Part shown: positions 1 to 64,000 of the stretch, piece by piece | Position numbering within the stretch: position 1 is the first letter of the stretch | Layout: each line of letters opens with the position of its first letter | Assembly (NCBI GenBank): GCA_031459855.1 | Contig: JAVKHP010000001.1 | Location: 1,825,842-1,889,841 of the forward strand | Direction: 5' to 3' | Source of the DNA: Candidatus Fervidifonticultor primus | GTDB taxonomy: Bacteria; Sysuimicrobiota; Sysuimicrobiia; Sysuimicrobiales; Humicultoraceae | Length of the DNA: 64,000 bases | Notes under the pieces: generated by a model | The model's database searches: none | What the model was told of the DNA's origin: nothing | The model's input: the letters and a program-made list of their open reading frames with translations, nothing else | Made by a program: the position numbers and the translations under genes

Positions 1-150
1 GAACAGGACGGCCCCGTCCTCCCCCACGAAGGCTTCGGGGAGGGGCGGCAGGTGCCGGTAGGTCTGCGCCGCACCCCAGGCGAGGACCACGGCGCTCGCG
101 ACCACCACCGTCAGGAGCAGAGCGTTGGCCTGTCGCAGGCTCAAATACAC
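1..150 (-). CDS. Partial hypothetical membrane protein, N-terminus only (GTG ~150; continues beyond left window edge)
   Basis: Minus-strand reading from ~150 downward gives VYLSLRQANALLLTVVVASAVVLAWGAAQTYRHLPPLPEAFVGEDGAVLF. It has a hydrophobic TM-like segment and no stop before the window edge, and is preceded by an in-frame TGA. It is under 60 aa so absent from the ORF track. Confidence 0.25.
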   Translation of the reverse strand, partial: MYLSLRQANALLLTVVVASAVVLAWGAAQTYRHLPPLPEAFVGEDGAVLF

Positions 151-504
151 ACGGGGGAAGATTCAGCATCTGGAGACGGGAGCCCTGCTGTAGCGGCTGT
201 TTGCGGGTCTACACGCGCAGGGGCGTGCTATAGGCCCTATAGGACGATGAAAGCTGCCATGGCCACCCAGACTGCGGCGTTGGAAGGTCCCGCCCTTGCG
301 GAAGTCCGTGAGGGCTTGGCCGCAGTGTCTTCTGTACCCAGGGTGGCCTTCACGATCTTGCTTCTCAGTGTCCGTGCGGGAAACCTCAAGCACAACGGGC
401 GCAGGCGCGCCAGCCTGCGAAGCTCCGGCCGCTTGCCCTCGATGGTGAGCACCGGGAACGCGGCCGAACATGGCACTCCCGTGGCTGCGGTTCTCTCGTG
501 GCGC

Positions 505-1752
505 CTACGGCGCGTCCTCCTCGCCGGCGCCCAGATAGTACACGATCGTGGCCGCGTACAGGCGGGCCGCTGCCACCAGCTCGTCGATGGCCACGTACTC
601 GTCGACCTGGTGGGGCAGCTCGCGCTTCCCCGGTCCGATGGTGACGATCGGGAGGCCGCCCCACGCGTGCAGGAATGTGCCGTCGGTGGCGCCCGGCACA
701 CCGCCGTAGCGCGCGGGCCGACCCAGCGCCACTTCGCACGCCCGCGCTACCGCCTGCACGATCGGCGCGTCGGCGGGCGTTGCGATCCACGGGCGGTCCT
801 CGACCAGCTCGAGGCGGATCGCCGCCCGCGGGTCGCCGGCGCGAGTGCCCTCGGCCAGCGCCTCCATGGCCGCCAGCACCGCCGCGTGGTCCTGCCCGGG
901 CACGGTGCGTACGTCGACCGTGACCTGCGCCTCGCCCGCCATGACGTTGAACTGCGGCTCGCCGTGGACCGGGGCGCGCATCGTGGTGGGCGTCACGTGG
1001 GGCAGGCCCAGGAACGGATGGCTGCCCACGCGCGCCTGTTCCCGGTGCTCGAGCTCGCCCAGGCCCAGCACGAACTGCGCCGCCCACGGGATGGGGTTGG
1101 CGCCCGCGTAGGGCATGGCTCCGTGGGCCATCTTGCCGACGAACGTGGCCAGCACACGCATGGCGCCTTTCTGGTACAGGCAGAGCTCGTTCTCCTCGGG
1201 CTCGCACACCACCGCCGCGTCGAACCCCTGGCAGCCTCCGGCGCGCACGAACGCCTTCACGCCCAGCATCAGGCCTTCCTCGTCGGCGAGCGCTGCCAGC
1301 CGCACGCGTCCCGGCAGGTCGGGCACGGTGCGGCGGACAGCGTCGAGTGCCACGATCGCCGCCGCCAGCCCGCCCTTCATGTCGCACGCCCCGCGGCCCC
1401 AGATGCGCCCGTCGGCCACGACGGCGTCGAAGGGCGGGTAGGTCCAGGCGGCTGGGTCGCCCTCGGTCACCACGTCGGTGTGGCCTTCGAGGATCAGGCC
1501 GCGGCCGGGCCGGCCGGTCTCCCAGTCGGCGACCACGTTGGGACGGCCGGGGGCTGCCAGGGAGGTCGACACCATGAGGCCCCGCGCGCGGAGGTCCTCG
1601 GCGAGGTACGCCGCGACCGCGGCCTCCGTGCCGGCGGGGTCCCCCGGGCGGATCACGCTGGGGATGCGCACGAGCGCGCACGTCAGCGCCACCACCTCGT
1701 CGGGATCCACGGCCGCGGCGGCGCGCGCCGCCAGCTCGCGCAGCGCGCTCAC
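505..1752 (-). CDS. M20 family metallopeptidase (ArgE/DapE/succinyl-diaminopimelate desuccinylase-like)
   Basis: C-terminal 416 aa of ORF 505..2667 read VSALRELAAR...GHTDVV...GRGACDMKGG...EEG...HG, matching M20 motifs. GTG start at 1752 overlaps the stop of the upstream permease (GTGA coupling). Confidence 0.85.
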   Translation of the reverse strand: MSALRELAARAAAAVDPDEVVALTCALVRIPSVIRPGDPAGTEAAVAAYLAEDLRARGLMVSTSLAAPGRPNVVADWETGRPGRGLILEGHTDVVTEGDPAAWTYPPFDAVVADGRIWGRGACDMKGGLAAAIVALDAVRRTVPDLPGRVRLAALADEEGLMLGVKAFVRAGGCQGFDAAVVCEPEENELCLYQKGAMRVLATFVGKMAHGAMPYAGANPIPWAAQFVLGLGELEHREQARVGSHPFLGLPHVTPTTMRAPVHGEPQFNVMAGEAQVTVDVRTVPGQDHAAVLAAMEALAEGTRAGDPRAAIRLELVEDRPWIATPADAPIVQAVARACEVALGRPARYGGVPGATDGTFLHAWGGLPIVTIGPGKRELPHQVDEYVAIDELVAAARLYAATIVYYLGAGEEDAP

Positions 1753-2636
1753 GGCCCGGCCCCGCCCCGCAGCCGGGGATCCAGCAGGTCGCGCAGGCCG
1801 TCGCCCAGCAGGTTGAAGCCCAGGACGGCTGCCGCGATGGTCACCCCGGGCCAGATCGCCATCCACCACGCGATGAAGAGCACGTCGCGCGCCTCCTGCA
1901 GCATGCCGCCCCACGACGGGGTGGGCGGCTGCGTGCCCAGGCCCAGGTAGCTGAGCGACGCCTCGGCCAGCACCGCGCCCGAGAACGCCACCGTGCCCTG
2001 GATCAGCAGCGGCCCGGCGATGTTGGGCAGCACGTGGCGGGCGACGATGCGCCCCTCCGGCGCGCCAAGCGCGCGCGCTGCCAGCACGAACTCCTGGTGG
2101 CGGACGGCCAGCGTCTGCGCGCGGCTCAAACGCGCGAAGATCGGCACCAGCACGATCCCGATGGCGACCATCGCCTGCACGTGGCCCGGGCCCAGCGCCG
2201 CGATCATCATCACGGCCAGCAGCAGGGCCGGGAACGCCAGCAGCCCGTCCATGACGCGCATGACCACGCTGTCGAGCGCTCCGCCGCGGAAGCCCGCCAC
2301 GAGCCCCAGCGGTACGCCCGTCCCCGCGCCGATCAGCACCGCGGTGGCGCCCACGGCCATCGCCACGCGGCCGCCGTGCAGCAGCCGGCTGGCGACGTCG
2401 CGGCCCAGGCGGTCGGTGCCCAGCAGGTGGCCGCCGCCAGGCGGTGCGAGCCGCCCCGCCGGATCCACGGCCGTGGGATCGTAGGGCGCCAGCCAGGGCG
2501 CTCCCAGCGCCAGCACCACCAGCGTCGTCACCAGCGCCCCGCCGGCCACCAGCGGCGGGTTCAGCCGGCGCCGGCGCGGGGGCGCGGGCCGGCCGCGTGC
2601 GAGCGGAAGGCGGAGCGCGGACGGCGGCGTGGTCAT
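1749..2636 (-). CDS. ABC transporter permease, DppC/OppC family (peptide/nickel)
   Basis: ORF 295 aa with multiple TM segments and a binding-protein-dependent transport signature (..ASLSYLGLGTQPPTPSWGGML..). Translationally coupled to the M20 peptidase. Confidence 0.85.
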   Translation of the reverse strand: MTTPPSALRLPLARGRPAPPRRRRLNPPLVAGGALVTTLVVLALGAPWLAPYDPTAVDPAGRLAPPGGGHLLGTDRLGRDVASRLLHGGRVAMAVGATAVLIGAGTGVPLGLVAGFRGGALDSVVMRVMDGLLAFPALLLAVMMIAALGPGHVQAMVAIGIVLVPIFARLSRAQTLAVRHQEFVLAARALGAPEGRIVARHVLPNIAGPLLIQGTVAFSGAVLAEASLSYLGLGTQPPTPSWGGMLQEARDVLFIAWWMAIWPGVTIAAAVLGFNLLGDGLRDLLDPRLRGGAGP

Positions 2637-2706
2637 GCGTAGCTATTGGTGCAGGTGCTGGCACCACGCACGAGCGGGCAGCGGGCGGACGGTCGCGTGG
2701 TCACGC

Positions 2707-3648
2707 TCAGTCGTAGGTGATGCGCGGGTCGGCCGCCGCGTAGAGGAGGTCGACGGCCAGGTTGAGCAGCGTGAACATCGTGGCGATGGTGAGCACGGCG
2801 CCCTGCACGATCAGCAGGTCCCGCGCGTAGATGCCCTGCAGCAGCAGCCGGCCCAGGCCCGGCAGGCCGAAGACCTGTTCGATGACGATCGTGCCGCCCA
2901 GCAGGAAGCCCAGCTGCAGGCCCGCCACGGTGAGCACCGGGATCAGCGCGTTGCGCAGCACGTGCCGCCGGAGCACGGTGACCTCGCCCAGGCCCTTGCT
3001 GCGGGCGGTGCGCACGTAGTCGCGCCGCAGTTCGTCGAGCACCGCCGCCCGCACCAGGCGCGTGAGCGCCGCCGCGCGCTCCAGGCCCAGGGCCAGCGCC
3101 GGCAGCGCCAGGTGCCGCAGCCACTGCGCCGGATCGCGCGCCAGCGCCGCGTAGCCCTGCAGCGGGAAGACGGGCCACGCCGCGGCGAAGCCCAACAGCA
3201 GGAGGATCCCCAACCAGAACGTCGGGATCGCCAGCCCCACCTGCGACCCCGCCAGTGCCGCCAGGTCGAGCGCCGACCATGCGCGTCGGGCCGCCGCGAT
3301 GCCCACCGGGAGCGCAACGCCCAGGGCCACGGCCATCGCCGCCATCGCGACCGACACCGTGACGGGCAGCCGCTGGGCGAGCAACCGTGTCACGGGCTCG
3401 CGGTACGCGACCGAGGTGCCCAGGTCGACGCGGGCCAGCCGGCCCAGCCACTCGACGTAGCGCACCACCAGCGGCCGGTCGAGCCCCAGCTCGCGCCGCA
3501 GCCGACTGAGCTCGTCGGGGCGGGCATCGACGCCCAACATGATGGTGGCCACGTCGCCCGGGACCACCTGGAGCGCCAGGAACGTGGCGGTGGCGACCAC
3601 GAGGACCGTGGGCACCACCGCCAGCAGCCGCCGGAGGACGAACGGCAT
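2707..3648 (-). CDS. ABC transporter permease, DppB/OppB family
   Basis: 313 aa; N-terminal MPFVLRRLLAVVPTVLVVATATFLALQ, internal RTARSKGL..VLRRHVLRNALIP (EAA-like loop), C-terminal ..DPRITYD typical of DppB. Confidence 0.85.
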   Translation of the reverse strand: MPFVLRRLLAVVPTVLVVATATFLALQVVPGDVATIMLGVDARPDELSRLRRELGLDRPLVVRYVEWLGRLARVDLGTSVAYREPVTRLLAQRLPVTVSVAMAAMAVALGVALPVGIAAARRAWSALDLAALAGSQVGLAIPTFWLGILLLLGFAAAWPVFPLQGYAALARDPAQWLRHLALPALALGLERAAALTRLVRAAVLDELRRDYVRTARSKGLGEVTVLRRHVLRNALIPVLTVAGLQLGFLLGGTIVIEQVFGLPGLGRLLLQGIYARDLLIVQGAVLTIATMFTLLNLAVDLLYAAADPRITYD

Positions 3649-3713
3649 GGTCCCCGCGGGCTACGCGGGGACGTGCACGGGCGCCGCGGGGGCGCGTCGG
3701 GCCGCCGGCTCCA

Positions 3714-5273
3714 TCACTTCGTCGTCTTCCGGAAGTCGAACGTGTCGATGGCGTAGAGCTGGCGGAAGTCGCGCACCGACCGCTGGGTGCCCATGTAGAG
3801 CACCGGCGTGCCCAACGGGATCAGCATCACGTCCTCGGTCATCTTCTTGAGCGCCTCGGCGTAGATCCGCTTGCGGTGGTCGGGGTTGGTGGTCAGGCGG
3901 CCGGCGAGGATCAGGTCGGCCACGCGGGGGTTGTCGTAGCGCACGTAGTTGGGCGGTACCCTGCTGGGGTCGCCGAACCCCGCCAGCCGGCCGTCGGGGT
4001 CGAGCTTGCCCGTGTGGCCGATGATGGTCAGGTCGTACTCGCCGCCGGCGTAGATGCGCGACAGCCAGAAGCCCCACTCCACGACGCGCGTGCGGGCCAC
4101 CACGCCCACGCGCCCCAGCATCGCCTGCACCAGCTGACCCGCCTCGATGTGCGCCTGGTAGGGCTGCGGGAGGGCCAGGTCCAGCGTCAGCCCGCTCCCG
4201 TACCCGGCCTCGGCCAGCAGCCGGCGCGCCTGGTCGGGGTTGTAGGGGTAGGGGTCGGGGATGTCCACGTAGTAGGGGCTGGTGACGTCCATGAAGACGT
4301 TGGAGACGAGCGACTCCCCGCCGTAGGCGGTCTTGAGGACCTGCTGGCGGTCGACGGCATGCCACAGGGCCCGGCGCACGCGCACGTCGCGCAGTGCAGG
4401 ACGGCTGTGGTTGGGCGCCAGCACGTTGATCAGGCTGGTGACCTGGCGCAGGACCCGCACGTTGGGGTTGGCGCGCACGCGCGGCAGGTCGAGGAACTGG
4501 ATGGCGTCGATGGCGTCGAACTCGCCTGCGAGCAGCCCCGCCACCTTCACCGCCGATTCGGGCACGAAGCGGATCAGCACCTCGCGCAGCCGCGGCTGGC
4601 CCTTGATCCAGTAGCCGTCGAAGCGCTGCAGCCGGATGAAGGCGTCGCGCTGCCACTCGGCCACGGTGAACGGCCCGGTCCCCACCGGCCGCGTGCCGAA
4701 GTCGTGGCGGCGGGCGATGAGGTCGGCCGGCAGGATGGCGCCCCACCCGTGGGCCAGCGCGGCGAGGAACGGCGCGAAGCGCTCGGCCAGGGTGATGCGC
4801 ACCGTGAGGGGATCGACCACCTCGATGGTGCGGATGCTGCCGAAGTCGCCGCGCTTGGGCGACCGCGTGGCCGGATCGAGGATGCGCTCGAACGTCGCCT
4901 TCACGTCGCCCGCATCCAGCGTCTTCCCGTGGTGGAACTTCACGCCCGCGCGCAGCCGGAACGTCCACACCAGGCCATCGGGCGAGACCGTCCACGACTC
5001 GGCCAGCGCCGGGACGAGCTTCCCCTCGTCGTCGGGCTCGACCAGCGTGTCGTAGAGGCTCTTGTTGACCTGGAACGCGAGGGTGGCCGCGGTCGCCTGG
5101 GGGTCCAGGGTGTCGGGCCCACCCGAGAGGGCGAAGACGAACCGGTCCCGCGGGGCCTGTGCGCCCGCCGGTGCGCCTCCGGTCAGGGCCGCGACCACCA
5201 CCACGGCCAGCGCGACCGCTGCCAGGGGACCGTGCGCACGTCGCACCTGCACGCTCCTCGTCGTCTGCTGCAT
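3714..5273 (-). CDS. ABC transporter substrate-binding protein, family 5 (peptide/nickel)
   Basis: Start chosen at internal MQQTTRS.. followed by a signal-peptide-like AAVALAVVVVAAL. Family-5 SBP-like sequence throughout. Its ATG overlaps the stop of the isomerase gene (ATGA). Confidence 0.85.
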   Translation of the reverse strand: MQQTTRSVQVRRAHGPLAAVALAVVVVAALTGGAPAGAQAPRDRFVFALSGGPDTLDPQATAATLAFQVNKSLYDTLVEPDDEGKLVPALAESWTVSPDGLVWTFRLRAGVKFHHGKTLDAGDVKATFERILDPATRSPKRGDFGSIRTIEVVDPLTVRITLAERFAPFLAALAHGWGAILPADLIARRHDFGTRPVGTGPFTVAEWQRDAFIRLQRFDGYWIKGQPRLREVLIRFVPESAVKVAGLLAGEFDAIDAIQFLDLPRVRANPNVRVLRQVTSLINVLAPNHSRPALRDVRVRRALWHAVDRQQVLKTAYGGESLVSNVFMDVTSPYYVDIPDPYPYNPDQARRLLAEAGYGSGLTLDLALPQPYQAHIEAGQLVQAMLGRVGVVARTRVVEWGFWLSRIYAGGEYDLTIIGHTGKLDPDGRLAGFGDPSRVPPNYVRYDNPRVADLILAGRLTTNPDHRKRIYAEALKKMTEDVMLIPLGTPVLYMGTQRSVRDFRQLYAIDTFDFRKTTK

Positions 5274-6091
5274 CACCTGCGTGCCCTCCCTTCGGTGGCG
5301 TCGCGTCCCTGCGCGACGCCCAGCCCCGCCCGGGCGAGCGACCGATGGGCGGCGTCGACCGTCGCGGTCTCCATGACGACGGTCTGCACCCACGGGGGCA
5401 GGTCGCGCCCCAGGTCGACGGCCTGGCTGATCTCGCCGTCGCCCCAGGCGAGGTGGTCGTCACGCCGTCCGCGGTTGTCGTTGACGTGCACGTGCACCAC
5501 GTCCCGGTCGGCGAGCAGAGCCCGCAGCACGTCGGGGCCGGCCAGGTAGGCGTGGGCCACGTCGAGGCACAGGCGCAGCGCCGGATGGGCCACCCGCTCG
5601 AACAGCTCGCGCAGCTCCTCGTAGCGCACCCCGTACGCGAACCCGATGCGGGGCGCACCATCGGCCAGCGCCACCGCCGGCATGTTCTCGAGATAGAGGT
5701 GGATGCCGGCGGCCGCCGCCGCGTCGGCGCACCGGCGCAGCGAGGCCACCGCGTGCGGCAGTCCGGTCTCGCGTGGGAAGACCTCCTGGTAGGGCGGGAG
5801 GCCCGGGTGCACGACCACGCCCCGCGCGCCCAGCCGCGCCGCCTCGTGGATCGTCGCGATCACCTGCGCCACCGACTCCTCACGAATGCCCGGGTTGGTG
5901 CTGGCGATGTTGATGCCGAGGATGGGAGCGTGCAGCGAGACCACGCGGCCATGGGGCCAGGGCACGGGCGGCGGCCACGCGTGGGGCGGCTCACAGAGGA
6001 TCTCGATGCCAACGTCCGCGGCCAGCAGGTCTGCGGCCGCCTCCTGGAGCGGCCGACGGACCGCCGCAAAACTGGAGATCGCCAGATCCAC
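5273..6091 (-). CDS. Sugar phosphate isomerase/epimerase (xylose isomerase-like TIM barrel)
   Basis: 272-aa ORF with ..GIHLYLENMP..HVHVNDN..D.HL.WG.GEI.. motifs typical of the AP endonuclease 2/xylose-isomerase-like TIM barrel family. Confidence 0.7.
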   Translation of the reverse strand: MDLAISSFAAVRRPLQEAAADLLAADVGIEILCEPPHAWPPPVPWPHGRVVSLHAPILGINIASTNPGIREESVAQVIATIHEAARLGARGVVVHPGLPPYQEVFPRETGLPHAVASLRRCADAAAAAGIHLYLENMPAVALADGAPRIGFAYGVRYEELRELFERVAHPALRLCLDVAHAYLAGPDVLRALLADRDVVHVHVNDNRGRRDDHLAWGDGEISQAVDLGRDLPPWVQTVVMETATVDAAHRSLARAGLGVAQGRDATEGRARR

Positions 6092-6410
6092 GTCTCACGC
6101 TCCTCACCCCGCCCGGTGCCTGGCGGGTCGGGTCGTCATGCAGCCCCACTGCAGCATGGTGCCGCCGCTGAGTGGCACCCTGCCGGGTGCGGGACGGTCC
6201 GCGTCATCATGGGGCGCAATTGCACACGCTCCGTAGACGCCGGTCCCCCGCCGACCCGGGTCCGGGAGTAATCATACCACCACGGCCCTGGTGGCCGAAC
6301 GCGCCTTCCTGCACCCTGTGCACACCCCGTCTGCACCGGCGCCCGGGCGCGATGCATCCGAGGCACAGGCCTCCGTGCGTCTGGTCGGGCGCCGTTCTCC
6401 GCGCGCCTGT

Positions 6411-7367
6411 TCAGGCGGGCTGCAGGTCCGGGTAGCCCGGGACGCCGCCGAGGCCACGGGCTGCGCGCACGGCACGGCGCGTCGCTTCAGCGACCGCCTG
6501 CGCGCAGGCCTCGCCCAGGCCGACGAGGTCGCCGGTGGCGTGCACGCCCGTCGCCAGCGCGAAGACCGTGTCGCCGTCGAACAACGTGTGCGAGGGCGCG
6601 ATCGCCCGCGACAGGCCCGCGTGTCCCTGGACCGCGAGGCGCCAGCACTGCGCCTTGGTGAGCGTCGCGGACGTGGCCACCACGGCCAGGGTGGTGTTGG
6701 TGGCGAACACCGCGTCGGGCGGCCGGCGCAGCAGCGCACGCGCCGCGTCCGCGAAGCCCCCCTCGGGCGCGCGGGCGCCAGCCAGGATCGTCCCGTCTTC
6801 GGCGCGCACATCGCCCAGGGCGTTGACCACCACCAGCGCGCCCACGACCGTGCCGTCGTGCAGGCGCACGCTCCAGGTGCCCACACCGCCCTTCATCGCG
6901 TAGGCGGGCCCCAGGATCTTGCCCACGGTGGCGCCGGTGCCGGCGCCCACGCTGCCCTCGGCCACCGGGCCGTCGGTGGCCTGCTGGCACGCGCGGTAGC
7001 CCATGGCCGCGTCGGGCCGGGCCCGCGGGTCGCCCAGGCCCAGGTCGAAGATCACGGCGCCGCACACGATGGGCACCCGCGCCACGCGGGTGTCCAGGCC
7101 GCAGTCGCGCTCCTCCAGGTAGCGCATCACGCCGTCGGCCGCGGCCAGGCCGAACGCGCTGCCGCCCGCCAGCAGCACGCCGTGGATCCGCTGGACCAGG
7201 TTGCCCGGGTGCAGGACCGACAGGCCCAGCGTGCCCGGCGCGGCCCCGCGCGCCTCGCCTGCCGCCGTGGCGCCGCCTTCGCAGAGCACGACCGTGCAGC
7301 CCGTCAGGCCCACGAGGTCGGTCTCGTGGCCCACGCGGATGCCGGGCACGTCGGTGATGGACGTCAT
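6411..7367 (-). CDS. P1/S58 family peptidase (DmpA/L-aminopeptidase D-Ala-esterase/amidase-like)
   Basis: Start at internal MTSITDVPGIRVGHETD..; GLTGCTVVL.., ..ATNTTLAVVATSATLTKAQ.. resemble the DmpA/ArgJ-like self-processing family. Confidence 0.75.
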   Translation of the reverse strand: MTSITDVPGIRVGHETDLVGLTGCTVVLCEGGATAAGEARGAAPGTLGLSVLHPGNLVQRIHGVLLAGGSAFGLAAADGVMRYLEERDCGLDTRVARVPIVCGAVIFDLGLGDPRARPDAAMGYRACQQATDGPVAEGSVGAGTGATVGKILGPAYAMKGGVGTWSVRLHDGTVVGALVVVNALGDVRAEDGTILAGARAPEGGFADAARALLRRPPDAVFATNTTLAVVATSATLTKAQCWRLAVQGHAGLSRAIAPSHTLFDGDTVFALATGVHATGDLVGLGEACAQAVAEATRRAVRAARGLGGVPGYPDLQPA

Positions 7368-7509
7368 GCGGCGACGGCGTTGGACGTCATGGGGCACTGC
7401 AGGCCACGACGGTCGGGCACACGCCGCGACTCTTCGGGAGGGCGGGCGCGCACCCCTTCCCCAGACCATCCTCCTGTAGCGCCCGCGCCGGATGCGACGC
7501 TGGGTGATC

Positions 7510-8883
7510 TCAGGGTCTTGCGCCCGACGGCGTGAAGGTCAACGACGCGATCTGGCCGATCCGTCCCGGCACGCCGAGGCGCAGACCGTTGACCGTGAGG
7601 TCGGCCGCCCCCGCGTTTCCCGTCCTGATGTGGATCACGCGACGGGCAGTCCACTGCCGGATCTCGCCGGCGCGCACGACGCCCTCGAAGACCCGAATGC
7701 CGTCGACTGTGACCCGCAGCCACGACCTGCCGGTGGCACTCAAGATCACGCTGACGCCCATGGTCGCGTGGCCGCGGGCGGGCAGGGCGCTCCGAGGTGT
7801 CTCCGCAACCTCGCCGGGTGCGCCGTTCGGGCGAGCCCCCACGTGCGCGGGGCCTGTCGGAGACCGGGCCTGCGGGGGCAGTTCGGGGGAACCCGAGCGG
7901 CCCATAACGATCGACGGCGGCGCGGTAGCACCAGCGGCTGCGGGATCCGCGGCGTGCGTCGCCGGACCGCCTACCGCGATCGTGTCGCGGTCGGCGCCGG
8001 CGGGCGCGACCCCACGATCCAGGGCACCGGCCCCGTCTGTCGGTGGAGAGACAGCTCGATGCTGCGCGACGGCCAACGACCGGAGAGAACGCCCCGGCAG
8101 GTACGACGCGCCAGCGGCGGCGAGGAGCACAACTGCGCCCACCACCGCCCATCCCCTCGGGCGTCTGCGCTGCGGCCTGGACGGGCCGGGCAGAGCTCGT
8201 GCGTCCGGCAGGTGCCGCACCGCATCCGGGACGAGCCCCACACGCGCTGGTCCTGCGCGCAACATGCCTGCACCCGCCGCCACGTCGGCGGCGGGCGGCG
8301 GCTTCCGGAGGGTCGGCCCGGTGCGCGCGCCGCCTCGGAGCACATGCCGGACAACGCACACGCTGCGTGCGCGTGCCCGCAGATGGCGGGGCAACCGGTA
8401 GAAGGCCAGGCACCGCGCCAGGTCGGTCTCCAGATCGCGGGCGGCTCGCTCGCCTTCTGCCACCCAGCGAGCGCGCCAGGCGCGGAAGCGGGCTGCGGCG
8501 GCCTCGCGGTCGCCCGCCAGGAAGATCCTGCGGGCCTCCTCCGTGCACCCCGCGTGCCTTCGACCGTCCACGCTGCGCCGCATGACGGCCAGCCGGTGAG
8601 GGATGCTGTACTGGATAGCGACACCCGGGAACGTCGCTTCCACGGCGCGCACCACCGCTGGCGTGCCGTCACAACACACCAGCACAGGGGTAGCCGTGCC
8701 GGCCCGGAGTTCCTGGAGCAGGCTCGTCCAGGCAGGGGTGTCCACGCGTGCGACGCGACGCAGTCCCGCCACGGTGAGCGTGCCATCGGGAGCCACCGCG
8801 AGTGCGCACAACGTGTGGGAGGCCGTGTCCTCGGCGCTGGGCGGCACGCTGCCCAGCAGGAGCACCATCGGGGTCTGCGGCAT
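7510..8883 (-). CDS. Chimeric protein: mutator/IS256-like transposase core (aa ~1-190) fused to TM segment + Pro/Ala-rich linker + C-terminal DUF4115 (RodZ C-terminal-like) domain
   Basis: N-terminus ..VLVCCDGTPAVVRAVEATFPGVAIQYSIPHRLAVMRR..ARCLAFYRLPRHLRARARSVCVVRH parallels the IS256 ..DGLKGF..AVFP.A.IQRCWVHK.RN...FFKFP.EIRK.IYTTNAIES region but with degenerate catalytic residues. Then TM WAVVGAVVLLAAAGASYL. C-terminus ..SWLRVTVDGIRVFEGVVRAGEIRQWTARRVIHIRTGNAGAADLTVNGLRLG.. is DUF4115-like. A strong SD (GGAAGGAGGTG) lies 8 nt upstream of the ATG. Confidence 0.5.
   Translation of the reverse strand: MPQTPMVLLLGSVPPSAEDTASHTLCALAVAPDGTLTVAGLRRVARVDTPAWTSLLQELRAGTATPVLVCCDGTPAVVRAVEATFPGVAIQYSIPHRLAVMRRSVDGRRHAGCTEEARRIFLAGDREAAAARFRAWRARWVAEGERAARDLETDLARCLAFYRLPRHLRARARSVCVVRHVLRGGARTGPTLRKPPPAADVAAGAGMLRAGPARVGLVPDAVRHLPDARALPGPSRPQRRRPRGWAVVGAVVLLAAAGASYLPGRSLRSLAVAQHRAVSPPTDGAGALDRGVAPAGADRDTIAVGGPATHAADPAAAGATAPPSIVMGRSGSPELPPQARSPTGPAHVGARPNGAPGEVAETPRSALPARGHATMGVSVILSATGRSWLRVTVDGIRVFEGVVRAGEIRQWTARRVIHIRTGNAGAADLTVNGLRLGVPGRIGQIASLTFTPSGARP
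8314..8883 (-). mobile_element. Transposase-derived segment (IS256/mutator family remnant lacking the N-terminal ~150 aa; likely domesticated or decayed)
   Basis: Only the central/C-terminal transposase regions are present. The QRCWVHK-like motif is degenerate (QYSIPHR). No intact inverted repeats identified. Confidence 0.4.
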
Positions 8884-8954
8884 ACGCGCAGCACCTCCTT
8901 CCGGCGGCGCGTCCGGGCCTCGCCGACCATCGGTACCCGCCGCTGGAGGCTTCG

Positions 8955-8988
8955 GGGAGTTTCTACCCTTCTTTGGGGAGTTCTAGAC
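8955..8988. repeat. Direct repeat GGGGAGTT(T)CTAsMC x2 (20-bp period) in an AT-richer leader
   Basis: ggggagtttctac / ggggagttctagac seen directly, upstream of the chimeric ORF. Confidence 0.5.
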
Positions 8989-9030
8989 GAGGATTTTCCC
9001 TAAGAGGCGGTCGCGGCTGTCCGCGAACTT

Positions 9031-9140
9031 CCCTAATAGTCCCCCAATCCACCGCTCGTCTCCCTGCTGCGCACCTGCACGTCGCGTTGGCTGCTGGCCA
9101 CCCGCTAATCGTCCCAATCCGCCGCTCCTCTCCCCGCGGG
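9031..9140. repeat. Two ~38-bp imperfect direct repeats 70 bp apart (ccctaatagtcccccaatccaccgctcgtctccctgc / cccgctaatcgtcccaatccgccgctcctctccccgc)
   Basis: Seen directly; about 80% identical. Located in the lower-GC intergenic region between the YeiH-like gene and the chimeric ORF. Confidence 0.55.
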
Positions 9141-9169
9141 CAGATCCACCGAGCGTCCACGGTCCGACC

Positions 9170-10204
9170 CTACAGCCACGCCCGGATCAGGGCCAGGCTG
9201 ACCACCGCGATCGCAACCGACGCCAGGAGGCCGATGCCGAGCGGGCGCAGTCCCACGCGGCGCATGCCCTGCAGGTCGGCCGACAGCCCCACTGCGGCCA
9301 TCACCATGACCACCAGGACGCGGCCCGCCAGCGAGGCGGTCCGGGCGACCGGCGGCGCCACCAGCCCGGCGGTGTTCGCCAGGGCAGCCGCAGCAAACCA
9401 CAGGACGAACCAGGGGAAGATTCGCGCCAGGCGGACGCGAGGCCGTGCCACGCCCCCGGTGCGGCTGCGCCGCACGCTGGACGCGATGCCGAACGCGAGC
9501 GCCAGTGGTACCAGCAGCAGCGTTCGGGTGAGCTTCACCACGGTAGCGACCTGGCCGGCGGGCTCGCTGAACTGGAACGCAGCCGCCAGCACCGAGGAGG
9601 TGTCGTGGATGGCCGCGCCGGCCCAGGCGCCGAAGGCGGCGTCGGACAGGGCGAGCACATGGCCCAGCGCCGGGTAGACGACCACCGCCAGCATGTTGAA
9701 GAGGAAGATCGTTGTCACGGCGAAGGCGATCTCCTCTTGACGCGCTTCGATGATGGGCCCGATGGTCAGGATGGCTGTCGCGCCACAGATAGCGGTGCCC
9801 GCGCCGATCAGGCCGACGAGTCCCCCGGGTGCACGCAGCCATCGCCCGAACAGCGCGGTCAGCCCCAGCGCCAGCACCACGGTCGTACCCAGCACCGCCA
9901 GGGTACCGGTGCCGATGCGCAGCACCTGGGCGAAGCTGAGCGTGGTCCCGAAGAGCACGATGGCCACCCGCAGTAGCCTCTTGAGGACGAAGTCCAGGCC
10001 GGGGCGCCACGCCGGCCGCGGACCGCTGACGGTGCGCACCGTCAGTCCCACGGCGAGTGCCAGCACCGGCGCGCCGACGAGCGGGACCCAGCCGCCGCCG
10101 GCCCAGGCGACTGTCGCCACCGCCGCCGTGACCAGCAGGCCGGATGCGAGGGGAGCCACCGCGGTGGGCAGCGTGCGGGTGACGGTAGGTCGCAGGTCGT
10201 GCAT
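9170..10204 (-). CDS. YeiH/UPF0324 family membrane protein (putative sulfate-exporter-like)
   Basis: Start at internal MHDLRPTV..; about 10 TM segments; ..FVLKRLLRVAIVLFG..AGAAIHDTSSVLAA.. typical of the YeiH family. The upstream 220 in-frame residues are low-complexity, so they are excluded. Confidence 0.7.
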   Translation of the reverse strand: MHDLRPTVTRTLPTAVAPLASGLLVTAAVATVAWAGGGWVPLVGAPVLALAVGLTVRTVSGPRPAWRPGLDFVLKRLLRVAIVLFGTTLSFAQVLRIGTGTLAVLGTTVVLALGLTALFGRWLRAPGGLVGLIGAGTAICGATAILTIGPIIEARQEEIAFAVTTIFLFNMLAVVVYPALGHVLALSDAAFGAWAGAAIHDTSSVLAAAFQFSEPAGQVATVVKLTRTLLLVPLALAFGIASSVRRSRTGGVARPRVRLARIFPWFVLWFAAAALANTAGLVAPPVARTASLAGRVLVVMVMAAVGLSADLQGMRRVGLRPLGIGLLASVAIAVVSLALIRAWL

Positions 10205-10574
10205 CGATACCTCCCCGGCGGACGCGGAATGTCGGGCGCGTGCACGAGGCCAGCAACGGCTGCCGCCGATTCGCACGAGCCCACGCTCTGGCATGACTAC
10301 CGCGGCCAGGGGCACCGTCCCTGCGCGCTGGCCGGCCGGCATGCAGTATCGGCCTACGTTGACACAGGACGCGCCGGCTGCCCATCGCAGCCCGGCCCAC
10401 GGCGTCAGGCAGGCAGCACCGGTGCACCGGCGAGCCACGCACGCGGGTGGAGGCCGGCTCGCGCGGCATGGATACCCGGGTAGACGCACCGCCCGCAGGA
10501 GATCGCCCCGTGCACAGGAAACAAGAGGTCGTGTCGCGGTACCACCGGCACCGGGGACGCGCGCCGGGGAGGTC

Positions 10575-12164
10575 ATGGACCGCACCGAGCTGATCCGCCG
10601 CCTGGAAGCCGTCGTCGGACGGCCGTACGTGCTCCACCGCACCGACGACGTGTCGGTGTACGAGCAGGATGCCCTGATGGTGGCGCGGGGCCGCCCGGAC
10701 GCCGTGGTGCTGCCCGATAGCGCCGAGCAGGTGGCGGCGGTGGTGCGGATCGCCCGCGAGGCCGGCCTGCCGGTCGTCGCGCGGGGCGCCGGCACCGGGT
10801 TGGCCGGCGGCGCCATTCCCGTGCGGGGCGGCATCGTGGTGGCCCTCACCCGCATGACCCGCATCCTCGAGATCGACGTCGCCAGCCGGCTCGCGGTCGT
10901 CGAGCCAGGCGTCGTGAATGCCGATCTGACCGCGGCGCTGGAGCCCCACGGCCTGTTCTACGCACCCGACCCGGGCAGTCAGGTGGCGTCGACCATCGGC
11001 GGCAACGTCGCCACCAACGCCGGCGGGCCGCACTGCCTGGCCTATGGGGTCACCGGGAACAACGTGCTGGGCCTGGAGGTGGTGCTGTCCGACGGGACGC
11101 TCGCCTGGGTGGGCGGCCGCGCGCACGACGCACCGGGCTACGACCTCGTCGGCCTGCTGGTGGGCTCCGAGGGGACCCTTGGGATCGTGACCAAGATCGT
11201 CGTGCGCCTGGTCCAGAAGCGCGAGGCGGTGCGCACGCTGCTCGCGATCTACGACGCCATGGACGCCGCGTGTGAGGCCACCTCCGCGGTCATCGCTGCC
11301 GGCATCGTGCCCGAAGCGCTGGAGGTCCTCGACGGGATCTCGATGCGGGCGGTGAACCGCACGCTGGGCGCCGGGTTCCCCGAGGACGCCGAGGCGGCGT
11401 TGTTGATCGAGGTCGAAGGGGTGGCCGAGGCCGTGCCGGTGCTGATCGAGCGGATCGAGGCGATCTGCCGTCAGCACGGCGCCCGTCGCATCCAGACCGC
11501 CGCCACGGCCGAGGAGCGCGCCGGCCTCTGGAAGGGCCGCAAGCATGCCTACGGGGCGTTGGGCCGGCTGGGCCGGCGCGCCATGATGCTCGACGTGTGC
11601 GCGCCGCGCTCCCGCCTGGCCGAGGTGATGCGCCAGGTCCTGGCTGCCGGCCGGAAGTGGGAGGTGGGTGTCGCCAACTTCTTCCACGCTGGCGACGGGA
11701 ACATGCATCCCACCCCGTTCTTCGACATCGCTGAAGACTCGCCCGAGTACGCGCGCGTGGTGGGGTTGACCGAGGACATCATGCGCGCCTGCGTGGACGC
11801 TGGCGGGACCATCACCGGCGAGCACGGCATCGGCCTGGAGAAGCGCGAGTACCTGGGCTGGATGTTCGGCGAGGCCGACATCGCCGCGATGAAGCGCATC
11901 AAGGCCGTCTTCGATCCGGACGGGCTGTGCAACCCCGAGAAGATCTTCCCGATCGGCCGGTCCCCGCACGCGATCCCCGCGCCGCGCGAGGTGGACGACG
12001 GCGCTGCGGCGCACACGGTCATCCGTGAGGCAGGGGGTGAGGCAGGGAGGGGCGGCGTTGCCGTGGCCGCCCCGGAGACCCTCGCCGCGGCCGTCCCGGA
12101 GAGCCCCGGCGCGACTGCCCCCGAGGTTGCGGGGCGGCCGGGTGGCGTTGCGCCGCCGGCATGA
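10575..12164 (+). CDS. glcD: Glycolate oxidase FAD-binding subunit GlcD (FAD-linked oxidase) with Pro/Ala-rich C-terminal extension
   Basis: MDRTELIRRLEAVVGRPYVLHRTDD..PDAVVLPDSAEQVAAVVRIAREAGLPVVARGAGTGL.GG. is a canonical FAD_binding_4 domain. ATGA overlap with the next ORF. Confidence 0.85.
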   Translation: MDRTELIRRLEAVVGRPYVLHRTDDVSVYEQDALMVARGRPDAVVLPDSAEQVAAVVRIAREAGLPVVARGAGTGLAGGAIPVRGGIVVALTRMTRILEIDVASRLAVVEPGVVNADLTAALEPHGLFYAPDPGSQVASTIGGNVATNAGGPHCLAYGVTGNNVLGLEVVLSDGTLAWVGGRAHDAPGYDLVGLLVGSEGTLGIVTKIVVRLVQKREAVRTLLAIYDAMDAACEATSAVIAAGIVPEALEVLDGISMRAVNRTLGAGFPEDAEAALLIEVEGVAEAVPVLIERIEAICRQHGARRIQTAATAEERAGLWKGRKHAYGALGRLGRRAMMLDVCAPRSRLAEVMRQVLAAGRKWEVGVANFFHAGDGNMHPTPFFDIAEDSPEYARVVGLTEDIMRACVDAGGTITGEHGIGLEKREYLGWMFGEADIAAMKRIKAVFDPDGLCNPEKIFPIGRSPHAIPAPREVDDGAAAHTVIREAGGEAGRGGVAVAAPETLAAAVPESPGATAPEVAGRPGGVAPPA

Positions 12165-13507
12165 GCGGCCCGTCCCACGCCCCCGCAGTGCCCGCGCGGC
12201 TCGGTCCGGCCGACCTCGCGCCGCCGGGTGGCGCCGCGTCGGGCGCTGCTGTCGCGCCGCGAGCTGCCGGGACTTCGGCGATGCCATGGATTCCCGAGGT
12301 CGAGACCTGCATCCACTGCGGCCTGTGTCTGAACCAGTGCCCCACCTACCGGGTCACCCGTCTGGAAGCCGAGTCCCCTCGCGGACGCATCTGGCTCGTG
12401 AAGGAGGCGGCGGCGGGACGGCTGGAGCCGGCGGCCATCGCCGACCACCTGTACCTGTGCCTGATGTGTCGGGCGTGCGAGACCGCCTGCCCGTCGGGCG
12501 TCCAGTACGGGCGTATCGCGGAGGCCGCGCGGGCCGTGCTGGGCCCACCGGGCCCGCCCGTGCAGCGGGCGGTGGTCCGGTTCGTGCTGCGCCAGCTCAT
12601 GCCCTACCCCGGGCGGCTGCGGCGCGCGGCCGCGGCCCTGCGCGCGGCACAGCGCACCGGCCTGCTGGCCTTCGCGCAGCGCGTGTTGCCCACGGGCCTG
12701 CGACAGCGTGCCGCGCTGGCCCCCGAGGTGCCGCCGCGGGGCTTCAGTCCCGAGGCCGAGGTGTTGCCCGCGCTGGGTGAGCGCCGGGCGCGTGTGGGGT
12801 TCCTGGCGGGCTGCGCCATGAGCCTGTTCTTCCCCGACGTGAACGACGCCACGGTGCGCGTGCTGCGGCGCAACGGGTGCGAGGTGGTGGTCCCCGCAGG
12901 CCAGGTGTGCTGCGGTGCGCTGAACAGCCACTACGGGGAAGCGCAGACCGCCCGGGCGATGGCCCGGCGGAACGTCGATGCCTTTCCCGACGACGTCGAC
13001 GCCATCGTCACCAACGCCGCGGGGTGCGGGGCGGCCATGAAGGCCTACGGGCACCTGTTGGCCGACGATGCCGTCTACGCGGCGCGAGCCGAGCGCTTTG
13101 CCGCCAGGGTGCGCGACGCCACCGAATGGCTGGTGCAACTCGGGCTGCGCACGCAGCCGCAGGCGGTCCCGGTCGTCGCCACCTACCAGGACCCCTGCCA
13201 TCTGGCCCATGGCCAGCGCGTGCGGACCGAGCCGCGCGCGCTGCTGGCGGCAGCCGGCGTCCGCCTGGTGGAGATGCCCGCCGCCGACCGCTGCTGTGGC
13301 AGCGCCGGCATCTACAACCTGCTGCAGCCCGCCATGGCCGAGACGTTGTTGCGCGACAAGATGGAGGCGGTGCGGGCCACCGGCGCGCAGGTGGTGGTGG
13401 CGCCCAACCCCGGATGCATGCTGCAGCTGCAGTACGGCGCCCGCCGGTTTGGCGTCCCTGTGCGCGTCGCGCACCTGATGGACCTCCTCGACCAGGCGGG
13501 GGCGTGA
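12161..13507 (+). CDS. glcF: Glycolate oxidase iron-sulfur subunit GlcF (2x 4Fe-4S + CCG domains)
   Basis: CIHCGLCLNQCP and CLMCRACETACP ferredoxin motifs plus two Cys-rich CCG domains (..DPCHLAHGQ.., ..NPGCMLQL..). Alternative start at MPWIPEV (~12281). Confidence 0.8.
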   Translation: MSGPSHAPAVPARLGPADLAPPGGAASGAAVAPRAAGTSAMPWIPEVETCIHCGLCLNQCPTYRVTRLEAESPRGRIWLVKEAAAGRLEPAAIADHLYLCLMCRACETACPSGVQYGRIAEAARAVLGPPGPPVQRAVVRFVLRQLMPYPGRLRRAAAALRAAQRTGLLAFAQRVLPTGLRQRAALAPEVPPRGFSPEAEVLPALGERRARVGFLAGCAMSLFFPDVNDATVRVLRRNGCEVVVPAGQVCCGALNSHYGEAQTARAMARRNVDAFPDDVDAIVTNAAGCGAAMKAYGHLLADDAVYAARAERFAARVRDATEWLVQLGLRTQPQAVPVVATYQDPCHLAHGQRVRTEPRALLAAAGVRLVEMPAADRCCGSAGIYNLLQPAMAETLLRDKMEAVRATGAQVVVAPNPGCMLQLQYGARRFGVPVRVAHLMDLLDQAGA

Positions 13508-13526
13508 GGCGGGCGAGGGTCCCCGG

Positions 13527-14840
13527 GTGCACGTGACGGTCGACGCCCTGGCGTCCCGGGTGCAGGCGCTGATCGGCGCCGACGCGGTGCTGACGGCCGG
13601 GCTGGCGCGCTACGCGGTCGACGGGCACGTGCCGCAGGTCGTCGTCCGGCCGCGCGACGCCGATCAGGTCGCTGGGGTGTTGCGCCTCTGCGCCGAGGCT
13701 GGAGCCGCGGTCATCCCGTGGGGCGGGGGCACCGCGCAGGAGGTGGGCAACCCGCCCCGCGCCGCCAGCGTGGTGCTGCGCACCGACCGGCTGGCCCGCG
13801 TGCTCGACCACGACGCCGCGAACCTGACCGTCACCGCCGACGCCGGGATCACGTTGGAGGCGCTGGGTGAGACGCTGGCCGCGGCCGGCCAGTGGCTGCC
13901 CGTGGAGCCGCCCCGTGCGCCGCGCGCGACCCTGGGCGGCGTCGCCGCGCTCGACCTGGGCGGGCCGTGGCGAGGTCGGTTCGGTCCGGTGCGGGACCTG
14001 GTGATCGGAGTGCGCGCCGCCCTGCCGGACGGCAGCCTCGTCCGCTGGGGCGGGAAGACCGTGAAGAACGTGGCCGGCTACGACATGGCCAAGCTGTTCG
14101 TCGGGGCCATGGGCACGGTCGGCGTGCTCGTCGAGCTGACGCTGAAGGTCTTCCCCCTGCCCGAAGCGACGCGCACCGTGGCGCTGTGGGGCGAGCTCGA
14201 CGCCCTCGTGGCCCTGGCGGGGCGCATCGCCGCATCGCCGCTGGTGCCGACGGGTCTGACGCTGCTCGACCGACCGGCGGCGGCGCTGCTGGGCGCCGCG
14301 GTGGGCGGGCTGCTGGGCGTCTCGTCGCCGGTGCTGCTGGTGCGCGCCGACGGCATCGCGCCCGCGGTGGCCCGGGCCGAGCGCGACGTGGCTGCCTGGG
14401 CCGCGCAGGCCGGCGTGCAGCACGAGGCGCTCGGGATCGAGGCCGCGCAACGCGTGTGGAGCGCGGTGCGCGACTTCGGCTGGGCGGGCGAGCTGGTGGC
14501 CGCGCGCCTGTCGGTACCCGTGGGACGGCTGCCGGGTGCGCTGGCCGCGCTGCGCGCCGGCCTCCCCGCGGCCGCGGGCCTGGTGGCGCACGTGGCAGCC
14601 GGCGTCGTCTGGGCCGCAGGGCCGCCTGCGGGGTTTGCGGCCACGACGCTGCACGGCCTGCGGCAGGTGGCGGTCGACCACCATGGCCACCTGCTGCTGG
14701 CCCGGCTGCCGGCGGCCCTGAAGGCCACCGGCGACGTGTGGGCCCCGGTTCCTCCGGCGCTGCCGGTGATGCGGGCGCTCAAGGCCGCGTTCGACCCTCA
14801 CCAGATCCTCAACCCGGGCCGCTTCGTGGCGGGGTTGTAG
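13527..14840 (+). CDS. glcE: Glycolate oxidase FAD-binding subunit GlcE
   Basis: FAD_binding_4-like ..VIPWGGGTAQEVGNPP..; GTVKNVAGYDMAKLFVGAMGTVGVLVELTLKVFPLP is typical of GlcE. GTG start. Confidence 0.75.
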   Translation: MHVTVDALASRVQALIGADAVLTAGLARYAVDGHVPQVVVRPRDADQVAGVLRLCAEAGAAVIPWGGGTAQEVGNPPRAASVVLRTDRLARVLDHDAANLTVTADAGITLEALGETLAAAGQWLPVEPPRAPRATLGGVAALDLGGPWRGRFGPVRDLVIGVRAALPDGSLVRWGGKTVKNVAGYDMAKLFVGAMGTVGVLVELTLKVFPLPEATRTVALWGELDALVALAGRIAASPLVPTGLTLLDRPAAALLGAAVGGLLGVSSPVLLVRADGIAPAVARAERDVAAWAAQAGVQHEALGIEAAQRVWSAVRDFGWAGELVAARLSVPVGRLPGALAALRAGLPAAAGLVAHVAAGVVWAAGPPAGFAATTLHGLRQVAVDHHGHLLLARLPAALKATGDVWAPVPPALPVMRALKAAFDPHQILNPGRFVAGL

Positions 14841-14896
14841 CCCGGCGTGGCCGTCGCATCGGACCGCGCCGCCTGGCCCGGAGGAGGCATCGTCGC

Positions 14897-17050
14897 ATGG
14901 CACGCCTGCACCTGGCGCTGGCGATCCACAACCACCAGCCGGTAGGGAACTTCGACCACGTCTTCGAGGACGCGTACCGCCGGGCGTACGCGCCCATGGT
15001 CGCGGCCCTGGAGCGGCACCCCGCGGTGCGCCTGGCGCTGCACTACTCCGGTCCGGTGCTGGACTGGTTGCGCGACCGCCAGCCCGGGTTGCTGGCGCGC
15101 CTGCGCGCGCTGGCCGCCCGCGGCCAGGTCGAGATCATGACCGGCGGGTACTACGAGCCGATCCTGCCCGTGATTCCCGACCCCGACAAGCGCGGCCAGA
15201 TCCGCAAGATGACCGCGGCGGTGCGCGCGCTCTTCGGCGTGCGGGCCACCGGCCTGTGGCTGGCCGAGCGGGTCTGGGAGCCGCACCTGCCCCGACCGCT
15301 GGCGGCCGCGGGCGTGCGCTACACCATCGTGGACGATGCGCACTTCTTCCGGGTCGGGCTGCAGGAAGACGACCTCGTCGGCTACTTCGTCACCGAGGAG
15401 GCGGGCGCGCCGCTGGCCATCTTCCCCAGCCTCAAGGCACTGCGCTACCGCATCCCGTGGGCCACGGTGCCCGACCTCATGGCGTGGCTGCGGGCCCAGG
15501 CCGACCGTACCCCGGCCGACGGCCGGCCGCGCCTGCTGGTCATGGGCGACGACGGCGAGAAGTTCGGGTTGTGGCCCGGGACGTCGCTCCTGTGCTGGGA
15601 GCGCGGCTGGATCGAGGAGTTCTTCGCCGCCGTGGAGGCGGCCAGCGCGTGGCTGGTCACGGTGCCGCCCGGCGCGTGGCTCGACCGCCACCCGCCGCGC
15701 GGCCGCGTCTACCTGCCCACCGCGGCCTACGATGAGATGACCGAGTGGGCGTTGCCGGCCCCGCGCGCGGCACAGCTGCCCGCCCTCAAGCACGAGCTGG
15801 CGGCGCAGGGGCGCGAGGACGTGCTGCCGTTCCTCCACGGCGGCTACTGGCGGCACTTCCTGGTGAAGTACCCTGAGATCAACACCATGCACAAGGCGAT
15901 GCTGCGCGCCAGCCGCAAGGTCTGGCGCATGCCGCCAGGACCAGCGCGGGCCCGCGCGCTGGACCACCTCTGGCAGGGGCAGTGCAACTGCCCCTACTGG
16001 CACGGCGTCTTCGGCGGCGTCTACCTCGGGCACATCCGGGCGGCCACCTACGCGCACCTCATCGCCGCCGAGGCCCTGGCGGACCGCCGGCGCGGCAGGT
16101 GGGTGCAGGCGCGTCGGCAGGACGCGGACGCCGACGGCTTGCCCGAGGTCGTGGTGACGACCGACGCCCAGGTGCTCGTGCTCGACGCCGACGCCGGCGG
16201 CGGCGTCGTGGAGTGGGACGTGCGGGCAGCACGGGTCAACCTGGTCAACGTGATGACCCGGCGGGAAGAAGGCTACCACGCCCAGCTGCGCGAGGCCGCA
16301 GCGCGGGGCGAGGTGGTGCTCGCCCGGTCCGATGCGGTCGAGTCGATTCACACGACGCGGGTGCGGGTCAAGGAACCCGGGCTCGAACGCCATCTGCACT
16401 ACGACTGGTACCGGCGCGCGGCGTTCCTCGACCACTTTCTCGAGCCCGGCGCCGATCCTGCGGCCGTGCTCGGGTGGACCGTGCGGGAACTCGGGGACTT
16501 CGTCGACCAGCCGTACCAGGTGACGGTGGCCCGGCGTCGTGCGGACGTCGCCGTGCGCCTGTGGCGGGACGGCCACGTGTGGGCCGGTGAGGTGCACACG
16601 CCGGTGCGCGTCGAGAAGACCTTGTGGGTGCCCGCGGGACGCCATGTGGTCACGGTGGCCTACCGGATCACCAACACGGGCGATCGCCCGATCGCCGCCG
16701 TGTTCGCGGTGGAGACCGTCTGGGGCGTAGACGGGCCCGACGCGGAGGTGACACCGGTCGGGGGCCAGGCGCCATCGGCGTCGGGGCGGGCGCACCGCGT
16801 CGGCGCCCCGGCGCTGCTGCCCGACGTCACGGGCTGGATCCTGCACGACCGGCCGCGGCCGCTGGACGTCGTCGTGACCGCGCCGCCTGGCGACCTGTGG
16901 GTCGTTCCCATCGAGGTGGTCTCGGCGTCTGAGGGCGGGTACGAGCGTACGTTCCAGGGCGCGACGCTGTGGTCGGCGCGGCCATTGCTCCTGGCGCCGG
17001 GCGCCGTCTGGGAAGGCACGTTCCACGTCGAGGTGCGGCGCCGCAGCTGA
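14897..17050 (+). CDS. Glycoside hydrolase family 57 protein (alpha-amylase/4-alpha-glucanotransferase/amylopullulanase-like)
   Basis: N-terminus MARLHLALAIHNHQPVGNFDHVFEDAYRRAYAPMV is the GH57 catalytic-domain signature (HQP). 717 aa. GAGGAGG RBS upstream. Confidence 0.8.
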   Translation: MARLHLALAIHNHQPVGNFDHVFEDAYRRAYAPMVAALERHPAVRLALHYSGPVLDWLRDRQPGLLARLRALAARGQVEIMTGGYYEPILPVIPDPDKRGQIRKMTAAVRALFGVRATGLWLAERVWEPHLPRPLAAAGVRYTIVDDAHFFRVGLQEDDLVGYFVTEEAGAPLAIFPSLKALRYRIPWATVPDLMAWLRAQADRTPADGRPRLLVMGDDGEKFGLWPGTSLLCWERGWIEEFFAAVEAASAWLVTVPPGAWLDRHPPRGRVYLPTAAYDEMTEWALPAPRAAQLPALKHELAAQGREDVLPFLHGGYWRHFLVKYPEINTMHKAMLRASRKVWRMPPGPARARALDHLWQGQCNCPYWHGVFGGVYLGHIRAATYAHLIAAEALADRRRGRWVQARRQDADADGLPEVVVTTDAQVLVLDADAGGGVVEWDVRAARVNLVNVMTRREEGYHAQLREAAARGEVVLARSDAVESIHTTRVRVKEPGLERHLHYDWYRRAAFLDHFLEPGADPAAVLGWTVRELGDFVDQPYQVTVARRRADVAVRLWRDGHVWAGEVHTPVRVEKTLWVPAGRHVVTVAYRITNTGDRPIAAVFAVETVWGVDGPDAEVTPVGGQAPSASGRAHRVGAPALLPDVTGWILHDRPRPLDVVVTAPPGDLWVVPIEVVSASEGGYERTFQGATLWSARPLLLAPGAVWEGTFHVEVRRRS

Positions 17051-17076
17051 CTGCGCCGCCGTGCGGGTCTGTGCCC

Positions 17077-17235
17077 GGGGCACGTGGTGCTCGTTGCCCG
17101 GTGCCAGCGGGACGTACCGGCCGTCGTCCAGTGCCAGGAGAGGTGCCGACCGCCGCCCGAGTCGGGAGACGTACCGGCGGCCGTTCCGTGCTAGGGATGC
17201 CAGGGGACGTGGCCCCGGTGGCCCAGTGCCAGGCG
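17077..17235. repeat. Array of ~4 imperfect 30-40-bp direct repeats (GGGACGTrsCGG..CCAGTGCCAGG) in the convergent intergenic region
   Basis: ggggcacgtggtgctcgttgcccggtgccagcg / gggacgtaccggccgtcgtccagtgccaggag / gggagacgtaccggcggccgttccgtgctagggatgccagg / ggggacgtggccccggtggcccagtgccaggcg, seen directly. Confidence 0.6.
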
Positions 17236-17257
17236 CGCCGGACGGCGCTCGACGCCC

Positions 17258-19108
17258 CTACGCCGGGAGCGGACGTGCCGCCCGCAGCCCGTTGGCCACG
17301 GCCAGCAACTCGCTGACCTCGTGGACCACGATGGCCGCGACCACCGTGATGGCGCCCAGGAGCGCTGCGGGGATCAGCACGCTGAGGACCAGCAGCGAGA
17401 AGACGAGGTTCTGCAGGCTGATGGCCCGCACGACCCGCCCCAGGCGGATCGCTTCGGCCACTTTCACGAGATCGTCGGCCATGAGCGCGACGTCGGCCGC
17501 TTCGATGGCGGCGTCGGTGCCCGCAGCACCCATGGCGATGCCCACGGTGGCCGCGGCCAGGGCCGGCGCGTCGTTGATGCCGTCGCCGACCATCGCCACA
17601 GGGCCCAGGGCTTCCTCGAGCTGGCGGATGTGGGTGACCTTGTCCTCGGGCGAGAGCGAGGCGTACACGCGGTCGATGCCCAGGTCCCTGGCGACGGCGT
17701 CGGCGGTGCGCGCGTGGTCGCCGGTGAGCATGACGACGGTCACCCCGAGCCGGTGCAACGCGGCGATGGCGGCGGCTGCGTCCGCCCGCGGCCGGTCGTG
17801 CAGGGCCAGCAGCCCCAGCGCCACGCCGTCGGCCGCCACGGCCACGACGGTCTTGCCCTGGGCCTGCAGCGCAGCGGCCGCGTCCACCAGCGGGCCGAGC
17901 GCCACGCCCTCCTGCTCCAGCGCGGCGGGAGTGCCCACCACCGCCACCCGTCCGTCGACCCTGGCGCGCGCGCCCAGCCCGGCCAGCGCCGTGAACTCGG
18001 CCGCCGCTGCCAGCGCCACGCCTTCCTCACCGGCACGGCGAACGATCGCCTTCCCCAGCGGATGCTCGGAGCGCTGCTCGACGCTGGCCGCCAGGGCCAG
18101 GACGTCGTCTCGCGCGACGCCGGGCGCGGGGATGACGTCGGTGAGCTGCGGGCGACCCTCGGTGAGGGTGCCGGTCTTGTCGAACGCCACCGCGCGGATA
18201 CGCCCGAGGTTCTCGAGGTGGACGCCGCCTTTCACGAGGATCCCGTGCCGTCCCGCGCTCCCGATCCCTGCGGCCACGGCCACGGGAGTGGACATGACCA
18301 GCGCGCAGGGCGCCGCCGCCACCAGCAGGACCACGGCGCGCAGCACCCACGGCCCTGCTGGTTGCCCGACCAGCGGCGGCACGACGGCGAGCAGCACCGC
18401 GGCCGCCAGGACCCCGGGCGAGTAGCGCCGCCCGAACCGCTCGATGACCCGTTGCAGCCGGCCCTTGCGCTCCTGCGCCTCTTCGACCAGGTGGACGATG
18501 CGGGCCAGGGTGTTGTCCTCGAAGGTGGCGGTCGCTTCGACCACCAGCGCCCCGTGCCGGTTGATCGAGCCGGCGAAGACGCGGTCGCCCGGCCCCTTGT
18601 CCACGGGCGTGGACTCGCCCGTGACGGGCGACTCGTCCAGCGCCGAGGTGCCATCGCGGATGATGCCGTCGGTGGCCACCACCTGCCCCGGCCGGACGAC
18701 GAAGCGGTCGCCGCGCCGCAGCTGCGTCGCCGGCACCGTCTCCTCGCGCCCGTCGCGCAGGACGCACACGTCCTGCGGCGCCAGCGCCAGCAGCGAGCGG
18801 ATCGCCGACCGGGTGCGGGCGTAGGCGTACTCCTCCAGTGCCTCGGCGGTCGCGTAGAGGAAGACGAGGAGCGCGGCTTCGTCCCACAGCCCCAGCCCCG
18901 CTGCCCCGGCCGCCGCGGTGGCCATGAGCACCTCGATGCCGACCGCGCGCTCGTGCCGGAGCGCGTGCAGCCCTTCGCGCAGGAAGTGGTTGCCGCCCAG
19001 GGCCATGGCCAGCAGGTAGCCGACCGGCTCCAGACGGTGCAGCCCGGCGAGGTGTCCTAGGCTCCAGGTGACGGCGATGATCGCGCCGGCCAGGAGCGCG
19101 TCCCGCAT
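17258..19108 (-). CDS. Heavy-metal translocating P-type ATPase, P1B-4-like (no N-terminal HMA domain; APC motif in TM4; HEVSE in last TM)
   Basis: DKTGTLTEG, MLTGD, GDGINDAPAL, TGES motifs; AAPCALVMSTP. 616 aa starting at MRDALLAG.. (ATG at 19108). The upstream 288 in-frame residues are low-complexity. Confidence 0.8.
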   Translation of the reverse strand: MRDALLAGAIIAVTWSLGHLAGLHRLEPVGYLLAMALGGNHFLREGLHALRHERAVGIEVLMATAAAGAAGLGLWDEAALLVFLYATAEALEEYAYARTRSAIRSLLALAPQDVCVLRDGREETVPATQLRRGDRFVVRPGQVVATDGIIRDGTSALDESPVTGESTPVDKGPGDRVFAGSINRHGALVVEATATFEDNTLARIVHLVEEAQERKGRLQRVIERFGRRYSPGVLAAAVLLAVVPPLVGQPAGPWVLRAVVLLVAAAPCALVMSTPVAVAAGIGSAGRHGILVKGGVHLENLGRIRAVAFDKTGTLTEGRPQLTDVIPAPGVARDDVLALAASVEQRSEHPLGKAIVRRAGEEGVALAAAAEFTALAGLGARARVDGRVAVVGTPAALEQEGVALGPLVDAAAALQAQGKTVVAVAADGVALGLLALHDRPRADAAAAIAALHRLGVTVVMLTGDHARTADAVARDLGIDRVYASLSPEDKVTHIRQLEEALGPVAMVGDGINDAPALAAATVGIAMGAAGTDAAIEAADVALMADDLVKVAEAIRLGRVVRAISLQNLVFSLLVLSVLIPAALLGAITVVAAIVVHEVSELLAVANGLRAARPLPA

Positions 19109-19371
19109 GACGGGAAAGCGCCACCACGGGCCCGCGAACTCGCGGTGCGGTCCATGGGGATCGACCGGAGAGGGCGGCACGAGCGTCCGATTAGGGGCGC
19201 AAGGCGCGCCCTCCTGCCGCGGTGACGACGTGTCGCTCGGATGAGCGGGCTGCGGGAGCAGCTGTGACGCGTGGCCGGCGGTTTGCGGCGCCCCGGCAAG
19301 CCGCACGCAGGTGGCTTGTGAATGGCCGGCCCGCCCACCATGCCCGCGAGGCCTGGGGCCTCTGGGGCCGG

Positions 19372-19926
19372 CTAGCCGAGCATCTCGTCGACGGTAAGCA
19401 CGACCTCCGGGAACGCGAGCGGTGACAACTGCTGGCCCCGCGCGAAGGCTTGCGCGTTGCGATACCCGGCCGGCGCCGGCTCCCGGTACACCTCGACGGC
19501 CTGTCCTTCCAGGTCCACCAGCCAGACCTCCAGGATCCCGGCCCGTGCATACAGTGGAACCTTCACCTGCCGGTCGTATGCAGCCGAGGTGTCGGCCACC
19601 TCCACCAGCAAGAAGACATCCCGAGGGCCGGGCAGGTCCGGCGCGTAGGGCCGAGGGTGCAGCAGCGCCAGGTCGGGCTGCGGCTCGGAGTACCTGTCCA
19701 AGCGGATCGGGTTCTGCACGCTCACGTCCGCCCGCGCTCCCACCCTGGTCACCAACAGACGGGTAAGCCGGTTCACGCAGTCGAGATGGGAACCCCTTAT
19801 GGCGGTCATGTCGACGATCTCGCCCTCGATCAGCTCTACGCGATCGTCCTCCGAGAGGATGCCCGCCTCGGCCATGCGGTGGTACTCGTCCACCGTGAAG
19901 CGGCGCCTTGCCCGTTGCACAGACAT
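19372..19926 (-). CDS. Uma2 family endonuclease (DUF820, putative restriction endonuclease-like)
   Basis: ..FTVDEYHRMAEAGIL..DDRVELIEGEIVDM.....PDLALL...E.P.VVLVEV..S....D...K...YA.AGI.EYWLVDL. is the Uma2 family pattern. Confidence 0.75.
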   Translation of the reverse strand: MSVQRARRRFTVDEYHRMAEAGILSEDDRVELIEGEIVDMTAIRGSHLDCVNRLTRLLVTRVGARADVSVQNPIRLDRYSEPQPDLALLHPRPYAPDLPGPRDVFLLVEVADTSAAYDRQVKVPLYARAGILEVWLVDLEGQAVEVYREPAPAGYRNAQAFARGQQLSPLAFPEVVLTVDEMLG

Positions 19927-20001
19927 CGACGACCTCCCGGTCCAACTGATCTATCGGCCGGCTAGCGCACACCTTTCTCCCCCGGTGCGCCGGTTCCTCG
20001 C

Positions 20002-20089
20002 TCTCAGATCCCTGTGGGGGGGGGCGGGCGTGGGCACCTCGTCCACCCGCACCCGCCGTTCCCGTACCTCAGATCCCTGTGAGGGCGGT
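20002..20089. repeat. Two ~33-bp direct repeats (..CTCAGATCCCTGTGrGGG..GTGGGC) with 55-bp period, followed by an isolated T6 run (~20141)
   Basis: tcagatccctgtg occurs twice with extended similarity. T-run gcggttttttgcgg is unusual in this GC context. Seen directly. Confidence 0.5.
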
Positions 20090-20160
20090 TGTGGGCCCGC
20101 AACCAGGGCCGCCCTCTCGCAGCGCCCGGTGACCTCTTGCGGTTTTTTGCGGTAACGCCT

Positions 20161-22236
20161 CTAGCGCCCGCCCCACAGCAGCCGGTAGATGCCATACGAC
20201 CCCAGCACCCGGCGCACGTACGCGCGCGTCTCGGCGAAGTCGATCTTCTCCACGAGGTAGTCGGGGTCGGGGTCCAATCCGGCAAAGCGGCGGGCGTTCC
20301 CGGGCCCGGCGTTGTAGGCGGCCAGGGCCAGGCGCAGGTCGCCGTGGAACCGGTCGAGCTGCATGCGCAGGTACCGTGCGCCCAGGGTCAGGTTCAGCGC
20401 GGGGTCCGTGAGGCGGGCCACGTCGATGGTGGGATCGCCCGCCAGGGTCCGCGCGGTCGAGGGGAGCAGCTGCGCGAGGCCCACGGCGCGGGCGGGCGAC
20501 ACGGCCACGGGATCGTAGCGGCTCTCCTCACGCACCAGGGCCAGCAGCAGGAGCGGATCGATCTGGGCGGCGGTGGCTGCGGCGGTCACCTCCTGCCAGA
20601 ACGCGCGGGGGTAGGCCAGCCGCCAGACCGCCTCGTCGCGCATGCCCTCGGCCAGCAACGCTTCCGCCACGTCCACCGAGCGGCGCACGTCGCCCAGACG
20701 CGCGTACACCGTGGCGAGTAAGCGCATCACTCGCAGATCGCGGCGGACCTCCAGCGCGTCTTCGGCGGCCTCGGCGGCGTCCGCGTCGAAGCCCAGCCGG
20801 GCGAGTTCTTCGAACGCGGGCGCGGGGGCGTCGGGCGGGGCGTGTGGCAGCGTCGGGGGCAACACGGGCGCGGGGTATCCCAGGCGCTCGCGAGCCCGCT
20901 GGCCGTAGTAGGTCAGCGGGTAGCGCTCCGCCGCCACGCGCAGAAGCGGGGTGGCGTCGCCGCCGCCCGCTTCGGCGGCTTTGGCGGCCCAGTACCAGGC
21001 GCGTGCGGCCTCCCCGCGGGACGGCGCTGCGGCGGCGGCCGCGCGGAACCGCGCGACGGCATCGGGCACGCGCCCCGCGCGCAGCGCGAGCCATCCCAGG
21101 CGCCAGCGGGCCTCGGCAGCCTCGTGCGCATCGGGCCGTGCGGCTGCCGCGCGGCGGTAGGCGGCCGCAGCGTCGGCCGTGCGGCCCTGCGCCTCCGCGC
21201 GCAGTCCCATCCCCAGCCACGCCAGCGCGGCGAACCGGCTGTGGGGCGCCGTAAGGAACAGCGTGGCAGTGGCGTCGCGCGCGGCGCGCGCGTCGCCTGC
21301 CCGCCGGGCCGCCACCGCCATCCAGTAGTACGCGCCTGGTCGATTCCAGCCCAACCGTGCTGCCCGGGCAAACGCGTCGTGGGCATCGCGTGCACCGCGC
21401 CACAGCCGCACCTCGCCCAGGCGGTACCATGCCTCGCCCGCCACGTCGGCACGCGCCGCGCGCGTGGCTGCCAGGAACTCACCCGCAGCCGCATCCCACT
21501 CCCCCTGCTGCAGCAGCAGCCGCCCGCGGTCGAGCCGCGCGTCCAGCGGGACGTCACCAGGTGCGAGCGGCCGGCCCGTCGCCTGCACAAAGACGTCGTT
21601 GGCGCGCCGTGCGGCCGCATGCGCGGGATCCATCCACGCCGCCCTGGCCAGCGCGCGCCGGGCGAGGTCGCCGCGCCCGGCCGCGACCGCCACCTCTCCC
21701 AGCGCCAGCCACCACTGCGGCGCCTGGGGATACAGCCGGACGGCCTCGTCGAGCAGGCCCAACGCATCGTCCGTCCGCCCGGCCGCCGCGCGCGCGGCTG
21801 CGGCGGCGGCCAGCGCCCGGGCGCGCACGCGACGGGCAGCGGGAGGCACCGCGCGCACCGCTGCGTCGCCGGCGGCGATGGCGTCTGCGACCCGTCCCGC
21901 CCGCGCAAGCGCCAGCGCCTCACGCACGCGCGCGTGCGCGGTCAGCGTGGGGTGCGCGGCCGCCTCACGGTAGGCGGCCGCCGCCTCGCCGTGTCGTTCG
22001 AAGCGCTCCAGGCACCAGCCCAGCAAGTAGGCCGCCCGCCGGGCCTGCATCCCGTTCCCTGTGGCCAGAGTCTGGAGGCTCATGAGGTGCTGGGGACAAG
22101 CGCCCGCGTCCGTGTGGACGCTGCGCGCCAGGGCATCGAGGTCGGAGACGGCCGCCGGCAGGACCGCCGGCGGCACGAAGAGGTGCGCTGCCACCAGCAC
22201 GGTGGCCGTGGCCACAGCCACACGTCTCGTCGTCAC
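20161..22236 (-). CDS. Lytic transglycosylase (Slt-type: N-terminal TPR-like superhelical domain + C-terminal SLT catalytic domain), secreted
   Basis: Signal peptide MTTRRVAVATATVLVAAHLF; Ala-rich repeats; C-terminal ..VREESRYDPVAVSPARAVGLAQLLPSTA..YNAGPGN.. is the SLT domain with catalytic Glu. Confidence 0.8.
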   Translation of the reverse strand: MTTRRVAVATATVLVAAHLFVPPAVLPAAVSDLDALARSVHTDAGACPQHLMSLQTLATGNGMQARRAAYLLGWCLERFERHGEAAAAYREAAAHPTLTAHARVREALALARAGRVADAIAAGDAAVRAVPPAARRVRARALAAAAAARAAAGRTDDALGLLDEAVRLYPQAPQWWLALGEVAVAAGRGDLARRALARAAWMDPAHAAARRANDVFVQATGRPLAPGDVPLDARLDRGRLLLQQGEWDAAAGEFLAATRAARADVAGEAWYRLGEVRLWRGARDAHDAFARAARLGWNRPGAYYWMAVAARRAGDARAARDATATLFLTAPHSRFAALAWLGMGLRAEAQGRTADAAAAYRRAAAARPDAHEAAEARWRLGWLALRAGRVPDAVARFRAAAAAAPSRGEAARAWYWAAKAAEAGGGDATPLLRVAAERYPLTYYGQRARERLGYPAPVLPPTLPHAPPDAPAPAFEELARLGFDADAAEAAEDALEVRRDLRVMRLLATVYARLGDVRRSVDVAEALLAEGMRDEAVWRLAYPRAFWQEVTAAATAAQIDPLLLLALVREESRYDPVAVSPARAVGLAQLLPSTARTLAGDPTIDVARLTDPALNLTLGARYLRMQLDRFHGDLRLALAAYNAGPGNARRFAGLDPDPDYLVEKIDFAETRAYVRRVLGSYGIYRLLWGGR

Positions 22237-22451
22237 GGGCGCGGTGTCGCTGCTCGGTACCGCGAGGCTCGCGCGGCGACCAGCACCACAGCCGCACGCC
22301 GCAACGGTATGGAGTCCTCGCCGCTCCCCTGGGACAGCAGGTGAGGGGGATGGACGACCACCGCCGCGCGCCTCCGCGTCATGGAGTCGTTGGGGCTTCC
22401 GACCACCACGTCGGTGAGGTGGCGGTCAGCGCCGTGCGCAAATTGTCGTCG

Positions 22452-23360
22452 TCATGCGAGGCGCGGCTTCGTCGCGCGGACCGTGACGCTGGCCAGCCCG
22501 GCAGCCCGGTAGGGGCGACGCGACACGACCCGGACCTCGGTGAAGCCGGCCCGGCGCAGCGCCTCGAGGTAGTCGCCCTCGGGGATGGCGCCTGCCAGAC
22601 ACGCGGTCCACGCGTCAATGGTCTCCAGCTCCGGGGAGAGCGGGCCAGTGCGGACGATGTCCGCCACCACCAGCCGCCCGCCGGGCTTGAGCACGCGGCA
22701 GGCCTCGGCGAAGGCGCGCGCCTTGTCGGGCACCAGGTTGATCACGCAGTTGCTGATCACCACGTCGGCGGACCCATCGGGCAGCGGCAGGTGTTCGATC
22801 TCGCCCAGCCGGAACTCGGCGTTGCTCACCGCCAGGCGCGCCGCGTGCGCCCGCGCCCGCGCGATCATCTCGGGCGTCATGTCCACGCCGATGGCGCGGC
22901 CTGTAGGGCCCACGCGGCCCGCAGCCAGGAAGACGTCGAGGCCAGCACCGCTCCCCAGGTCGACCACGACCTCGCCCGGCCGGAGGTCGGCCGCCTCCAC
23001 CGGCGCGCCGCAGCCCAACGACTCCCGGGCCACCTCCGCCAGGGCAGCGCTGTGTTCCACCGCACCCGCGGGGCCCATTGGCGCAGCCAGCGCGGTCTCG
23101 CCACAGCTGCCATCGGTCGGTGCGTCGCAGCAGCCGCTCGCGTCGGCTGCGCGGTCCGAGCCAGCCGTCCGTGCTGGGCCGTCGTGCACCGCAGTAGCGT
23201 CGTCCCGCAGCCCCGCGGCCTCGCCGCGCGGGCCGGGGGCGCAGCATGCCCCGCCGCGTCCCACCAGCCGCGCGTAGCGCTCGCGCACCGCGAGCCGGAT
23301 CGCGTCGTCGGGCAGCCTCGGCCCGACTGCCGGTGTGTCCTGCCGCGGTCCCTGCGTCAT
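22452..23360 (-). CDS. arsM: Arsenite S-adenosylmethionine methyltransferase ArsM
   Basis: MTQGPRQ..RERYARLV..GGACCAPG..SGCCDAP..; SAM motif VVDLGSGAGLDVF; ..VISNCVINL..; C-terminal Cys in AWTACLAGAI. ATGA overlap with the upstream GNAT gene. Confidence 0.85.
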   Translation of the reverse strand: MTQGPRQDTPAVGPRLPDDAIRLAVRERYARLVGRGGACCAPGPRGEAAGLRDDATAVHDGPARTAGSDRAADASGCCDAPTDGSCGETALAAPMGPAGAVEHSAALAEVARESLGCGAPVEAADLRPGEVVVDLGSGAGLDVFLAAGRVGPTGRAIGVDMTPEMIARARAHAARLAVSNAEFRLGEIEHLPLPDGSADVVISNCVINLVPDKARAFAEACRVLKPGGRLVVADIVRTGPLSPELETIDAWTACLAGAIPEGDYLEALRRAGFTEVRVVSRRPYRAAGLASVTVRATKPRLA

Positions 23361-23872
23361 TTCCCCGTCACCTCCCCACCGGGCGATGTCTCGCCAAGTG
23401 GCCGCACCATCACGACCGACGATGCGCAGCACGCCAGGTGCCACTCCGCCGAGCGCTGCACCGACGGGCGCACCGCCTCGCGCGTCGTGGGCCGAAACCC
23501 CAGGCGCGCGAAGTAGCCGGCGGCGGTGGTCGTCAGCAGGTACACCTCGGCGTGTCCGCGGGCGCGGGCCCGAGCGAGGAGGGCGGCGACCAGCGCACGG
23601 CCCAGGCCGCGGCCGCGGTGCGTCGGGGCCACCGCCACGGAGCGCAGGAGGCCCGCGTCCCCATAGTCCTCCAGGCCCGCCGTCGCCACCAGCCGGCCGG
23701 CGTCGCGGACCACCAGGACGCCGTCGAGATGGTCGGCCACACCTTCGGCGGGCAGGCCGCTGGATGCGAGCAGCGCGCAGATCTCGTCGAGGTCTTGCGG
23801 GCCGGCCGCGGCCAGCGTCCACCGGGCCTCGCCGACGCCCTCGGGGGCAATGATCGACACATTTCGATCCAT
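23357..23872 (-). CDS. GNAT family N-acetyltransferase (ArsN-like by context)
   Basis: 171 aa; ..LRSVAVAPTHRGRGLGRALVAALLARARARG.. is GNAT motif A. Translationally coupled to arsM. Confidence 0.7.
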   Translation of the reverse strand: MDRNVSIIAPEGVGEARWTLAAAGPQDLDEICALLASSGLPAEGVADHLDGVLVVRDAGRLVATAGLEDYGDAGLLRSVAVAPTHRGRGLGRALVAALLARARARGHAEVYLLTTTAAGYFARLGFRPTTREAVRPSVQRSAEWHLACCASSVVMVRPLGETSPGGEVTGK

Positions 23873-24036
23873 GGGTGTTGGCACGGGCATCCCTCCCAGC
23901 GGGCGTCCACGGTCCCAGCTGCCCGGCGGTTCGTCCTCCTGACCGATATCCACGGCGTCGCGGGCGTCCGGCGCGGACGTCCGAGGATCGTTCCTCACCC
24001 CGGGTCCGCGGTGCCCCGGCAGACGAGGCTGGCCCC

Positions 24037-24384
24037 TCACAACAGGCGCACCAGGTCCTGCGCGACGCGCTTGAGCGCGTCGCGCCGCAGCCCGTAGAAC
24101 GCCCAGTGGCCGCGCCGCTCCACATCGACCAGCCCCGCTTCGCGCAGCACCCGCAGGTGGTGCGAGATCGTGGGCTGTCCCAGCGGAAACGCTTCCACGA
24201 TGTCGCAGACACACAGCCTGTCGTGCCCCGCCAGCAGCTCCACGATGCCCAGGCGCACGGGATCGCCCAGCGCGGTCAGGACCGCGGCGCGGGCCTCCAG
24301 CGCGTCATGGTCGAGCGCCCCGGCGTGGGAGCGGCGGCCGCACGCGCAGCGCGGTCGGGCGGTAAGCGTCGTGGCCGGCGTCAT
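24037..24384 (-). CDS. arsR: ArsR/SmtB family metalloregulatory transcriptional repressor
   Basis: ..LGDPVRLGIVELLAGHDRLCVCDIVEAFPLGQPTISHHLRVLREAGLV.. is a winged HTH with an ELCVCD-like metal-binding motif. Confidence 0.85.
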   Translation of the reverse strand: MTPATTLTARPRCACGRRSHAGALDHDALEARAAVLTALGDPVRLGIVELLAGHDRLCVCDIVEAFPLGQPTISHHLRVLREAGLVDVERRGHWAFYGLRRDALKRVAQDLVRLL

Positions 24385-24438
24385 GAGCCCAGGGTAGGCG
24401 ATCTATCGAATATTGTCAATACATGGCAGGCACGCCCC
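24385..24438 (-). promoter_or_regulatory. Candidate arsR promoter with operator: 11-bp palindrome TATTGTCAATA containing a perfect TTGACA -35 (minus strand), TACCCT -10 17 bp downstream, ~6 nt to ATG
   Basis: Seen directly at ~24411..24421 in the 54-bp glgC-arsR gap. The architecture matches classic ArsR autoregulation. Confidence 0.45.
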
Positions 24439-25674
24439 TCATCCCTGCCCCCGGGTCGCGCCGCGGGGCAGGACGACCAGCCCGGAGGCGTCCACGAAGT
24501 AGCGCTGGGCGTCCCGGCGCGGATCGAGCCCGATGACCTCGCCCGCGGCGATGGTGTTGTAGCGGTCGACGATCACCCGCCGCAGGTGCGCGCCGGCGCC
24601 GACGCGCGTGTGGTCCATGACGATCGCCTCGTCGAGCACCGCGCCCGGCTCGATGCGCACGCCCCGGCCCACGATCGACCGCCGCACGGTGGCGTGCTCG
24701 ATGCGGGCGCCCTCGCCGATCAGGGAGTCCACGATCTCCCCACCGATCACGTGGGCGGCGGGTCCGGCGTAGGCGGCGGTCAGGATGGGCCAGGCGGGGT
24801 TGTCCAGGTCGAAGACGGGCGATGCGCCCAGCAGGTCCATGTGGGCCTGCCAGTAGGCGGCCAGGGTGCCCACGTCGCGCCAGTAGCCGCGCTCCTCGTA
24901 GGGCTTGGTGCCCGGCACCTGGTTCGTGAGGAAGTCGTAGGCGAAGACCCGCGCCCGCGGGTACAGCTCGGGGATGATGGTCCGGCCGAAGTCGTGGTCG
25001 GTGCTGCGGCGGGCGTCCTCCACCAGCGCCTCCACCAGCAGGTGCCGGTCGAAGATGTAGTTGCCCATGGACGAGAGGGCCATCGCCGGGTTCCCCGGCA
25101 TCGGCGCCGGCTGCGCCGGCTTCTCCTCGAACCCGATGATGCGGCCGTCGGCGTCGGTCTCGATGATGCCGAACTGCGAGGCCTGGGCGATGGGCACGGG
25201 CAGCGCGGCCACGGTGACCTGGGCGTCGCGCTCCAGGTGGGCCAGGAGCATCTGGTTGATGTCCATGCGGTAGATGTGGTCGGCGCCGAAGATCACCACG
25301 ATGTCGGGGTTGAAGTCCTGCAGCAGGTTCAGGTTCTGGTAGACGGCGTCGGCGGTCCCCCGGTACCACTGCTCGCCCCAGCGCATCTGCGGCGGCACGG
25401 CGATCACGAAGTGATCGGGCAGCCCGCCGAACCGCCAGCCGATCCGCAGGTGCTCGATGAGGGACTGGGACTTGTACTGCACCAGCGCGTAGACGGCGTG
25501 GATGCCCGAGTTCACGAAGTTCGACAGCACGAAGTCGATGATCCGGTACTTGCCGCCGAACGGGACCGCCGGCTTGCTGCGTTCGGCGGTCAGCGGGTGC
25601 AGGCGCTCGCCGCGGCCGCCGGCCAGGATCACGCCCAGCAGCCGCAGGCGCGAGATCCGCGGGCGCCGGATCAC
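24439..25674 (-). CDS. glgC: Glucose-1-phosphate adenylyltransferase
   Basis: VIRRPRISRLRLLGVILAGGRGERLHPLTAERSKPAVPFGGKYRIIDFVLSNFVNSG is the canonical GlgC N-terminus. GTG start overlapping the stop of the upstream GH57 gene. Confidence 0.9.
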   Translation of the reverse strand: MIRRPRISRLRLLGVILAGGRGERLHPLTAERSKPAVPFGGKYRIIDFVLSNFVNSGIHAVYALVQYKSQSLIEHLRIGWRFGGLPDHFVIAVPPQMRWGEQWYRGTADAVYQNLNLLQDFNPDIVVIFGADHIYRMDINQMLLAHLERDAQVTVAALPVPIAQASQFGIIETDADGRIIGFEEKPAQPAPMPGNPAMALSSMGNYIFDRHLLVEALVEDARRSTDHDFGRTIIPELYPRARVFAYDFLTNQVPGTKPYEERGYWRDVGTLAAYWQAHMDLLGASPVFDLDNPAWPILTAAYAGPAAHVIGGEIVDSLIGEGARIEHATVRRSIVGRGVRIEPGAVLDEAIVMDHTRVGAGAHLRRVIVDRYNTIAAGEVIGLDPRRDAQRYFVDASGLVVLPRGATRGQG

Positions 25675-27389
25675 GGGGTGCGGACCTCCCGCGCCGCACG
25701 CACGTGCTCGGCGACGTCGGGGAAGGGGAAGTCCTGCACCTCGCGCGCGGCCAGGAACGCCTCGTCGTCGGCGCCGAGCGGCTGCCCTTCGGCCGCGCGC
25801 CGCAGGAGCTGGGAGAGACGCACGAAGTGGGCGTAGTGCTCGGCGAAGCGGCCCTCGGCGTAGTTGCGGGCGGCGCCCGTGGTGATCAGGAACTGCCAGT
25901 CGGAGGCCTGCAGCACCAGCAGTTCGCGCGCCAGCTGCGCCAGCAGCCGCGACAGCAGCGGGTGTCCCTCCCACGCCACGCCGCCGGCCAGCGTCCAGAA
26001 GTCTTCCTCGACGGCGTAGAGCATGTCCCACGTCCAGGCGGTCTGGGGGTTCAGCCACATCCGGTGGTCGCCGCCGTCGCCCCACGAGCCCTCCAGGAGC
26101 GAGACCGTCTCCGCCGGCGGATGGCGGGCCAGGACCGCTGCGGGCGTGGTCACCGTGACGCCGTCGGCGGGCAGCCGCTCCAGCACCGCCCGCAGGAACT
26201 GCGGCCCCTCGAACCACCAGTGGCCGAACAGCTCGGCATCGTAGGGGTTGACCACCAGCGCGCCCTCGAACGCGTGGGCCGGCCCTGCCGCCAGCACACC
26301 GCCCACCAGCCCGGCGAAGTGCGTCGCGTGCGCGCGCGCCCGCGCCAGGGCCGCCGCAGGGTCGTAGCGCTCCTTGGCGCCGAGGTCGCCGCGCGGATCG
26401 GTCACCCGCCAGTACCGGATGCCACCGGGCGTGTGGCGCTTGTGGAACTCGAGGTAGGCGCCGTCGCCCGGGTAGCCCTGGTCGCGGCTCCAGACCTGCA
26501 TCGTGGTCTGCGGATCGCGCAACAGGGCCACGGCGCCACCGGCACCCTCCCGCGACGCCACCAGGTAGGCGCGGTAGGGCGTGAGGTCGCGGCGAAAGGG
26601 CGGCGCCGCAGGCTCGCCGCCCAGGGCGCGCAGCGCGGGGTAGTAGTCGCGATAGGCAGTGCGGGCCTCCCCGCCCTGCAGCAGGTGGGCGTCGGCCACG
26701 AAGTACTCCAGCCCGTGTGCGGCGAGGAACTCCTCGAGCCCCCGGCGGTGGCGGCGCACGCGGCCCCGCAGCGGCCCCGCCGGCGGCGTCCACGTGTAGC
26801 GCGGTCTGTACCCGCACTCGGGCAGCCAGGCGCCGCGCGCGGGCTGGCCGAAGTGGCGCGCGTGGGCGGCGGCTCCCACGCGCACCTGGAGGTCGATGGA
26901 CTCGTCGCGCCCCAACAGCGGCAGGTAGCCGTGGGTGGCCGCCGAGGTGATGAGCTCCACAGCCCCCGTCGCCGCCAGCCGCCGCAGCGCGCCGAGCAGG
27001 TCACCGTCCAGGCGCCGCAGGTGCGCCAGCGCCCGTCGGTAGACGTCTTCCCAGAAGTAGGTGAGGTCTGCCAGCGCGCCCTCGCCGGCGCGCTCGAACC
27101 GGGCGCGATCGGCCGCCACGGCGTCCAGGCGCTGCGCGAGGTACGTCTCGACCTCTGCGGCGCACTGCGGGTGCGCCAGTTGCTCGCACAGCACCGGCGA
27201 GCAGCTGACGGTAACAGGGGTGGTGGGTCCGCGGGCGGCCAGTGCGTCGAGCTGCTCCAGCAGCCGCAGGTAGCAGCCGACGACAACCTCGGCCAGCCAC
27301 TCGCTCCCATGCGGCCAGCGCCCGTGAGCCAGGACCAGCGGCAGATGCGCGTGGAGGATCAGGAGGAAGTACCCGCGCGACGGGGCCAT
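25671..27389 (-). CDS. GH57 family 1,4-alpha-glucan branching enzyme (Thermus/Thermococcus-type GBE)
   Basis: MAPSRGYFLLILHAHLPLVLAHGRWPHGSEWL.. is GH57 GBE-like; 572 aa. Coupled to glgC. Confidence 0.8.
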   Translation of the reverse strand: MAPSRGYFLLILHAHLPLVLAHGRWPHGSEWLAEVVVGCYLRLLEQLDALAARGPTTPVTVSCSPVLCEQLAHPQCAAEVETYLAQRLDAVAADRARFERAGEGALADLTYFWEDVYRRALAHLRRLDGDLLGALRRLAATGAVELITSAATHGYLPLLGRDESIDLQVRVGAAAHARHFGQPARGAWLPECGYRPRYTWTPPAGPLRGRVRRHRRGLEEFLAAHGLEYFVADAHLLQGGEARTAYRDYYPALRALGGEPAAPPFRRDLTPYRAYLVASREGAGGAVALLRDPQTTMQVWSRDQGYPGDGAYLEFHKRHTPGGIRYWRVTDPRGDLGAKERYDPAAALARARAHATHFAGLVGGVLAAGPAHAFEGALVVNPYDAELFGHWWFEGPQFLRAVLERLPADGVTVTTPAAVLARHPPAETVSLLEGSWGDGGDHRMWLNPQTAWTWDMLYAVEEDFWTLAGGVAWEGHPLLSRLLAQLARELLVLQASDWQFLITTGAARNYAEGRFAEHYAHFVRLSQLLRRAAEGQPLGADDEAFLAAREVQDFPFPDVAEHVRAAREVRTP

Positions 27390-27503
27390 GGCGCCTCCGC
27401 CTGACTTGGCGTCTCGGGCGCGGAACTCCTCCCGCCGCTCCTTGCCCGGCGTCGCAGGCGTCCCGAAGACCGTGCGCCCTGGTCGCCCGCACGCCTGCCG
27501 GTC

Positions 27504-27600
27504 CCGTCACGCCGTCTGCGCGCGGAACCAGTGCCACCGGGCGCGGCCCCTCGGCTACCTGGACCGTCACCCCGTGTGCGCCCGGAACCAGTCGACGGTG
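27504..27600. repeat. Two copies of a ~60-bp unit (ccgtcacsccgtstgcgcscggaaccagt..) spanning the 3' end of the epimerase gene
   Basis: First ~31 bp of each copy nearly identical; the second copy begins 3 bp before the epimerase stop codon. Seen directly. Confidence 0.5.
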
Positions 27601-28490
27601 GCCGCGAGCCCTTCCTCCAGCGACACCGCCGGCGTCCATCCCAGGTGCGTCCGGGCAGCGTCCGCCGCCAGCACCACGTGTCGGACGTCACCCGGCCGCG
27701 GCGGGCCGTACACCGGTGGTGGGGCCCCCGGCACCTGCCGGGCCAGCGCGCCGTAGACCTGGTTGACGGTGGTGGCCACCGCGGTGCCGATGTTGAAGGC
27801 GCCGCGGGCACGGCGGTCGGTGGCCAGCAGGTTGGCCCGGACGACGTCCGCCACGTAGACGAAGTCGCGGGTCTGCTCTCCGTCGCCGTGGATCGTCGGC
27901 GCCCGACCGTCGAGCAGCGCGCGCGCGAAGATGGCCACCACGCCCGCTTCGCCGTGCGGGTCCTGGCGCGGGCCGTAGACGTTGGCGTAGCGCAGGCAGA
28001 CGGCGGCGAGCCCGTGGAGCCGGCCGTAGGTCGCGATGTACTGCTCGGCACACCACTTGGCGCACCCGTAGGGCGAGAGCGGTCGCACCGGCGTCGCCTC
28101 GTCGGCGGGCAAGCGCTCGGGGTCCCCGTACAGCGCGCCGCCGGTGGAGGCGAAGATCAGATGCTCGACGCCGAACTCGACGCACAGCGCCAGGACCCGC
28201 AGCGTGCCCAAAACGTTCACCTCGGCGTCGCCGAGCGGGTCCCGGACCGAGAGGCTCACCGACGCCTGGGCTGCGTGGTGGTTGACGACCTGCGGCCGTT
28301 CGCGCGCGAAGACCTCGCGCAGCGCCGGGTCACGGACGTCCACCTGGTAGAAGCGCGCGCCCGCCGGCACGAACGCACGGCGGCCGCCGACCAGCGAGTC
28401 GACGACGATCACCTCGTCGCCCCGGGCGAGGTACGCCTCGGCCACGTGGGAGCCGATGAAGCCGGCGCCGCCGGTTACCAGGACGCGCAT
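27567..28490 (-). CDS. NAD-dependent epimerase/dehydratase (UDP-glucose 4-epimerase GalE-like)
   Basis: MRVLVTGGAGFIGSHV..; YGCAKWCAEQY (YxxxK); 307 aa. Confidence 0.8.
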   Translation of the reverse strand: MRVLVTGGAGFIGSHVAEAYLARGDEVIVVDSLVGGRRAFVPAGARFYQVDVRDPALREVFARERPQVVNHHAAQASVSLSVRDPLGDAEVNVLGTLRVLALCVEFGVEHLIFASTGGALYGDPERLPADEATPVRPLSPYGCAKWCAEQYIATYGRLHGLAAVCLRYANVYGPRQDPHGEAGVVAIFARALLDGRAPTIHGDGEQTRDFVYVADVVRANLLATDRRARGAFNIGTAVATTVNQVYGALARQVPGAPPPVYGPPRPGDVRHVVLAADAARTHLGWTPAVSLEEGLAATVDWFRAHTG

Positions 28491-28536
28491 GGGCGGACCG
28501 CGCCGGGTGCGGTAGAGTAAGAGGGGCGCCGCGCCG

Positions 28537-28869
28537 TCATCGGCGCCGACCCCGCGCCCAGGAGCGTGCGCGCCGGCGCGTCTGCTGGATGCGGTCGAGC
28601 ACCCTAGCGGCAGCCACCAGCTCGGGCAGCGCGGCGACGTCCAGGCGCCACTTGAGCTCGCGCAGGAGCTCGCCGCGCGACATCTCAGCGGGCGCCCACG
28701 GCGGCGGCGAGGGCTGGTAGCGCCACCGGCGGGTCTGCTCCAGAGCGTAGAGCACCTCCCGCAGCAGGTCCCGCGGGATCGCCACGATCTCGTCGCGCAG
28801 CCGGCGGCGCAACTGCAGGAGGTGGCGGAGGTCGGTGCCGCTGAGACGTGTGCGCTCGATCGGAGACAT
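28537..28869 (-). CDS. Hypothetical small protein (110 aa), upstream of and co-directional with the epimerase gene
   Basis: C-terminal segment of the otherwise rejected 929-aa antisense ORF has protein-like composition (MSPIERTRLSGTDLRHLLQLRRRLRDEIVAIPRDLLREVLYALEQTRRWRY..). No obvious SD; family not recognised. Confidence 0.3.
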   Translation of the reverse strand: MSPIERTRLSGTDLRHLLQLRRRLRDEIVAIPRDLLREVLYALEQTRRWRYQPSPPPWAPAEMSRGELLRELKWRLDVAALPELVAAARVLDRIQQTRRRARSWARGRRR

Positions 28870-29034
28870 GTACGCGGCGGAAAGGGTTCGCGCTGCGACG
28901 GCCGGTCCCTCTTGCCGGTCGGGGGGAAGGACGGAGGCCCGTGCCTGGTGCAGGTCGTCGCCTGCGGCGGGCGACTCCTTGCTGACACGGACAGGACGCT
29001 TGCTGACGCTGGCAGGACGGAGGGCTCGAGGCGG

Positions 29035-30138
29035 ATGGTGGTCGAGGACGGTGGTGCGCCGATGATCGACCTGGACGATCCGACGGCGCTTCGACGCGGC
29101 GATCCCGCCGGCATGCTGGCACTGGTGGAGGGCCTGGGGCCCATGGTGCTGGAGGGCTGGGAGGTGGGTGCGGCGGCTGCACCGCACCTCCGTGCACCCC
29201 GCGTGGTGGTCGTCGCGGGCCTGGGCGGCTCGGGGATCGGCGGCGACCTGCTCGAGGCGCTCCTTGCGCCGACCAGCCCGGTGCCCGTCCTCGTCGTGAA
29301 GGCCACCGCGCTGCCGGCCTGCGTCGACCGCGACGCGCTGGTGATTGCGTGTTCGTACTCCGGTAACACCGAGGAGACCCTGGCCGCCTTCGACGACGCG
29401 ACCCGTCGCCAGGCGGCGGTGGTGGCGGTCACCTCCGGGGGTGCCCTGGCCGCGCGGGCGCGCGCCGCTGGCGTCCCCGTGGTGGCGGTCCGGCCCGGCC
29501 TGCCGCCCCGGGCGGCCCTCCCCCTGCTGTTCCTGCCGATGGTCCGTCTCGCGCACCACTTGGGGCTGACCCCCATTGGCGATGCCGACGTGCGGGAGGC
29601 CGCCGAGCTCCTGGGCCGGCTGGCCACCGAGTGGGGCCCGTCGGCCCCCACAGCGGGCAACCTGGCCAAGCAGCTCGCCACCCGGCTGTCCCGGGCGCTC
29701 CCGGTGGTCTACGCGGCCACCCCTGGCCTGGCCCCGGTGGCCTACCGGTGGAAGACCCAGCTCAACGAGAACGCCAAGCGCTTTGCGGTCTGGAATCGCT
29801 TCCCCGAGGCGAGTCATAATGAAATAGAGGGGTGGCAGGCGCCGCCTGCGGAAGCCGCCGTGGTGGTGCTCAGGGACGCCGAGGACGGCGTGCGCGCGGC
29901 GCGCGAGATCGGCGCAGTGCGCGCGCTGCTGGCCCGGCGGGCCGGCCAGGTGGACGAGGTGTGGACGCAGGGCACAGGCCGCCTGGCGCGGGTGTTCTCT
30001 CTGGTACTGCTCGGCGACTTCGTGAGCGTGTACGCCGCGCTGGCGCGGGGGGTGGACCCCACGCCCATCGCGGCGATCGCGGCGGTGAAACAGCAGGTGC
30101 AGGAAGCGCTGCCGTCGCAGGGAACCAGTGCCCTGTAG
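29035..30138 (+). CDS. Bifunctional phosphoglucose/phosphomannose isomerase (SIS-domain PGI/PMI family)
   Basis: ..MIDLDDPTALRRGDPAGMLALVEGL..; SIS motif VVVAGLGGSGIGGDLLEAL; ..YSGNTEETL... Alternative start at 29062. Confidence 0.75.
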   Translation: MVVEDGGAPMIDLDDPTALRRGDPAGMLALVEGLGPMVLEGWEVGAAAAPHLRAPRVVVVAGLGGSGIGGDLLEALLAPTSPVPVLVVKATALPACVDRDALVIACSYSGNTEETLAAFDDATRRQAAVVAVTSGGALAARARAAGVPVVAVRPGLPPRAALPLLFLPMVRLAHHLGLTPIGDADVREAAELLGRLATEWGPSAPTAGNLAKQLATRLSRALPVVYAATPGLAPVAYRWKTQLNENAKRFAVWNRFPEASHNEIEGWQAPPAEAAVVVLRDAEDGVRAAREIGAVRALLARRAGQVDEVWTQGTGRLARVFSLVLLGDFVSVYAALARGVDPTPIAAIAAVKQQVQEALPSQGTSAL

Positions 30139-30183
30139 CGCAACTGCGCGCCGGGGCGGGCAGCACAGGGAGCGGAGGCGATC

Positions 30184-31284
<1,101 letters not shown>

Positions 31285-31289
31285 CGCGG

Positions 31290-31314
31290 GCGGTGGTGCG
31301 CCGCGCGCCACCGC
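31290..31314 (+). terminator. GC-rich hairpin (11-bp stem, 3-nt loop: gcggtggtgcgccgcgcgccaccgc) 6 nt after the ATPase stop; no U-tract
   Basis: Inverted repeat seen directly; lies in a convergent intergenic region. Confidence 0.4.
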
Positions 31315-31547
31315 GCGGCGCAGCATGCGCAGTGCCGCACGCCGTCATCCGACGCGGGCAGTCGCGAGCGTCGCGCGGTGCCCGGGGCGGCCGCGGCGGT
31401 GCGCGCCTGCCCCCAGCCCAAGACGTTGCAGCCGTAGCGCCGCAGCAGCGTCCGGCACCGGCTCCACGGGTGCGGGCCGGTCATCACGGAGACACGACGA
31501 TCGGCCCGCTGCAGCGCTCCCAGCACTGCGGGTGACAGCAGGCTGTC

Positions 31548-32453
31548 CTAGCCCGCCGCCGGCCGTCGCTCGCTGCGCTCGCTCCCCAACGCCGCACCGG
31601 CCATGTCGCCCAGCGGTCCGAGCAACTTGGTGAACTCCAGCGGGAAGATGAACTTGGTGGCCGGGCTTGCGCCCAGCGCCTTGAGGGTCTCCAGGTACTG
31701 GAGGGCCATGGTCTTGGCGTCCACGGTCTGCGCCACCTTGAAGATCGTGTCCAGCGCCAGCGCGAACCCCTCGGCCCGCAGGATCGCCGCCTGACGGTCG
31801 CCCTCCGCGCGCAGGATCGCCGCCTGCTTCTCGCCCTCGGCCACCTTGATGGCCGCCTCGCGCTTCCCGTCGGCCTCGGTGACCACCGCACGGCGCGTGC
31901 GCTCCGCCGACATCTGCCGGGTCATCGCCTCCTGCACGTCCTTGGGCGGCAGGATCTCGCGGATCTCGACGGTGGTGACCTTCACGCCCCAGCGCTCGGT
32001 CACCTCGTCGAGCTTGGCGCGCAGTACCTGGTTGATCTGCTCGCGCCGGGCCAGCACGTCGTCGAGGATGATGTCGCCGATGACCGCGCGCAGGGTGGTG
32101 GTGGCCACACCGCGGGCCGCGCCCGCGAAGTCGGCCACCTGGATGACCGAGCTCTCGGGGTCGACCACCTTGTAGTAGATGAGGAAGTCGATGTTGATGG
32201 GCGCGTTGTCGCGGGTGATGCATGTCTGGGAGGGGATCTCGATGAACTGCTCGCGCAGGTCCACCCAGACGGCGCGGTCGACGATGGGGATGAGGAAGAC
32301 GATGCCCGGGCCCTTGCGGCCGATGCTGCGGCCCAGCCGGAAGACCACGAGCCGCTGGTACTCGCGGACGATCTTGATGGCCGCGTTGAGGATCATCAGG
32401 CCGACGATGACGACGGCCGCGGCGTACGTCAGCAGTCCCACGATGTCTGGCAT
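31548..32453 (-). CDS. SPFH/band 7 (stomatin/prohibitin-like) membrane protein
   Basis: Start MPDIVGLLTYAAAVVIVGLMILNAA (TM), then ..IKIVREYQRLVVFRLGR..; coiled-coil AEGEKQAAILRAEG. Confidence 0.8.
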   Translation of the reverse strand: MPDIVGLLTYAAAVVIVGLMILNAAIKIVREYQRLVVFRLGRSIGRKGPGIVFLIPIVDRAVWVDLREQFIEIPSQTCITRDNAPINIDFLIYYKVVDPESSVIQVADFAGAARGVATTTLRAVIGDIILDDVLARREQINQVLRAKLDEVTERWGVKVTTVEIREILPPKDVQEAMTRQMSAERTRRAVVTEADGKREAAIKVAEGEKQAAILRAEGDRQAAILRAEGFALALDTIFKVAQTVDAKTMALQYLETLKALGASPATKFIFPLEFTKLLGPLGDMAGAALGSERSERRPAAG

Positions 32454-32732
32454 GCGCCACCTCCTGGCGGCCTGGGGCGCCACCATAGTTCTGGCTGCTG
32501 GCAGGGTCTTCCTGCGTCGGGCGCTGTGCGGGCAGCACTCCCAGTAGGACGACGCGCGGCTCGCCGCCTGGTCGTCGGGATCGTAGCGGCGCGCCGGCGC
32601 CTGGGCACTCCCGAGGGCTCCCGAGCGGACGGCACGCTGCTGGCCCCCTGCCCCGGGCCGCGGGAAGGGAGCGTAACGCCGTCGGGCGCCGACCAGGGGG
32701 CCGGGGGATACGGCCCGAAGAGGGGAGCGGCG

Positions 32733-33680
32733 ATGTGGTACCTGGGCGTGGACTTGGGCGGGACGAAGATCCTGACGGCGGTCGTAGACGAGACCGGCCA
32801 AGTGGCAGCCCGCGTGCGGGCGCCCACGCCGCAGACCGGGCCGGCCGCGGTGGTCGAGGCCATCGCCGCCACCGCCCAGCAGGCCCTCGAAGCGGCAGGC
32901 CTACCCCGCGGGGCCGTGCGCGCCGCCGGGGTCGGCGCGCCCGGCCCCGCCGATCCCGTCACCGGCACGGTGTTCAGCCCGCCCAACCTCCCTGGCTGGG
33001 GCGACGTGCCGCTGGCCGACCTGCTGCGCGCCCGGCTGGAGGTGCCCGTGGCCGTCGAGAACGACGCCAACGCGGCGGCGCTGGGCGAACACTGGGTCGG
33101 GGCCGGGCGCGGCGTCGACGACCTGCTCTACATCACGGTGGGCACCGGCATCGGCGGCGGGCTCATCCTGCGCGGCCAGCTCTACACCGGCACCTCGGGC
33201 TGCGCCGGTGAGGTCGGCCACATGGTGATCGTCCCCGACGGCCCGCGCTGCGCCTGCGGCCGGCAGGGATGCCTGGAAGCGGTGGCCTCGGGGCCCGCCA
33301 TCGCGCGCGCGGCCCGCGCCGCGCTGGAGGCCGGCCGGCCCTCGGTCCTCTCGGCGGTGGCGGCCGAGGAGCTGGACGCGCACGCGGTGGCCCGGGCGGC
33401 GGTCGAAGGCGATCCGCTCGCGCGCGAGGTCTTCGCCCGCGCGGCCCGCTACCTGGGGCTGGCCGTGGCGAACCTGGTCAACCTGCTCAACCCCGCCATG
33501 GTCATCATCGGCGGCGGCGTGGCCCGTGCCGGCGACCTGCTGCTGGCTCCGGTGCGCCGCATCGTGGACGCCGAGGCCTTCGCGCGGCCTGCGGCGGCGG
33601 TCCGCATCGTGCCGGCGGCCCTTGGGGCGGATGCGGGTGCGCTGGGGGCTGTCGCCGCGGCACGCCAGCGCCTCGCCTAG
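32733..33680 (+). CDS. ROK family glucokinase
   Basis: MWYLGVDLGGTKIL..; ROK motif ..GHMVIVPDGPRCACGRQGCLEAVASG..; 315 aa. Confidence 0.85.
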   Translation: MWYLGVDLGGTKILTAVVDETGQVAARVRAPTPQTGPAAVVEAIAATAQQALEAAGLPRGAVRAAGVGAPGPADPVTGTVFSPPNLPGWGDVPLADLLRARLEVPVAVENDANAAALGEHWVGAGRGVDDLLYITVGTGIGGGLILRGQLYTGTSGCAGEVGHMVIVPDGPRCACGRQGCLEAVASGPAIARAARAALEAGRPSVLSAVAAEELDAHAVARAAVEGDPLAREVFARAARYLGLAVANLVNLLNPAMVIIGGGVARAGDLLLAPVRRIVDAEAFARPAAAVRIVPAALGADAGALGAVAAARQRLA

Positions 33681-33826
33681 CGTCGTGGGCGCCGCGCCGA
33701 CTGCCCTGGACGCGCGGACCCCACGGCGTCGGCTGCCGTCGGGGAATCCACAGGACGTTGTGGGAGCAATCTCGCAGATGCTCCTCGACGTACGGTCCCC
33801 ACGGCGTCGGCGGCCGTCGGGCGCCC

Positions 33827-35178
<1,352 letters not shown>

Positions 35179-35179
<1 letters not shown>

Positions 35180-35691
35180 CACCGGCCCCGGGCGGTGGGC
35201 TCGAGGGCAGGTTCGATGAGGAAGAGGGGCTGGCCGTACTCGACGGGGCTGGCGTTGTCCACCAGCACGCGGGCGAGGCGGCCGCCGACCTCGGCCTGGA
35301 TCTCGTTGAAGAGCTTCATCGCCTCGATGATGCAGACCACCTGCCCGGGCGTCACGTGGTCGCCTTCCTTGACGAAGGGCGGCGCGTCCGGAGCCGGCGC
35401 ACGGTAGAACGTGCCCACCATGGGCGCGACGATGGGCACCAGGTGATCCTCGGCGGCCGGGCCGGTGGCGCCGGCGGGCGTGGCAGTGGGCGTGCCGGCG
35501 GTCGCCGCAACGGCCCCGGGGCTCGCTGCGCTGCCGGCCGCCCCGGCGTCGGCGTGCACCACCGGCTGGCCCGCACCGGTGCGCACGCGCACCTTGAGCG
35601 AGGGGATGGCCACCTCCAGTTCCGCCACGCCGCCCTCGGTGGCGATGCGCACCACCTCGCGGACCTGCTCGAAGTCGATGCGGTCGGTCAT
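35179..35691 (-). CDS. accB: Acetyl-CoA carboxylase biotin carboxyl carrier protein
   Basis: Pro/Ala linker then ..IVAPMVGTFY..GDHVTPGQVVCIIEAMKLFNEIQAE.. (biotinyl-lysine AMK motif). Confidence 0.85.
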
Positions 35692-36680
35692 GGTCGCTCC
35701 TCATAATAGCCCATGCGCCGGTACTTGGCATACCGCCGGCGCACGAGCTCGTCGACCGGGAGGCCGTCCAGGGTCGCCAGGTGCCGGCGCACCGCGGCGC
35801 GCACCGCGTCGACCGCCCGCGCCGGGTCGGTGTGCGCGCCGCCCGGAGGTTCCGGGACGACCTCGTCCACGACCTCGAGGGCCAGCAGGTCCGCGGCCAC
35901 CAGCCGCAGGGCACCGGCGGCCTCGCGCGCCCGGGTCGCGTCGTGCCAGAGGATGGCCGCGCAGCCTTCCGGCGGGATGACGGTGTAGATGGCGTGCTCG
36001 AGCATCAGCACCGCATCGCCCACGGCGATGGCCAGCGCGCCGCCGCTGCCGCCCTCGCCCGTGACCGTCACCACGATGGGCACCCGCAGCCGGGTCATCT
36101 CCATGATGTTGCGCGCGATGGCCTCGGCCTGGCCACGCTCTTCGGCGGCATCGCCCGGGTACGCCGCCGGCGTGTCGACGAAGCTCAGGACCGGGTACCC
36201 GAACTTCTCGGCGAGCTTCATCACCCGCAGGGCCTTGCGGTAGCCCTCGGGGTAGGGCATGCCGAAGTTGTGGGCCAGGTTCTCCCGGGTGTCGCGGCCC
36301 TTGTGCGGCGCGATGGCCGCCACCGGGCGCCCCTCGAACCAGCCGAGGCCGCAGACAAGCGCCGGGTCGTCCCGGAACGCGCGGTCGCCGTGCAGTTCGG
36401 TGAAGTCGTCGACCAGCGCCGCCAGGAACTCGTGCGCCTTGGGCCGCTGGGGGTGGCGCGCCAGGGCCACGGCCTGCCAGGGCGTGCGCAGCGCGGCCAG
36501 CTCTTCGCGCAGCGCAGCGGCGCGCGCTTCCAGGGCCTCCACCAGGTCGGGCGCCGGCGGTCCTGTCTGCGCCGCGCGCTGGCGGTGCTGCGCGAGCTCG
36601 CGCGTCACCTCGCCCAACTGCGCTTCGAGCGCGGCTGCCCGCTCCTCGGCTTGGCGGTCGCGCTCGGGTAGGACCTTCAC
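35688..36680 (-). CDS. accA: Acetyl-CoA carboxylase carboxyltransferase alpha subunit
   Basis: GTG start VKVLPERDRQAEERAA..; ..RHPQRPKAHEFL..DRAFRDDPALVCGLGWFEGRPV..TPAAYPG.. Confidence 0.85.
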   Translation of the reverse strand: MKVLPERDRQAEERAAALEAQLGEVTRELAQHRQRAAQTGPPAPDLVEALEARAAALREELAALRTPWQAVALARHPQRPKAHEFLAALVDDFTELHGDRAFRDDPALVCGLGWFEGRPVAAIAPHKGRDTRENLAHNFGMPYPEGYRKALRVMKLAEKFGYPVLSFVDTPAAYPGDAAEERGQAEAIARNIMEMTRLRVPIVVTVTGEGGSGGALAIAVGDAVLMLEHAIYTVIPPEGCAAILWHDATRAREAAGALRLVAADLLALEVVDEVVPEPPGGAHTDPARAVDAVRAAVRRHLATLDGLPVDELVRRRYAKYRRMGYYEERP

Positions 36681-37594
36681 GGTCCCGCGCCTCCCGGCCC
36701 CGCGTCCCCCGCTCCCGCGCCTTCCGTCCGTGCGCCTTCCGACGCCGCGGCAGCAGCCTCCACGCGGGGCGCGCCGAAGTAGCGCAGCAACCTGCGCAGC
36801 GTCTCCCGCAGCTGCGCTCGTGGGACCACCAGGTCGATCAGCCCGTGCTCCAGACAGAACTCGGCCGTCTGGAACTGCGCGGGCAGCTTGCGGCGGATCG
36901 TCTGCTCGATCACCCGGCGGCCCGCGAAGCCGATCAGCGCGCCCGGCTCGGCCAGGATCACGTCGCCCAGGAACGCGAAGCTGGCGGTCACGCCGCCGGT
37001 GGTGGGGTCGCACAGCACCGAGATGTAGGGGAGCCGCGCGTCATGGACACGCCCCACCGCCGCACTGGTCTTGGCCAGCTGCATCAGCGACAGCGCGCCC
37101 TCCTGCATGCGCGCGCCCCCTGACGCCGCAAACGTCACCAGGGGCACCCGCGCGTCGACTGCGCGCTCGGCCAGGCGCGCGATCTTCTCGCCCACCACCG
37201 AGCCCATCGAGCCGCCCATGAAGAAGAAGTCCAGCGCGCCGACCGCGATCCGGTAGCCGTCGATGGTGCCAAAGCCGGTCAGGGCCGCCTCAGGACGGCC
37301 CGTGGCCCGCCGGGCCTCGGCGAGCTTGGCCGCGTACCCGTCGAACCGCAGGGGATCGCCGCTGGTCAACCCGGCGTCGGTCTCCTGGAACGAGCCTGCA
37401 TCGAGCACCTGGGCCAGGCGTTCGGGCGCGGCGAGGCGGTGGTGGTACCCGCAGGTCGGGCAGACCTTGAGGTTGCGTTCCAGGTCCTTGGTGTAGGTAA
37501 CGGCGCCGCACCGGGGACACTTCGTCCACAGCCCGGCCGGGAGGTCGCGCCGTTCGGTGGAGGTGTACTTCGGGCGGCGCAGCCAGTGCAGCAT
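36677..37594 (-). CDS. accD: Acetyl-CoA carboxylase carboxyltransferase beta subunit (Zn-ribbon N-terminus)
   Basis: MLHWLRRPKY..WTKCPRCGAVTYTKDLERNLKVCPTCGYHHRL..; GGSMGSVVGEK.. Confidence 0.85.
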   Translation of the reverse strand: MLHWLRRPKYTSTERRDLPAGLWTKCPRCGAVTYTKDLERNLKVCPTCGYHHRLAAPERLAQVLDAGSFQETDAGLTSGDPLRFDGYAAKLAEARRATGRPEAALTGFGTIDGYRIAVGALDFFFMGGSMGSVVGEKIARLAERAVDARVPLVTFAASGGARMQEGALSLMQLAKTSAAVGRVHDARLPYISVLCDPTTGGVTASFAFLGDVILAEPGALIGFAGRRVIEQTIRRKLPAQFQTAEFCLEHGLIDLVVPRAQLRETLRRLLRYFGAPRVEAAAAASEGARTEGAGAGDAGPGGAGP

Positions 37595-37639
37595 GTGCGC
37601 CTCGGTGGCTGGTACGGATCGGCGGGCGCACACGCGCCC

Positions 37640-37665
37640 GCGAGAACCATACCATTATACCCTGC
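37640..37665 (-). promoter_or_regulatory. Candidate accDABC promoter: perfect TATAAT -10 on the minus strand (~37654..37659), ~55 nt upstream of accD ATG
   Basis: ggtatggtTATAATggt seen in revcomp; a rare AT hexamer in a ~70% GC background. No good -35 found. Confidence 0.35.
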
Positions 37666-37881
37666 GCCGCCCGGTGGTGGATGATGTCGGAGCACGTGCA
37701 GTTCCTCCACAACCAGCCGCGCCGCCCGGAGCTGGATAATGCCGGACGATACGCACCCTGCTCGGCGGGCTCAGGCGCCGCGCGTCGTCACGTTGGTGGC
37801 CGCGGCGCGGCACCTGACCGTGACGCGGTCAGTATGGGTGCGCCGCCAGCAGCAAGCGCTTGCGGGGCGCCCCGCGCCCCG

Positions 37882-38151
37882 TCACTTCCTGATCAGCGTG
37901 TGCAACTCCTGGACGTGCCGCTGAGGTTTGATGTCGGGGGGGAGATTCGGGCGGACGTACTTGGCGAACCACTCACTTGCCGCCTTGGATGACTCCCACA
38001 CCTCGACGACCCGCCAACCGCCCTCGATCGGGTGTCCAAAGTGCATGATGAAGCCGGGAGCCTCCTTGAGCGCCTCGCCAAGGGCGCGGATGGTCTGTTC
38101 ATAGCCTTCGGGCGTTTGGCCTGGGACATCACCTGTAATGACCACCGGCAT
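37882..38151 (-). CDS. Small ABM/Dabb-fold-like protein (antibiotic-biosynthesis-monooxygenase-like), inside a lower-GC islet
   Basis: MPVVITGDVPGQTPEGYEQTIRALGEALKEAPGFIMHFGHPIEGGWRVVEVWESSKAASEWFAKYV.. fits the ferredoxin-like ABM pattern (..pGfl.h....eggw.vvE.WeS.eA...). Perfect SD GGAGGTGA 6 nt upstream of the ATG. Confidence 0.5.
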   Translation of the reverse strand: MPVVITGDVPGQTPEGYEQTIRALGEALKEAPGFIMHFGHPIEGGWRVVEVWESSKAASEWFAKYVRPNLPPDIKPQRHVQELHTLIRK

Positions 38152-38257
38152 TGCGATCACCTCCATCAGACGTTTGTCCGAACAGGCCAAGAAGCCGACG
38201 GATGGCATTCCGCTCCGGCTCTGCCGTTCGGACCGTGCGAGTCCACCCATCGAACGT

Positions 38258-38428
38258 TCAGGATCGGGTCCTCGGGATCGGAGAAACGATCTTCTTGGCC
38301 TTCCCGATCGCCTCCATGTAGGTCTCGGGCGGCATGATCGGCGTGAATTTCGGTTCGTTTCCAGTAAACCAGGTCAGTGCGTACATGAGTTCTGCGATGT
38401 GGGCGGGACTATTGAGCTCGACCACCAT
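38258..38428 (-). CDS. Candidate small ORF (56 aa) in the lower-GC islet
   Basis: MVVELNSPAHIAELMYALTWFTGNEPKFTPIMPPETYMEAIGKAKKIVSPIPRTRS has protein-like composition. No recognised family; under 60 aa so not in the track. Confidence 0.2.
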   Translation of the reverse strand: MVVELNSPAHIAELMYALTWFTGNEPKFTPIMPPETYMEAIGKAKKIVSPIPRTRS

Positions 38429-38829
38429 GAAGAGACCTCATCTCGTGGGGGTCCCGTAGATCGCCTGAGGTCGGAAACGATCTACGATCTTCGCAAAGAA
38501 CGGCCCCCGGCCCGTCGCCGCTATCGATGGTGTCGCCGCTTTCGATCGTGGCCCAAGTCTCTACCATGTAGAGCATCGCCTTTCCCCCCGGGGTCCCAGG
38601 CCGCTGATGCCGGCGCGTGGGTTGATGTTCGGAGCCAAGGTCGGGCGAGGAGCGCTGCCCTCCTTTCGTGGGTTCGTTTGCTACCGAACGAGCGCCGTCC
38701 CAGCCAGCGATCCGCTCGGACGCTGATTGGGTGCTATCCTACAACCGGCGCGAGGGCTGAGCAACCCCCGGCAGTCCCCAGGGCCCCCCGGTGCCTGGGA
38801 TCGTAGCTGTTCCCCGCGGGCGTCCCGCC

Positions 38830-39966
38830 CTATCCCACGACGTCGCGGAAGATCCGCAGGAAGTTGGCGCCCAGCAGCTTGATGATCTCGTTGTCGGAGT
38901 AGCCCGCCCACACCAGCGCGCGGGTCAGGTTGGGCCAGTCCCGCCACGACTGGTAGCCCTCGACCCGTGCGCCCCAGCTGGTGCGGTGCTCGGGACGGAA
39001 GCCAAACCGCGCCATTTCGGCGTCCAGCAGCGCCTCCAGGGGCTGCGGAAACACCGCGCCCCAGTCGGTGCCGATGCCCACGTGGTCGATCCCCATGACC
39101 TCCACCGCGCGCTCGACGTGGGCCAGGAAGTGGTGGAGGGTGGCCGTGGGCTCCGCGGTGATGAAGAACGGCACGACCAGCACGCCGAAGTAGCCGTCGC
39201 GCGCGGCCAGCGCCCGGAGGATCTCGTCGGTCTTGCCCCGGTCGTGCGGGCTGAGCTCCCGCGAGAAGGCGTGGGTGATGGCGACGGGGCGCTGGGAGGC
39301 CTCGATCGCCTCCAGGGTGGTGCGCAGGCCGCAGTGGGACAGGTCGATCAGAATGCCCCGGGCGTTCATGTGGCGGACGAGGCGCAGGCCGAAGTGGGTG
39401 AGGCCGCCGTCGTGGCGCTCGGTGCACCCGGCGCCCACGAAGTTCTGGGCGTTGTAGGTGAGCTGCACGATGCGCACGCCCAGGTCGTAGAAGAAGTCCA
39501 GCAGGCTCAGGTCCTGTCCGATCGCCGTGGTGTTCTGGAAGTTGAGGATGATCCCGCGGCGGCCCTCGGCCTTGGCGCGCTCGATGTCGGCAGCGCGGGT
39601 GACCTTCAGCAGGCGGTCGCAGCCGTCGAACTTGCGCGTGATGCGCGCCAGGTCGCGGAGCGCCGCCTCGTAGCTGAAGGGGATGCGGCCGAAGGCACCC
39701 TGGGTGGCGCTGATGACGTCGACCCCGCTCGCGTCCCACCAGGCCCAGTACTCGGGCAGCTGATCGGCGACCAGGGCCTCGGTGGCCATGCGATCCAGTT
39801 CGTCGAGGATGTCAGGTAGCGGCGTCTGCCGCGCGGCCAGCTCGTCGAGGCGAGCCAGCATCGCGGGCGAGAACACCGAGGGCTCACTGGACAGCGTGTC
39901 GATGACCAGGGCTTCCCGGTGGAGGGCGGCGGCGCGCGCCTCCTGTGCGGCGGTCAGCGTGAACAT
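38830..39966 (-). CDS. Membrane dipeptidase (peptidase family M19, renal dipeptidase-like)
   Basis: MFTLTAAQEARAAALHREALVIDTL..; ..HFGLRLVRHMNARGILIDLSHCG.. ; ..ITHAFSRELSPHDRGKTDEIL.. are M19 signatures. Confidence 0.8.
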   Translation of the reverse strand: MFTLTAAQEARAAALHREALVIDTLSSEPSVFSPAMLARLDELAARQTPLPDILDELDRMATEALVADQLPEYWAWWDASGVDVISATQGAFGRIPFSYEAALRDLARITRKFDGCDRLLKVTRAADIERAKAEGRRGIILNFQNTTAIGQDLSLLDFFYDLGVRIVQLTYNAQNFVGAGCTERHDGGLTHFGLRLVRHMNARGILIDLSHCGLRTTLEAIEASQRPVAITHAFSRELSPHDRGKTDEILRALAARDGYFGVLVVPFFITAEPTATLHHFLAHVERAVEVMGIDHVGIGTDWGAVFPQPLEALLDAEMARFGFRPEHRTSWGARVEGYQSWRDWPNLTRALVWAGYSDNEIIKLLGANFLRIFRDVVG

Positions 39967-40239
39967 GGGTGCTCCTCGTGTGCGCGTGGTGTCGACGGAA
40001 GGAGTTCCGCTTGGCCGGCCCCGTCCCTGCCGGATCAGGGGTCCTGCGCCGCCATGGCGACCGGCGCGGTACTGCAACGACCGTTCGCGCGCGCCGTACG
40101 ACCCCCACGGTCTCTTCGCTCCTGTGCCTCTGCGCCCGCCGTCGTCTGCGGCGACGACCCCGCGTGCTCCGCTGCACGACGTGGGCTCTCGTTGTTTCTT
40201 GAAAACTCCCCGGCAACGCACACGCGGTCATCGGCATTC

Positions 40240-40268
40240 GCCTGCACGACCTGCGCCCTTGTTATAAT
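40240..40268 (+). promoter_or_regulatory. Candidate extended -10 promoter TGTTATAAT ~112 nt upstream of htrA
   Basis: ccttgTTATAATgag seen directly (~40260..40268); weak -35 (ttcgcc). Confidence 0.35.
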
Positions 40269-40379
40269 GAGAACGCTGCTGGCGGCAGTCGTAGTGGCAG
40301 GGGACGTGGTGTCGGCGCATTTCCTCGTGTCAGGTCACCGCGCCGCACGGCAGCTGGGAGCAGAGGAGGCGCATCTGTC

Positions 40380-41600
40380 GTGTTCATCACCGGACCATCG
40401 ACCCCCCGACGGGTCAAGAACCGGAGCCTGCCGCTGCTGGTCGTGCTGACCGTCGCGGGCCTGCTGGGCGGCTACGTGGGGCCCCGTGCAGGCCTCGTGC
40501 TGGGACCGGCGGGTAGCGCCGGCGCGCAGCTGCCCGGCCTCGCGCCACCGCCTGCGGCCGTGCAGGCGCCGGCGCCTCCGGGGGTCGCGCAGCTCCCGCC
40601 GGGTGCGCCGCCGGCCGTCGTGCAGGCGCCGACCACCCGGGTGCTCGAGCGCGAGGAGTCGGCGATCATCCGCGTGGTGCAGCAGGCGCGCCCCGCGGTG
40701 GTGAACATCAACGTGCGGGCCGCCGTGGCCACCCCGTTCGGCCTGTTCCCCCAGGAAGGACAGGGATCGGGCGTCATCGTCCGGCGGGACGGCCTCATCC
40801 TGACCAACAACCACGTGGTGCAGGGGGCTCAGGAGATCACCGTGACGCTGCTCTCGGGCCGGACGCTGCGGGGGCGGGTCATCGGCGCCGATCGCTTCTC
40901 CGACCTGGCGGTGGTCCGCGTGGACGGCGGCGGGGCGCTCCCCGTGGTGGAGTTCGGCTCGTCCAGCGCCCTGCAGGTGGGGCAGACCGCCATCGCCATC
41001 GGCAACCCGTTCGGGCTGGGGAGCACGGTGACCGTGGGCGTGGTCAGCGCGCTGAACCGCAGCATCCAGGCCGGCCCGGACTTCATCGTCGAGAACCTCA
41101 TCCAGACCGACGCGGCCATCAACCCCGGGAACAGCGGCGGCGCGCTGCTCGACTCGAGCGGGCGTCTGATCGGCATCAACACCGCCATCATCCGCGACGC
41201 GCAGGGCATCGGGTTCGCGATCCCCATCGACCACGCCCGCGCCATCATGGAGCAGATCATCGAGCGTGGTCGCGTGGTGCGGCCGGCGCTGGGTGTCGAG
41301 ATCCGCGGCGAGATCGACCCTGCCACCGCGCGGGCCTACGGGCTGGGCATCGACTACGGCGTGCTGGTGGTGCCGCAGCCCGGCAGCCCGGCCGAGCGCG
41401 CCGGCATGCGTGCCAACGACATCATCGTCGCCATCGACGGGCAGAAGGTGACCAACATCAGCGAGCTGCGGCGGGAGCTGTTCAAGAGGCGGCCCGGCGA
41501 CGTGGTGCGCGTGGAGGTGTTCCGCGAGGGCCGGCGGCTCACGCTGACCGTGACGTTGACCGAGCTGCGCACCAGCGGGCTGGCGCGCCCCTGGGCCTAA
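40380..41600 (+). CDS. htrA: HtrA/DegP-type trypsin-like serine protease with C-terminal PDZ domain, N-terminal TM anchor
   Basis: Catalytic ..TNNHVV.., ..DLAVVRV.., GNSGGAL triad motifs; PDZ ..GVLVV.PQPGSPAERAGMRANDIIVAIDG..; GTG start with GGAGCAGAGGAGG RBS. Confidence 0.9.
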   Translation: MFITGPSTPRRVKNRSLPLLVVLTVAGLLGGYVGPRAGLVLGPAGSAGAQLPGLAPPPAAVQAPAPPGVAQLPPGAPPAVVQAPTTRVLEREESAIIRVVQQARPAVVNINVRAAVATPFGLFPQEGQGSGVIVRRDGLILTNNHVVQGAQEITVTLLSGRTLRGRVIGADRFSDLAVVRVDGGGALPVVEFGSSSALQVGQTAIAIGNPFGLGSTVTVGVVSALNRSIQAGPDFIVENLIQTDAAINPGNSGGALLDSSGRLIGINTAIIRDAQGIGFAIPIDHARAIMEQIIERGRVVRPALGVEIRGEIDPATARAYGLGIDYGVLVVPQPGSPAERAGMRANDIIVAIDGQKVTNISELRRELFKRRPGDVVRVEVFREGRRLTLTVTLTELRTSGLARPWA

Positions 41601-41607
41601 CGGGCCG

Positions 41608-43215
41608 GTGCACGTCGTGCGCCCCGGCCTGACGGCGCGTCGGCAGGCCGGACGCTTCTGCCTGGTCGACTTCGACGGGCCCGAGCCCCCCGCGACCCTC
41701 GAACGTCGCATCGCCGACGCCCACATCGCCGGCGTCGTTCTCTTCCGGAAGAACGTGCGCAGCGCCAGACAGGTCGCGGCCCTTACCGCCTCCCTGCAGG
41801 GGACGGCGCGGGCGGCCGGCGCGCCGCCGCTGCTGGTGGCCATCGACCACGAGGGCGGGGCGGTCACGCGCTTCCCCCTGCGGCCCGACCCTGCTGGCCC
41901 GGCCATGACCCCGTTGCCCTCGGCCATGGCGCTGGGGGCCGCCGGCGATCCGGCCCTGGCGCGCGCGGCCGGCGCGGTGGCTGGCGCGGAGCTGCGTGCG
42001 CTGGGCGTGCACCTCAACTTCGCGCCCGTACTCGACGTCAACACCAATCCTGCCAACCCGGTCATCGGCGCCCGCGCCTTCGGTGAGACCGCGGCGATGG
42101 TGACGGCGCTTGGGATCGCGTACCTCCAAGGGCTCCAGGCGGCGGGGGTCGGGGCCACGGCGAAGCACTTCCCCGGGCATGGCGACACCAGCGTCGACTC
42201 GCACCTGGGTCTGCCGCGCGTGGACCACGCCATCGTGCGCCTGGAGACGGTGGAGCTGGCACCGTTCGCCGCAGCAGTGCGTGCCGGCGTCGCAGCCATC
42301 ATGACCGCCCACGTGGTCTACCCCGCCCTCGACCCCAGCGGGACGCCCGCCACCATGTCGGCGCCCATCCTCGCGGGGCTGCTGCGCGACCGGTTGGGGT
42401 ACGGCGGGCTGGTGGTGTCCGACTCGCTGAGCATGCGGGCCATCGCCGACCACGTCGGGGTCGGCGAGGCGGCGGTGGCCGCCGTGGCTGCGGGCTGCGA
42501 CCTGCTGCTGGCGCTCGGACCACCGGCCTTGCAGGACGACGTCCTCGAGCGCCTCGCGCTGGCGATCGAGCGGGGGGTGCTCCCGGCGGCGCGGCTTGCG
42601 GCTGCGGCGGCGCGCCTGGCCGACGCCCTGCAGCGCCGGGGCGCCGGCACGGCGGGTACAGGAGCGCCCGCAGGCGGTCCCGGGCCTCCGGACCTCGCCG
42701 CGCACGTCGGCACGCCAGCCCACCTGGACGTCGCGCGGCGCATCGCCGAGGCCGCGGTGACGCTGGTCCGTGATCCCGCAGGCAGGCTGCCGCTCCGCGG
42801 AAGGGTCGCCGTCGTGGCGCTTGGGGGGCGCTCCGGTCCGGCGGAGCCTGTCGAGGGGTTCTGGCCCGAGCTCGATGCCTCCCTGCGGCGCCATGGCGCG
42901 GACGCAGTCGGGCGGCCGCCGGACGCCAAGGACCTGTCCGCGTTCGACCGGGTGGTCGCAGTCACGTGGGGGCGCGGGACGCCCGAGGCCCGCACGGTCG
43001 AGGTCTGGCGGGCGTTGCACCGTCGCGTTGGCGACCGCCTGGTGGTCGTGGCCGCCGGCGATCCCTACGAGCTGGCTGCCGTGCCGCCCGACGCAGCCTG
43101 CGTGGCCACCTACGGCCCAGACCCCTTCAGCATCGACGCTGCGGCGCAGGTGCTGCTGGGGCGCCGTCGGGCCCGCGGGCGCCTGCCGGTCACGCTGCCC
43201 CGGGCCACGCCGTGA
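41608..43215 (+). CDS. nagZ: Beta-N-acetylhexosaminidase (GH3, NagZ-like)
   Basis: ..LLVAIDHEGG.V.R.....P..MALGA.., ..KHFPGHGDTSVDSH.., ..VVSDSLSM.. are GH3 NagZ motifs. Confidence 0.8.
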   Translation: MHVVRPGLTARRQAGRFCLVDFDGPEPPATLERRIADAHIAGVVLFRKNVRSARQVAALTASLQGTARAAGAPPLLVAIDHEGGAVTRFPLRPDPAGPAMTPLPSAMALGAAGDPALARAAGAVAGAELRALGVHLNFAPVLDVNTNPANPVIGARAFGETAAMVTALGIAYLQGLQAAGVGATAKHFPGHGDTSVDSHLGLPRVDHAIVRLETVELAPFAAAVRAGVAAIMTAHVVYPALDPSGTPATMSAPILAGLLRDRLGYGGLVVSDSLSMRAIADHVGVGEAAVAAVAAGCDLLLALGPPALQDDVLERLALAIERGVLPAARLAAAAARLADALQRRGAGTAGTGAPAGGPGPPDLAAHVGTPAHLDVARRIAEAAVTLVRDPAGRLPLRGRVAVVALGGRSGPAEPVEGFWPELDASLRRHGADAVGRPPDAKDLSAFDRVVAVTWGRGTPEARTVEVWRALHRRVGDRLVVVAAGDPYELAAVPPDAACVATYGPDPFSIDAAAQVLLGRRRARGRLPVTLPRATP

Positions 43216-43303
43216 CCGCCCCGGTGGCGTCGTGCACACCTGCGGGCGGCCTTATCGGCGGCCGCCGTCGCCGCGCAGGGGAAACAGGCTCTCAGGTGGC
43301 GCC

Positions 43304-44554
43304 GTGAACACCCGCAGGGATACCAGGACCGGGGACGGGCGGGCGGTCGAAGCCAGAGACCGCTGGACTGGCCCGTCAGAGCCGCGGTGTGCCTCCCCGG
43401 CTGGGCGCCGGTGGGCGATCCGGGCCGGGCGCTTGCTGCGGCCCGACGGGCTGAGCGGCCCGGGGATCGTGGAGATCGAGGACGACCGGATCGCCGCCGT
43501 CACCGAGGGCGACCGGCCCGGGCCGGCGCTCGATGCCTGTGAGGACCTGGTGGCACCCGGGTTCGTCGACCTTCAGGTCAACGGTGCTGCCGGCTGCGAC
43601 TTTCTGCACCCCACGCCGGAGGGGTTCGCTGCCGCCTCCGCGCATCTGCTGCGCACGGGCACCGTCGCCTACCTGCCGACCCTCGTCTCGGCGCCGCACG
43701 ACCAGCTGCAGCAGGCCCTGGCGTTCTTCGCCGCGCGCATGCACGACCCGGCGTGCGCGCCGCGCATCGCGGGCGTGCACCTCGAGGGCCCCTTCCTGTC
43801 ACGCGCGCGCCCTGGCGCGCATCCCGTCGAGCATCTCCAGCCTCCTTCCATCTCATTCATCGGCCGCCTGCTCGACGAGTTTCAGGGGGTCGTGCGGCTG
43901 GTCACCCTGGCCCCGGAACTCGACGGCGCGCTGGAGGTCATCGACTTCCTCGCACGCCGCGGGGTCCTCGTCGCGGTGGGGCACACCGACGCGACGTTCG
44001 CTCAGGCCTGGGCGGCCTTTGAGCGAGGCGCGCGGCTGGCGACCCACCTGTTCAACGCGATGCGGCCGCTACACCATCGCGAGCCCGGCGTGGTGGGGGC
44101 GGCCCTGGCGCATCCCGAGGTCACCTGCACGGTCGTCGCCGACCTGGTGCACCTGCACCCGGCGGTGCTTGCCCACGTGATCGCGGCCAAGACGCCGGCG
44201 CGCGTGGCGCTCGTGACCGACGCGGTCGCGGCGGCAGGCACGGTGGGCGGCACGGCCACCCTGGGCGACCGCACGGTCGTCGTGCGCGACGGCGCGCCAC
44301 GCCTGCCCGATGGGACGCTGGCCGGCAGCGTGCTCACCATGGACGCGGCCGTGCGGCACGTGTGCGCGCTCGGCGTCGACCTGGCCGACGCCTTGCGCAT
44401 GGCCTCCGTCACGCCGGGGGCGTTGTTGGGGCGTTCTCCCGGTCTGGCCCCGGGCGCGCCCGCGGACCTGGTCGTGCTGGATGCCAGCCTGCGGGTTCGG
44501 GCGACGATCGTACGCGGACGCCTCATCTGGCAGTCCCCGCGGCAGTCCCCGTAA
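43304..44554 (+). CDS. nagA: N-acetylglucosamine-6-phosphate deacetylase
   Basis: ..APGFVDLQVNGAAGCDF.. (E. coli-type QxN metal site), ..HLEGPFLS.., ..VGHTDA.. amidohydrolase motifs. GTG start with AGGTGG SD; start position somewhat uncertain. Confidence 0.75.
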   Translation: MNTRRDTRTGDGRAVEARDRWTGPSEPRCASPAGRRWAIRAGRLLRPDGLSGPGIVEIEDDRIAAVTEGDRPGPALDACEDLVAPGFVDLQVNGAAGCDFLHPTPEGFAAASAHLLRTGTVAYLPTLVSAPHDQLQQALAFFAARMHDPACAPRIAGVHLEGPFLSRARPGAHPVEHLQPPSISFIGRLLDEFQGVVRLVTLAPELDGALEVIDFLARRGVLVAVGHTDATFAQAWAAFERGARLATHLFNAMRPLHHREPGVVGAALAHPEVTCTVVADLVHLHPAVLAHVIAAKTPARVALVTDAVAAAGTVGGTATLGDRTVVVRDGAPRLPDGTLAGSVLTMDAAVRHVCALGVDLADALRMASVTPGALLGRSPGLAPGAPADLVVLDASLRVRATIVRGRLIWQSPRQSP

Positions 44555-44704
44555 GGGTCGCGGCGGTCGTGAGTAGTCGTAAGTACAGGAACGTCTGAAG
44601 CGCTAGGGCGTCTGGAGCGCCGGGGCGTAGGGAGGGGAGCGGGGGGCGGCGAATCCCGGGGTGCCCGGCGGGGAGGAGACCGCATGTGGGGTCGCGCGTC
44701 CAGG

Positions 44705-44830
44705 TGACGATGGGTCGACTGCGGTGATGGTCGACCTGGGGCGGCCGACTGTTGCGATGGTCGCCCGGAGCATGGTCGGCCGGGCGATGGTCGATCGTGG
44801 TATGGCCGATAGTCGCGCTGGTCGGCCGGC
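44705..44830. repeat. ~7 copies of a 15-22-bp motif (rATGGTCGmCC) in the nagA-xpt intergenic leader
   Basis: gatgggtcgac, gatggtcgacc, gatggtcgccc, catggtcggcc, gatggtcgatc, tatggccgata, ctggtcggccg; the middle four have a strict 15-bp period. Seen directly. Confidence 0.55.
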
Positions 44831-44867
44831 GCGCAGATCGACCGGAGCGACGGGGGAGCCGGAGAGC

Positions 44868-45440
44868 ATGGAGGCGTTGAAACACCGGATCCGGACCGAG
44901 GGCCGCAACCTCGGGCGCGGCATCCTCAAAGTCGACGGCTTCATCAACCACCAGGTGGACCCCGCCCTCATGCACGCCTGCGGCCAGGAGCTGGCGCGCC
45001 GCTTCGCCGCGGCTGGCGCCACTAAAGTGCTGACCGCCGAGATCTCGGGCATCGCGCCGGCGTTCTGCACCGCCCTCGTCCTGGGCGTGCCCGTGATCTA
45101 CGCCCGCAAGCAGCGGCCGGCGACGATGCCGCATGAGGTCTACCTGACCCTGGCGCCCTCCCACACCAAGGGTCTGCACGTCGAGCTGATCGTCTCGCCC
45201 GAGTTCCTGGCGCCTGGCGACCGCGTGCTGATCGTCGACGACTTCCTGGCCACGGGGCAGACGATCCAGGGGCTCGCGCGCATCGTGCAGGCGGCGCGGG
45301 CACATCTGGTGGGGATCGGGGTGGTCATCGAGAAGACCTTCGAGGGCGGCCGCGCGCTGCTGGAGTCCCTGGGCGTGCCCATCGAGGCCCTGGCCCGCGT
45401 GGTGGACATGCGGGACGAGAAGATCGTGGTCGCCGACTGA
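44868..45440 (+). CDS. xpt: Xanthine phosphoribosyltransferase
   Basis: MEALKHRIRTEGRNLGRGILKVDGFINHQVDP..VLTAEISGIAPA..VLIVDDFLATGQT.. is near-colinear with Bacillus Xpt. Confidence 0.85.
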   Translation: MEALKHRIRTEGRNLGRGILKVDGFINHQVDPALMHACGQELARRFAAAGATKVLTAEISGIAPAFCTALVLGVPVIYARKQRPATMPHEVYLTLAPSHTKGLHVELIVSPEFLAPGDRVLIVDDFLATGQTIQGLARIVQAARAHLVGIGVVIEKTFEGGRALLESLGVPIEALARVVDMRDEKIVVAD

Positions 45441-45455
45441 CGGAGGCCCCGCGCC

Positions 45456-46406
45456 GTGCAGCGCTACCTGGCCCGCCGCGCGCTTGTCACCCTGCCGATC
45501 CTGCTGGGAATCACGGTGTTGAGCTACCTCATCATGTCGCTTACGCCCGGGGACCCCGTGACGATGCTCATCAACCCCAGCATGAGCGAGGCCGACATCG
45601 AGATCAAACGCCGCGCGCTGGGCCTCGACCAGCCCGTCTACGTGCGCTACGTCAAGTGGCTCGGCGAGCTGCTGCAGGGCAACCTGGGCTACTCGTTCAG
45701 CAGCGGCGCGCCCGTGGCCCGGCGGATCGGTGAGCGCCTCGGGCCCACGCTCCTGCTGACCGGGACGGCGCTGACGCTGTCCTACCTCATCGCCGTGCCC
45801 ACCGGCGTCCTGGTGGCGGTGCGGCGCTACACCTGGATCGACTACCTCGCCACGTTCCTGGCGTTCCTGGGCATCAGCCTGCCCACGTTCTTCCTGGGTC
45901 TGGCGGGTATCTACGTGTTCGCGCTGCGGCTGCGGTGGCTGCCCACTGGCGGCACGATGACCCTGGGTGGGGAGGGCGGCGTGCTGGACCTGCTCTGGCA
46001 CCTGGTGCTGCCCGCCTCGGTGCTGGCCGTGGCCGGCGCCGGCGCGCTCATGCGCTACGTGCGGTCCAGCATGCTGGAGGTGCTGGGGCAGGACTACGTG
46101 CGCACCGCGCGTGCCAAAGGGCTGGCCGAGGGGCTGGTGCTGCGCCGGCATGCGCTGCGCAACGCCCTGATTCCGGTCGTCACCCTGGCCGGCCTGCAGC
46201 TGCCGGCCCTGCTGGCCGGCGCTGTGATCACCGAGCAGATCTTCGAGTGGCCGGGGATGGGGCGGCTCACCATCGAGGCCATCAACCAGCGCGACTACCC
46301 GGTGCTGATGGGTATCACGCTGATCACCGCGCTGCTGGTAGCCGCCGGCAACCTGCTGGCCGACCTCACCTACGCCTACATCGACCCGCGCATTCACTAC
46401 GACTGA
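45456..46406 (+). CDS. ABC transporter permease, DppB/OppB family
   Basis: MQRYLARRALVTLPILLGITVLSYLIM..; ..RTARAKGLAEGLVLRRHALRNALIPV..; ends ..DPRIHYD. Confidence 0.85.
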   Translation: MQRYLARRALVTLPILLGITVLSYLIMSLTPGDPVTMLINPSMSEADIEIKRRALGLDQPVYVRYVKWLGELLQGNLGYSFSSGAPVARRIGERLGPTLLLTGTALTLSYLIAVPTGVLVAVRRYTWIDYLATFLAFLGISLPTFFLGLAGIYVFALRLRWLPTGGTMTLGGEGGVLDLLWHLVLPASVLAVAGAGALMRYVRSSMLEVLGQDYVRTARAKGLAEGLVLRRHALRNALIPVVTLAGLQLPALLAGAVITEQIFEWPGMGRLTIEAINQRDYPVLMGITLITALLVAAGNLLADLTYAYIDPRIHYD

Positions 46407-46414
46407 GGCGCGCC

Positions 46415-47326
46415 ATGGCCGATGCGCTGCCCAAGGTCCGGTCGCTGGCTGCCGCTTCCCGGCGGGCGCCGCAGGCCCAGGGGTTCTGGCAGCTGGCGCT
46501 GCGCCGCTTCCTGCGCCACCGCATGGCGGTCGCCGGCCTGGGGGTGTTCACCGCCGTGGCGGTGATGGCCCTGGCCGCGCCCGTCCTGGCGCCGCACAGT
46601 CCCACGGCGATCGACGCCACCGCGTTCCAGGCGGCCCCCTCGGCTCGCCATCCGCTGGGTACCGACAGCGTGGGGCGCGACGTCCTCAGCCGGCTGATCT
46701 ACGCGGCGCGGGTCTCCCTCTCCGTGGGCGTGCTGGCGGTGGGGATGTACGTGGTCATCGGCACCGCGGTGGGCGCCATCGCGGGCTACGCCGGCGGCAC
46801 GGTGGACCTGCTGCTCAGCCGCGTGATGGACGTGGTGCTCTCGTTCCCGCCGCTGATCATCATCCTGTTCGCCGTTAGCGTCTTCGGGCGCCCCAGCCTG
46901 TGGAACGTGATCGTGGTGCTGGGCCTGCTGGGCTGGCCACCGGTGGCGCGCCTGGTGCGCGGCCAGGTCCTGGCGCTGCGCCAGCAGGAGTTCGTGCTGG
47001 CGGCGCGGGCCTGCGGGGCCGACGACCGGCTCGTGGTGATCCGCCACCTGCTCCCCAACGCCATGGCGCCGGTGCTGGTGGCGGCCACGTTCGGCACGGC
47101 CAACGCCATCCTGGTGGAGGCCGCGCTGTCGTTCCTGGGGCTGGGGGTGCAGCCGCCGACCCCGTCGTGGGGGAACATGCTGACCGACGCCCAGTCGCTG
47201 ACGGTCCTCGAGCGGATGCCGTGGCTGTGGCTGCCGCCTGGCTTCATGATCCTGATCTCGGTGCTGGCCATCAACTTCGTGGGCGACGGGCTGCGGGACG
47301 CTCTCGACCCCGGCCTGCGCCTGTAG
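46415..47326 (+). CDS. ABC transporter permease, DppC/OppC family
   Basis: ..HPLGTDSVGRDVLSRLIYAARVSL..; ..ALSFLGLGVQPPTPSWGNML.. Confidence 0.85.
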   Translation: MADALPKVRSLAAASRRAPQAQGFWQLALRRFLRHRMAVAGLGVFTAVAVMALAAPVLAPHSPTAIDATAFQAAPSARHPLGTDSVGRDVLSRLIYAARVSLSVGVLAVGMYVVIGTAVGAIAGYAGGTVDLLLSRVMDVVLSFPPLIIILFAVSVFGRPSLWNVIVVLGLLGWPPVARLVRGQVLALRQQEFVLAARACGADDRLVVIRHLLPNAMAPVLVAATFGTANAILVEAALSFLGLGVQPPTPSWGNMLTDAQSLTVLERMPWLWLPPGFMILISVLAINFVGDGLRDALDPGLRL

Positions 47327-47493
47327 GGATGTCGCGACCCTGGCGAGCGTGGAGGGCGCGCCGGCTCACCCCGGCCTGCGCCTGGAGCGATGTCGCGACT
47401 CCTGGCGGCCATGGAGGGCGCGCGGTGGATGCCCGGCCTGCGCCTGTGGCGATGTCGCCGGGAGAAGGTGCCGGCGGTGCGGCCGTGGGGGGG
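47310..47493. repeat. 61-bp tandem repeat x3 (ccggcctgcgcctgkrgsgatgtcgcgac.cctggcg...ggagggcgcgc..) beginning inside the last codons of the DppC-like gene
   Basis: Copies at ~47310, 47371, 47433. The first two are about 85% identical over 50 bp, the third is degenerate after 27 bp. Copy 1 contains the gene's DPGLRL-stop. Confidence 0.65.
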
Positions 47494-47627
47494 GGCCCGT
47501 GGTCCGGCCCGGGCGCTCACCCGGGGACGGGCCGCGCCCGAGGGCTGGGGCCCCAGCGGGCGGGCGCAGGAGATCGGCATGCTGATCGCGTAGGGTGCTA
47601 GGACCCATCCAAAGGGGGGAATGACCT

Positions 47628-49247
47628 ATGGAGCGCAGACGCGCACGGCTGACAATCTCGGTCGTGCTAGGGCTGGTGGCGGCGTTGCTGCTGCCCGCCG
47701 GCGGGCTGGGAGGCCCGCGGTCGGAGCTCGTGGTCGTCTCGGGGATGTGGAGCCCGCCCAACAACTTCAACCCCATCAACACCGACAGCTGGTACGGGTT
47801 CTACCCCATCCGGTTCATGTTCCTGCGCCTGCTCGAGGCGCGGATCGATCAGGGCCAGCTCAAGTTCTACCCGGCGCTGGCCAGCCGATGGGAGGTGGCC
47901 TCCGACAACCAGACGTTCACCTTCACGCTACATCCCCGCGCGGCCTGGCACGACGGCAAGCCCGTGACGGCCGACGACGTGCTGTTCACCCTCAACACCA
48001 TCAGCGACCCGCGCACCGAGACCAACCGGGGCACCGACATCGCCACCATTGCCGGCACCGACGCCCGGGGCAAGCGCGCGGCGGGCGCGCAGCTGGGCGT
48101 GCGGATCCTCGGCCCCAACAAGCTCGAGATCAAGACCAAGGCGCCGGTGGACCCCAACCTGTTCTTCGAACAGCTCGGCACCGGGGTACCCATGCTGCCC
48201 CGACACGTGCTGGGCGACGTGCCGCCCGACCAGCTGAACCGCCACCCGTTCATGATGGCGCCCACGGTGGGCAACGGCCCGTTCAAGTTCGTGCAGTACA
48301 AGACCGATCAGTTCATCGAGCTGCTGGCCAACGAGAACTTCCACCTGGGCGCCCCGAAGTACCGGCGGCTGTTCATCCGGATCATCCCGCCAGCGGTCAT
48401 GCTGGCCCAGATCGAGCGGGGCGAGCTCGACCTCAGCGCGGGCCTGGGGATCGGCGAGGTGCTGATCGAGGACTGGGACCGGGTCAAGCAGATGCCGCAC
48501 GTGCGGGCGGTCTCGTTCGCTGCGCCGGCGTACCAGTACCTGCTCTACAACTTCCAGCGGCCCTACCTCCAGGACAAGCGCATCCGGCGCGCCATCGCCC
48601 ACGCCGTGAACCGTCCTTTGATCATCAACCAGTTGCTGCGGGGAGAGGCCGAGCTGGTGGAGGGGCCGATCGTGCCCATGAGCCCCTACCTCAACAAGAA
48701 CGTGAAGCCCTGGCCCTACGACCCGGCGCGGGCGCGGGCCCTGCTGCAGGAGGCGGGGTGGGACTTCGGCCGCACGCTCGTCCTGCGGGTCCCCACCGGC
48801 AACGTGATCCGCGAGCGCTCGGGGGACATCATCCGGGAGAACCTGGTGGCCGTCGGCATGCGGGTGGAGATCCAGAAGTCCGACTTCCCCACGCACATCG
48901 CGGCCCTGCGGCAGGCCAACTACGACCTGGCCCTGGTGGGGTGGGGCGGCACCCTGGATCCGGACGTCTCCTCGCAGTTCCGGACCGGGGCGATCTACAA
49001 CCTCACGCACCACTCCATCCCCCAGCTCGACCAGCTACTCGACGAGGGGAAGGCGACGGCCGACCCGGCCAGGCGCCGCCAGATCTACTTCCGGTTCCAG
49101 GAGGTGTTCGCCGACGAGCTGCCCATCCTGGTGCTGTACTATCCCAACGCCCGCACCGTGGTGGCCAAGCGCATGAGCAACGTCCTGCCCAACCAGTCGG
49201 GCATCTACGACTTCCAGCCGTACATCTGGATCGCGTCGGTGCAGTAG
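47628..49247 (+). CDS. ABC transporter substrate-binding protein, family 5 (peptide/nickel)
   Basis: Signal peptide MERRRARLTISVVLGLVAALLLPAGG; family-5 SBP-like throughout; GGGG-rich RBS. Confidence 0.85.
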   Translation: MERRRARLTISVVLGLVAALLLPAGGLGGPRSELVVVSGMWSPPNNFNPINTDSWYGFYPIRFMFLRLLEARIDQGQLKFYPALASRWEVASDNQTFTFTLHPRAAWHDGKPVTADDVLFTLNTISDPRTETNRGTDIATIAGTDARGKRAAGAQLGVRILGPNKLEIKTKAPVDPNLFFEQLGTGVPMLPRHVLGDVPPDQLNRHPFMMAPTVGNGPFKFVQYKTDQFIELLANENFHLGAPKYRRLFIRIIPPAVMLAQIERGELDLSAGLGIGEVLIEDWDRVKQMPHVRAVSFAAPAYQYLLYNFQRPYLQDKRIRRAIAHAVNRPLIINQLLRGEAELVEGPIVPMSPYLNKNVKPWPYDPARARALLQEAGWDFGRTLVLRVPTGNVIRERSGDIIRENLVAVGMRVEIQKSDFPTHIAALRQANYDLALVGWGGTLDPDVSSQFRTGAIYNLTHHSIPQLDQLLDEGKATADPARRRQIYFRFQEVFADELPILVLYYPNARTVVAKRMSNVLPNQSGIYDFQPYIWIASVQ

Positions 49248-49329
49248 CACAGCCGGCTGCTGGGGGGCGGCGCGCTTTGCGCGCGCCGCCCCCACACGTG
49301 TCCTGCGGCCCGGTCAGGGAGGGAACCCC

Positions 49330-50715
49330 GTGGACGACGTCCTGCGCTACCTCGACGCTCACTTCGACGCCCACCTCGCGCGCGTCCAGCAGTTCGTCCG
49401 CCAGCCCAGCATCAGCGGCGAGGGCACCGGCATGCGCGAGATGGCCGAGCTGGTGGCCGACAGCATCCGCCGCCTGGACGGGAGGGCCGAGCTCGTGCCC
49501 ACCGACGGCTGGCCGGTGGTCTACGGCGCGGTGGAGGCCGGGGCGCCCAAGACCCTGCTCCTCTACGGCATGTACGATGTCCAGCCCGTGGAGGGCGAGC
49601 AGTGGCTGGTGCCGCCCTTCGCGGGCGAGGTGGTGGACCTGCCCGAGCTCGGGCCCAGCGTCGTGGCCCGCGGCGTCTACAACACCAAAGGGCCGCTCGC
49701 CGGGCTGTTGTTCGTGCTCGAGGCCATCCAGACCGTGCGCGGGCGCCTGCCGGTGAACGTCAAGTTCGTCGTGGAAGGGGAGGAGGAGCTCGGCAGCCCC
49801 CACCTGCCGCAGTTCGTCCATGCGACCCGCGACCGCCTGGGCGCCGACGCGACCTACTTCGCCTTCTACAACCAGGACCGCCACGGCAAGCCGATGCTGT
49901 GGCTGGGCGTCAAGGGCATCCAGTACTTCGAGATCGCCTGCCGCGGCGGGGCGTGGGGCGGTCCGCGCACCCGCGGCGTGCACGGCAGCAACGCGGTCTG
50001 GATCGGCAGCCCCGTCTGGCGGCTGCTGCGCGCGCTGGCCACCATGATGGACGACGACGAGCAGATCCAGATCGAGGGCTTCTACGACGACGTGGCCCCG
50101 CCCAGCGCCGAGGACGAGGAGTTGCTGGCGGCCCTGGCCCGCACCTTCGACCCGGCCACGGAGCTGTGGATGTGGGACGCCGAGCGGTTCAAGTACGACC
50201 TGACCGGCGCTGCCCTGCTGCGCCGCTACCTCTACGACCCCACGCTGAACATCGACGGCATCTGGGGCGGCTACACGGGGCCCGGCACCAAGACCCTGCT
50301 GCCCCACGAGGTGCGCGTGAAGATGGACGTGCGCCTGGTGCCCGACATGCAGCCCGAGCGCGTGCGCCAGCGGATCCGCGCGCACCTCGAGCGCATCGGC
50401 CGCGGCGACCTGGAGGTGCACTTCTACGAAGGGTACCCGCCGGCCAAGACCAGCGTGCGCGCGCCGGTCGTCCAGGCGCTGGTCCGCGCCATCCGGGCGC
50501 TGGGCTTCGAACCCGAGATCTGGCCCCACATCGCCGGGTCGGCGCCGTTCTACCTGTTCCGCGAGGTGTTGGGCCAGCCGTTCGCCATGGGCGGCCTGGG
50601 CCATGGCGGCCGCCCCCACAGCCCCAACGAGTACGCCACCCTGGACGGGATGCGGCTGTTCGCGCGGTCGGTGGCGCGGTTCCTCTACGAGTACGCGGAG
50701 GACGCGGCGCGCTGA
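49330..50715 (+). CDS. M20 family dipeptidase/peptidase
   Basis: ..LLLYGMYDVQPV.., ..ARGVYNTKGPLAGLL.., ..VVEGEEELGS.., ..MGGLGHGGRPHSPNEY.. are M20 motifs. GTG start. Confidence 0.8.
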   Translation: MDDVLRYLDAHFDAHLARVQQFVRQPSISGEGTGMREMAELVADSIRRLDGRAELVPTDGWPVVYGAVEAGAPKTLLLYGMYDVQPVEGEQWLVPPFAGEVVDLPELGPSVVARGVYNTKGPLAGLLFVLEAIQTVRGRLPVNVKFVVEGEEELGSPHLPQFVHATRDRLGADATYFAFYNQDRHGKPMLWLGVKGIQYFEIACRGGAWGGPRTRGVHGSNAVWIGSPVWRLLRALATMMDDDEQIQIEGFYDDVAPPSAEDEELLAALARTFDPATELWMWDAERFKYDLTGAALLRRYLYDPTLNIDGIWGGYTGPGTKTLLPHEVRVKMDVRLVPDMQPERVRQRIRAHLERIGRGDLEVHFYEGYPPAKTSVRAPVVQALVRAIRALGFEPEIWPHIAGSAPFYLFREVLGQPFAMGGLGHGGRPHSPNEYATLDGMRLFARSVARFLYEYAEDAAR

Positions 50716-50731
50716 CGGACGTCCACGCCGC

Positions 50732-50901
50732 GGCAGGCACGTGCGCCCCGCGGCGAGTCCAGGACGGCAGGCACGTGCGCCCCGCAGCGCGTCGAGGGCG
50801 GAAGGCACGTGCGCGCCACAGCGAGTCCATGGCGGCAGCCACGCGTGCCCCACACGCGTCCACGGTAGCAGCCACGCGTGCCCCATGGTACGAGCTGACG
50901 G
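50732..50901. repeat. 34-bp tandem repeat x5 (strict period), each unit carrying an 8-bp palindrome (GCACGTGC in units 1-3, CACGCGTG in units 4-5)
   Basis: ggcaggcacgtgcgccccgcggcgagtccaggac / ggcaggcacgtgcgccccgcagcgcgtcgagggc / ggaaggcacgtgcgcgccacagcgagtccatggc / ggcagccacgcgtgccccacacgcgtccacggta / gcagccacgcgtgccccatggtacgagctgacgg. It lies in the convergent gap between the M20 peptidase and the DMT transporter. No unique spacers, so not a CRISPR. Confidence 0.7.
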
Positions 50902-50961
50902 CCCGGCGCCCCCTGCCCGCTGCGCTGCGCGGTCGGGCCCGATGGCCCGCCAGGCCAGCGG

Positions 50962-51825
50962 TCATCCCAGCGCCAGCGCGATCAGGCCCGCCACCATGCT
51001 GCCCGCCGCGGCCAGCCGCCGCGGCGCGTCGCCTTCGGCCAGCACCCTGGTGCCCAGCACCGTGGCCACCAGGATGCTGATCTCACGCGCCGGCGCCACG
51101 TAGCTCACCGGCGTGAAGACCATGGCGGTCAGCACCAGGAAGTAGGCCAGCGGCGCCAGCAGCGCGATCCCCACGATCTCCACGCGATGGGCTGCCCAGT
51201 GCCCGCGCACCTCGTGCCACCGCGCCAGCGCCACCGGCGCCAGCAGCGCCGCGCAGCCCAGGTTCGAGCCCCAGTCGTACACCAGCGGCGGCACGCCCAC
51301 CTGCGCCACGCCGTACTTGTCCCACAACGTGTAGGCGGCGATGGTGGCGCCTGTGAGCAGGCCGTAGCGCACCGCCCACGGGTTGGTGCCGGCGCGGGCC
51401 AGCACGCGCGTCCCGCCCGTGAGCACGAACACCCCGCCGACGATGAGCGCCGCGCCGACCAGTGCCAGGGGCGTCGGGCGCTCGCCCAGCACGGCCATCG
51501 CGGCCAGTGTCGCGAGCAGCGGCCCGGTGCCGCGCGCCAGTGGGTAGACCAGGGACAGGTCCCCCGTCTGGTAGCCCCGCTGCAGGCTCACGAAGTAGAC
51601 CACGTGCAGGAGTGCCGACCCTGCCATGAAGGCCACGCCCGTGGCGCTCACCGACGCGCGCTGCACGACCAGCAGCACCGCCACTGCCGGCGTGTAGAGC
51701 ACGCCCGACAGCAGCGTGAACAGCCACACGAACGGCGCGCCGCCGCCCGCGCGCTTGGCCAGCAGGTTCCAGACCGCGTGGATCGCGGCCGCCGCCAGGA
51801 TGAGCGCAAGCGCCACCGCGGTCAT
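50962..51825 (-). CDS. DMT superfamily (EamA-like) transporter
   Basis: 287 aa, ~10 TM segments, duplicated EamA-like halves (..LYTPAVAVLLVV.., ..AYFLVLTAMVFTPVSYVAPAREISILVATVLG..). Confidence 0.7.
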   Translation of the reverse strand: MTAVALALILAAAAIHAVWNLLAKRAGGGAPFVWLFTLLSGVLYTPAVAVLLVVQRASVSATGVAFMAGSALLHVVYFVSLQRGYQTGDLSLVYPLARGTGPLLATLAAMAVLGERPTPLALVGAALIVGGVFVLTGGTRVLARAGTNPWAVRYGLLTGATIAAYTLWDKYGVAQVGVPPLVYDWGSNLGCAALLAPVALARWHEVRGHWAAHRVEIVGIALLAPLAYFLVLTAMVFTPVSYVAPAREISILVATVLGTRVLAEGDAPRRLAAAGSMVAGLIALALG

Positions 51826-52042
51826 GCAGGCGGGCGCGCCCCGGGCGCGCGCCGGCATCGCGGGCTGCACCGGCGGCGTGCCCGGCGCCGGCACGTGGGC
51901 TGCGGGCCGTGGCAGGAGGCTGGCATGGCGCACGGCTGCGGGCGCGGGCTAATCCGGGTGCTGTTCGTCGGCCCGTGCGCCACGTGGCAGGATGCGGGCG
52001 CGGCGCACGGCTGCGGGCGCGGAGACGGCCTCACCGGCAGGG

Positions 52043-52633
52043 TCATGCTCCCTGCCGGAGGTACTGGCGCCGCCCCAGCTCGTAGACGTCCTGCCCGTAG
52101 ATGTCGTTGGCGACGACGACCGGGAAGGCGTCGACCTCCAGCCGGTAGATTGCCTCCGGCCCAAGGTCGGGGAAGGCCACCACCGCGGCCGCGCGCACCC
52201 GCTGCCCAAGCAGTGCTGCGGTGCCTTCCACCGCCGCGAAGTAGACCGCGCGATGGCGGACGAGCGCCTCCCGCACGTCGGGTCCCCGGCGACCTTTCCC
52301 GATCATGCCCCGCAGGCCGGCCGCCAGCAGCGCCGGCGTGTAGGGATCCATGCGCGTGGCCGTGGTGGGCCCCGCGGCACCGATCGGCCGCCCCGGGCGC
52401 GGCGGGGTCGGCCCGCAGTAGTAGATGACCTGGCCCCGCAGGTCCACCGGCAGCGTCTCCCCGCGGGCCAGCAGGGCCGCCAGGCGCTCGTGCGCGGCGT
52501 CGCGCGCGGTGTAGACGACGCCAGAGAGGAGCACGTGGTCGCCGGCGTGCAGACGCGCGACGTCGTCGTCGCGCAGCGGCGTGGTCAGCGCGATGGTGGC
52601 GGGGTGGCCTGCGAAGATCTGCTCGCTGCTCAT
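52043..52633 (-). CDS. Class I fumarate hydratase / L(+)-tartrate dehydratase-type Fe-S hydro-lyase, beta subunit
   Basis: MSSEQIFAGHPATIALTTPL..LLSGVVYTARDAAHERL..GQVIYYCGPTPP.. matches the C-terminal/beta subunit of class I fumarase (TtdB/FumB-C). Confidence 0.75.
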   Translation of the reverse strand: MSSEQIFAGHPATIALTTPLRDDDVARLHAGDHVLLSGVVYTARDAAHERLAALLARGETLPVDLRGQVIYYCGPTPPRPGRPIGAAGPTTATRMDPYTPALLAAGLRGMIGKGRRGPDVREALVRHRAVYFAAVEGTAALLGQRVRAAAVVAFPDLGPEAIYRLEVDAFPVVVANDIYGQDVYELGRRQYLRQGA

Positions 52634-52656
52634 GGCGTCAGCGACGTCCGCCGCCC

Positions 52657-53499
52657 TCACAGTTCGATCGTCTTCGCCCGGTGCGAGTGGCAGTCCAGGT
52701 TGACCGCCACCGGGAAGCTCGCGATGTGGGTGGCGTGCCCCTCCACGTGCACCGCCAGCGCCGTCACACTGCCCCCGAACCCTGCCGGACCGATGCCCAG
52801 GGCATTGATGCGCTCCAGCAGGCGGGTCTCCAGCGCCGCCAGCTCCGGGTCGGGCGAGGGCTGCCCCACCGGCCGCAGCAGCGCCCGCTTGGCCAGCAGC
52901 GCCGCCTTCTCGAAGGTCCCGCCCAGGCCCACGCCCACCACCACCGGCGGGCTGGCGTTGGGTCCTGCCTGCTCGATGGTCTCCACGACGAACGCCTCCA
53001 TGTCCTGGCGCCCCGCCGCGGGCGTCAGCATGGCCAGGCGGCTCGCGTTGTCGCAGCCCGCGCCCTTGGCGATGATCCCGATGCGCACCCGGTCGCCGGG
53101 CACGATGTCGAAGTACACGATCGCCGGCGTGTTGTCGCCCGTGTTCTCGCGGCGCAGCGGGTCGCGCACCACCGAGCGACGCAGGTAGCCCTCGGCGTAG
53201 CCCCGGCGCACCCCCTCCTGGATCGCCTCGGTCAGGCTGCCGCCGACCACCCGCACGTCCTGGCCCAGGTCGACGAAGACCACCGCCTGGCCGGTGTCCT
53301 GGCAGAGCGGGTACCACTGCTCCCGCGCCACCCGCGCGTTCTCCAGCAGCTGCTCCAGCACCCGTCGGCCCACCGGCGAGACCTCGGCGTCGCGCGCCCG
53401 CGCCAGGGCTGCCAGCATGTCGGGCTGCATCCGGTGGTTGATCTCGATGCACAGGTCGGCGACGGCCCGGGTGATGGTTGCGGTGGTGATGGTGCGCAT
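52657..53499 (-). CDS. Class I fumarate hydratase / L(+)-tartrate dehydratase-type Fe-S hydro-lyase, alpha subunit
   Basis: MRTITTATITRAVADLCIEINHRMQPDMLAAL..YPLCQDTGQAVVFVDLGQDV..GAGCDNASR.. (Cys ligands) matches the class I fumarase N-terminal/alpha subunit. Confidence 0.75.
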   Translation of the reverse strand: MRTITTATITRAVADLCIEINHRMQPDMLAALARARDAEVSPVGRRVLEQLLENARVAREQWYPLCQDTGQAVVFVDLGQDVRVVGGSLTEAIQEGVRRGYAEGYLRRSVVRDPLRRENTGDNTPAIVYFDIVPGDRVRIGIIAKGAGCDNASRLAMLTPAAGRQDMEAFVVETIEQAGPNASPPVVVGVGLGGTFEKAALLAKRALLRPVGQPSPDPELAALETRLLERINALGIGPAGFGGSVTALAVHVEGHATHIASFPVAVNLDCHSHRAKTIEL

Positions 53500-53522
53500 C
53501 GCAGCCTGCACAGCGTCCACCG

Positions 53523-55019
53523 CTACCGGGGCTTCCCCGTCGCGTACCGCGTCACCGCGGCCAGGAACGCCACGAGCGATGCCTCCGGCCCCTCCGCCAG
53601 CCGTCGGCGTGCACGGTCGAGGGGGAAGAGCGTCTCGATGCCGCCCACGTTCCGCACGCACGGCTCCCCGGCGGGATCCCAGGTACCGCCGAGCGTGCGC
53701 ACGATGACCTCGCCAAGGTAGCAGCCGAGGCCGTAGGCGAACCGATCGTCCGCGCTGCGCGCGCCCGGCGGATCGAAGCGCTCGCCGATGAAGCGCTCGA
53801 GGGCCGCGACGCTGTCCGCCGAGTAGTCGAGGGCGAGGGCGGGCGCCAGGTCGCGCATGAGCGCCACGAAGGTCGCGGCGTCCCAGGCGCAGCGGGCCGG
53901 GCGCGGTCGGTCGGGCTCTGCTGTCGACAGCAGGTAGACCCGGCAGTCCGAGCCGCTGCCGACGCACACGGCGTTGCCGACCACGCAGGCCGAGGTCCAG
54001 ACCGACGTCGGCGCGGTGAACGCCCAGAGCTGGCGGCCGGTCTGCAACGCCCACGCGGTGAACGTCCCGTCAGAGCACCCTGCCAGCAGGACGTCGCCGG
54101 CCACGGTGGGTGCGCTGAAGGTGTGGGGTTCGGTCTCGGTGGTCCGACGCACCCGCCAGCGTTCTGCCCCGGTGTCGGCGTCGAGGACCCGCAGGACGCC
54201 GTCCTTGCCGCCGAGCGCCACCACGCCTGCGGCCACGGCCGGCGAGGCGTCCAGCAGGGCGCGCGCGGTCTCGCAGGCCCACAGCCGTTCGCCCGTGGCC
54301 AGGGCCAGCGCGTAGAGCCGACCGTCGTTGCTGCCGATGTACACGACCTCGGTGTCGCGCGTCGGGCTCACCCCGATGGCGGGGGTCGACAGCACCTCCC
54401 CGCCGGTCGCAAACGTCCAGCGCACCTGCCCCGACGCGGCGTCGACGGCGTAGACGCGCCCGTCGCGGCTGCCGCAGACCACCACCCCGCGTGCCACGGC
54501 GGGCGACGAGTAGAAGCCGCCGCTGGCGCGGACGCGCCAGCGCTCGTGCCCGGTCGCCCGCGCGAGGGCGTACAGGCACCCGCCGCGCTGGCCGGGGCGA
54601 GCGCCCCCGCTGCCCACGTAGACGACGTCGTCTGCCACCGCGGGCGACGATGCGATCGGCAGCCCCGCCTCGAACCGCCAGCGGACGTCGCCGGTGGCGA
54701 GATCGAAGGCGTAGCAGCCGCCGTCCTCGCCCCCGATGTACACCGTGTCGGCCACCACCGCTGGGGACGACGACGTGCCGTGCGGTAGCGTGCGCCGCCA
54801 GCGCACCCGGCCCGCCGCGAAGTCGATGGCGTAGACGTGACGGTCGCGGCCGCCGAAGCACACGAGATCGCCGGCGACCGCTGGCGCGGAGAACACGGTC
54901 CCGTGGGTCTCGAACGCCCAGCGGGCCCCGACCAGGCGCAACGGGTTCGGGGCGCGGTAGGTGCCGTCGCGGGCCGTGTTGGCGCGGAACATCGCCGGTA
55001 CTGCCGAAGCGTCAGCCAT
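53523..55019 (-). CDS. PQQ-like beta-propeller repeat protein with an unassigned ~110-aa C-terminal domain
   Basis: Repeated ..G.VY.GS.DG.LYA.D..TG...W.. blades (at least 7). The C-terminus ..WDAATFVALMRDLAPALALDYSADSVAALERFIGERF.. is not recognised. No signal peptide. Confidence 0.65.
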   Translation of the reverse strand: MADASAVPAMFRANTARDGTYRAPNPLRLVGARWAFETHGTVFSAPAVAGDLVCFGGRDRHVYAIDFAAGRVRWRRTLPHGTSSSPAVVADTVYIGGEDGGCYAFDLATGDVRWRFEAGLPIASSPAVADDVVYVGSGGARPGQRGGCLYALARATGHERWRVRASGGFYSSPAVARGVVVCGSRDGRVYAVDAASGQVRWTFATGGEVLSTPAIGVSPTRDTEVVYIGSNDGRLYALALATGERLWACETARALLDASPAVAAGVVALGGKDGVLRVLDADTGAERWRVRRTTETEPHTFSAPTVAGDVLLAGCSDGTFTAWALQTGRQLWAFTAPTSVWTSACVVGNAVCVGSGSDCRVYLLSTAEPDRPRPARCAWDAATFVALMRDLAPALALDYSADSVAALERFIGERFDPPGARSADDRFAYGLGCYLGEVIVRTLGGTWDPAGEPCVRNVGGIETLFPLDRARRRLAEGPEASLVAFLAAVTRYATGKPR

Positions 55020-55140
55020 TGCACAGTCCCCTCGCGCGGCGTCGGGTGCATCCTGGAGACAGGCAATCCCACAGGTCGCCCCGCCAGCGCTGGCTCCCCT
55101 CTGGTGCGGGGCGTCGGTCAGGTCTTGGGCACGACGTGCC

Positions 55141-56064
55141 CTATCCCTCCTCGTCTTCGCCCTGGCCGACCCCGTCCCCGTCCTCGCCTACCCCCAGCGC
55201 CTGCGCCGTCGCCACGATGCGCTGGGCCACGCGGACGGTCATCGCGTCGGCCATCTCGCCGTCGACCACCCAGGCGCCGGCGGTCTCGCGTGTGGCCGCC
55301 TCCAGCACCCGCTTCGCCCAGGCCACGCGGTCCGGCGACGGCGTGAAGACGCGGTTGAGGACCTCGACCTGCTCGGGGTGGATGGCGGCCTTGCCGGCGA
55401 AGCCCAGGTCGGCGGCGTCGCGGGCGTCGTCCTCGAGGCCGACCAGGTCGCCCAGGCGGAACCACGGGGTGTCGATGGCGACGACGCCGGCGGCGGCTGC
55501 GGCGACGGCGATCACCGACCGCGGGTAGAGCAGCGACGCGGGCGTGCGCTGCCCGCCGGTTTCGACCAGCAGGTCGCCGGCCCCGAAGAACAGGCCGATC
55601 ACCGCCGGGCAGCAGGTGGCGATCTCGACGGCGCGCACCAACCCCCGCGCGGTCTCGACGTGCGGGAGCAGGCCGACCCTGGTGCCCTCGAGGGCGCGCG
55701 CGACGGCCAGCACGTCGTCGGGGCCCGCGACCTTGGGGATGACGACCACGTCCGGCAGCGGGTCGGCGGCGCGCAGCGCGGCCAGGTCGTCGCGCCCCCA
55801 GGGCGAGGCCAGCGCGTTGATGCGCACCAGCCGCTCGCGCGGGGCCAGCGGCAGGTCCCGCAGCGCCTCGCGGACGCCGGCGCGCGCCTCGGCCTTGCGG
55901 GCCGGGGCCACGCCGTCTTCCAGATCGAGGATGACCCCGTCGCAGGGCACGGTGGCCGCCTTCCGCAGCTTCAGCGGCTGGTCGGCGGGCACGAAAAGCA
56001 GGCTGCGGCGGGGGCGGGCGACGCCAGGCCCGCTGTGATCCTGCGACGGGTGTCCAGGGCGCAT
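55141..56064 (-). CDS. HpcH/HpaI aldolase / citrate lyase beta (CitE)-like acyl-CoA lyase (malyl-/citramalyl-CoA lyase-like)
   Basis: ..RRSLLFVPADQPLKLRKAATVPCDGVILDLEDGVAPARKAEAR.. ; ..VVIPKVAGPDDV..; ..GLFFGAGDL.. are CitE family motifs. Start ATG at 56064. Confidence 0.75.
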   Translation of the reverse strand: MRPGHPSQDHSGPGVARPRRSLLFVPADQPLKLRKAATVPCDGVILDLEDGVAPARKAEARAGVREALRDLPLAPRERLVRINALASPWGRDDLAALRAADPLPDVVVIPKVAGPDDVLAVARALEGTRVGLLPHVETARGLVRAVEIATCCPAVIGLFFGAGDLLVETGGQRTPASLLYPRSVIAVAAAAAGVVAIDTPWFRLGDLVGLEDDARDAADLGFAGKAAIHPEQVEVLNRVFTPSPDRVAWAKRVLEAATRETAGAWVVDGEMADAMTVRVAQRIVATAQALGVGEDGDGVGQGEDEEG

Positions 56065-56066
56065 CG

Positions 56067-57263
56067 TCAGATCACCCCTTCGTCGCGCAGGCGCGCGATC
56101 TCCTCGCGGGAGAGCCCGAGCAGGTCGCCGTAGACGACATCGTTGTGCGCGCCCAGCGGCGGGCCGGCGAACGCCACCTGCCCCGGCGTACGGGAGAACT
56201 TGGGGATCACGGCCGGCATGGGCACGGCGCCCAGGTCGTCGTCGGGGACGGTCACGATGTCCTCGCGTGCCCGGTAGTGCGGGTCCTCCAGGATGCGGCG
56301 CGCGTCGTACACCGGGCCGGCGACGGCCTCGGCGTCGGTCAGCCGCCTGAGGACCTCGTCCAGCGGCCGCGCGCGCATCCACGCCTGGATGATGGCGTCC
56401 AGGGCGTCGATGTGGGCGATGCGCGCGGCGTTGGTGGCAAAGCGCGGGTCGGTGACGAGGTCGGGCCGGTCCATGGCGCGGGCGAGCCGCTCGAACGTAC
56501 GCTGGCTCGTGGCCGAGACGGCCACCCACGCGCCGTCGCCGGCCTGGTAGAGGTTGCGCGGCGCGGCGCCCGGGAAGCGGTTGCCGGTGCGCTGCTGGAC
56601 CTCGCCCAGCAGCGCGTACTGGGGCACGAGAGGAATCAGCAGGCGGAACAGCGGCTCGTAGAGGCTGAGGTCGATGACCTGTCCTCGTCCGCCGCCGTGG
56701 TCGCGGTGGTGGAGCGCCGCCAGCGCGGCGGCGGCGCCGAGCAGGCCGCACACCGCGTCGGCAAGCGGCATGGGCGGCAGCAGGGGCGGGCCGTCGGGAA
56801 ATCCCGACAGCGCCACGTACCCGCTCATGGCCTCGGCGATCGTGCCGAACCCCGGCCGATCGCGGTAGGGCCCGGTCTGGCCGAAGCCGGAGATGCGGAC
56901 GATCACGAGCCGGGGGTTGGCGGCCTCGAGGGCCTCGGGCCCCAGGCCCCAGCGCTCGAGGGTGCCCGGCCGGAAGTTCTCGACCAGGACGTCGGCCCGC
57001 GCGGCCAGCGCCCGCAGCAGCGCTTGCCCGCGCGGGACGCGCAGGTCCAGGGTGATCGACTCCTTGTTGCGCGAGAGGACCTTCCACCACAGCGAGACGC
57101 CGTCTTTCGTGGGGCCCCAGGCCCGCAGCGGATCGCCGCTGCCCGGTTGCTCGACCTTGACGACCCGGGCGCCGAAGTCGGCGAGCACTGCGGTGGTGGT
57201 GCCCCCCGAGACGATGGTCGAGAGGTCCAGCACCAGCAGGCCGTGCAGCGGCGGTGTGGTCAT
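56067..57263 (-). CDS. CoA-transferase family III (CaiB/BaiF-like)
   Basis: MTTPPLHGLLVLDLSTIVSGGTTTAVLADFGARVVKVE..; ..VLVENFRPGTLERWGLGPEAL.. is the canonical family III N-terminus. 2-bp gap to the CitE-like gene. Confidence 0.8.
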   Translation of the reverse strand: MTTPPLHGLLVLDLSTIVSGGTTTAVLADFGARVVKVEQPGSGDPLRAWGPTKDGVSLWWKVLSRNKESITLDLRVPRGQALLRALAARADVLVENFRPGTLERWGLGPEALEAANPRLVIVRISGFGQTGPYRDRPGFGTIAEAMSGYVALSGFPDGPPLLPPMPLADAVCGLLGAAAALAALHHRDHGGGRGQVIDLSLYEPLFRLLIPLVPQYALLGEVQQRTGNRFPGAAPRNLYQAGDGAWVAVSATSQRTFERLARAMDRPDLVTDPRFATNAARIAHIDALDAIIQAWMRARPLDEVLRRLTDAEAVAGPVYDARRILEDPHYRAREDIVTVPDDDLGAVPMPAVIPKFSRTPGQVAFAGPPLGAHNDVVYGDLLGLSREEIARLRDEGVI

Positions 57264-57390
57264 ACGGGCTCCGTGGCGCGCACCGGTTTGCAGAGCATGG
57301 TTCTGCCGGCCGCGCGCGCACTCCTGGCGCCCCGGCCTGGCGATGCGCAGGGGTCGTCGCGCGCCGCTGCGAACTTCCTCACCGGATCCG

Positions 57391-58617
57391 ATGCGTACTG
57401 CGCTCGTAGACGGGGACGTCCAGGACAGCGGGCGGCGCGCGGCACGGCTGGCCGCGCTCTATGCCACGGCCCTGATCCTCACCCACGCCACGGTCGACGC
57501 CGGCGCAGGCGCCAAACCGGCGCTGGTCCAGTTCTTCCGGGCGCACCTCGGCCTGTCGTACACGGTGCTGGGCGTGATCGTCACGGCCTCGGCGCTGGGC
57601 GGCGCCATCGCCCAGGTGCTGTTCGGCCTGCTGGCCGACGCCCACCGGCGGCCGTGGACGGCGGCCGCCGGCGGCGCCCTGGCGGCGTTCGGCTTGAGCC
57701 TCACGGGGTTCGTTACCAGCGCGGTGACGGCCGCGGTGGCGCTGGGACTCGTGGCGCTCGGCTCGGCGGCCTTCCACCCGGAGGCCTTGCGCACGATGCA
57801 CCGGCTGGGTGGCGAGCGCCGCGCGACGGCCATGTCGTACTTCACCGTGGGCGGCAGCGTGGGGTGGGCGCTGGGGCCGGCGCTGGTGGGCGCCATCGCC
57901 GGGACGTTCGGCCTGGCCGCGATGCGGTGGTGGGTGGTCGGGGCCCTGCCGGTGCCCGTGGCGTTGTGGCTGGCCAGCGTGCGGGTGCTGCCGCAAGCGG
58001 CGACGCGTCCCGCAGCCGACGCCGCCGCGGGCGCCGACCGGTGGGGCGACTACCGCACGCTCTTCGCGGTGGTGCTGCTGCGGGCCGCCGCGCACCAGTC
58101 GTTGACGGTGTTCTACCCGGCCTACCTGATCGACGTGGCCGGGACCAGCCGCACTGTGGCGTCGCTGTCGCTGTCGCTGCTGCTGGTCTCGGGCATCGTG
58201 GCTGGCCCGGTGATCGGCCGCCTGGCCGACCGGTGGAGCCGCCGCGGCGTGCTGGTGGCCACCGTGATCCTCTTCGCGCTGCTCACCCTGGTCCTGCCGG
58301 CCCTGCGCGGCCCCGTGATGTACGCGGTGCTGTTCCTGGTCGGGGGCGCGTCGATGGGCGCGGTGCCGATCACGCTGGTGATGTCGCAGGAGTACCTGCC
58401 CCGCCGCACGGGGCTGGGCGGCGGCCTGGTGCTGGCGGCGTCGGGCACCGCCTCGCTGGTGGCGACCCCCTTCGGGGCGCTGGCGGATGCGGCGGGGCTC
58501 GCCGCGGTGATCTACGCCTGCGCCGCGGTGGCGGGGTTGGCGGCGGTGATCGCGCTGCGGCTGCCGGGTGATGCGCCCGCCGCACGCGCGCGGCTCGCCG
58601 GAGAGCTGACGGGGTAG
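57391..58617 (+). CDS. MFS transporter
   Basis: 12 predicted TM segments; ..GLLADAHRRPW.., ..GRLADRWSRRG.. loop motifs; divergent from the CoA-transferase operon. Confidence 0.7.
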   Translation: MRTALVDGDVQDSGRRAARLAALYATALILTHATVDAGAGAKPALVQFFRAHLGLSYTVLGVIVTASALGGAIAQVLFGLLADAHRRPWTAAAGGALAAFGLSLTGFVTSAVTAAVALGLVALGSAAFHPEALRTMHRLGGERRATAMSYFTVGGSVGWALGPALVGAIAGTFGLAAMRWWVVGALPVPVALWLASVRVLPQAATRPAADAAAGADRWGDYRTLFAVVLLRAAAHQSLTVFYPAYLIDVAGTSRTVASLSLSLLLVSGIVAGPVIGRLADRWSRRGVLVATVILFALLTLVLPALRGPVMYAVLFLVGGASMGAVPITLVMSQEYLPRRTGLGGGLVLAASGTASLVATPFGALADAAGLAAVIYACAAVAGLAAVIALRLPGDAPAARARLAGELTG

Positions 58618-58714
58618 CGGCGCAGGAACGGTTGCTCCGGCTGGCCAACACCACGTATCGTGAACGTGCACGGGCGCGTGACAGCGTGAAGAACGGCGCG
58701 GAGGTGAGGACACG

Positions 58715-59257
58715 GTGGACCTGCAGGGGCTGCGGGTGGCGGTCCTGGCCGAGGAGCTCTACGAGGACCTTGAACTGTGGTACCCGGTGCTGCGGTTGCG
58801 CGAGGCCGGGGCCACGGTGACGATCGTCGGCCCCCGGGCCGGCGAAGTCTACAAGAGCAAGCACGGCTACCCCGCGAAGGCGGACTTGGGCATGGACGAA
58901 GCGCGGCCGGCCGACTTCGACGGCGTGGTCATCCCCGGCGGCTACGCGCCCGACCGCATGCGCCGGCACCGCGCGATGCTCGAGTTCGTGCGCGCGCTGC
59001 ACGAGGCGGGCAAGCCGGTGGCGTTCATCTGCCATGCGGGCTGGGTGCCGATCTCGGCGGGGATCGTGCGCGGCCGCACCGTGACCAGCGTGTCGGCCAT
59101 CAAGGACGACCTGGTGAACGCCGGCGCCACGTGGGTCGACCAGGAGGTCGTCGTCGACGGGAACCTGGTCTCGTCGCGCACGCCGCCCGACCTGCCCGCG
59201 TTCTGCCGCGAGGTGATCCGTCTGCTGGCGCAGCGGCGGGTGGCCGCGGGGCGCTGA
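58715..59257 (+). CDS. DJ-1/PfpI family protein (class I glutamine amidotransferase-like)
   Basis: ..GVVIPGGYAPDRMRRHRAMLEFVRALHEAGKPVAFICHAGWVPISAG.. has the nucleophile elbow C-H. GTG start. Confidence 0.8.
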   Translation: MDLQGLRVAVLAEELYEDLELWYPVLRLREAGATVTIVGPRAGEVYKSKHGYPAKADLGMDEARPADFDGVVIPGGYAPDRMRRHRAMLEFVRALHEAGKPVAFICHAGWVPISAGIVRGRTVTSVSAIKDDLVNAGATWVDQEVVVDGNLVSSRTPPDLPAFCREVIRLLAQRRVAAGR

Positions 59258-59259
59258 CG

Positions 59260-59568
59260 TCAGTACACCGGCGGCGCGTAGACGTTCACCGTCACCAGCG
59301 GCGTCCGCCCGGTGTTGCGGATCTCGTGCGGCTCGCCGGCTTCGATGAGCAGGAGGGTGCCGGCGGCCAGCGCCACGCGCCGCCCCCGGACGACCGCCTC
59401 GCCCCGTCCAGCGATCACGTAGAGCCACTGGTCGGACGTGTCGTGGACGTTGTCCGCGCCGCCGGTACCCTGCCCGGGCGCGAGGACCATGGTCGCTGCC
59501 TGGGACCGGGGTGTGCCGCCGACAAGACGGAAGAAGCCGGAGGCGGCCGCGGCATGGACCAGTTTCAT
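59260..59568 (-). CDS. Small cupin-domain protein (102 aa)
   Basis: ..MVLAPGQGTGGADNVHDTSDQWLYVIAGRGEAVVRGRRVALAAGTLLLIEAGEPHEIRNTG.. is cupin_2-like (G(X)5HXH..E / PxGxxHxxxN). Start ATG at 59568; 53 bp downstream of the rSAM gene. Confidence 0.65.
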   Translation of the reverse strand: MKLVHAAAASGFFRLVGGTPRSQAATMVLAPGQGTGGADNVHDTSDQWLYVIAGRGEAVVRGRRVALAAGTLLLIEAGEPHEIRNTGRTPLVTVNVYAPPVY

Positions 59569-59621
59569 CGAGCGAGCCCGCGCCCCCGGGGCGACGGCAT
59601 CGGCATCCGTGCGTACCCGAC

Positions 59622-62015
59622 CTATCCCCAGCCCCAGGCCGCCCGCGGCACCCGCCGCCAGCGTACGTCGAAGCGCCACAGCCCCGCCGCCCGTGCGTAG
59701 GCCAGGGCCTGCTCCAGCTCGGCGCGCGTGATCCGCCGGTTGATCTCTTTGAACTTCTCTTCGGTCTTGGCCCGCCAGGCGGGGTAGTACTGGTCCATGA
59801 TGTTCACATAGGTGTCGCGCGAGAGCCCGGCCAGGTAGTTCATGATCTCGCGGGTGTCGTCCAGCGCCCCCGGCATCACCAGGTGGCGCACCAGCAGCCC
59901 GCGCACCGCCAGGCCGTCCTCGGTGACCTTCAGCTCGCCCACCTGCTCGTGCATCATGCGGATCACCCGCCGGGCGGCCTCGGGATAGTCGGGGGCCAGC
60001 AGGTAGCGGCGGCTGCGCTCGCGGTCCCACAGCTTGAAGTCGGGCATGTAGATGTCCACGACGCCGTCCATCAGCCGGATGCTGTGCTCGCTGTCGTACG
60101 CGCCGGTGTTGTAGACCAGCGGCAGCCGCAGGCCGCCCTCGACGGCGAGGAGCACGCCTTCCAGGATCTGCGGCACGACGTGCTCGGGGGTGACGAAGTT
60201 GATGTTGTGGCAGCCCTCGGCCTGCAGCTGCAGCATCATGCGGGCCAGGTCGCGGGGGGTGACCTCGACGCCCTCGCCGATCTGGCTGGTTTCATAGTTC
60301 TGACAGTTCCCGATCGCCACGCCGTGGACGAGGAAGGAATGCGCATCATCTGCGACTTCAAGATTGTAGACGGGGCCGTCGTAAGGAATGCGGGAGATGC
60401 GTCGGATGGGGACCCAAAACCCGTGTTCAGTCCGGAAGTGGCGCACGCGCTCGTCCGGCCCGATGCCTTCCCATGCCGCGCGACGGCACTTGACGTAGTA
60501 GAGGGTCTCGCGCTGCCGCACGCGACGACCTTGAAGGGTTTGGAAGCGAGACCGCGGTGTGGCGTAGAAGTATGGGAACACGCCAACGCGCAGAAACAAC
60601 GTCATCAGACCCAGCGCGAGGTCCTCGGACACGGTGCTCGCCGCGATGTAGTGGGTATGCCAGCACCCGTCGCCCGCGAGGTACGCTTCGAGGAACGCAC
60701 GCACGATGGCTTTCGGTGCAGTCGCCAGCGGAGGTGGCACGCGCTTCTGCGCGGCCCTGTGACCGCAAAGGCTCGCAAACAGTAACGCCAGCGCACTGTT
60801 GCCAACCTCCACGGTGATCGTCGTCGAACGCGTCCGCACGGACGGCGTCACGCCGAAGACCGTCTGCAATAGTGTTCGGACGTGGTGTACCTTGTCCGGT
60901 TCATGGAGGCCAAAAGAGAAGATCAACCGATGCGAGTTGGGCCGGCTCCGCGCCGAGGTCACGTGGCCCTCCGCACAGTAGTAGCCCAACAGCCGGGCTA
61001 CTCCTTCGTCCAGTTGCAGACGACACGGCACGCCCGGGCCCTTCTCGGTCTTGAAGCGTACGCGGCCCCCGCGCTCGACGAGCACATTGGGTAGATGCTC
61101 GCTGTCGTGCAATGCCAGACCGCGACGAAGTCGTCCTCGCAGGGTCCGGACGTAGGCCGGATGGTAGCCCAACGTGAGGCCCACAGCGCGGGACGTAAGG
61201 CGTGGGGAAGCGGTGGATCCCAGCAGTGCGCGCAGGAGGGCGACCGGCACCCGACGCGTCGCAGGGACGCGAACACTGGTCCGATGGTGCTCAAGCAGTG
61301 TCCTGGTGTCAATCTCGGGCACAGCGCCGTCCGCCGGCAGGCTCGGGATGAACAGGAGATGCCGCTCGGTCAGGTCTGCGGCCAGTACCTTGCGCGGCGC
61401 CGCGCCTGGAGCAGGCGCGGCGAAGATCGCGTGGTTCGCCGTCACAGTGATCGCGGGCAGGCCGTAGGGCTTGACGACGACCATCTCTCCGCGGTGCGCG
61501 TGCCGGAAGACCTTTGCGACGGGCGCCAGACGCCCTTCGTGCGTGTACACACGCAGTGAGTCGACGAAACGCACCGACCCGTCAGGAAGCGTGACCTCAC
61601 GACCCGTTGCCGAGTCGAAGATCTCTCCGATCGGCAGGGCGCCTCGATCGGTGAGGACGCGCACGTCGGGACTCAAGCAGAAGACGCAGCGCAGGTTGCA
61701 CCACGCGAAGAAGATCGTCCCCGACCCGTTCCAGCCCCGCAGGACGTCCTCCTCGCCAAAGTGGTGGAAGAACGACGACACCCGCGCGTAGCGCCCGGTC
61801 TTGCACACGGCGAAGCGGTTGGCGAGACGGTCGACCCCGCAGTCGCGCGGGCACAGCCGGCAGTCGCGCAGCGCCTCCAGCGCCTCCTCGACCTTGGCGC
61901 GCAGCCGGCCCTCCTCGTAGGTGCGGACGTACGCCGGGACGAAGTCGGCCGCGCGGATGACGAACCGCCCGTGGCCGTGGACCTCGGGCGGCATCCCGCG
62001 GCTCACCAGGACCAT
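59622..62015 (-). CDS. Radical SAM enzyme (PflA-like / AmmeMemoRadiSam-type activase) interrupted by a 458-aa intein; host ~340 aa after splicing
   Basis: N-extein ..CRLCPRDCGV..FAVCKTG..GSGTIFFAWCNLRCVF + C-extein CQNYETSQIGEGVEVTPRDLARMMLQLQAEGCHNINFVTPEHVVPQIL..GAYDS.. reconstitutes CNLRCVFCQNYE (CX3CX2C). Preferred start ATG 62015 (SD GGGGGGAAG); alternative TTG 62048 lies within a TATAAT box. Confidence 0.8.
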   Translation of the reverse strand: MVLVSRGMPPEVHGHGRFVIRAADFVPAYVRTYEEGRLRAKVEEALEALRDCRLCPRDCGVDRLANRFAVCKTGRYARVSSFFHHFGEEDVLRGWNGSGTIFFAWCNLRCVFCLSPDVRVLTDRGALPIGEIFDSATGREVTLPDGSVRFVDSLRVYTHEGRLAPVAKVFRHAHRGEMVVVKPYGLPAITVTANHAIFAAPAPGAAPRKVLAADLTERHLLFIPSLPADGAVPEIDTRTLLEHHRTSVRVPATRRVPVALLRALLGSTASPRLTSRAVGLTLGYHPAYVRTLRGRLRRGLALHDSEHLPNVLVERGGRVRFKTEKGPGVPCRLQLDEGVARLLGYYCAEGHVTSARSRPNSHRLIFSFGLHEPDKVHHVRTLLQTVFGVTPSVRTRSTTITVEVGNSALALLFASLCGHRAAQKRVPPPLATAPKAIVRAFLEAYLAGDGCWHTHYIAASTVSEDLALGLMTLFLRVGVFPYFYATPRSRFQTLQGRRVRQRETLYYVKCRRAAWEGIGPDERVRHFRTEHGFWVPIRRISRIPYDGPVYNLEVADDAHSFLVHGVAIGNCQNYETSQIGEGVEVTPRDLARMMLQLQAEGCHNINFVTPEHVVPQILEGVLLAVEGGLRLPLVYNTGAYDSEHSIRLMDGVVDIYMPDFKLWDRERSRRYLLAPDYPEAARRVIRMMHEQVGELKVTEDGLAVRGLLVRHLVMPGALDDTREIMNYLAGLSRDTYVNIMDQYYPAWRAKTEEKFKEINRRITRAELEQALAYARAAGLWRFDVRWRRVPRAAWGWG
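60306..61679 (-). other. Intein (~458 aa) with LAGLIDADG homing-endonuclease domain, inserted between F and the third Cys of the CX3CX2C motif
   Basis: Block A CLSPDVRVLTDRGALPIGEI; block B AITVTANHAIF; LAGLIDADG motifs LLGYYCAEGHV and FLEAYLAGDGCW; block F/G PVYNLEVADDAHSFLVHGVAIGN followed by +1 Cys (CQNY..). Penultimate His replaced by Gly. Confidence 0.8.
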
Positions 62016-62047
62016 CGCGCGCTTCCCCCCAGGGCCATGTCCCTTCA

Positions 62048-62053
62048 ATTATA
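62048..62053 (-). promoter_or_regulatory. Perfect TATAAT hexamer (minus strand) ~33 nt upstream of the rSAM ATG
   Basis: ggcTATAATTGaagggacATGgcc on the minus strand, seen directly. Confidence 0.3.
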
Positions 62054-62133
62054 GCCGTCCGGGTGTGACCACCCGAGCGCGCGCAGTACCCGCGCGAGCG
62101 CCCGCGGACCCGGGGCGGCCGCGGGAACCCGGG

Positions 62134-64000
62134 TCAGCTGATCCCTGCGCCCGGCGCCTCGCCAGCGGTGGCCCCGGGCACCGCGGCCGGCACCGCCGTG
62201 GGCGCCCCCGCCGTCGGTGCCCACCCCAGGTAGTCCTCCAGCGCCCGCAGCACCTTGCCCAGGGCATCGCGCCAGGTGGCCCGGTGGGTGAACAGGTGCG
62301 TCTCGCCGGGGTAGTAGTGGCTCTCGACGGTCTTCCCGTGGGCAACGCAGTCGGCGACGATGAGGTCGAGCTGCTCGAAGGGGACGGCCTCGTCCCGGGT
62401 ACCGTGGAAGTTGACCAGGGGGGCGCGGAGCTGTGCGACCCAGTGGCGCGGGGAGGCTTGGTGCCAGACATCGGGGCGCTGCTCGCGCGTGCCGCGGGCG
62501 CGGCCCAGGAAGTAGTCGTAGGCCGGACGGAACGCGCCCTTCGCCCATGCCATCCACCGGTCGAAGTCCCAGATGCCAGCGACGTTGATCCCCAGCGCGA
62601 ACGTCTCGGGAAAGCGTGTCAGCGCCGCGAGGGTGAGCCACCCGCCGTACGACAGCCCCCAGATGCCGACCCGCTGGGGGTCGACGAAGGGCAGGGTCTT
62701 GAGCCACTCACCGGCGCGCACACAGTCCTCACACTCGACCGTGGCCAGGCCGCCCGCGTTGCCCTGCTCGAACGCCTTGCCGTAGCCGATGCCGCCCCGG
62801 TAGTTCACCAGGTACGAGACGACGCCGAGCTCGGCCAGCCACAGCGACACCGCGTAGAAGAACGCGTAGGCCTCCAGCGGCGGGAAGCCTTCGCGCATCT
62901 GCCGCATGCCGCCACCGTGCACGTAGACCAGCGCCGGATAGCGCCGGCCCGGCTCGAGCGTGCGCGGCGTCAGCAGGTAACCCGGGATCTGCCAGCCGCC
63001 CGGCCCCGGGGTGTGCACCAGACGCGGCCGCGCGAAGCGCGCGGGGTCACACCCCTCGGGCATCGCACGCACGAGGCGGCGCAGCCCGGTGCCGTCGCGG
63101 GCGACCACCCACAGCTCGGGCGCGTGCTCCACGGTGCTGTGCTTGAAGACCAGGCGGTCGCCCGCGGGGGACCACGCGGGCTCGACGCTGGTGCCATGCG
63201 CGGTCACCAGTTGACGCAGCCGGCCCGTGGCGAGGTCGACGGCGTACAGATGCCGCAGCCCCAGGTCGGCGCGATTCGACGAGAACGCGACCTCGCGGCC
63301 GTCGGGGCTGACACGCGGGTGGTCGTAGGCGTGCCCGACGTCTTCGCCGATTCCGCCGGTGAGGGCCCGCAGCGCGCCGGTGTCGGTGTCGAGCAGGTAG
63401 AGATGCCACCACCCCTCGTGCCGGAGCACGAGCACGGCTCCCCGCCCATCGGGCAGGGCCTGCGCCGCAAACGCCGCCCCCAGTCCCTCGGGCTCGTCCT
63501 CGCGATGCACGACCCGGAGCTCGCTGCGCGCGGGCAGGTCCAGCACGCACCACTCCCGCACCGTGTAGGCCACCGACGGTCGGGCGAAGAGCAACCGGTC
63601 CGGCCGCAGCCACGTGACCGGCCCTTCCAGGGTCTCGGCGCGCGACCGCCACAGCAGCTGGCCGGTCGGTGTGACGACCGCGAGATCCCACCACCCTGCG
63701 TCCTCGACGGTGACGGCCAGGGCCGAGCCGTCGGGCGCCCACACGACGGCCGGCTGGTGGTCGAGCGCCCGCACGCGCCCGGGGGTCGGCAGCTCGCGCA
63801 GGGCGGGGATCGCCTCGTCCCACACCCACAGCCGCTGGCCGGCGACGAACGCCAGCAGCCCCGTCGGCGCCCAGGCGACCTCACTGACGGGCTGGGACGG
63901 GCTGACGTAGCGCTCGCGCGGCTGCCAGCGCCGGTCGGGGTCGCGCACCGCGACGACGACGCGCCCGCCCTGCACGTAGGCCACGCGGCCGTCGCGGCCC
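62134..64000 (-). CDS. S9 family serine peptidase (prolyl oligopeptidase/acylaminoacyl-peptidase-like; beta-propeller + alpha/beta hydrolase), 5' end beyond window
   Basis: TolB-like WD/propeller repeats (..WAPDGSALAV.., ..VSPDGREVAFSS.., ..WSPAGDRLVF..) then ..GLSYGGWLT.. (GxSxGG nucleophile) and the D/H region. The ORF is open to the window edge. Confidence 0.75.
   Translation of the reverse strand, partial: GRDGRVAYVQGGRVVVAVRDPDRRWQPRERYVSPSQPVSEVAWAPTGLLAFVAGQRLWVWDEAIPALRELPTPGRVRALDHQPAVVWAPDGSALAVTVEDAGWWDLAVVTPTGQLLWRSRAETLEGPVTWLRPDRLLFARPSVAYTVREWCVLDLPARSELRVVHREDEPEGLGAAFAAQALPDGRGAVLVLRHEGWWHLYLLDTDTGALRALTGGIGEDVGHAYDHPRVSPDGREVAFSSNRADLGLRHLYAVDLATGRLRQLVTAHGTSVEPAWSPAGDRLVFKHSTVEHAPELWVVARDGTGLRRLVRAMPEGCDPARFARPRLVHTPGPGGWQIPGYLLTPRTLEPGRRYPALVYVHGGGMRQMREGFPPLEAYAFFYAVSLWLAELGVVSYLVNYRGGIGYGKAFEQGNAGGLATVECEDCVRAGEWLKTLPFVDPQRVGIWGLSYGGWLTLAALTRFPETFALGINVAGIWDFDRWMAWAKGAFRPAYDYFLGRARGTREQRPDVWHQASPRHWVAQLRAPLVNFHGTRDEAVPFEQLDLIVADCVAHGKTVESHYYPGETHLFTHRATWRDALGKVLRALEDYLGWAPTAGAPTAVPAAVPGATAGEAPGAGIS

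Follow-up and report, generated by a model that had tools for sequence, protein, structure and literature searches.

A probably exapted IS256 transposase core with a predicted membrane segment and a RodZ_C tail, encoded by a conserved single-copy gene of hot-spring Sysuimicrobiota

On the minus strand of the window, by which we mean the whole 64 kb stretch of DNA that was analysed, a complete coding sequence specifies a protein of 457 amino acids (aa) that joins the core of an IS256/Mutator transposase, through a predicted transmembrane (TM) segment, to a C-terminal RodZ_C (DUF4115) domain. The GC fractions at its three codon positions (0.76, 0.64 and 0.81) fit a coding pattern at such GC, and an independent Logan assembly (SRR27730047) encodes a protein identical to the window open reading frame (ORF). 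The gene and its upstream region contain the following features.

7510..8883, minus strand: complete coding sequence, 457 aa, stop codon at 7510-7512
8323..8883, minus strand: aa 1-187, RNase H-like core and four-helix insertion domain of an IS256/Mutator transposase
8851..8853, minus strand: codon 11 (GGC, Gly), position of the first DDE Asp, in strand beta-1 of the model
8668..8670, minus strand: codon 72, second DDE Asp, kept, in the motif CCDG
8596..8607, minus strand: codons 93-96 (S-I-P-H), former C/DxxH motif of the insertion domain, Cys replaced by Ser and His retained
8347..8349, minus strand: codon 179 (Arg), position of the DDE Glu
8155..8322, minus strand: aa 188-243, Pro/Arg/Ala-rich linker, predicted cytoplasmic, of varying length and low conservation among orthologues
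8098..8154, minus strand: aa 244-262, sole hydrophobic segment GWAVVGAVVLLAAAGASYL, Ala/Val/Gly-rich, predicted TM from hydropathy only
7759..8097, minus strand: aa 263-375, Ala/Pro/Gly-rich linker, predicted extracytoplasmic, variable among orthologues
7513..7758, minus strand: aa 376-457, RodZ_C (DUF4115) beta domain with GNAG signature
8892-8902, minus strand: Shine-Dalgarno sequence GGAAGGAGGTG, 8 nt from the ATG at 8883
8946..8994, minus strand: conserved upstream element ATCCTCGTCTAGAACTCC-N-GGGTAGAAACTCCCCGAAGCCTC, 63-111 nt before the ATG

Profile searches recovered both domains that the first-pass annotation had recognized, each far past chance. Pfam Transposase_mut (PF00872) matched aa 22-174 (window 8362-8820; profile positions 181-334 of 379) with an E value of 2.2e-15 and 56.9 bits against a cutoff of 21; on the NCBIfam IS256 equivalog model (NF033543) the ORF scored 61 bits against a cutoff of 150 and failed the full-length family threshold. 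Pfam RodZ_C (PF13464) matched aa 381-449 (window 7537-7743; profile positions 2-72 of 72) with an E value of 5e-16 and 58.9 bits against a cutoff of 23.9, and in tblastn searches this domain matched the RodZ_C repeats of three RodZ-like proteins that bear a helix-turn-helix (HTH) domain (P0030, P0031 and P0036). AlphaFold2 (AF2) modelled most of the transposase domain with a pLDDT of 84-96, and the best PDB match of the fold model of aa 1-187 was the ISCth4 transposase (6xg8, E value 9.5e-9), also the best PDB match by sequence. The modelled elements run b1-b2-b3-a1-b4-a2-b5, then four helices, then the helix that bears the catalytic Glu in true transposases.

The ORF begins at the first strand of the catalytic domain, and all family members begin within about 30 aa of that point. 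Absent are the dimerization, NDB and HTH domains (about residues 1-165 of ISCth4 TnpA), and the catalytic domain is, judged against ISCth4 TnpA, also short of its final ~50 aa. The first-pass annotation had the N-terminus missing together with the first Asp of the DDE triad; the loss of the N-terminal domains holds, but because the ORF contains the start of the catalytic domain, the first DDE position lies inside it, at residue 11.

Positions of the DDE and CxxH residues were mapped by alignment with true IS256 transposases, with residue roles from PMC7780238. We compared them across the proteins that share the two-domain architecture (the RodZ_C clade) and across a wider set of tail-anchored relatives (the crown family, described below). 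At the Glu position, Arg, Lys or Asn occurs in 7/7 RodZ_C-clade proteins and Glu in 78/78 crown sequences, and the neighbouring Asn176 is lost in the clade. The window protein has Gly as residue 11, where the other six clade members and 76/76 crown sequences have Asp. The counterpart of the QRCxxHKLRN motif reads IQYSIPHRLAV, as degenerate as had been claimed for the QRCWVHK-type motif, while Q91, H96, D72 and the basic Glu-helix are kept. Since the Glu is replaced and Asn176 lost, and the first Asp is Gly in the window protein, a two-metal DDE site cannot form; from these replacements, which are clade-wide for the Glu, and from the change of CxxH to SxxH, we conclude that the window core is catalytically dead. 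Cores of the RodZ_C clade are basic (net charge +7 to +11, mean about +9; mean pI about 10.6), and the 73% GC of the genome accounts for part of their high Arg content.

The first-pass annotation described the middle of the protein as a low-complexity stretch, a single TM helix and a Pro/Ala linker. The composition and the one hydrophobic segment agree with that description; the helix is less clear, with a Kyte-Doolittle (KD) value of 1.83 for aa 244-262 and of 1.3-1.8 for this weakly hydrophobic TM segment generally, and with no helix placed by AF2. Because only four aligned sequences span the linkers, the TM segment and RodZ_C, the AF2 model had low confidence in those parts. The segment is preceded by six Arg/Lys in 15 residues and followed by three in 15, and this Arg-rich N-side flank predicts an N-in, C-out topology by hydropathy and the positive-inside rule only. 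The product would thus be a single-pass (bitopic) membrane protein, composed of a dead IS256 core, a linker, a TM segment, a second linker and RodZ_C. The extracytoplasmic linker (aa 263-375) contains a 14-aa tandem repeat whose copy number differs between two orthologues, and RodZ_C is the best-conserved part of the whole protein.

In one member of the clade (P0002), the juxtamembrane segment DLLDPFWQRHRR resembles, as a remnant, the juxtamembrane motif of the crown family, and this likeness suggests, from that one sequence, that the TM segment was supplied by the transposase-derived family, as its tail anchor, and not by RodZ. A search for the donor of the domain gave no clear candidate; one of the nearest RodZ_C proteins was from Syntrophomonas. 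The MreB-binding cytoplasmic HTH is the essential part of RodZ, and DUF4115 is dispensable in the RodZ proteins studied and without an assigned function (PMC9804626). No HTH family of Pfam or NCBIfam matched the window protein, whose N-terminus is the transposase core. The description of the C-terminal module as cytoskeleton-associated is not supported, given the absent HTH and the dispensable DUF4115.

Seven intact sequences, at 37-79% identity, have the same two-domain architecture, and L024 is one further locus. Orthologues at 54-79% identity share the gene neighbourhood in other Sysuimicrobiota (CSP1-3) assemblies, in the order YeiH-family gene, window gene, Peptidase_S58, AP_endonuc_2, SBP_bac_5 and permeases; they have the same start, ribosome-binding site and stop as the window gene, and none contains a frameshift or internal stop. 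Ratios of dN to dS were 0.24-0.40 in the transposase core and 0.13-0.30 in RodZ_C, with dS up to 0.8, a divergence at which the orthologues are not assembly copies of one genome. Synonymous change exceeded non-synonymous change in every domain (Fisher p 1e-12 to 4e-4), and both domains are under purifying selection. The ratio in the core is relaxed relative to typical housekeeping domains. The clade is rare, with six clusters in 5.8 billion proteins, seen in metagenomic assemblies only, and a single-pattern search of related loci returned one more orthologue together with five true IS256 copies. MAGs that bear the fusion include JAVKIP (Ca. Fervidifonticultor secundus) and JAVKII (GCA_031459555.1). 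A chimeric assembly was considered and ruled out, because the same architecture turns up in independent assemblies from NCBI, ENA, JGI and Logan.

Upstream of the gene, the strong ribosome-binding site reported by the first-pass annotation was found as described, and its GAGGTG core is unchanged across five orthologous loci. The element at 8946-8994 comprises two direct half-sites, TAGAA(A)C..CC, at a distance of about 21 nt and is nearly invariant in 5/5 orthologous loci despite diverged coding sequence; within the window its 14-nt core has a single occurrence, and none of the 16 other loci compared contains it. We consider this element a candidate promoter or operator, and its conservation, together with that of the ribosome-binding site, is an indirect sign that the gene is expressed. 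The upstream region had no match in Rfam, and scans for sigma-70 promoters and intrinsic terminators found nothing, as expected at 73% GC.

The RodZ_C clade is probably a rare offshoot of the lineage-specific crown family in Sysuimicrobiota/CSP1-3. The wider, hitherto undescribed family comprises at least 85 clusters, each on 1-5 contigs, of N-truncated IS256 cores tail-anchored in the membrane; crown proteins are annotated merely as ‘transposase’ or ‘hypothetical protein’, in MAGs of Sysuimicrobiota/CSP1-3 that carry the NCBI label Armatimonadota. The crown keeps the DDE triad, with the first Asp and the Glu in every sequence counted above and the second Asp in 77/78, and the His of CxxH is almost perfectly conserved. 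In each of the 77 crown proteins checked, a TM segment stands 0-5 residues from the C-terminus, and 55 of these 77 have a juxtamembrane motif D..F..W[LI]. Most of the family occupies one housekeeping slot (between rnhB-yraN and comM-dprA-topA), and three crown lineages share the longer arrangement with ffh-rpsP-rimM-trmD-rplS-lepB-rnhB-yraN on one side and comM-dprA-topA on the other; the genes of this slot (topA, dprA, comM, yraN, rnhB and their neighbours) are absent from the window. In a neighbour-joining tree, built without support values, the crown and RodZ_C family was monophyletic with respect to true transposases, and the RodZ_C clade was itself monophyletic and sister to the tail-anchored proteins. 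The crown family is, judged from sequence, lineage-specific and inherited vertically.

Crown and fusion proteins align over the same core at 30-47% identity and have in common the N-terminal truncation point and the SxxH change, and in both the linker is disordered and the juxtamembrane and TM segments are homologous; the window protein differs in its 195 extra extracytoplasmic residues, which include RodZ_C, in the loss of the Glu and in its locus. The addition of a linker and a RodZ_C domain behind a crown-type tail anchor is the most likely origin of the clade. Look-ups with P0229 and P0001 found crown and fusion forms in one run series (SRR277300xx), from Tengchong hot-spring samples. None of the crown proteins with accessions (10 clusters) fell in the estimated accession ranges of two fusion MAGs, and tetranucleotide correlations, 0.83-0.87 for crown locus L014 with the window or L002 and 0.73 for L013 with L024 from one metagenome, are not decisive for a shared genome.

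Intact orthologues, synteny, purifying selection and nesting within a larger, vertically inherited family support the first of two origins offered by the first-pass annotation, in which a transposase domain was domesticated and joined to a RodZ-type module. We conclude from the sequence comparisons that the window gene, a conserved single-copy gene of hot-spring members of the uncultivated phylum Sysuimicrobiota, is most likely a domesticated (exapted) IS256 core with a RodZ_C tail. The gene is probably a functional host gene, neither a mobile element nor the wreck of one.

The other origin, a rodZ-like gene that took up an IS256 element and then decayed, with the frame surviving by chance or as a gene-calling artefact at 73% GC, would account for the degenerate catalytic residues and for an NCBIfam score far under its cutoff, in a high-GC window that yields many long spurious ORFs on all strands. 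It is extremely improbable, because the orthologues at 54-79% identity are intact with the same signals and neighbours, every domain shows the excess of synonymous change, and codon-position GC follows the coding pattern. Around the gene (6900-9700), only weak, chance-level inverted repeats were found, with no IS ends and no target duplication, and the 64 kb window holds no second or intact IS256 copy, no rodZ fragment and no remnant of a rodZ HTH. We also regard as improbable that the protein inhibits transposition in the manner of Tn5 Inh; it would then be an N-truncated transposase which, at the membrane, sequesters or poisons active transposases of the IS256 family as a host defence against IS expansion. 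Exactly the DNA-binding N-terminus is gone while the core is kept, the family is membrane-tethered, and true multi-copy IS256 elements occur in MAGs labelled Armatimonadetes (L005-L009); however, the dimerization region (ISCth4 residues 1-56, PMC7780238) is missing, so that heterodimerization is not to be expected, the window core is only about 30% identical to the nearest true transposases, and IS256 is absent from the window. Inhibition would leave unexplained both the extracytoplasmic RodZ_C and the perfect DDE triad of the crown. The window protein and two crown members had no match among the PADLOC anti-phage models at E<=0.01.

That the window core is still an enzyme, using a variant active site to cut or join nucleic acids at the membrane (in DNA uptake or repair, for instance), is very unlikely. 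The argument for it comes from relatives: the D, D and E residues and the CxxH His are almost perfectly conserved in the crown, whose genes adjoin yraN, rnhB, comM, dprA and topA, and one RodZ_C-clade member adjoins genes for a LigD-type ligase, a Prim-Pol and a 5'-3' exonuclease. Against it are the losses of the Glu in all seven clade proteins, of Asn176 and, in the window protein, of the first Asp. A similar rnhB...dprA-topA gene order is found in Firmicutes, and if that order is ancestral, the adjacency says little about function. It is likewise improbable that the protein is the RodZ of its cell, with the dead core binding MreB in place of the HTH. The order of cytoplasmic domain, basic juxtamembrane stretch, TM segment, Pro-rich linker and RodZ_C is that of RodZ (PMC9804626), but the HTH is absent, no mreB, mreC, mreD or rodA gene lies near the gene in any locus examined, and the clade is sporadic, where a shape determinant would be expected throughout its lineage; moreover, the sister proteins have no RodZ_C at all.

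The exapted host gene that we favour differs from each known system to which it can be likened. With IS256-family/Mutator transposases (ISCth4 TnpA, 6xg8; IS256 Tnp) it shares a homologous RNase H-like core and four-helix insertion domain, yet it lacks their dimerization, NDB and HTH domains and last ~50 aa, and has Arg for the Glu, Gly for the first Asp and SxxH for CxxH; unlike the elements that encode them, it is single-copy, syntenic and predicted to be membrane-tethered, with neither inverted repeats nor target duplication. The C-terminal half is like RodZ in its basic juxtamembrane stretch, one TM segment predicted N-in, Pro/Ala-rich linker and full-length RodZ_C, whereas the transposase core replaces the MreB-binding HTH and linkage to mre and rod genes is absent.

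Domesticated transposases are well documented among eukaryotes, and among the genes derived from Mutator-like elements (MULEs), FHY3/FAR1 and MUSTANG keep their DNA-binding domains and are nuclear, FHY3/FAR1 being transcription factors. As in those cases, a Mutator-superfamily transposase has been exapted into an immobile, conserved host gene, but here the DNA-binding domains were dropped, only the catalytic core was kept and the protein is tethered, by prediction, to the membrane. The Tn5/IS50 inhibitor Inh, which lacks the end-binding domain, comes from the gene of the transposon itself and is almost identical in sequence to the transposase it targets. The window protein is likewise an N-terminally truncated transposase with no end-binding domain; in contrast to Inh it is chromosomal, ancient, about 30% identical to true transposases and devoid of the dimerization domain.

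We propose that the layout of the window protein is that of a RodZ-like trans-envelope linker in which the MreB-binding HTH has been swapped for an exapted transposase core. The strongly basic, dead core would be a module that binds nucleic acid or protein without catalysis, tethered, according to the predicted topology, at the inner face of the membrane, and RodZ_C may couple its position or availability to the cell envelope. A wider reading, which we offer tentatively and hold to be well short of probable, is that an early IS256 capture in Sysuimicrobiota gave rise to a membrane-tethered host enzyme, and that the window gene is a dead paralogue which acquired RodZ_C and regulates or localizes that enzyme. 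As the crown keeps its full DDE site under selection, the wider reading proposes that it is a tail-anchored nuclease or strand-transferase, which would act on DNA or RNA at the membrane; the window protein would then be a trans-envelope sensor or anchor that regulates or localizes either the crown activity or its nucleic-acid substrate.

To our knowledge, domesticated transposases in bacteria are rare outside the CRISPR and TnpB stories. In the searchable literature we found neither an exapted bacterial IS256/Mutator transposase nor a transposase core serving as the cytoplasmic domain of a membrane protein. The family has a built-in comparison, between a widespread sister family with an intact DDE site and a rare derivative that lacks the site and has gained an extracytoplasmic RodZ_C, so that loss of catalysis and gain of a domain can be studied side by side. 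It also offers a handle on the role of RodZ_C/DUF4115, which occurs here without the RodZ HTH. The ‘transposase’ labels of about 85 clusters are corrected, and these genes are probably immobile, which bears on IS counts in MAGs of the phylum. If the wider reading is true, the family would be the first case described of an IS256/Mutator transposase domesticated in bacteria, and its members a new class of RNase H-fold proteins bound to the membrane.

The longest open reading frame covering 7510-8883 on the minus strand encodes 457 amino acids and begins at an ATG at 8883, 8 nt after GGAAGGAGGTG, in agreement with the strong ribosome-binding site claimed in the first-pass annotation. That annotation had also described a transposase core and a RodZ/DUF4115 tail in one frame, separated by low-complexity stretches and a single hydrophobic segment, and had named a Pfam search among its checks. 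Both matches were above threshold, and the intervening features were recovered:

aa 22-174, minus strand: Transposase_mut (PF00872), profile positions 181-334 of 379, E 2.2e-15
aa 188-243, minus strand: Pro/Arg/Ala-rich stretch
aa 244-262, minus strand: hydrophobic segment, the only one, hydropathy (KD) 1.83
aa 263-375, minus strand: Ala/Pro/Gly-rich stretch
aa 381-449, minus strand: RodZ_C (PF13464), whole profile, E 5e-16

Six Arg/Lys residues lie in the 15 positions before the hydrophobic segment and three in the 15 after it. The protein scored 61 bits against the NCBIfam IS256 equivalog cutoff of 150, and is thus related to IS256 transposases without being one of them. At 73% GC, the window contains many long, overlapping spurious reading frames (for example 3661-5661, 7364-8548, 7492-9003 and 9105-12287, within 1-12300 on all strands), so length alone is no evidence of a gene there.

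The protein was aligned with four full-length IS256-family transposases and with ISCth4 TnpA (6xg8), the only solved member of that family, in which residues 1-56 form a dimerisation domain, 108-165 the HTH domain, D175, D241 and E348 the catalytic triad and C262xxH265 a further motif (PMC7780238). In the alignment with transposases, its N-terminus coincides with beta strand 1 of the catalytic domain; its transposase part stops about eight residues past the Glu position. Measured against ISCth4, the three N-terminal domains are entirely missing, as are the final ~50 residues; core and insertion domain are retained whole. The N-terminal loss had been anticipated correctly, but not the loss of the first DDE Asp with it: because the frame begins at the first beta strand, that position lies inside it, as residue 11, and is Gly; its codon, GGC, differs from GAC by a single transition. 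D72, the second Asp, is kept, the Glu position is Arg179, and S93xxH96 replaces CxxH, which bears out the degenerate catalytic motif noted earlier. Judged from these residues, a DDE active site cannot form. An AlphaFold2 model built with 83 family sequences as input reached pLDDT 84-96 over most of aa 1-187, with the order b1-b2-b3-a1-b4-a2-b5, four helices, Glu-helix; a PDB fold search with the model ranked ISCth4 chains best (E about 1e-8) and retroviral integrase cores next.

Proteins with both domains (the RodZ_C clade) are rare. A single-sequence search of 5.8 billion proteins returned four, each carrying the two Pfam domains. One more came from a profile search of that set and another from scanning 1.8 billion representatives exhaustively with HMMER, giving six clusters at 90% identity (seven sequences); a JGI metagenome scan yielded an additional soil-subclade member (locus L024). 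They share an N-terminus of MPQT, MPRT or MLQEVPGN; core and RodZ_C are highly conserved and the linkers variable. The best genome match was the MAG Candidatus Fervidifonticultor secundus (70% identity), a member of a genus placed in Candidatus Sysuimicrobiota, the phylum previously called CSP1-3 (PMC11604079). Other MAGs carry the NCBI label ‘Armatimonadota bacterium’, and Logan run SRR27730047 contains an identical protein. Some linkers contain tandem amino-acid repeats: a 14-residue unit, HQEDRALASAPASA, occurs twice in the orthologue P0004 (L001) and three times in P0222 (L004), and the predicted cytoplasmic linker of P0002 (L002) has a duplicated DVASAAGTRHVG unit. The variable copy number would fit linkers acting as length-tolerant spacers.

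Could the gene be a pseudogene, in particular an IS insertion into a rodZ-like gene that later decayed, as the first-pass annotation had offered as one possibility? The orthologous loci hold an intact fusion, and the hot-spring subclade conserves the gene order YeiH-family gene, fusion gene, Peptidase_S58, xylose-isomerase-like TIM barrel, SBP_bac_5, two permeases and M20 peptidase. Nei-Gojobori estimates for four orthologues (dS up to 0.8) were as follows, with synonymous exceeding non-synonymous change (Fisher p 1e-12 to 4e-4):

Transposase core: dN/dS 0.24-0.40
Linkers: dN/dS 0.37-0.53
RodZ_C: dN/dS 0.13-0.30

No IS-type inverted repeats or target duplication were found flanking the gene, and tblastn over the 64-kb window detected only this copy, with neither a true IS256 nor a further RodZ_C. 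On this evidence we rejected the decayed insertion, and a pseudogene is very unlikely; from its sequence record, the fusion is a conserved gene and not a wreck.

The truncation extends to a larger family. In the HMMER scan, ~25 representatives matched the core at E 1e-97 to 1e-29 (genuine transposases, about 1e-20), each with the match starting about 20-30 residues from its N-terminus; the truncation is common to all of them. A profile search expanded the family to at least 85 clusters at 90% identity, each seen on one to five contigs and named ‘transposase [Armatimonadota bacterium]’ or ‘hypothetical protein’. Its crown, which lacks RodZ_C, has a uniform layout of short N-terminal tail, truncated core, Ala/Pro/Glu-rich linker, juxtamembrane motif of the type DLSxDxDFMWWLxxHRR (D..F..W[LI] in 55/77) and TM helix, followed by 0-5 residues in 77/77 proteins; by this layout, the crown proteins are tail-anchored. 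The DDE triad is intact in the crown, and Glu is also gone from several basal lineages. Residues in the 78-sequence crown alignment and the RodZ_C clade compare as follows:

First Asp (residue 11): crown 76/76; RodZ_C clade Asp in 6/7, Gly in the window
Second Asp (residue 72): crown 77/78; RodZ_C clade, kept in all
Glu (residue 179): crown 78/78; RodZ_C clade Arg, Lys or Asn in all seven (Asn in P0234)
His of CxxH (residue 96): crown 78/78; RodZ_C clade, kept
Cys of CxxH (residue 93): crown Ser in 72/78; RodZ_C clade, Ser

Three separate lineages hold the crown gene in one housekeeping slot, between an ffh-rpsP-KH-ylqD-rimM-trmD-rplS-lepB-rnhB-yraN block and a comM-dprA-topA block, with yraN (UPF0102) on one side and MOSC/HAD/comM-dprA-topA on the other; a fourth lineage has it elsewhere. 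The crown loci are:

L010, 7001-8326: crown gene
L014, 7001-8134: crown gene
L016-L018, 7001-8116: crown gene

This pattern indicates vertical inheritance rather than mobility, and by gene order these ‘transposases’ behave as a vertically inherited host gene. Firmicutes have a similar rnhB...dprA-topA order, so we draw no function from the position. In L014, comM (Mg-chelatase-like) falls in two adjacent tblastn segments (5625-5017 and 5015-4080) within 4080-5625, where the locus table has no gene, suggesting a frameshift or assembly error in that MAG. Five loci of another MAG (L005-L009; CAVQDB01, ‘uncultured Armatimonadetes bacterium’) match the core at 29-30% identity, four of them with match statistics that coincide (30% identity over the same matched residues). 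The five resemble a true IS256-family element present in several copies, unlike the single-copy domesticated family.

When the core was analysed by neighbour joining (root on true transposases, no support values), the family was monophyletic and the RodZ_C proteins formed one clade, with the tail-anchored P0023 and P0028 as sisters. In P0002, the residues just before the TM segment (DLLDPFWQRHRR) are a recognisable remnant of the juxtamembrane motif of the crown. The most parsimonious history would append linker and RodZ_C behind a pre-existing tail anchor; a transposase landing in a rodZ gene would be less parsimonious. No RodZ_C donor was identified among the nearest RodZ_C proteins.

Upstream, the ribosome-binding-site core and a 49-nt element (ATCYTCGTCTAGAMCTCC...GGGYAGAAACYYCCCGAARCCT), 63-111 nt before the ATG, are nearly invariant across five orthologous loci; the element has changed less than the coding sequence:

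Window 8946-8994, minus strand: 49-nt element
L001 9880-9930, L002 9888-9938, L003 2622-2672, L004 7880-7930: element in orthologous loci

It contains two direct TAGAA(A)C..CC half-sites ~21 nt apart and is a putative operator or promoter. Rfam gave no match, and the element occurs only once in the window. Between the YeiH-family and fusion genes lie two 25-nt direct repeats (CCCAATCCRCCGCTCSTCTCCCYGC; 9043-9067 and 9113-9137; 88% identical, 70 nt apart), in a region that, when aligned, is not conserved in orthologous loci. Across the Peptidase_S58 start region runs a tandem 23-nt duplication (7349-7394, 83% identical), so that the minus strand offers two candidate ATGACGTCC starts, both in frame, at a spacing of 23 nt.

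Sequence comparison demonstrates the order of the domains, that catalytic residues have been lost, that both domains are under purifying selection, and that the gene is inherited as a single copy in synteny. Hydropathy and the positive-inside rule predict an N-in, C-out topology, with the core cytoplasmic and RodZ_C outside, as in RodZ. The RodZ_C-clade core (net +7 to +11, pI about 10.6) is similar in charge to true transposase cores (+11 to +16) and retains the Arg-rich Glu-helix; both features are compatible with a core that still binds nucleic acid or a partner but no longer catalyses. Most likely, the protein is a non-catalytic binding module at the inner membrane face, which RodZ_C would couple to the envelope. 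Alternatives, each of low probability, are a transposition inhibitor resembling Tn5 Inh, an enzyme with residual activity, a genuine RodZ substitute binding MreB and, least probably, a pseudogene. On the favoured reading the protein would have a RodZ-like layout with a different cytoplasmic head. It cannot be filed as RodZ: the essential HTH is missing, and in the RodZ proteins that have been studied the part that remains, RodZ_C, can be dispensed with and has no known function (PMC9804626).

Genes for an Opp/Dpp-type peptide ABC transporter adjoin the fusion gene in both subclades; in the hot-spring subclade they lie downstream in the fusion gene's own orientation, accompanied by S58 and M20 peptidase genes, and in the soil subclade they are transcribed divergently from it. 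At L021 (11352-17066, forest soil) only, the P0234 gene is followed by a DNA-repair/NHEJ cluster of ATP-dependent DNA ligase (LigD-type), 5'-3' exonuclease, EVE-domain protein, HhH-GPD glycosylase and LigD-type Prim-Pol. Such neighbours are weak contextual hints.

In databases these proteins go under ‘transposase’ or ‘DUF4115 domain-containing protein’, and full-text literature searches returned no description of bacterial IS256/Mutator domestication or of a transposase core joined to RodZ_C. The host of the fusion gene is uncultivated. Transposase exaptation is a known kind of event; what is new here is the architecture, in which the transposase contributes only its catalytic core, tethered to a membrane and either joined to RodZ_C or not, together with the lineage of the host.

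Follow-up and report, generated by a model that had tools for sequence, protein, structure and literature searches.

A 34-bp tandem repeat between convergent genes of an uncultured Armatimonadota genome is probably a strain-variable minisatellite seeded on an ancestral hairpin

The gap between the convergent M20 peptidase and EamA transporter genes in the window, the 64-kb stretch of DNA analyzed here, contains a tandem array with a 34-bp period. This array is probably a minisatellite (VNTR) that is specific to its locus and variable between strains, generated by slippage, seeded on an ancestral 3'-end hairpin, and without a dedicated function. Our reading draws on the repeat itself, the non-coding nature of the sequence that holds it, its restriction to one locus, a difference in copy number within the species, a parallel 18-bp VNTR at the same position in a sister clade, and the homology of the first repeat unit to the hairpin found there. 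Neutrality of the array is, in our assessment, most likely, and a dedicated regulatory device is unlikely.

The M20 gene is the final member of an oppB-oppC-SBP-M20 cluster, and its product is 100% identical to MDR7555637.1, a protein of an uncultured Armatimonadota MAG encoded on a 3.15-Mb contig. It converges on an EamA/DMT-family transporter gene, the homologues of which are 287 aa long (the call in the source record, MDR7555638.1, is 298 aa), and the two genes are separated by 246 bp, the gap after the M20 peptidase in which the earlier note had correctly placed the repeat. The window has a GC content of 73%. GC content by codon phase is flat in the gap (0.77/0.78/0.80), whereas both flanking genes show a phase signal (M20, 0.72/0.50/0.96; EamA, 0.74/0.52/0.93). 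Three observations mark the gap as non-coding: it has no codon-phase signal, its repeat period of 34 is not divisible by 3, and its length differs by 159 bp net from that in a same-species relative. On the first two of these we rejected coding potential.

TRF reports the repeat at 50730-50884 with a period of 34, 4.6 copies, 82% matches, no indels, and a score of 170. No score above 87 arose when the window was simulated 40 times with a first-order Markov model, and the array is thus real and beyond chance. The units start at 50730, 50764, 50798, 50832, and 50865, in steps of 34, 34, 34, and 33 bp; all are direct and abut head-to-tail, and unique spacers are absent, which bears out the view that this is not a CRISPR. 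Two sub-types can be distinguished: U1 to U3 are mutually identical at 27-30 of 34 positions, and U4 and U5 match U1 to U3 at only 17-21 of 34. The array consists of four units plus a stub, not five. Thus, of the strict 34-bp tandem repeat of five units described in the earlier note, the tandem repeat and its period stand, but the strictness and the count do not, given the 82% match, the 33-bp last step, and the truncation of U5. The pattern of identities (U1=U2>U3, U4~U5) agrees with local duplications that occurred step by step, with subsequent decay of the copies.

Table 1. Features of the convergent M20-EamA gap in the window, with the 18-bp alleles found at the same position in sister-clade contigs
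Feature	Position or contig	Strand	Description
M20/M25/M40 metallopeptidase gene	49330..50715	+	Pfam Peptidase_M20 (2e-21), M20_dimer; stop TGA 50713-50715
Non-coding gap	50716..50961		No codon periodicity; homologous gap in relatives 87-179 bp
Imperfect 30-bp palindrome across U1	50726..50755		CGCCGCGG..GCAC/GTGC..CCGCGGCG; folds as hairpin
Unit 1 (U1, type A)	50730..50763	+	GCGGCAGGCACGTGCGCCCCGCGGCGAGTCCAGG
Unit 2 (U2, type A)	50764..50797	+	30/34 identical to U1; no hairpin (z +1.6)
Unit 3 (U3, type A)	50798..50831	+	29/34 identical to U1; no hairpin (z +0.65)
Unit 4 (U4, type B, 33 nt)	50832..50864	+	21/34 identical to U1; CACGCGTG plus second CACGCGT 12 nt on
Unit 5 (U5, partial type B)	50865..50885	+	21-nt stub, 19/21 identical to U4 start, unrelated beyond
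Segment missing in L015	50775..50934		160 bp: the greater part of U2, U3-U5 in full, and ~50 bp of tail outside the repeat
Tail common to L015	50935..50961		GGGCCCGATGGCC...CAGCGG; 10-bp palindrome TCGGGCCCGA at 50933-50942
EamA/DMT-family transporter gene	50962..51825	-	Pfam EamA (2e-13); stop codon 50962-50964
18-bp unit, 1 copy	L006, L007		
18-bp unit, 2 copies	L004, L016, L020		
18-bp unit, 3 copies	L019, L021		

The decisive evidence comes from relatives at this locus. The closest of them, L015 (GCA_964526945.1), encodes an M20 protein that is 97% identical to that of the window and has the same gene order, amidohydrolase, phosphoribosyltransferase, oppB, oppC, SBP, M20, EamA, and fumarase. 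Nucleotide identities of 96.8% for the M20 gene, 98.0% for the SBP gene, and 97.0% for the EamA gene indicate a same-species level of relatedness. The gap in L015 is 87 bp long and reads TGA GGGACGTCCACACC GCGGCAGGACCGTGTGCCCCCCGGCGAGTCCAGG GCGGCAGGCAC GGGCCCGATGGCC... It contains 1.3 copies, namely one unit and the 11-nt start of a second (GCGGCAGGACC..34 bp..GCGGCAGGCAC), followed directly by the conserved tail. The unit has GACCGTGTGC in place of GCACGTGC and holds no CACGTG palindrome, and the motif GCGGCAGG.C is found twice, 34 bp apart. This arrangement is either a substrate for slippage or the product of a contraction. The comparison of copy number between related strains, which had been proposed as a check, therefore returns a difference, 4.6 in the window versus 1.3 in L015. 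The 34-bp form has only two known alleles, and its "variable number" is based on this one comparison together with the parallel series in the sister clade described below. The window and L015 differ by a single 160-bp indel (159 bp net), not by a clean change in the number of units. The extra tail of the window resembles the gap of the more distant relative L008, and this L008-like tail suggests that the indel reflects a deletion in L015.

A parallel series of alleles is found at the same position in a sister clade, members of which have M20 proteins ~94% identical in amino acid sequence and EamA proteins ~95% identical to those of the window. Here, a tandem 18-bp unit, GCGCCGCGGCA[C/G]GCCCCC, is present in one to three copies, located between the M20 and EamA genes at 5870-5915 in L006, 2956-3033 in L020, and 1640-1735 in L019. 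Several of these contigs encode identical M20 proteins. The repeat is followed by GCGCCCCGCGTGCCGCGGCC, which together with one unit forms a perfect hairpin with a 12-bp stem, the 18-bp unit being its 5' arm. When folding was compared with that of shuffled sequences, this hairpin reached -35/-37 kcal/mol (z -3.5/-3.1), and 0 of 200 shuffles folded as well. In the multi-copy alleles, the sole 3' arm is able to pair with any copy of the 5' arm. In the one-copy allele, two occurrences of CCCCGCGCC already lie 18 bp from each other. Like the motif repeated at 34 bp in L015, this is the kind of short direct repeat on which slipped-strand mispairing acts. Other relatives were uninformative for the gap, because the M20 gene is followed by a DJ-1/PfpI gene (L005, 83% M20) or by an inserted luciferase-like gene (L009-L012), or because the neighbor after the EamA gene is different (L025). 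In L009-L012, more distant relatives with an EamA identity of 89%, the inserted gene, for a luciferase-like monooxygenase, lies between the EamA and M20 genes (5978-6898), which makes the convergent gap a place where whole genes, too, are inserted or lost.

The hairpin of the sister clade has a recognizable counterpart in the window. A 27-mer of the L006 hairpin, comprising the 5' arm and loop, finds its unique match in the window at 50726, in U1, with 4 mismatches, and the next-best site among the ~128,000 window positions compared has 6 mismatches. This match identifies U1 as the homologue of the sister-clade hairpin and as a remnant of the one that occupied the ancestral convergent gap. As a palindrome, U1 is not special: the window contains 160 short-loop inverted repeats of similar size, mostly within genes, and we rejected that argument. 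U1 is nonetheless predicted to fold, with a hairpin that begins 11 nt past the M20 stop codon (-21.7 kcal/mol and z -2.5 on the + strand; -21.3 kcal/mol and z -1.6 on the - strand). On the + strand U4 gives a modest hairpin in which its two CACGCGT copies pair (-15.1 kcal/mol, z -1.9), U5 is unremarkable (-10.1 kcal/mol, z -0.61), and U2 and U3 fold worse than shuffles (both -8.1 kcal/mol). On both strands, the gap as a whole is about as stable as its dinucleotide shuffles (z +0.53 and -0.03), and the whole-gap folds of L015, L019, and L020 are likewise unremarkable.

Because only U1 and, weakly, U4 beat their shuffles, the array is not a stack of hairpins. This bears directly on the suggestion in the earlier note of a stack of terminator hairpins, which in its functional form would be a 3'-UTR element that terminates or stabilizes the converging transcripts of the M20 operon and the EamA gene, with copy number tuning read-through. 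The location of the array, immediately after the M20 stop codon and in a convergent gap, is as such a stack would have it, and U1 is a real hairpin with a very strong homologue in the relatives, so that the hairpin idea holds for that one unit. There is also a precedent in the clustered REP hairpins of E. coli, where REPs between convergent genes are reported as terminators and stabilizers (bioRxiv 10.64898/2026.03.23.713779). However, the extra units add no such structure: U2 and U3 do worse than shuffles, U5 does about equally well, and the whole gap has z-scores near zero on both strands. A promoter and terminator consensus scan of 50300-51400 returned no sigma-70-like promoter and 0 hairpin-plus-T-run terminators, a T-run is absent from both strands of the gap, and Rfam gave 0 matches, both at gathering thresholds over the whole window and in E-value mode over 50650-51000. 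Moreover, the same-species relative L015 does without 3.3 of the units. We therefore regard a functional hairpin stack as unlikely. Known bidirectional hairpin terminators resemble the ancestral structure, a symmetric GC-rich hairpin with a 12-bp stem between gene ends, of which U1 keeps a weaker form, but the stem here lacks flanking U/A tracts. Indeed, of the GC-rich stem-loop and U-tract that define an intrinsic terminator, the gap has the stem-loop at U1 only and no T-run.

The palindromes that had drawn attention to the array are present where they were expected, one per unit and in two versions, GCACGTGC at 50737, 50771, and 50805, and CACGCGTG at 50840 and 50873. Perfect palindromes of at least 8 bp occur at 9.3 per kb of the window, and because 21% of random 34-mers drawn from it hold one, 8-bp palindromes are unremarkable in this sequence. 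Those in the array, moreover, arose only once or twice; duplication of the unit carried them along as passengers, so that they do not count as independent events. Although the two sub-types differ by two substitutions at the palindrome, each has one of 8 bp there, and its retention could be a hint of selection, counter to which the purine/pyrimidine alternation of the tract makes palindromes likely.

The same palindromes underlie a second proposal, that the array presents sites for a dimeric DNA-binding protein on its CACGTG/CACGCGTG cores, in the manner of iterons or operators. Five evenly spaced perfect 8-bp palindromes, at one position in the unit in both sub-types, are compatible with this proposal. 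Against it, the orthologous unit of L015, whose allele has 1.3 copies, lacks the palindrome and reads GACCGTGTGC at this place, and no CACGTG/CACGCGTG-type core is found in the sister-clade units; roughly one in five random 34-mers would offer such a palindrome; and the site lies between two gene ends rather than at a promoter. In addition, 34 bp of B-DNA correspond to 3.2 helical turns, so that successive sites would be presented on different faces of the helix. We thus consider an array of dimeric binding sites highly improbable. A caution follows for readings made from the letters of the DNA: a 73%-GC genome is rich in 8-bp palindromes and in long imperfect inverted repeats, and a chance palindrome inside a duplicated unit gives the appearance of a designed array.

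The unit is confined to one locus within the sequence searched, which comprised the 64-kb window, ~139 kb of related loci, and three collections. When the five units were combined into an nhmmer profile, the array was its only hit in the window (the next candidate had E = 0.57), and in the ~139 kb the profile picked out the orthologous L015 unit and, apart from that, only loci that had been fetched with the query 20-mer itself. That 20-mer, GGCAGGCACGTGCGCCCCGC, was used for exact scans, which miss diverged copies. In one representative genome for each of 185,579 species, a collection in which the source genome gave no self-match, it has 3 single exact matches, in unrelated Actinobacteria; in metagenome contigs it has 2, both in one unrelated, apparently coding sequence; and a degenerate form of the 20-mer has 2 single matches in viral contigs. 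These are single chance matches in unrelated, apparently coding sequence. The repeat is accordingly unique to this locus across the window, the related loci, and the genome, metagenome, and viral collections, a finding that the earlier note had named among those that would speak against it. A few dispersed copies in the other 3.09 Mb of the source genome would be compatible with this result.

This distribution bears on the possibility that the array is a cluster of a dispersed element, REP/REPIN-like or MIRU-like, that is mobile within the genome. The 34-bp unit, its extragenic 3' site, and its palindromic core do resemble REP or PU elements, which are 30-37 bp long (PMC2884548), and, like the REP/PU/BIME elements of enterobacteria and pseudomonads, the array follows a gene end and lies between convergent genes. 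However, those elements are dispersed in their hundreds, their orientation usually alternates, and each of them forms a hairpin, in contrast to the single locus, uniformly direct units, and mostly hairpin-free copies seen here. REP families typically have one copy per ~4-10 kb. Here, 64 kb contain 0 other copies, none is present in the 139 kb of related loci, and no collection yields multi-copy matches. The single-copy orthologue at the same locus in relatives further argues that the repeat arose in place. The REP-like reading that the earlier note had offered is thus very doubtful. A possible likeness to 34-bp recombinase sites of the loxP, FRT, or dif kind was set aside, given that L015 does not conserve the arms and that the surroundings showed no sign of a recombinase.

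A remaining concern is that the repeat might be an artefact of MAG assembly, with copies mis-joined or over-expanded. The locus does appear hard to assemble, since several short-read contigs of relatives end in the gap. These are the contigs of L004, L007, L017, L018, and L022, five independent short-read contigs that end within or just before the M20-EamA gap, which fits assembly breaks caused by repeats or by strain heterogeneity. The units of the array, however, differ from one another by 12-50% and hence are individually resolvable, the array spans only 155 bp inside a 3.15-Mb contig, and analogous repeats stand at the locus in independent assemblies. An artefact is therefore extremely improbable. 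Conversely, the array would explain why the short-read contigs of relatives break at this gap.

A locus-specific minisatellite accommodates these observations through a simple series of steps. The ancestral convergent gap would have held a symmetric GC-rich hairpin, and a non-coding 3'-spacer segment of ~34 bp that starts with the 5' arm of this hairpin would have been amplified head-to-tail, presumably by slipped-strand mispairing or by unequal recombination between short direct repeats. The copies would later have diverged into the two sub-types. Sister lineages appear each to have amplified sequence starting at the 5' arm, with a period of 18 bp in one and of 34 bp in the lineage of the window. 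U1 would then be the only piece that is likely to be functional, as a 3'-end RNA hairpin for termination or mRNA protection of the converging transcripts, a role suggested by analogy and one that it may still serve. Among the small variable segments of bacterial genomes, minisatellites are a recognized class (PMC2884548). The array shares with the VNTR loci used for MLVA typing its head-to-tail units of tens of base pairs, its intergenic and locus-specific position, a copy number that varies between close genomes, and short flanking direct repeats that fit an origin by slippage, and in nothing essential does it differ from them. What is particular to this array is the hairpin-arm seed and the amplification of overlapping seeds, of 18 bp and 34 bp, in sister lineages. 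It also resembles MIRU-VNTR loci in having tandem, strain-variable units in the intergenic spacers of gene clusters in a high-GC genome. MIRUs are 40-100 bp long, and one family of them is dispersed over ~40 loci, whereas no second locus with the 34-bp unit was found here.

Tandem repeats that vary between strains are found in two further spacers of the cluster, in both cases with units (16 bp and 62 bp) unrelated in sequence to the 34-bp unit. The first, at 47307-47458, is a 62-bp repeat of 2.5 copies with a TRF score of 209, the maximum in the window. It starts in the last ~20 nt of the oppC-like gene (stop codon 47325-47327), so that the 3' end of the gene and the sequence downstream have been duplicated into the oppC-SBP spacer. 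This spacer is ~300 bp long in the window, 358 bp in L015, and ~70 bp in L009, and in L015 the 62-bp-repeat motif CCCGGCCTGCGCCTGTAGGGATG occurs ~4 times at 2900-3130 with a different spacing. The second, upstream of the phosphoribosyltransferase gene at ~44690-44850, is a degenerate tandem array of 15-17 bp (~GCGATGGTCGGCCGGA), which in L015 has 8.1 copies at 289-443 (TRF score 132; also 48 bp x 3.3) and in the window is present in runs of only 2-3 copies. These repeat-bearing spacers bound the oppB-oppC-SBP block in the window. Upstream of the M20 gene, L016 has an SBP_bac_5 gene, as in the window, and L017 and L020 have the phosphoribosyltransferase gene directly; the block is thus present or absent between very close strains, with identical or near-identical M20 proteins. 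Elsewhere in the window, an apparently coding stretch on the - strand (31548-32900) contains a 33-bp tandem repeat at 31768-31842 (2.3 copies, TRF score 101); since its period is divisible by three, the repeat probably represents the duplication of an 11-residue peptide segment.

Because two sister lineages have independently multiplied the 5' arm, as an 18-bp unit in 1-3 copies and as a 34-bp unit in 1.3-4.6 copies, one may ask whether the hairpin is a recurrent expansion hot spot under selection, with copy number setting, in a heritable and reversible way, the degree of termination, read-through, or antisense interference. We regard this as improbable. If it were true, this control would act between the peptide-uptake/M20 cluster and the EamA exporter, and the two other strain-variable repeats of the cluster might join the same tuning scheme. 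As a probable neutral minisatellite, the array is a possible strain-typing marker for this uncultured Armatimonadota population, with little import beyond the lineage. It would also show, in a small and clean case, how a short direct repeat at the arm of a hairpin can give rise to a minisatellite, here independently in sister lineages with units of 18 bp and 34 bp.

Follow-up and report, generated by a model that had tools for sequence, protein, structure and literature searches.

The locus examined here raises the question of why a protein that NCBI names 'LAGLIDADG family homing endonuclease' begins and ends with the parts of a radical SAM enzyme, and whether the sequence lodged between those parts is an intein that can remove itself. 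The gene is carried on the minus strand of the window, by which we mean the whole stretch of 64,000 nucleotides that was analysed. Counted from its first TTG, the host reading frame (59622..62048) encodes 808 amino acids (aa), and a start at the ATG at 62013-62015 yields a protein of 797 aa whose N-terminus agrees with those of its homologues. The frame is unbroken across all 797 codons, and NCBI holds the exact window protein (P0121; 100% identity, 797 aa), under the endonuclease name given above, from an Armatimonadota MAG with a 3.15-Mb contig. The features of the locus are as follows.

59622..62015, minus strand: whole precursor gene, 797 codons plus stop (59622..59624), equivalent to database protein P0121.
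61680..62015, minus strand: N-extein, aa 1-112, C-terminal end ...WCNLRCVF, GC3 0.95-1.00.
61803..61862, minus strand: four-Cys motif CRLCPRDCGVDRLANRFAVC in the N-terminal part of the host, recognized by Cys conservation in homologues.
61680..61700, minus strand: CNLRCVF, holding cluster cysteines one and two of the radical SAM motif (numbered Cys-7 and Cys-3 from the intein).
60306..61679, minus strand: predicted intein, CLSPD...VAIGN, 458 aa in frame (protein aa 113-570), delimited by HMMs, homologues, alignment, AlphaFold model and Foldseek.
61641..61679, minus strand: block A with the Cys1 nucleophile (codon 61677-61679), within the TIGR01445 match to intein aa 1-86; Cys1 is invariant.
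61431..61442, minus strand: block B T-x-x-H (T80-A-N-H83), with Thr80 and His83 invariant in the intein family.
61119..61199, minus strand: helical module LTSRAVGLTLGYHPAYVRTLRGRLRRG between the splicing domain and the endonuclease core, seen from conservation and from helices in the model.
60960..60992, minus strand: LAGLIDADG motif 1, LLGYYCAEGHV, with the catalytic Glu; Pfam LAGLIDADG_3 match, aligns to PI-PkoII.
60663..60695, minus strand: LAGLIDADG motif 2, FLEAYLAGDGC, with the catalytic Asp; GDG is invariant and the motif aligns to PI-PkoII FLEGYFIGDG.
60327..60374, minus strand: block F PVYNLEVADDAHSFLV, with Asn in place of the usual Asp at F:4 and His present at F:13; aligns with PI-PkoII VYDLSVED.
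60306..60326, minus strand: block G HGVAIGN, with penultimate Gly and an invariant terminal Asn.
59625..60305, minus strand: C-extein, aa 571-797; its first residue is Cys+1 (codon 60303-60305), which is cysteine three of the cluster motif, and QNYETSQ comes next.
59260..59568, minus strand: cupin gene, 102 aa, downstream of the precursor gene, a PflX neighbour kept in the window and in loci L001 and L002.

We judge, with a probability of about 0.88, that the insert is a class-1 intein bearing a LAGLIDADG homing endonuclease, situated directly before the third-cysteine codon of a PflX-type radical SAM gene. The first codon of the insert specifies Cys (TGC, 61677-61679), its last residues are Gly-Asn (Asn codon AAC, 60306-60308), and the codon that follows is again Cys (TGT, 60303-60305), the flanks reading CNLRCVF/C...VAIGN/CQNYE, where each slash marks a junction. 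A preliminary description of this DNA had proposed a full-length intein of this extent, placed before the third cysteine of the CX3CX2C motif, and the searches bear this out. The insert exceeds the cut-offs of TIGR01445 intein_Nterm from NCBIfam (31 bits versus 24.5, over intein aa 1-86) and of Pfam LAGLIDADG_3 (PF14528; 46 bits versus 22.5), and its removal restores CX3CX2C. Two other intein models fall short of their cut-offs, namely TIGR01443 intein_Cterm (15.1 bits versus 15.6) and Pfam Intein_splicing (PF14890; 22.6 bits versus 35.8), and the best full-model NCBIfam match is NF045703, which describes an intein-containing radical SAM protein, Tes. Chance resemblance is ruled out by the scores above cut-off together with approximately 65 database clusters that carry a homologous insert at the identical position.

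Structural evidence points in the same direction. An AlphaFold2 model of the intein has a pLDDT of 89 and a pTM of 0.85, and the highest-ranking PDB structures in a Foldseek search are without exception intein endonucleases, namely PI-PkoII (2cw7, E 2e-24), those of TliVMA and PhoVMA, PI-SceI and PI-PfuI. These best matches are complete intein structures with the HINT fold, and the matches also include I-DmoI and the endonuclease cores of PI-PkoII and PI-SceI. By sequence, the endonuclease core matches PI-PkoII with an E value of 3.6e-17, and in the model its two motifs are predicted to form a pseudo-dimer with the alpha-beta-beta-alpha-beta-beta-alpha arrangement typical of LAGLIDADG proteins. 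The helical module LTSRAVGLTLGYHPAYVRTLRGRLRRG is a putative extra DNA-binding element; a Pfam search with the window copy gave no match to this module, and a weak HTH_38 match was seen in one relative only.

The element has the Cys1, block B T-x-x-H, C-terminal Asn and Cys+1 of class-1 inteins and lacks their penultimate His. No variation across the family is seen at Cys1, Thr80 and His83, the F:13 His, the terminal Asn or Cys+1, which agrees with the proposal that the third cluster cysteine is also the +1 splice nucleophile. In LAGLIDADG motif 1, one Gly, the Cys, the Ala and a second Gly are invariant, and Glu is present in at least 90% of members. The penultimate residue in the window copy is Gly, as had been noted before, and over 52 genome loci this position (G:6) is occupied by Gly in 20, Ser in 16, Ala in 12, Lys in three and His in one. 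At F:4 the family invariably has Asn, which is absent from the list of common residues at this position (Asp, Cys and Trp), and penultimate His is missing from about 5% of functional inteins (PMC4031507). Assignment to class 3 was rejected, because the element has Cys1 and carries Asn, not Cys, at F:4 (no WCT signature), and so was assignment to the bacterial intein-like (BIL) domains, given that Cys+1 never varies and that no host motif is better conserved than the one containing the site.

These departures from the consensus, along with the two intein models that score under cut-off, might be taken to mean that the insert is a dead relic that no longer splices and that the host gene is effectively a pseudogene. 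We consider this very improbable: the frame is intact over 797 codons, dN/dS is approximately 0.18 for exteins when intein-bearing alleles are compared with empty ones and 0.235 for the retained splicing halves, values that indicate purifying selection, the same atypical residues recur in more than 100 intact copies from bacteria and archaea, and mini-inteins retain the splicing blocks while dropping the endonuclease. Given that both departures, at the penultimate position and at F:4, are conserved family-wide, and that some functional inteins do without the penultimate His, we infer a variant catalytic set rather than decay, and an intein that should be capable of splicing.

What the intein interrupts can be judged from the product that splicing would generate. 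Deletion of the insert in silico leaves a protein of 339 aa with the motif CNLRCVFCQNYE and an expected junction peptide of CVFCQNYETSQIGEGVEVTPR. An intein-free homologue (P0002, from locus L001) has the identical CNLRCVFCQNYE motif and 90% extein identity overall. The spliced product, which carries CNLRCVFC, scores 45.7 bits with Pfam Radical_SAM (PF04055; cut-off 29.5), whereas the unspliced protein scores 29.7 bits, barely at the cut-off, in a match broken into two stretches.

The host had previously been described as an AmmeMemoRadiSam-type enzyme, and this identification does not hold, because TIGR04337 gives 17.1 bits against a cut-off of 220. The host was likewise rejected as a pyruvate formate-lyase activating enzyme (PFL-AE), with 25.5 versus 231.75 bits for TIGR02493 and 15.2 versus 375 for PRK11145. 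Homologues that are 80-93% identical are named 'PflX' or 'putative pyruvate formate lyase activating enzyme' by JGI, and on this naming the host appears to be PflX-like (COG1313, 'uncharacterized Fe-S radical SAM protein PflX'), an assignment made solely by annotation transfer, as the curated models consulted gave no PflX-specific match. A sequence search for relatives of the spliced extein among solved structures returned none at E <= 0.01. The fold search used a model of P0002, the homologue with 90% identity, in place of the spliced extein itself, and the nearest solved fold is E. coli PFL-AE (PDB 3c8f/3cb8; TM-score 0.73 normalised to PFL-AE, E 2e-10), with which the host model shares a partial TIM-barrel radical SAM fold and an N-terminal CX3CX2C loop. 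PFL-AE is only 17-19% identical to the PflX host, which differs from it in having an extra N-terminal region of approximately 90 aa with four invariant cysteines and a longer C-terminus. These cysteines of the CRLCPRDCGVDRLANRFAVC motif (C52, C55, C59 and C71) are unchanged across 22 intein-free homologues and probably form an auxiliary Fe-S or metal site.

The history of the element is best read from the 45 closest extein relatives, those with at least 76% identity. In this group the site is empty in 35, holds a full-length intein in three and holds a mini or degenerate intein in seven, with every insert at the identical site, and thus all three states of the homing cycle (empty site, full-length intein and mini-intein) are present among close relatives. 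The site is empty in L001. In L002 the synteny with the window is complete (S9 peptidase, PflX, cupin, DJ-1/PfpI and MFS genes), and the locus contains the window's intein with the endonuclease cleanly deleted, leaving 154 aa. Composition marks the insert as foreign, since GC3 falls from 0.962 for the exteins to 0.764 for the intein and changes abruptly at both junctions. No second PflX gene and no second intein copy were found in the 64-kb window.

The source of the sequence is a MAG and NCBI names the product solely as a homing endonuclease, and therefore an assembly or binning artefact that fused a free-standing endonuclease gene to a radical SAM gene deserves mention. Such an error is scarcely credible here, as the junctions are in frame and their exact codon position recurs in dozens of assemblies produced independently by different studies, and the synteny with L002 extends over both flanks.

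A different concern is whether the endonuclease is still active. The intein might splice while its endonuclease is inactive in this lineage, the element persisting by vertical inheritance because precise loss is rare. Mini-inteins or endonuclease remnants are common in close relatives (P0001, P0014, P0015, P0039 and P0048), indicating that the endonuclease decays readily, and the related intein P0178 has lost the motif-1 Glu (CAGGS). In the window copy, however, neither LAGLIDADG motif has lost its acidic residue, the conserved lysine of KRVP is retained, the endonuclease domain of this copy is modelled at high confidence, and the low GC3 of the intein suggests recent arrival, and we therefore regard inactivity as somewhat unlikely. 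We favour an intein whose endonuclease is presumably still competent. Either the released intein or the precursor would then cut an intein-free allele at ...TGCGTCTTC^TGTCAGAAC..., and repair would copy the element into the break (homing).

The splicing pathway that we propose follows the standard class-1 route. The HINT domain would fold within the 797-aa precursor, and Cys1 would carry out an N-S acyl shift at the bond between Phe112 and Cys113. The resulting thioester would be attacked by Cys+1, which is later to become a cluster ligand, to produce a branched intermediate, and cyclisation of Asn458 would release the 458-aa intein. A final S-N shift would establish the peptide bond of a 339-aa enzyme with an intact CNLRCVFCQNYE motif, which would then be able to take its cluster.

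It had been argued that the SAM-cluster site cannot exist until the protein splices. This view stands in so far as the precursor is almost certainly catalytically dead, given that the cluster loop is set apart from the remainder of the barrel by 458 residues. It needs amending with respect to the ligands, since the precursor still spells CX3CX2C (CNLRCVFC), with the intein's own Cys1 at the third-cysteine position. The survival of a three-cysteine string bears on the possibility that redox state or metals control splicing.

Such control would add a function to the intein without replacing the interpretation favoured here. Cys1 might be locked either in a disulfide with Cys-3 when conditions are oxidising, or as a ligand, alongside Cys-7 and Cys-3, of a metal or Fe-S cluster, and an oxygen-labile enzyme would then mature only under reducing conditions. 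Cysteines are present at -7, -3, 1 and +1 in every family member, and none of the more than 130 sequences examined has Ser in place of Cys1. In review accounts of the Pyrococcus abyssi MoaA intein, whose host is oxygen-sensitive, a native Cys-3/Cys1 disulfide governs splicing by acting as a redox trap (PMC3922620, PMC10663303), and titles in the reference list of PMC4031507 point to zinc and disulfide inhibition of other inteins. However, this arrangement of cysteines is unavoidable when an intein that starts with Cys1 is inserted before the third cysteine, and its presence is therefore no evidence of selection for regulation. The patchy distribution, with most of the closest relatives empty, and the foreign GC3 also match a selfish element better than a retained regulator. 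On balance we consider conditional splicing unlikely.

The intein of the window is of a known kind with many copies elsewhere, and not a one-off. A profile search of 1.84 billion proteins provided 150 listed matches, among which all 31 that span the intein from its N-terminal end are inserted at CX3CX2/C (or CX4CX2/C) of a radical SAM-type motif. Approximately 12 hosts were classified, and these comprise PflX-like, AmmeMemoRadiSam, B12-binding and SPASM-like proteins; for the related inteins P0178, P0180 and P0183, the host scores on TIGR04337 are 252-300 bits. A scan of species-representative genomes revealed 214 loci that encode a relative, and 78 of the 80 loci kept from that scan have an uninterrupted intein of 444-469 aa at the site. 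Homologous inteins that share this site occur in both bacteria and archaea. A scan of IMG/VR for a viral vector produced only distant matches (20-30% identity, covering the endonuclease and the C-terminal part of the profile), none of them at a radical SAM site.

The position before the third CX3CX2C cysteine is a recurrent landing place for inteins in the radical SAM superfamily, occupied in at least four families. The motif is strongly conserved in DNA and provides the obligatory +1 Cys. The suggestion in the preliminary description that the site might be new must be set aside, given its use in several radical SAM families and hundreds of genomes and given that NCBI and JGI labels and NCBIfam NF045703 already cover such proteins, JGI tagging relatives as 'PflX/intein/homing endonuclease'. 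In the intein literature that we surveyed, we found no discussion of CX3CX2C as a recurrent intein site. Searches that linked intein with PflX or with pyruvate formate lyase activating returned nothing, those that paired intein with radical SAM returned the two terms in unrelated contexts, and PflX alone gave nothing relevant.

With regard to annotation, the 797-aa product should be described as an intein-containing PflX-type radical SAM enzyme, because the endonuclease name hides a conserved host. The family is also a source of natural predicted inteins in which the penultimate residue is Gly, Ser or Ala and F:4 is Asn, and these are of some relevance to the mechanism of splicing and to protein engineering. 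A more speculative proposal, which we judge to be quite unlikely, is that this is a superfamily-wide landing site where Cys1 stands in for a cluster ligand and where splicing, and with it the maturation of oxygen-labile radical SAM enzymes, depends on redox state or on whether Fe-S or metal occupies the hybrid C-x3-C-x2-Cys1 site. If true, an intein-based oxygen or iron sensor would have been reused in PflX, AmmeMemoRadiSam, B12-dependent, SPASM-like and probably MoaA and Tes enzymes of bacteria and archaea. The carriers found in the genome scan include one cultured isolate, Peristeroidobacter soli JW-3 (L033), which is in RefSeq, and thus it is directly testable whether inteins of this kind are purely parasitic or serve in addition as redox- or iron-gated switches of enzyme maturation.

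Among known systems, the closest structural counterparts are PI-PkoII (2cw7), the TliVMA and PhoVMA inteins (7qss/7qsu/7qst), PI-SceI (1vde) and PI-PfuI (1dq3), all of which combine a HINT splicing domain with a LAGLIDADG endonuclease (Foldseek E 2e-24 to 3e-12, target-normalised TM-scores up to 0.79). The LAGLIDADG motifs of PI-PkoII align residue by residue with those of the window intein. These inteins differ from ours in being only 9-19% identical and in residing in DNA polymerase, V-ATPase or ribonucleotide reductase, and PI-PkoII has Asp at F:4 where the family described here has Asn.

The alignment of NF045703 ('tetraether lipid synthase Tes, intein-containing') to P0258, a relative with its intein at CX3CX2/C, is colinear across the intein and onward into the C-extein, which suggests, from coordinates rather than sequences, that the two share an insertion point. 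The host in NF045703 is an archaeal lipid enzyme, and the window protein scores 35 against a cut-off of 1700, far too low for membership. The MoaA intein of P. abyssi (Callahan et al. 2011, via PMC3922620 and PMC10663303) also resides in a radical SAM enzyme and, as those reviews describe it, has an extein Cys three residues before Cys1 in CX2/C spacing. Its host is a GTP 3',8-cyclase of an archaeal hyperthermophile, and the review statements through which its site is known would fit either the SAM-cluster CX3CX2/C or an auxiliary-cluster CX2C. As far as these accounts go, the four cysteines (-7, -3, 1 and +1) that flank the splice junction in oxygen-sensitive enzymes of the present family have the same geometry as the MoaA redox switch.

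The broader precedent comes from ATPases and replication proteins, in whose cofactor-binding motifs inteins cluster, as surveyed by Novikova et al. 2016 (PMC4760082), a paper whose main text makes no mention of radical SAM, MoaA or Fe-S proteins. In those cases, as here, independent or ectopic insertions gather at the most conserved and functionally critical motif of a superfamily. The motif there is a nucleotide-binding loop, whereas at the locus described here it is the ligand set of a metal cluster.

The finding that the preliminary description reported, a full-length LAGLIDADG intein within the cluster motif of a radical SAM gene, is confirmed, and the reading given to it holds in all essentials. 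Translation of the ORF reproduces exactly the coordinates, length, flanking residues (...WCNLRCVF upstream and CQNYETSQ... downstream) and penultimate Gly reported for the insert. The features are as follows:

59622..62048, minus strand: precursor ORF, 808 aa when counted from the first TTG
61803..61862, minus strand: four-Cys motif CxxCxxxC...x11...C, host aa 52-71, invariant in the host family
60306..61679, minus strand: intein CLSPDVRV...HGVAIGN, 458 aa (about 51 kDa), in frame, residues 113-570

The ATG at 62013-62015 agrees with the start of all homologues (MVLxSR...) and yields a precursor of 797 aa, which is also found in the public collection on a 3.15-Mb contig (P0121). NCBI titles the whole product 'MAG: LAGLIDADG family homing endonuclease [Armatimonadota bacterium]', an annotation that hides the radical SAM host, and the gene merits mention as a mis-annotated intein-containing enzyme. 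The Pfam Radical_SAM model gives a split match of 29.7 bits to the unspliced protein (cut-off 29.5), versus 45.7 bits for the spliced 339-aa product.

The host had been described as a PflA-like/AmmeMemoRadiSam-type protein. AmmeMemoRadiSam membership must be abandoned, since TIGR04337 gives 17 bits where its cut-off is 220, and the host is not a genuine PFL activase either (TIGR02493, 25.5 bits; cut-off 231.75). Homologues of the host number in the thousands, the closest being intein-free Armatimonadota proteins of 339 aa with at most 90% identity, labelled by JGI as 'PflX' or 'putative pyruvate formate lyase activating enzyme'. A sequence search of the spliced host against solved structures detected none. 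A model of the 90%-identical intein-free homologue P0002 (pLDDT 87) has E. coli PFL-AE (3c8f/3cb8) as its closest solved fold (TM 0.73 on target). Besides CX3CX2C, the PflX-like host family carries four invariant N-terminal cysteines that PFL-AE lacks and that likely form an auxiliary site for Fe-S or zinc. A cupin gene of about 100 codons lies directly 3' of PflX in the window (59260..59568, minus strand), in a related locus with an empty site (L001, 2352-2672), where the two genes overlap, and in a syntenic locus with a mini-intein (L002, 4756-5064). This conserved gene pair is a possible clue to PflX function.

The identity of the insert as a full-length LAGLIDADG intein is borne out by profile matches, fold matches and conserved residues. 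The profile models agree in part: NCBIfam intein_Nterm matches residues 1-86 with 31 bits (cut-off 24.5) and Pfam LAGLIDADG_3 reaches 46 bits against a threshold of 22.5, whereas Pfam Intein_splicing remains under its cut-off (22.6 versus 35.8 bits). The intein_Cterm model falls slightly short (15.1 versus 15.6 bits). The top whole-model match is to NF045703, which NCBI classes as an 'exception' model and which describes the intein-containing radical SAM enzyme Tes. In a sequence comparison, the endonuclease core matches PI-PkoII (PDB 2cw7; E 3.6e-17) with both LAGLIDADG motifs aligned. When an AlphaFold2 model of the intein made with 19 family members as input (pLDDT 89, pTM 0.85) was compared with the PDB by Foldseek, the leading matches were exclusively intein endonucleases, with PI-PkoII first (E 2e-24), followed by the TliVMA and PhoVMA inteins, PI-SceI and PI-PfuI, and then free-standing I-DmoI for the endonuclease half. 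As an intein with a LAGLIDADG endonuclease, the insert is typical of its class.

Residues that are invariant or nearly so among 57 full-length relatives and in a 19-sequence family alignment (A1) include Cys1, Thr80 and His83 of block B, the acidic residues in LLGYYCAEG and AGDG, the F-block Asn and His in PVYNLEV..DHS, the terminal Asn and Cys+1 (the third cluster cysteine). This nucleophile set matches the definition of class-1 inteins in PMC4031507. A class 3 intein is ruled out by the lack of a Cys at F:4, and a BIL domain by the presence of a +1 nucleophile. The penultimate position (G:6) in 52 genome loci is occupied by Gly (20), Ser (16), Ala (12), Lys (3) or His (1), and F:4 is Asn throughout the family (Gly457 and Asn439 in the window copy). 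Both are atypical residues shared by the whole family; the penultimate His is missing in about 5% of functional inteins (PMC4031507).

A strongly conserved helical segment, LTS....LGYHPAYVRTLRGRLRRG (61119..61199, minus strand; intein aa 161-187), separates the splicing domain from the LAGLIDADG core, and may be an extra helix-turn-helix DNA-binding module. Pfam gives no match to the window copy of this segment; the one match, a weak and sub-threshold one to HTH_38 (E 7e-4), comes from a single relative with an AmmeMemoRadiSam host.

Ordinary class-1 splicing is the best-supported reading. Cys1 would form a thioester, the N-extein would then be passed to Cys+1, and Asn458 would cyclise, after which an S-N shift would create a normal peptide bond in the product CNLRCVFCQNYE.

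Predicted tryptic junction peptide of the spliced product: CVFCQNYETSQIGEGVEVTPR

The earlier claim that the SAM-cluster site exists only after splicing needs amendment, since intein Cys1 sits at the third-cysteine position and the precursor therefore still spells CX3CX2C. What stands of it is that enzyme activity before splicing is very improbable.

Among 45 close relatives with exteins at least 76% identical to those of the window, the site is empty in 35, holds a full-length intein in three, and holds a mini-intein or endonuclease remnant of 154-242 aa in seven. All three states of the homing cycle are therefore represented, and every insert is located at the same point, CNLRC[VQ]F/C...N/CQN (slashes mark insertion points). 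The DNA of the empty locus L001 aligns colinearly with the window site as reconstituted. Synteny between L002 and the window extends to either side (S9 peptidase, PflX, cupin, DJ-1/PfpI and MFS genes), and the L002 exteins are 94% identical to those of the window:

L002 3225-4706 (JGI 3300062571 contig Ga0598072_007534): gene bearing a 154-aa mini-intein, whole endonuclease region gone

This mini-intein corresponds to the window intein after clean deletion of residues ~116-421, with the remaining halves 80% identical, and it is a natural minimal splicing domain of the family. The retained halves show a dN/dS of 0.235. Extein dN/dS is 0.18 whether the window is compared with the mini-intein allele or with the empty allele, which counts in favour of splicing because the enzyme would be inactive, and constraint on it relaxed, if the insert stayed unspliced within the cluster motif. 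The exteins have a GC3 of 0.962, the intein one of 0.764 (the median of other long ORFs in the window is 0.91). Across 60-codon windows, values of 0.95-1.00 give way to 0.68-0.83 at the N-junction and climb back to 0.93-0.98 at the C-junction, and thus the intein DNA looks recently imported.

The insertion site is widely used. An intein-only search returned about 65 clusters at 90% identity, all in radical SAM proteins, from sources that include Armatimonadota, Rokubacteria, Gaiellaceae and Pyrinomonadaceae; several are labelled 'PflX/intein/homing endonuclease' by JGI. Three of these hosts, P0178, P0180 and P0183, are true AmmeMemoRadiSam members, with TIGR04337 scores of 252-300 bits (cut-off 220). 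When 1.84 billion representative proteins were searched with a profile, 23,233 matched at E <= 1e-3. Among the 150 matches listed, all 31 that cover the intein from its N-terminus onwards have the insert immediately ahead of the final Cys of a CX3CX2C motif (CX4CX2C in two cases). The dozen or so hosts classified include PflX-like, AmmeMemoRadiSam and B12-binding radical SAM (PF02310 + PF04055) proteins and one SPASM-like protein. In P0253 and P0292, which are related to B12-binding families, the intein precedes the last Cys of the CX4CX2C variant CW[YW]GKCTF/C. Proteins of 3000-4900 aa, including P0204, P0214 and P0223, have intein profile matches in 10-13 separate stretches, which may reflect multiple inteins or repeats of a LAGLIDADG unit.

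In a scan of one genome per species, 214 loci encode a relative, and of the 80 kept, 78 have an uninterrupted 444-469-aa intein at the site. Bacterial carriers among these 80 include Chloroflexota, Armatimonadota, Rokubacteria, Acidobacteriota, Gemmatimonadota, Rhodothermus, Bipolaricaulia and Proteobacteria, and archaeal carriers are Calditenuis, Thermoplasmata, DPANN and Asgard lineages. Also among the 80, a cultured RefSeq proteobacterium, Peristeroidobacter soli JW-3 (NZ_RYEV01000003.1:352949-357358), has a 453-aa intein at CNLACKF/C...N/CQNWDM in a host that, by its motif, resembles AmmeMemoRadiSam-type proteins, and this isolate would lend itself well to experiments. The viral contigs searched held no close relative. 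The reconstituted target is well conserved in DNA around TGC...TGC......^TGCCAGAAC, which makes it plausible that the element occasionally homes ectopically from one paralogous family to another.

Predicted endonuclease target, reconstituted empty site: TGGTGCAACCTGCGCTGCGTCTTC^TGTCAGAACTATGAAACCAGCCAG

Inteins favour the most conserved functional motifs of their hosts (PMC4760082), and the location described here fits this rule. The preliminary description named no previously described intein at this position in radical SAM activases; relatives of the window protein, and that protein itself, are already public with partial intein annotation. We found no description of the PflX allele in the literature searched. 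The same literature yielded no description of a CX3CX2/C position common to several radical SAM families of bacteria and archaea, or of family-wide Gly/Ser/Ala at G:6 with Asn at F:4.

Radical SAM inteins themselves are known, in curated annotation (NF045703) and experimentally (MoaA). NF045703 aligns colinearly across the intein/C-extein boundary of P0258, one of the hosts from the profile search, and thus the Tes intein probably shares the insertion point. The P. abyssi MoaA intein, also hosted by a radical SAM enzyme, is a possible candidate for the same site. According to reviews, its native Cys-3/Cys1 disulfide blocks splicing in oxidising conditions (PMC3922620, PMC10663303). Since Cys-7, Cys-3 (Cys109 of the precursor), Cys1 (Cys113) and Cys+1 are likewise gathered at the splice site of the window intein, the same redox trap, or binding of a metal or cluster by the hybrid site, might gate its splicing. 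We consider such gating unlikely because this cysteine geometry follows automatically from the insertion site, and because the patchy distribution and foreign composition of the intein look parasitic. The window intein offers a starting point for testing whether the splicing of radical SAM enzymes is gated by redox state or iron.
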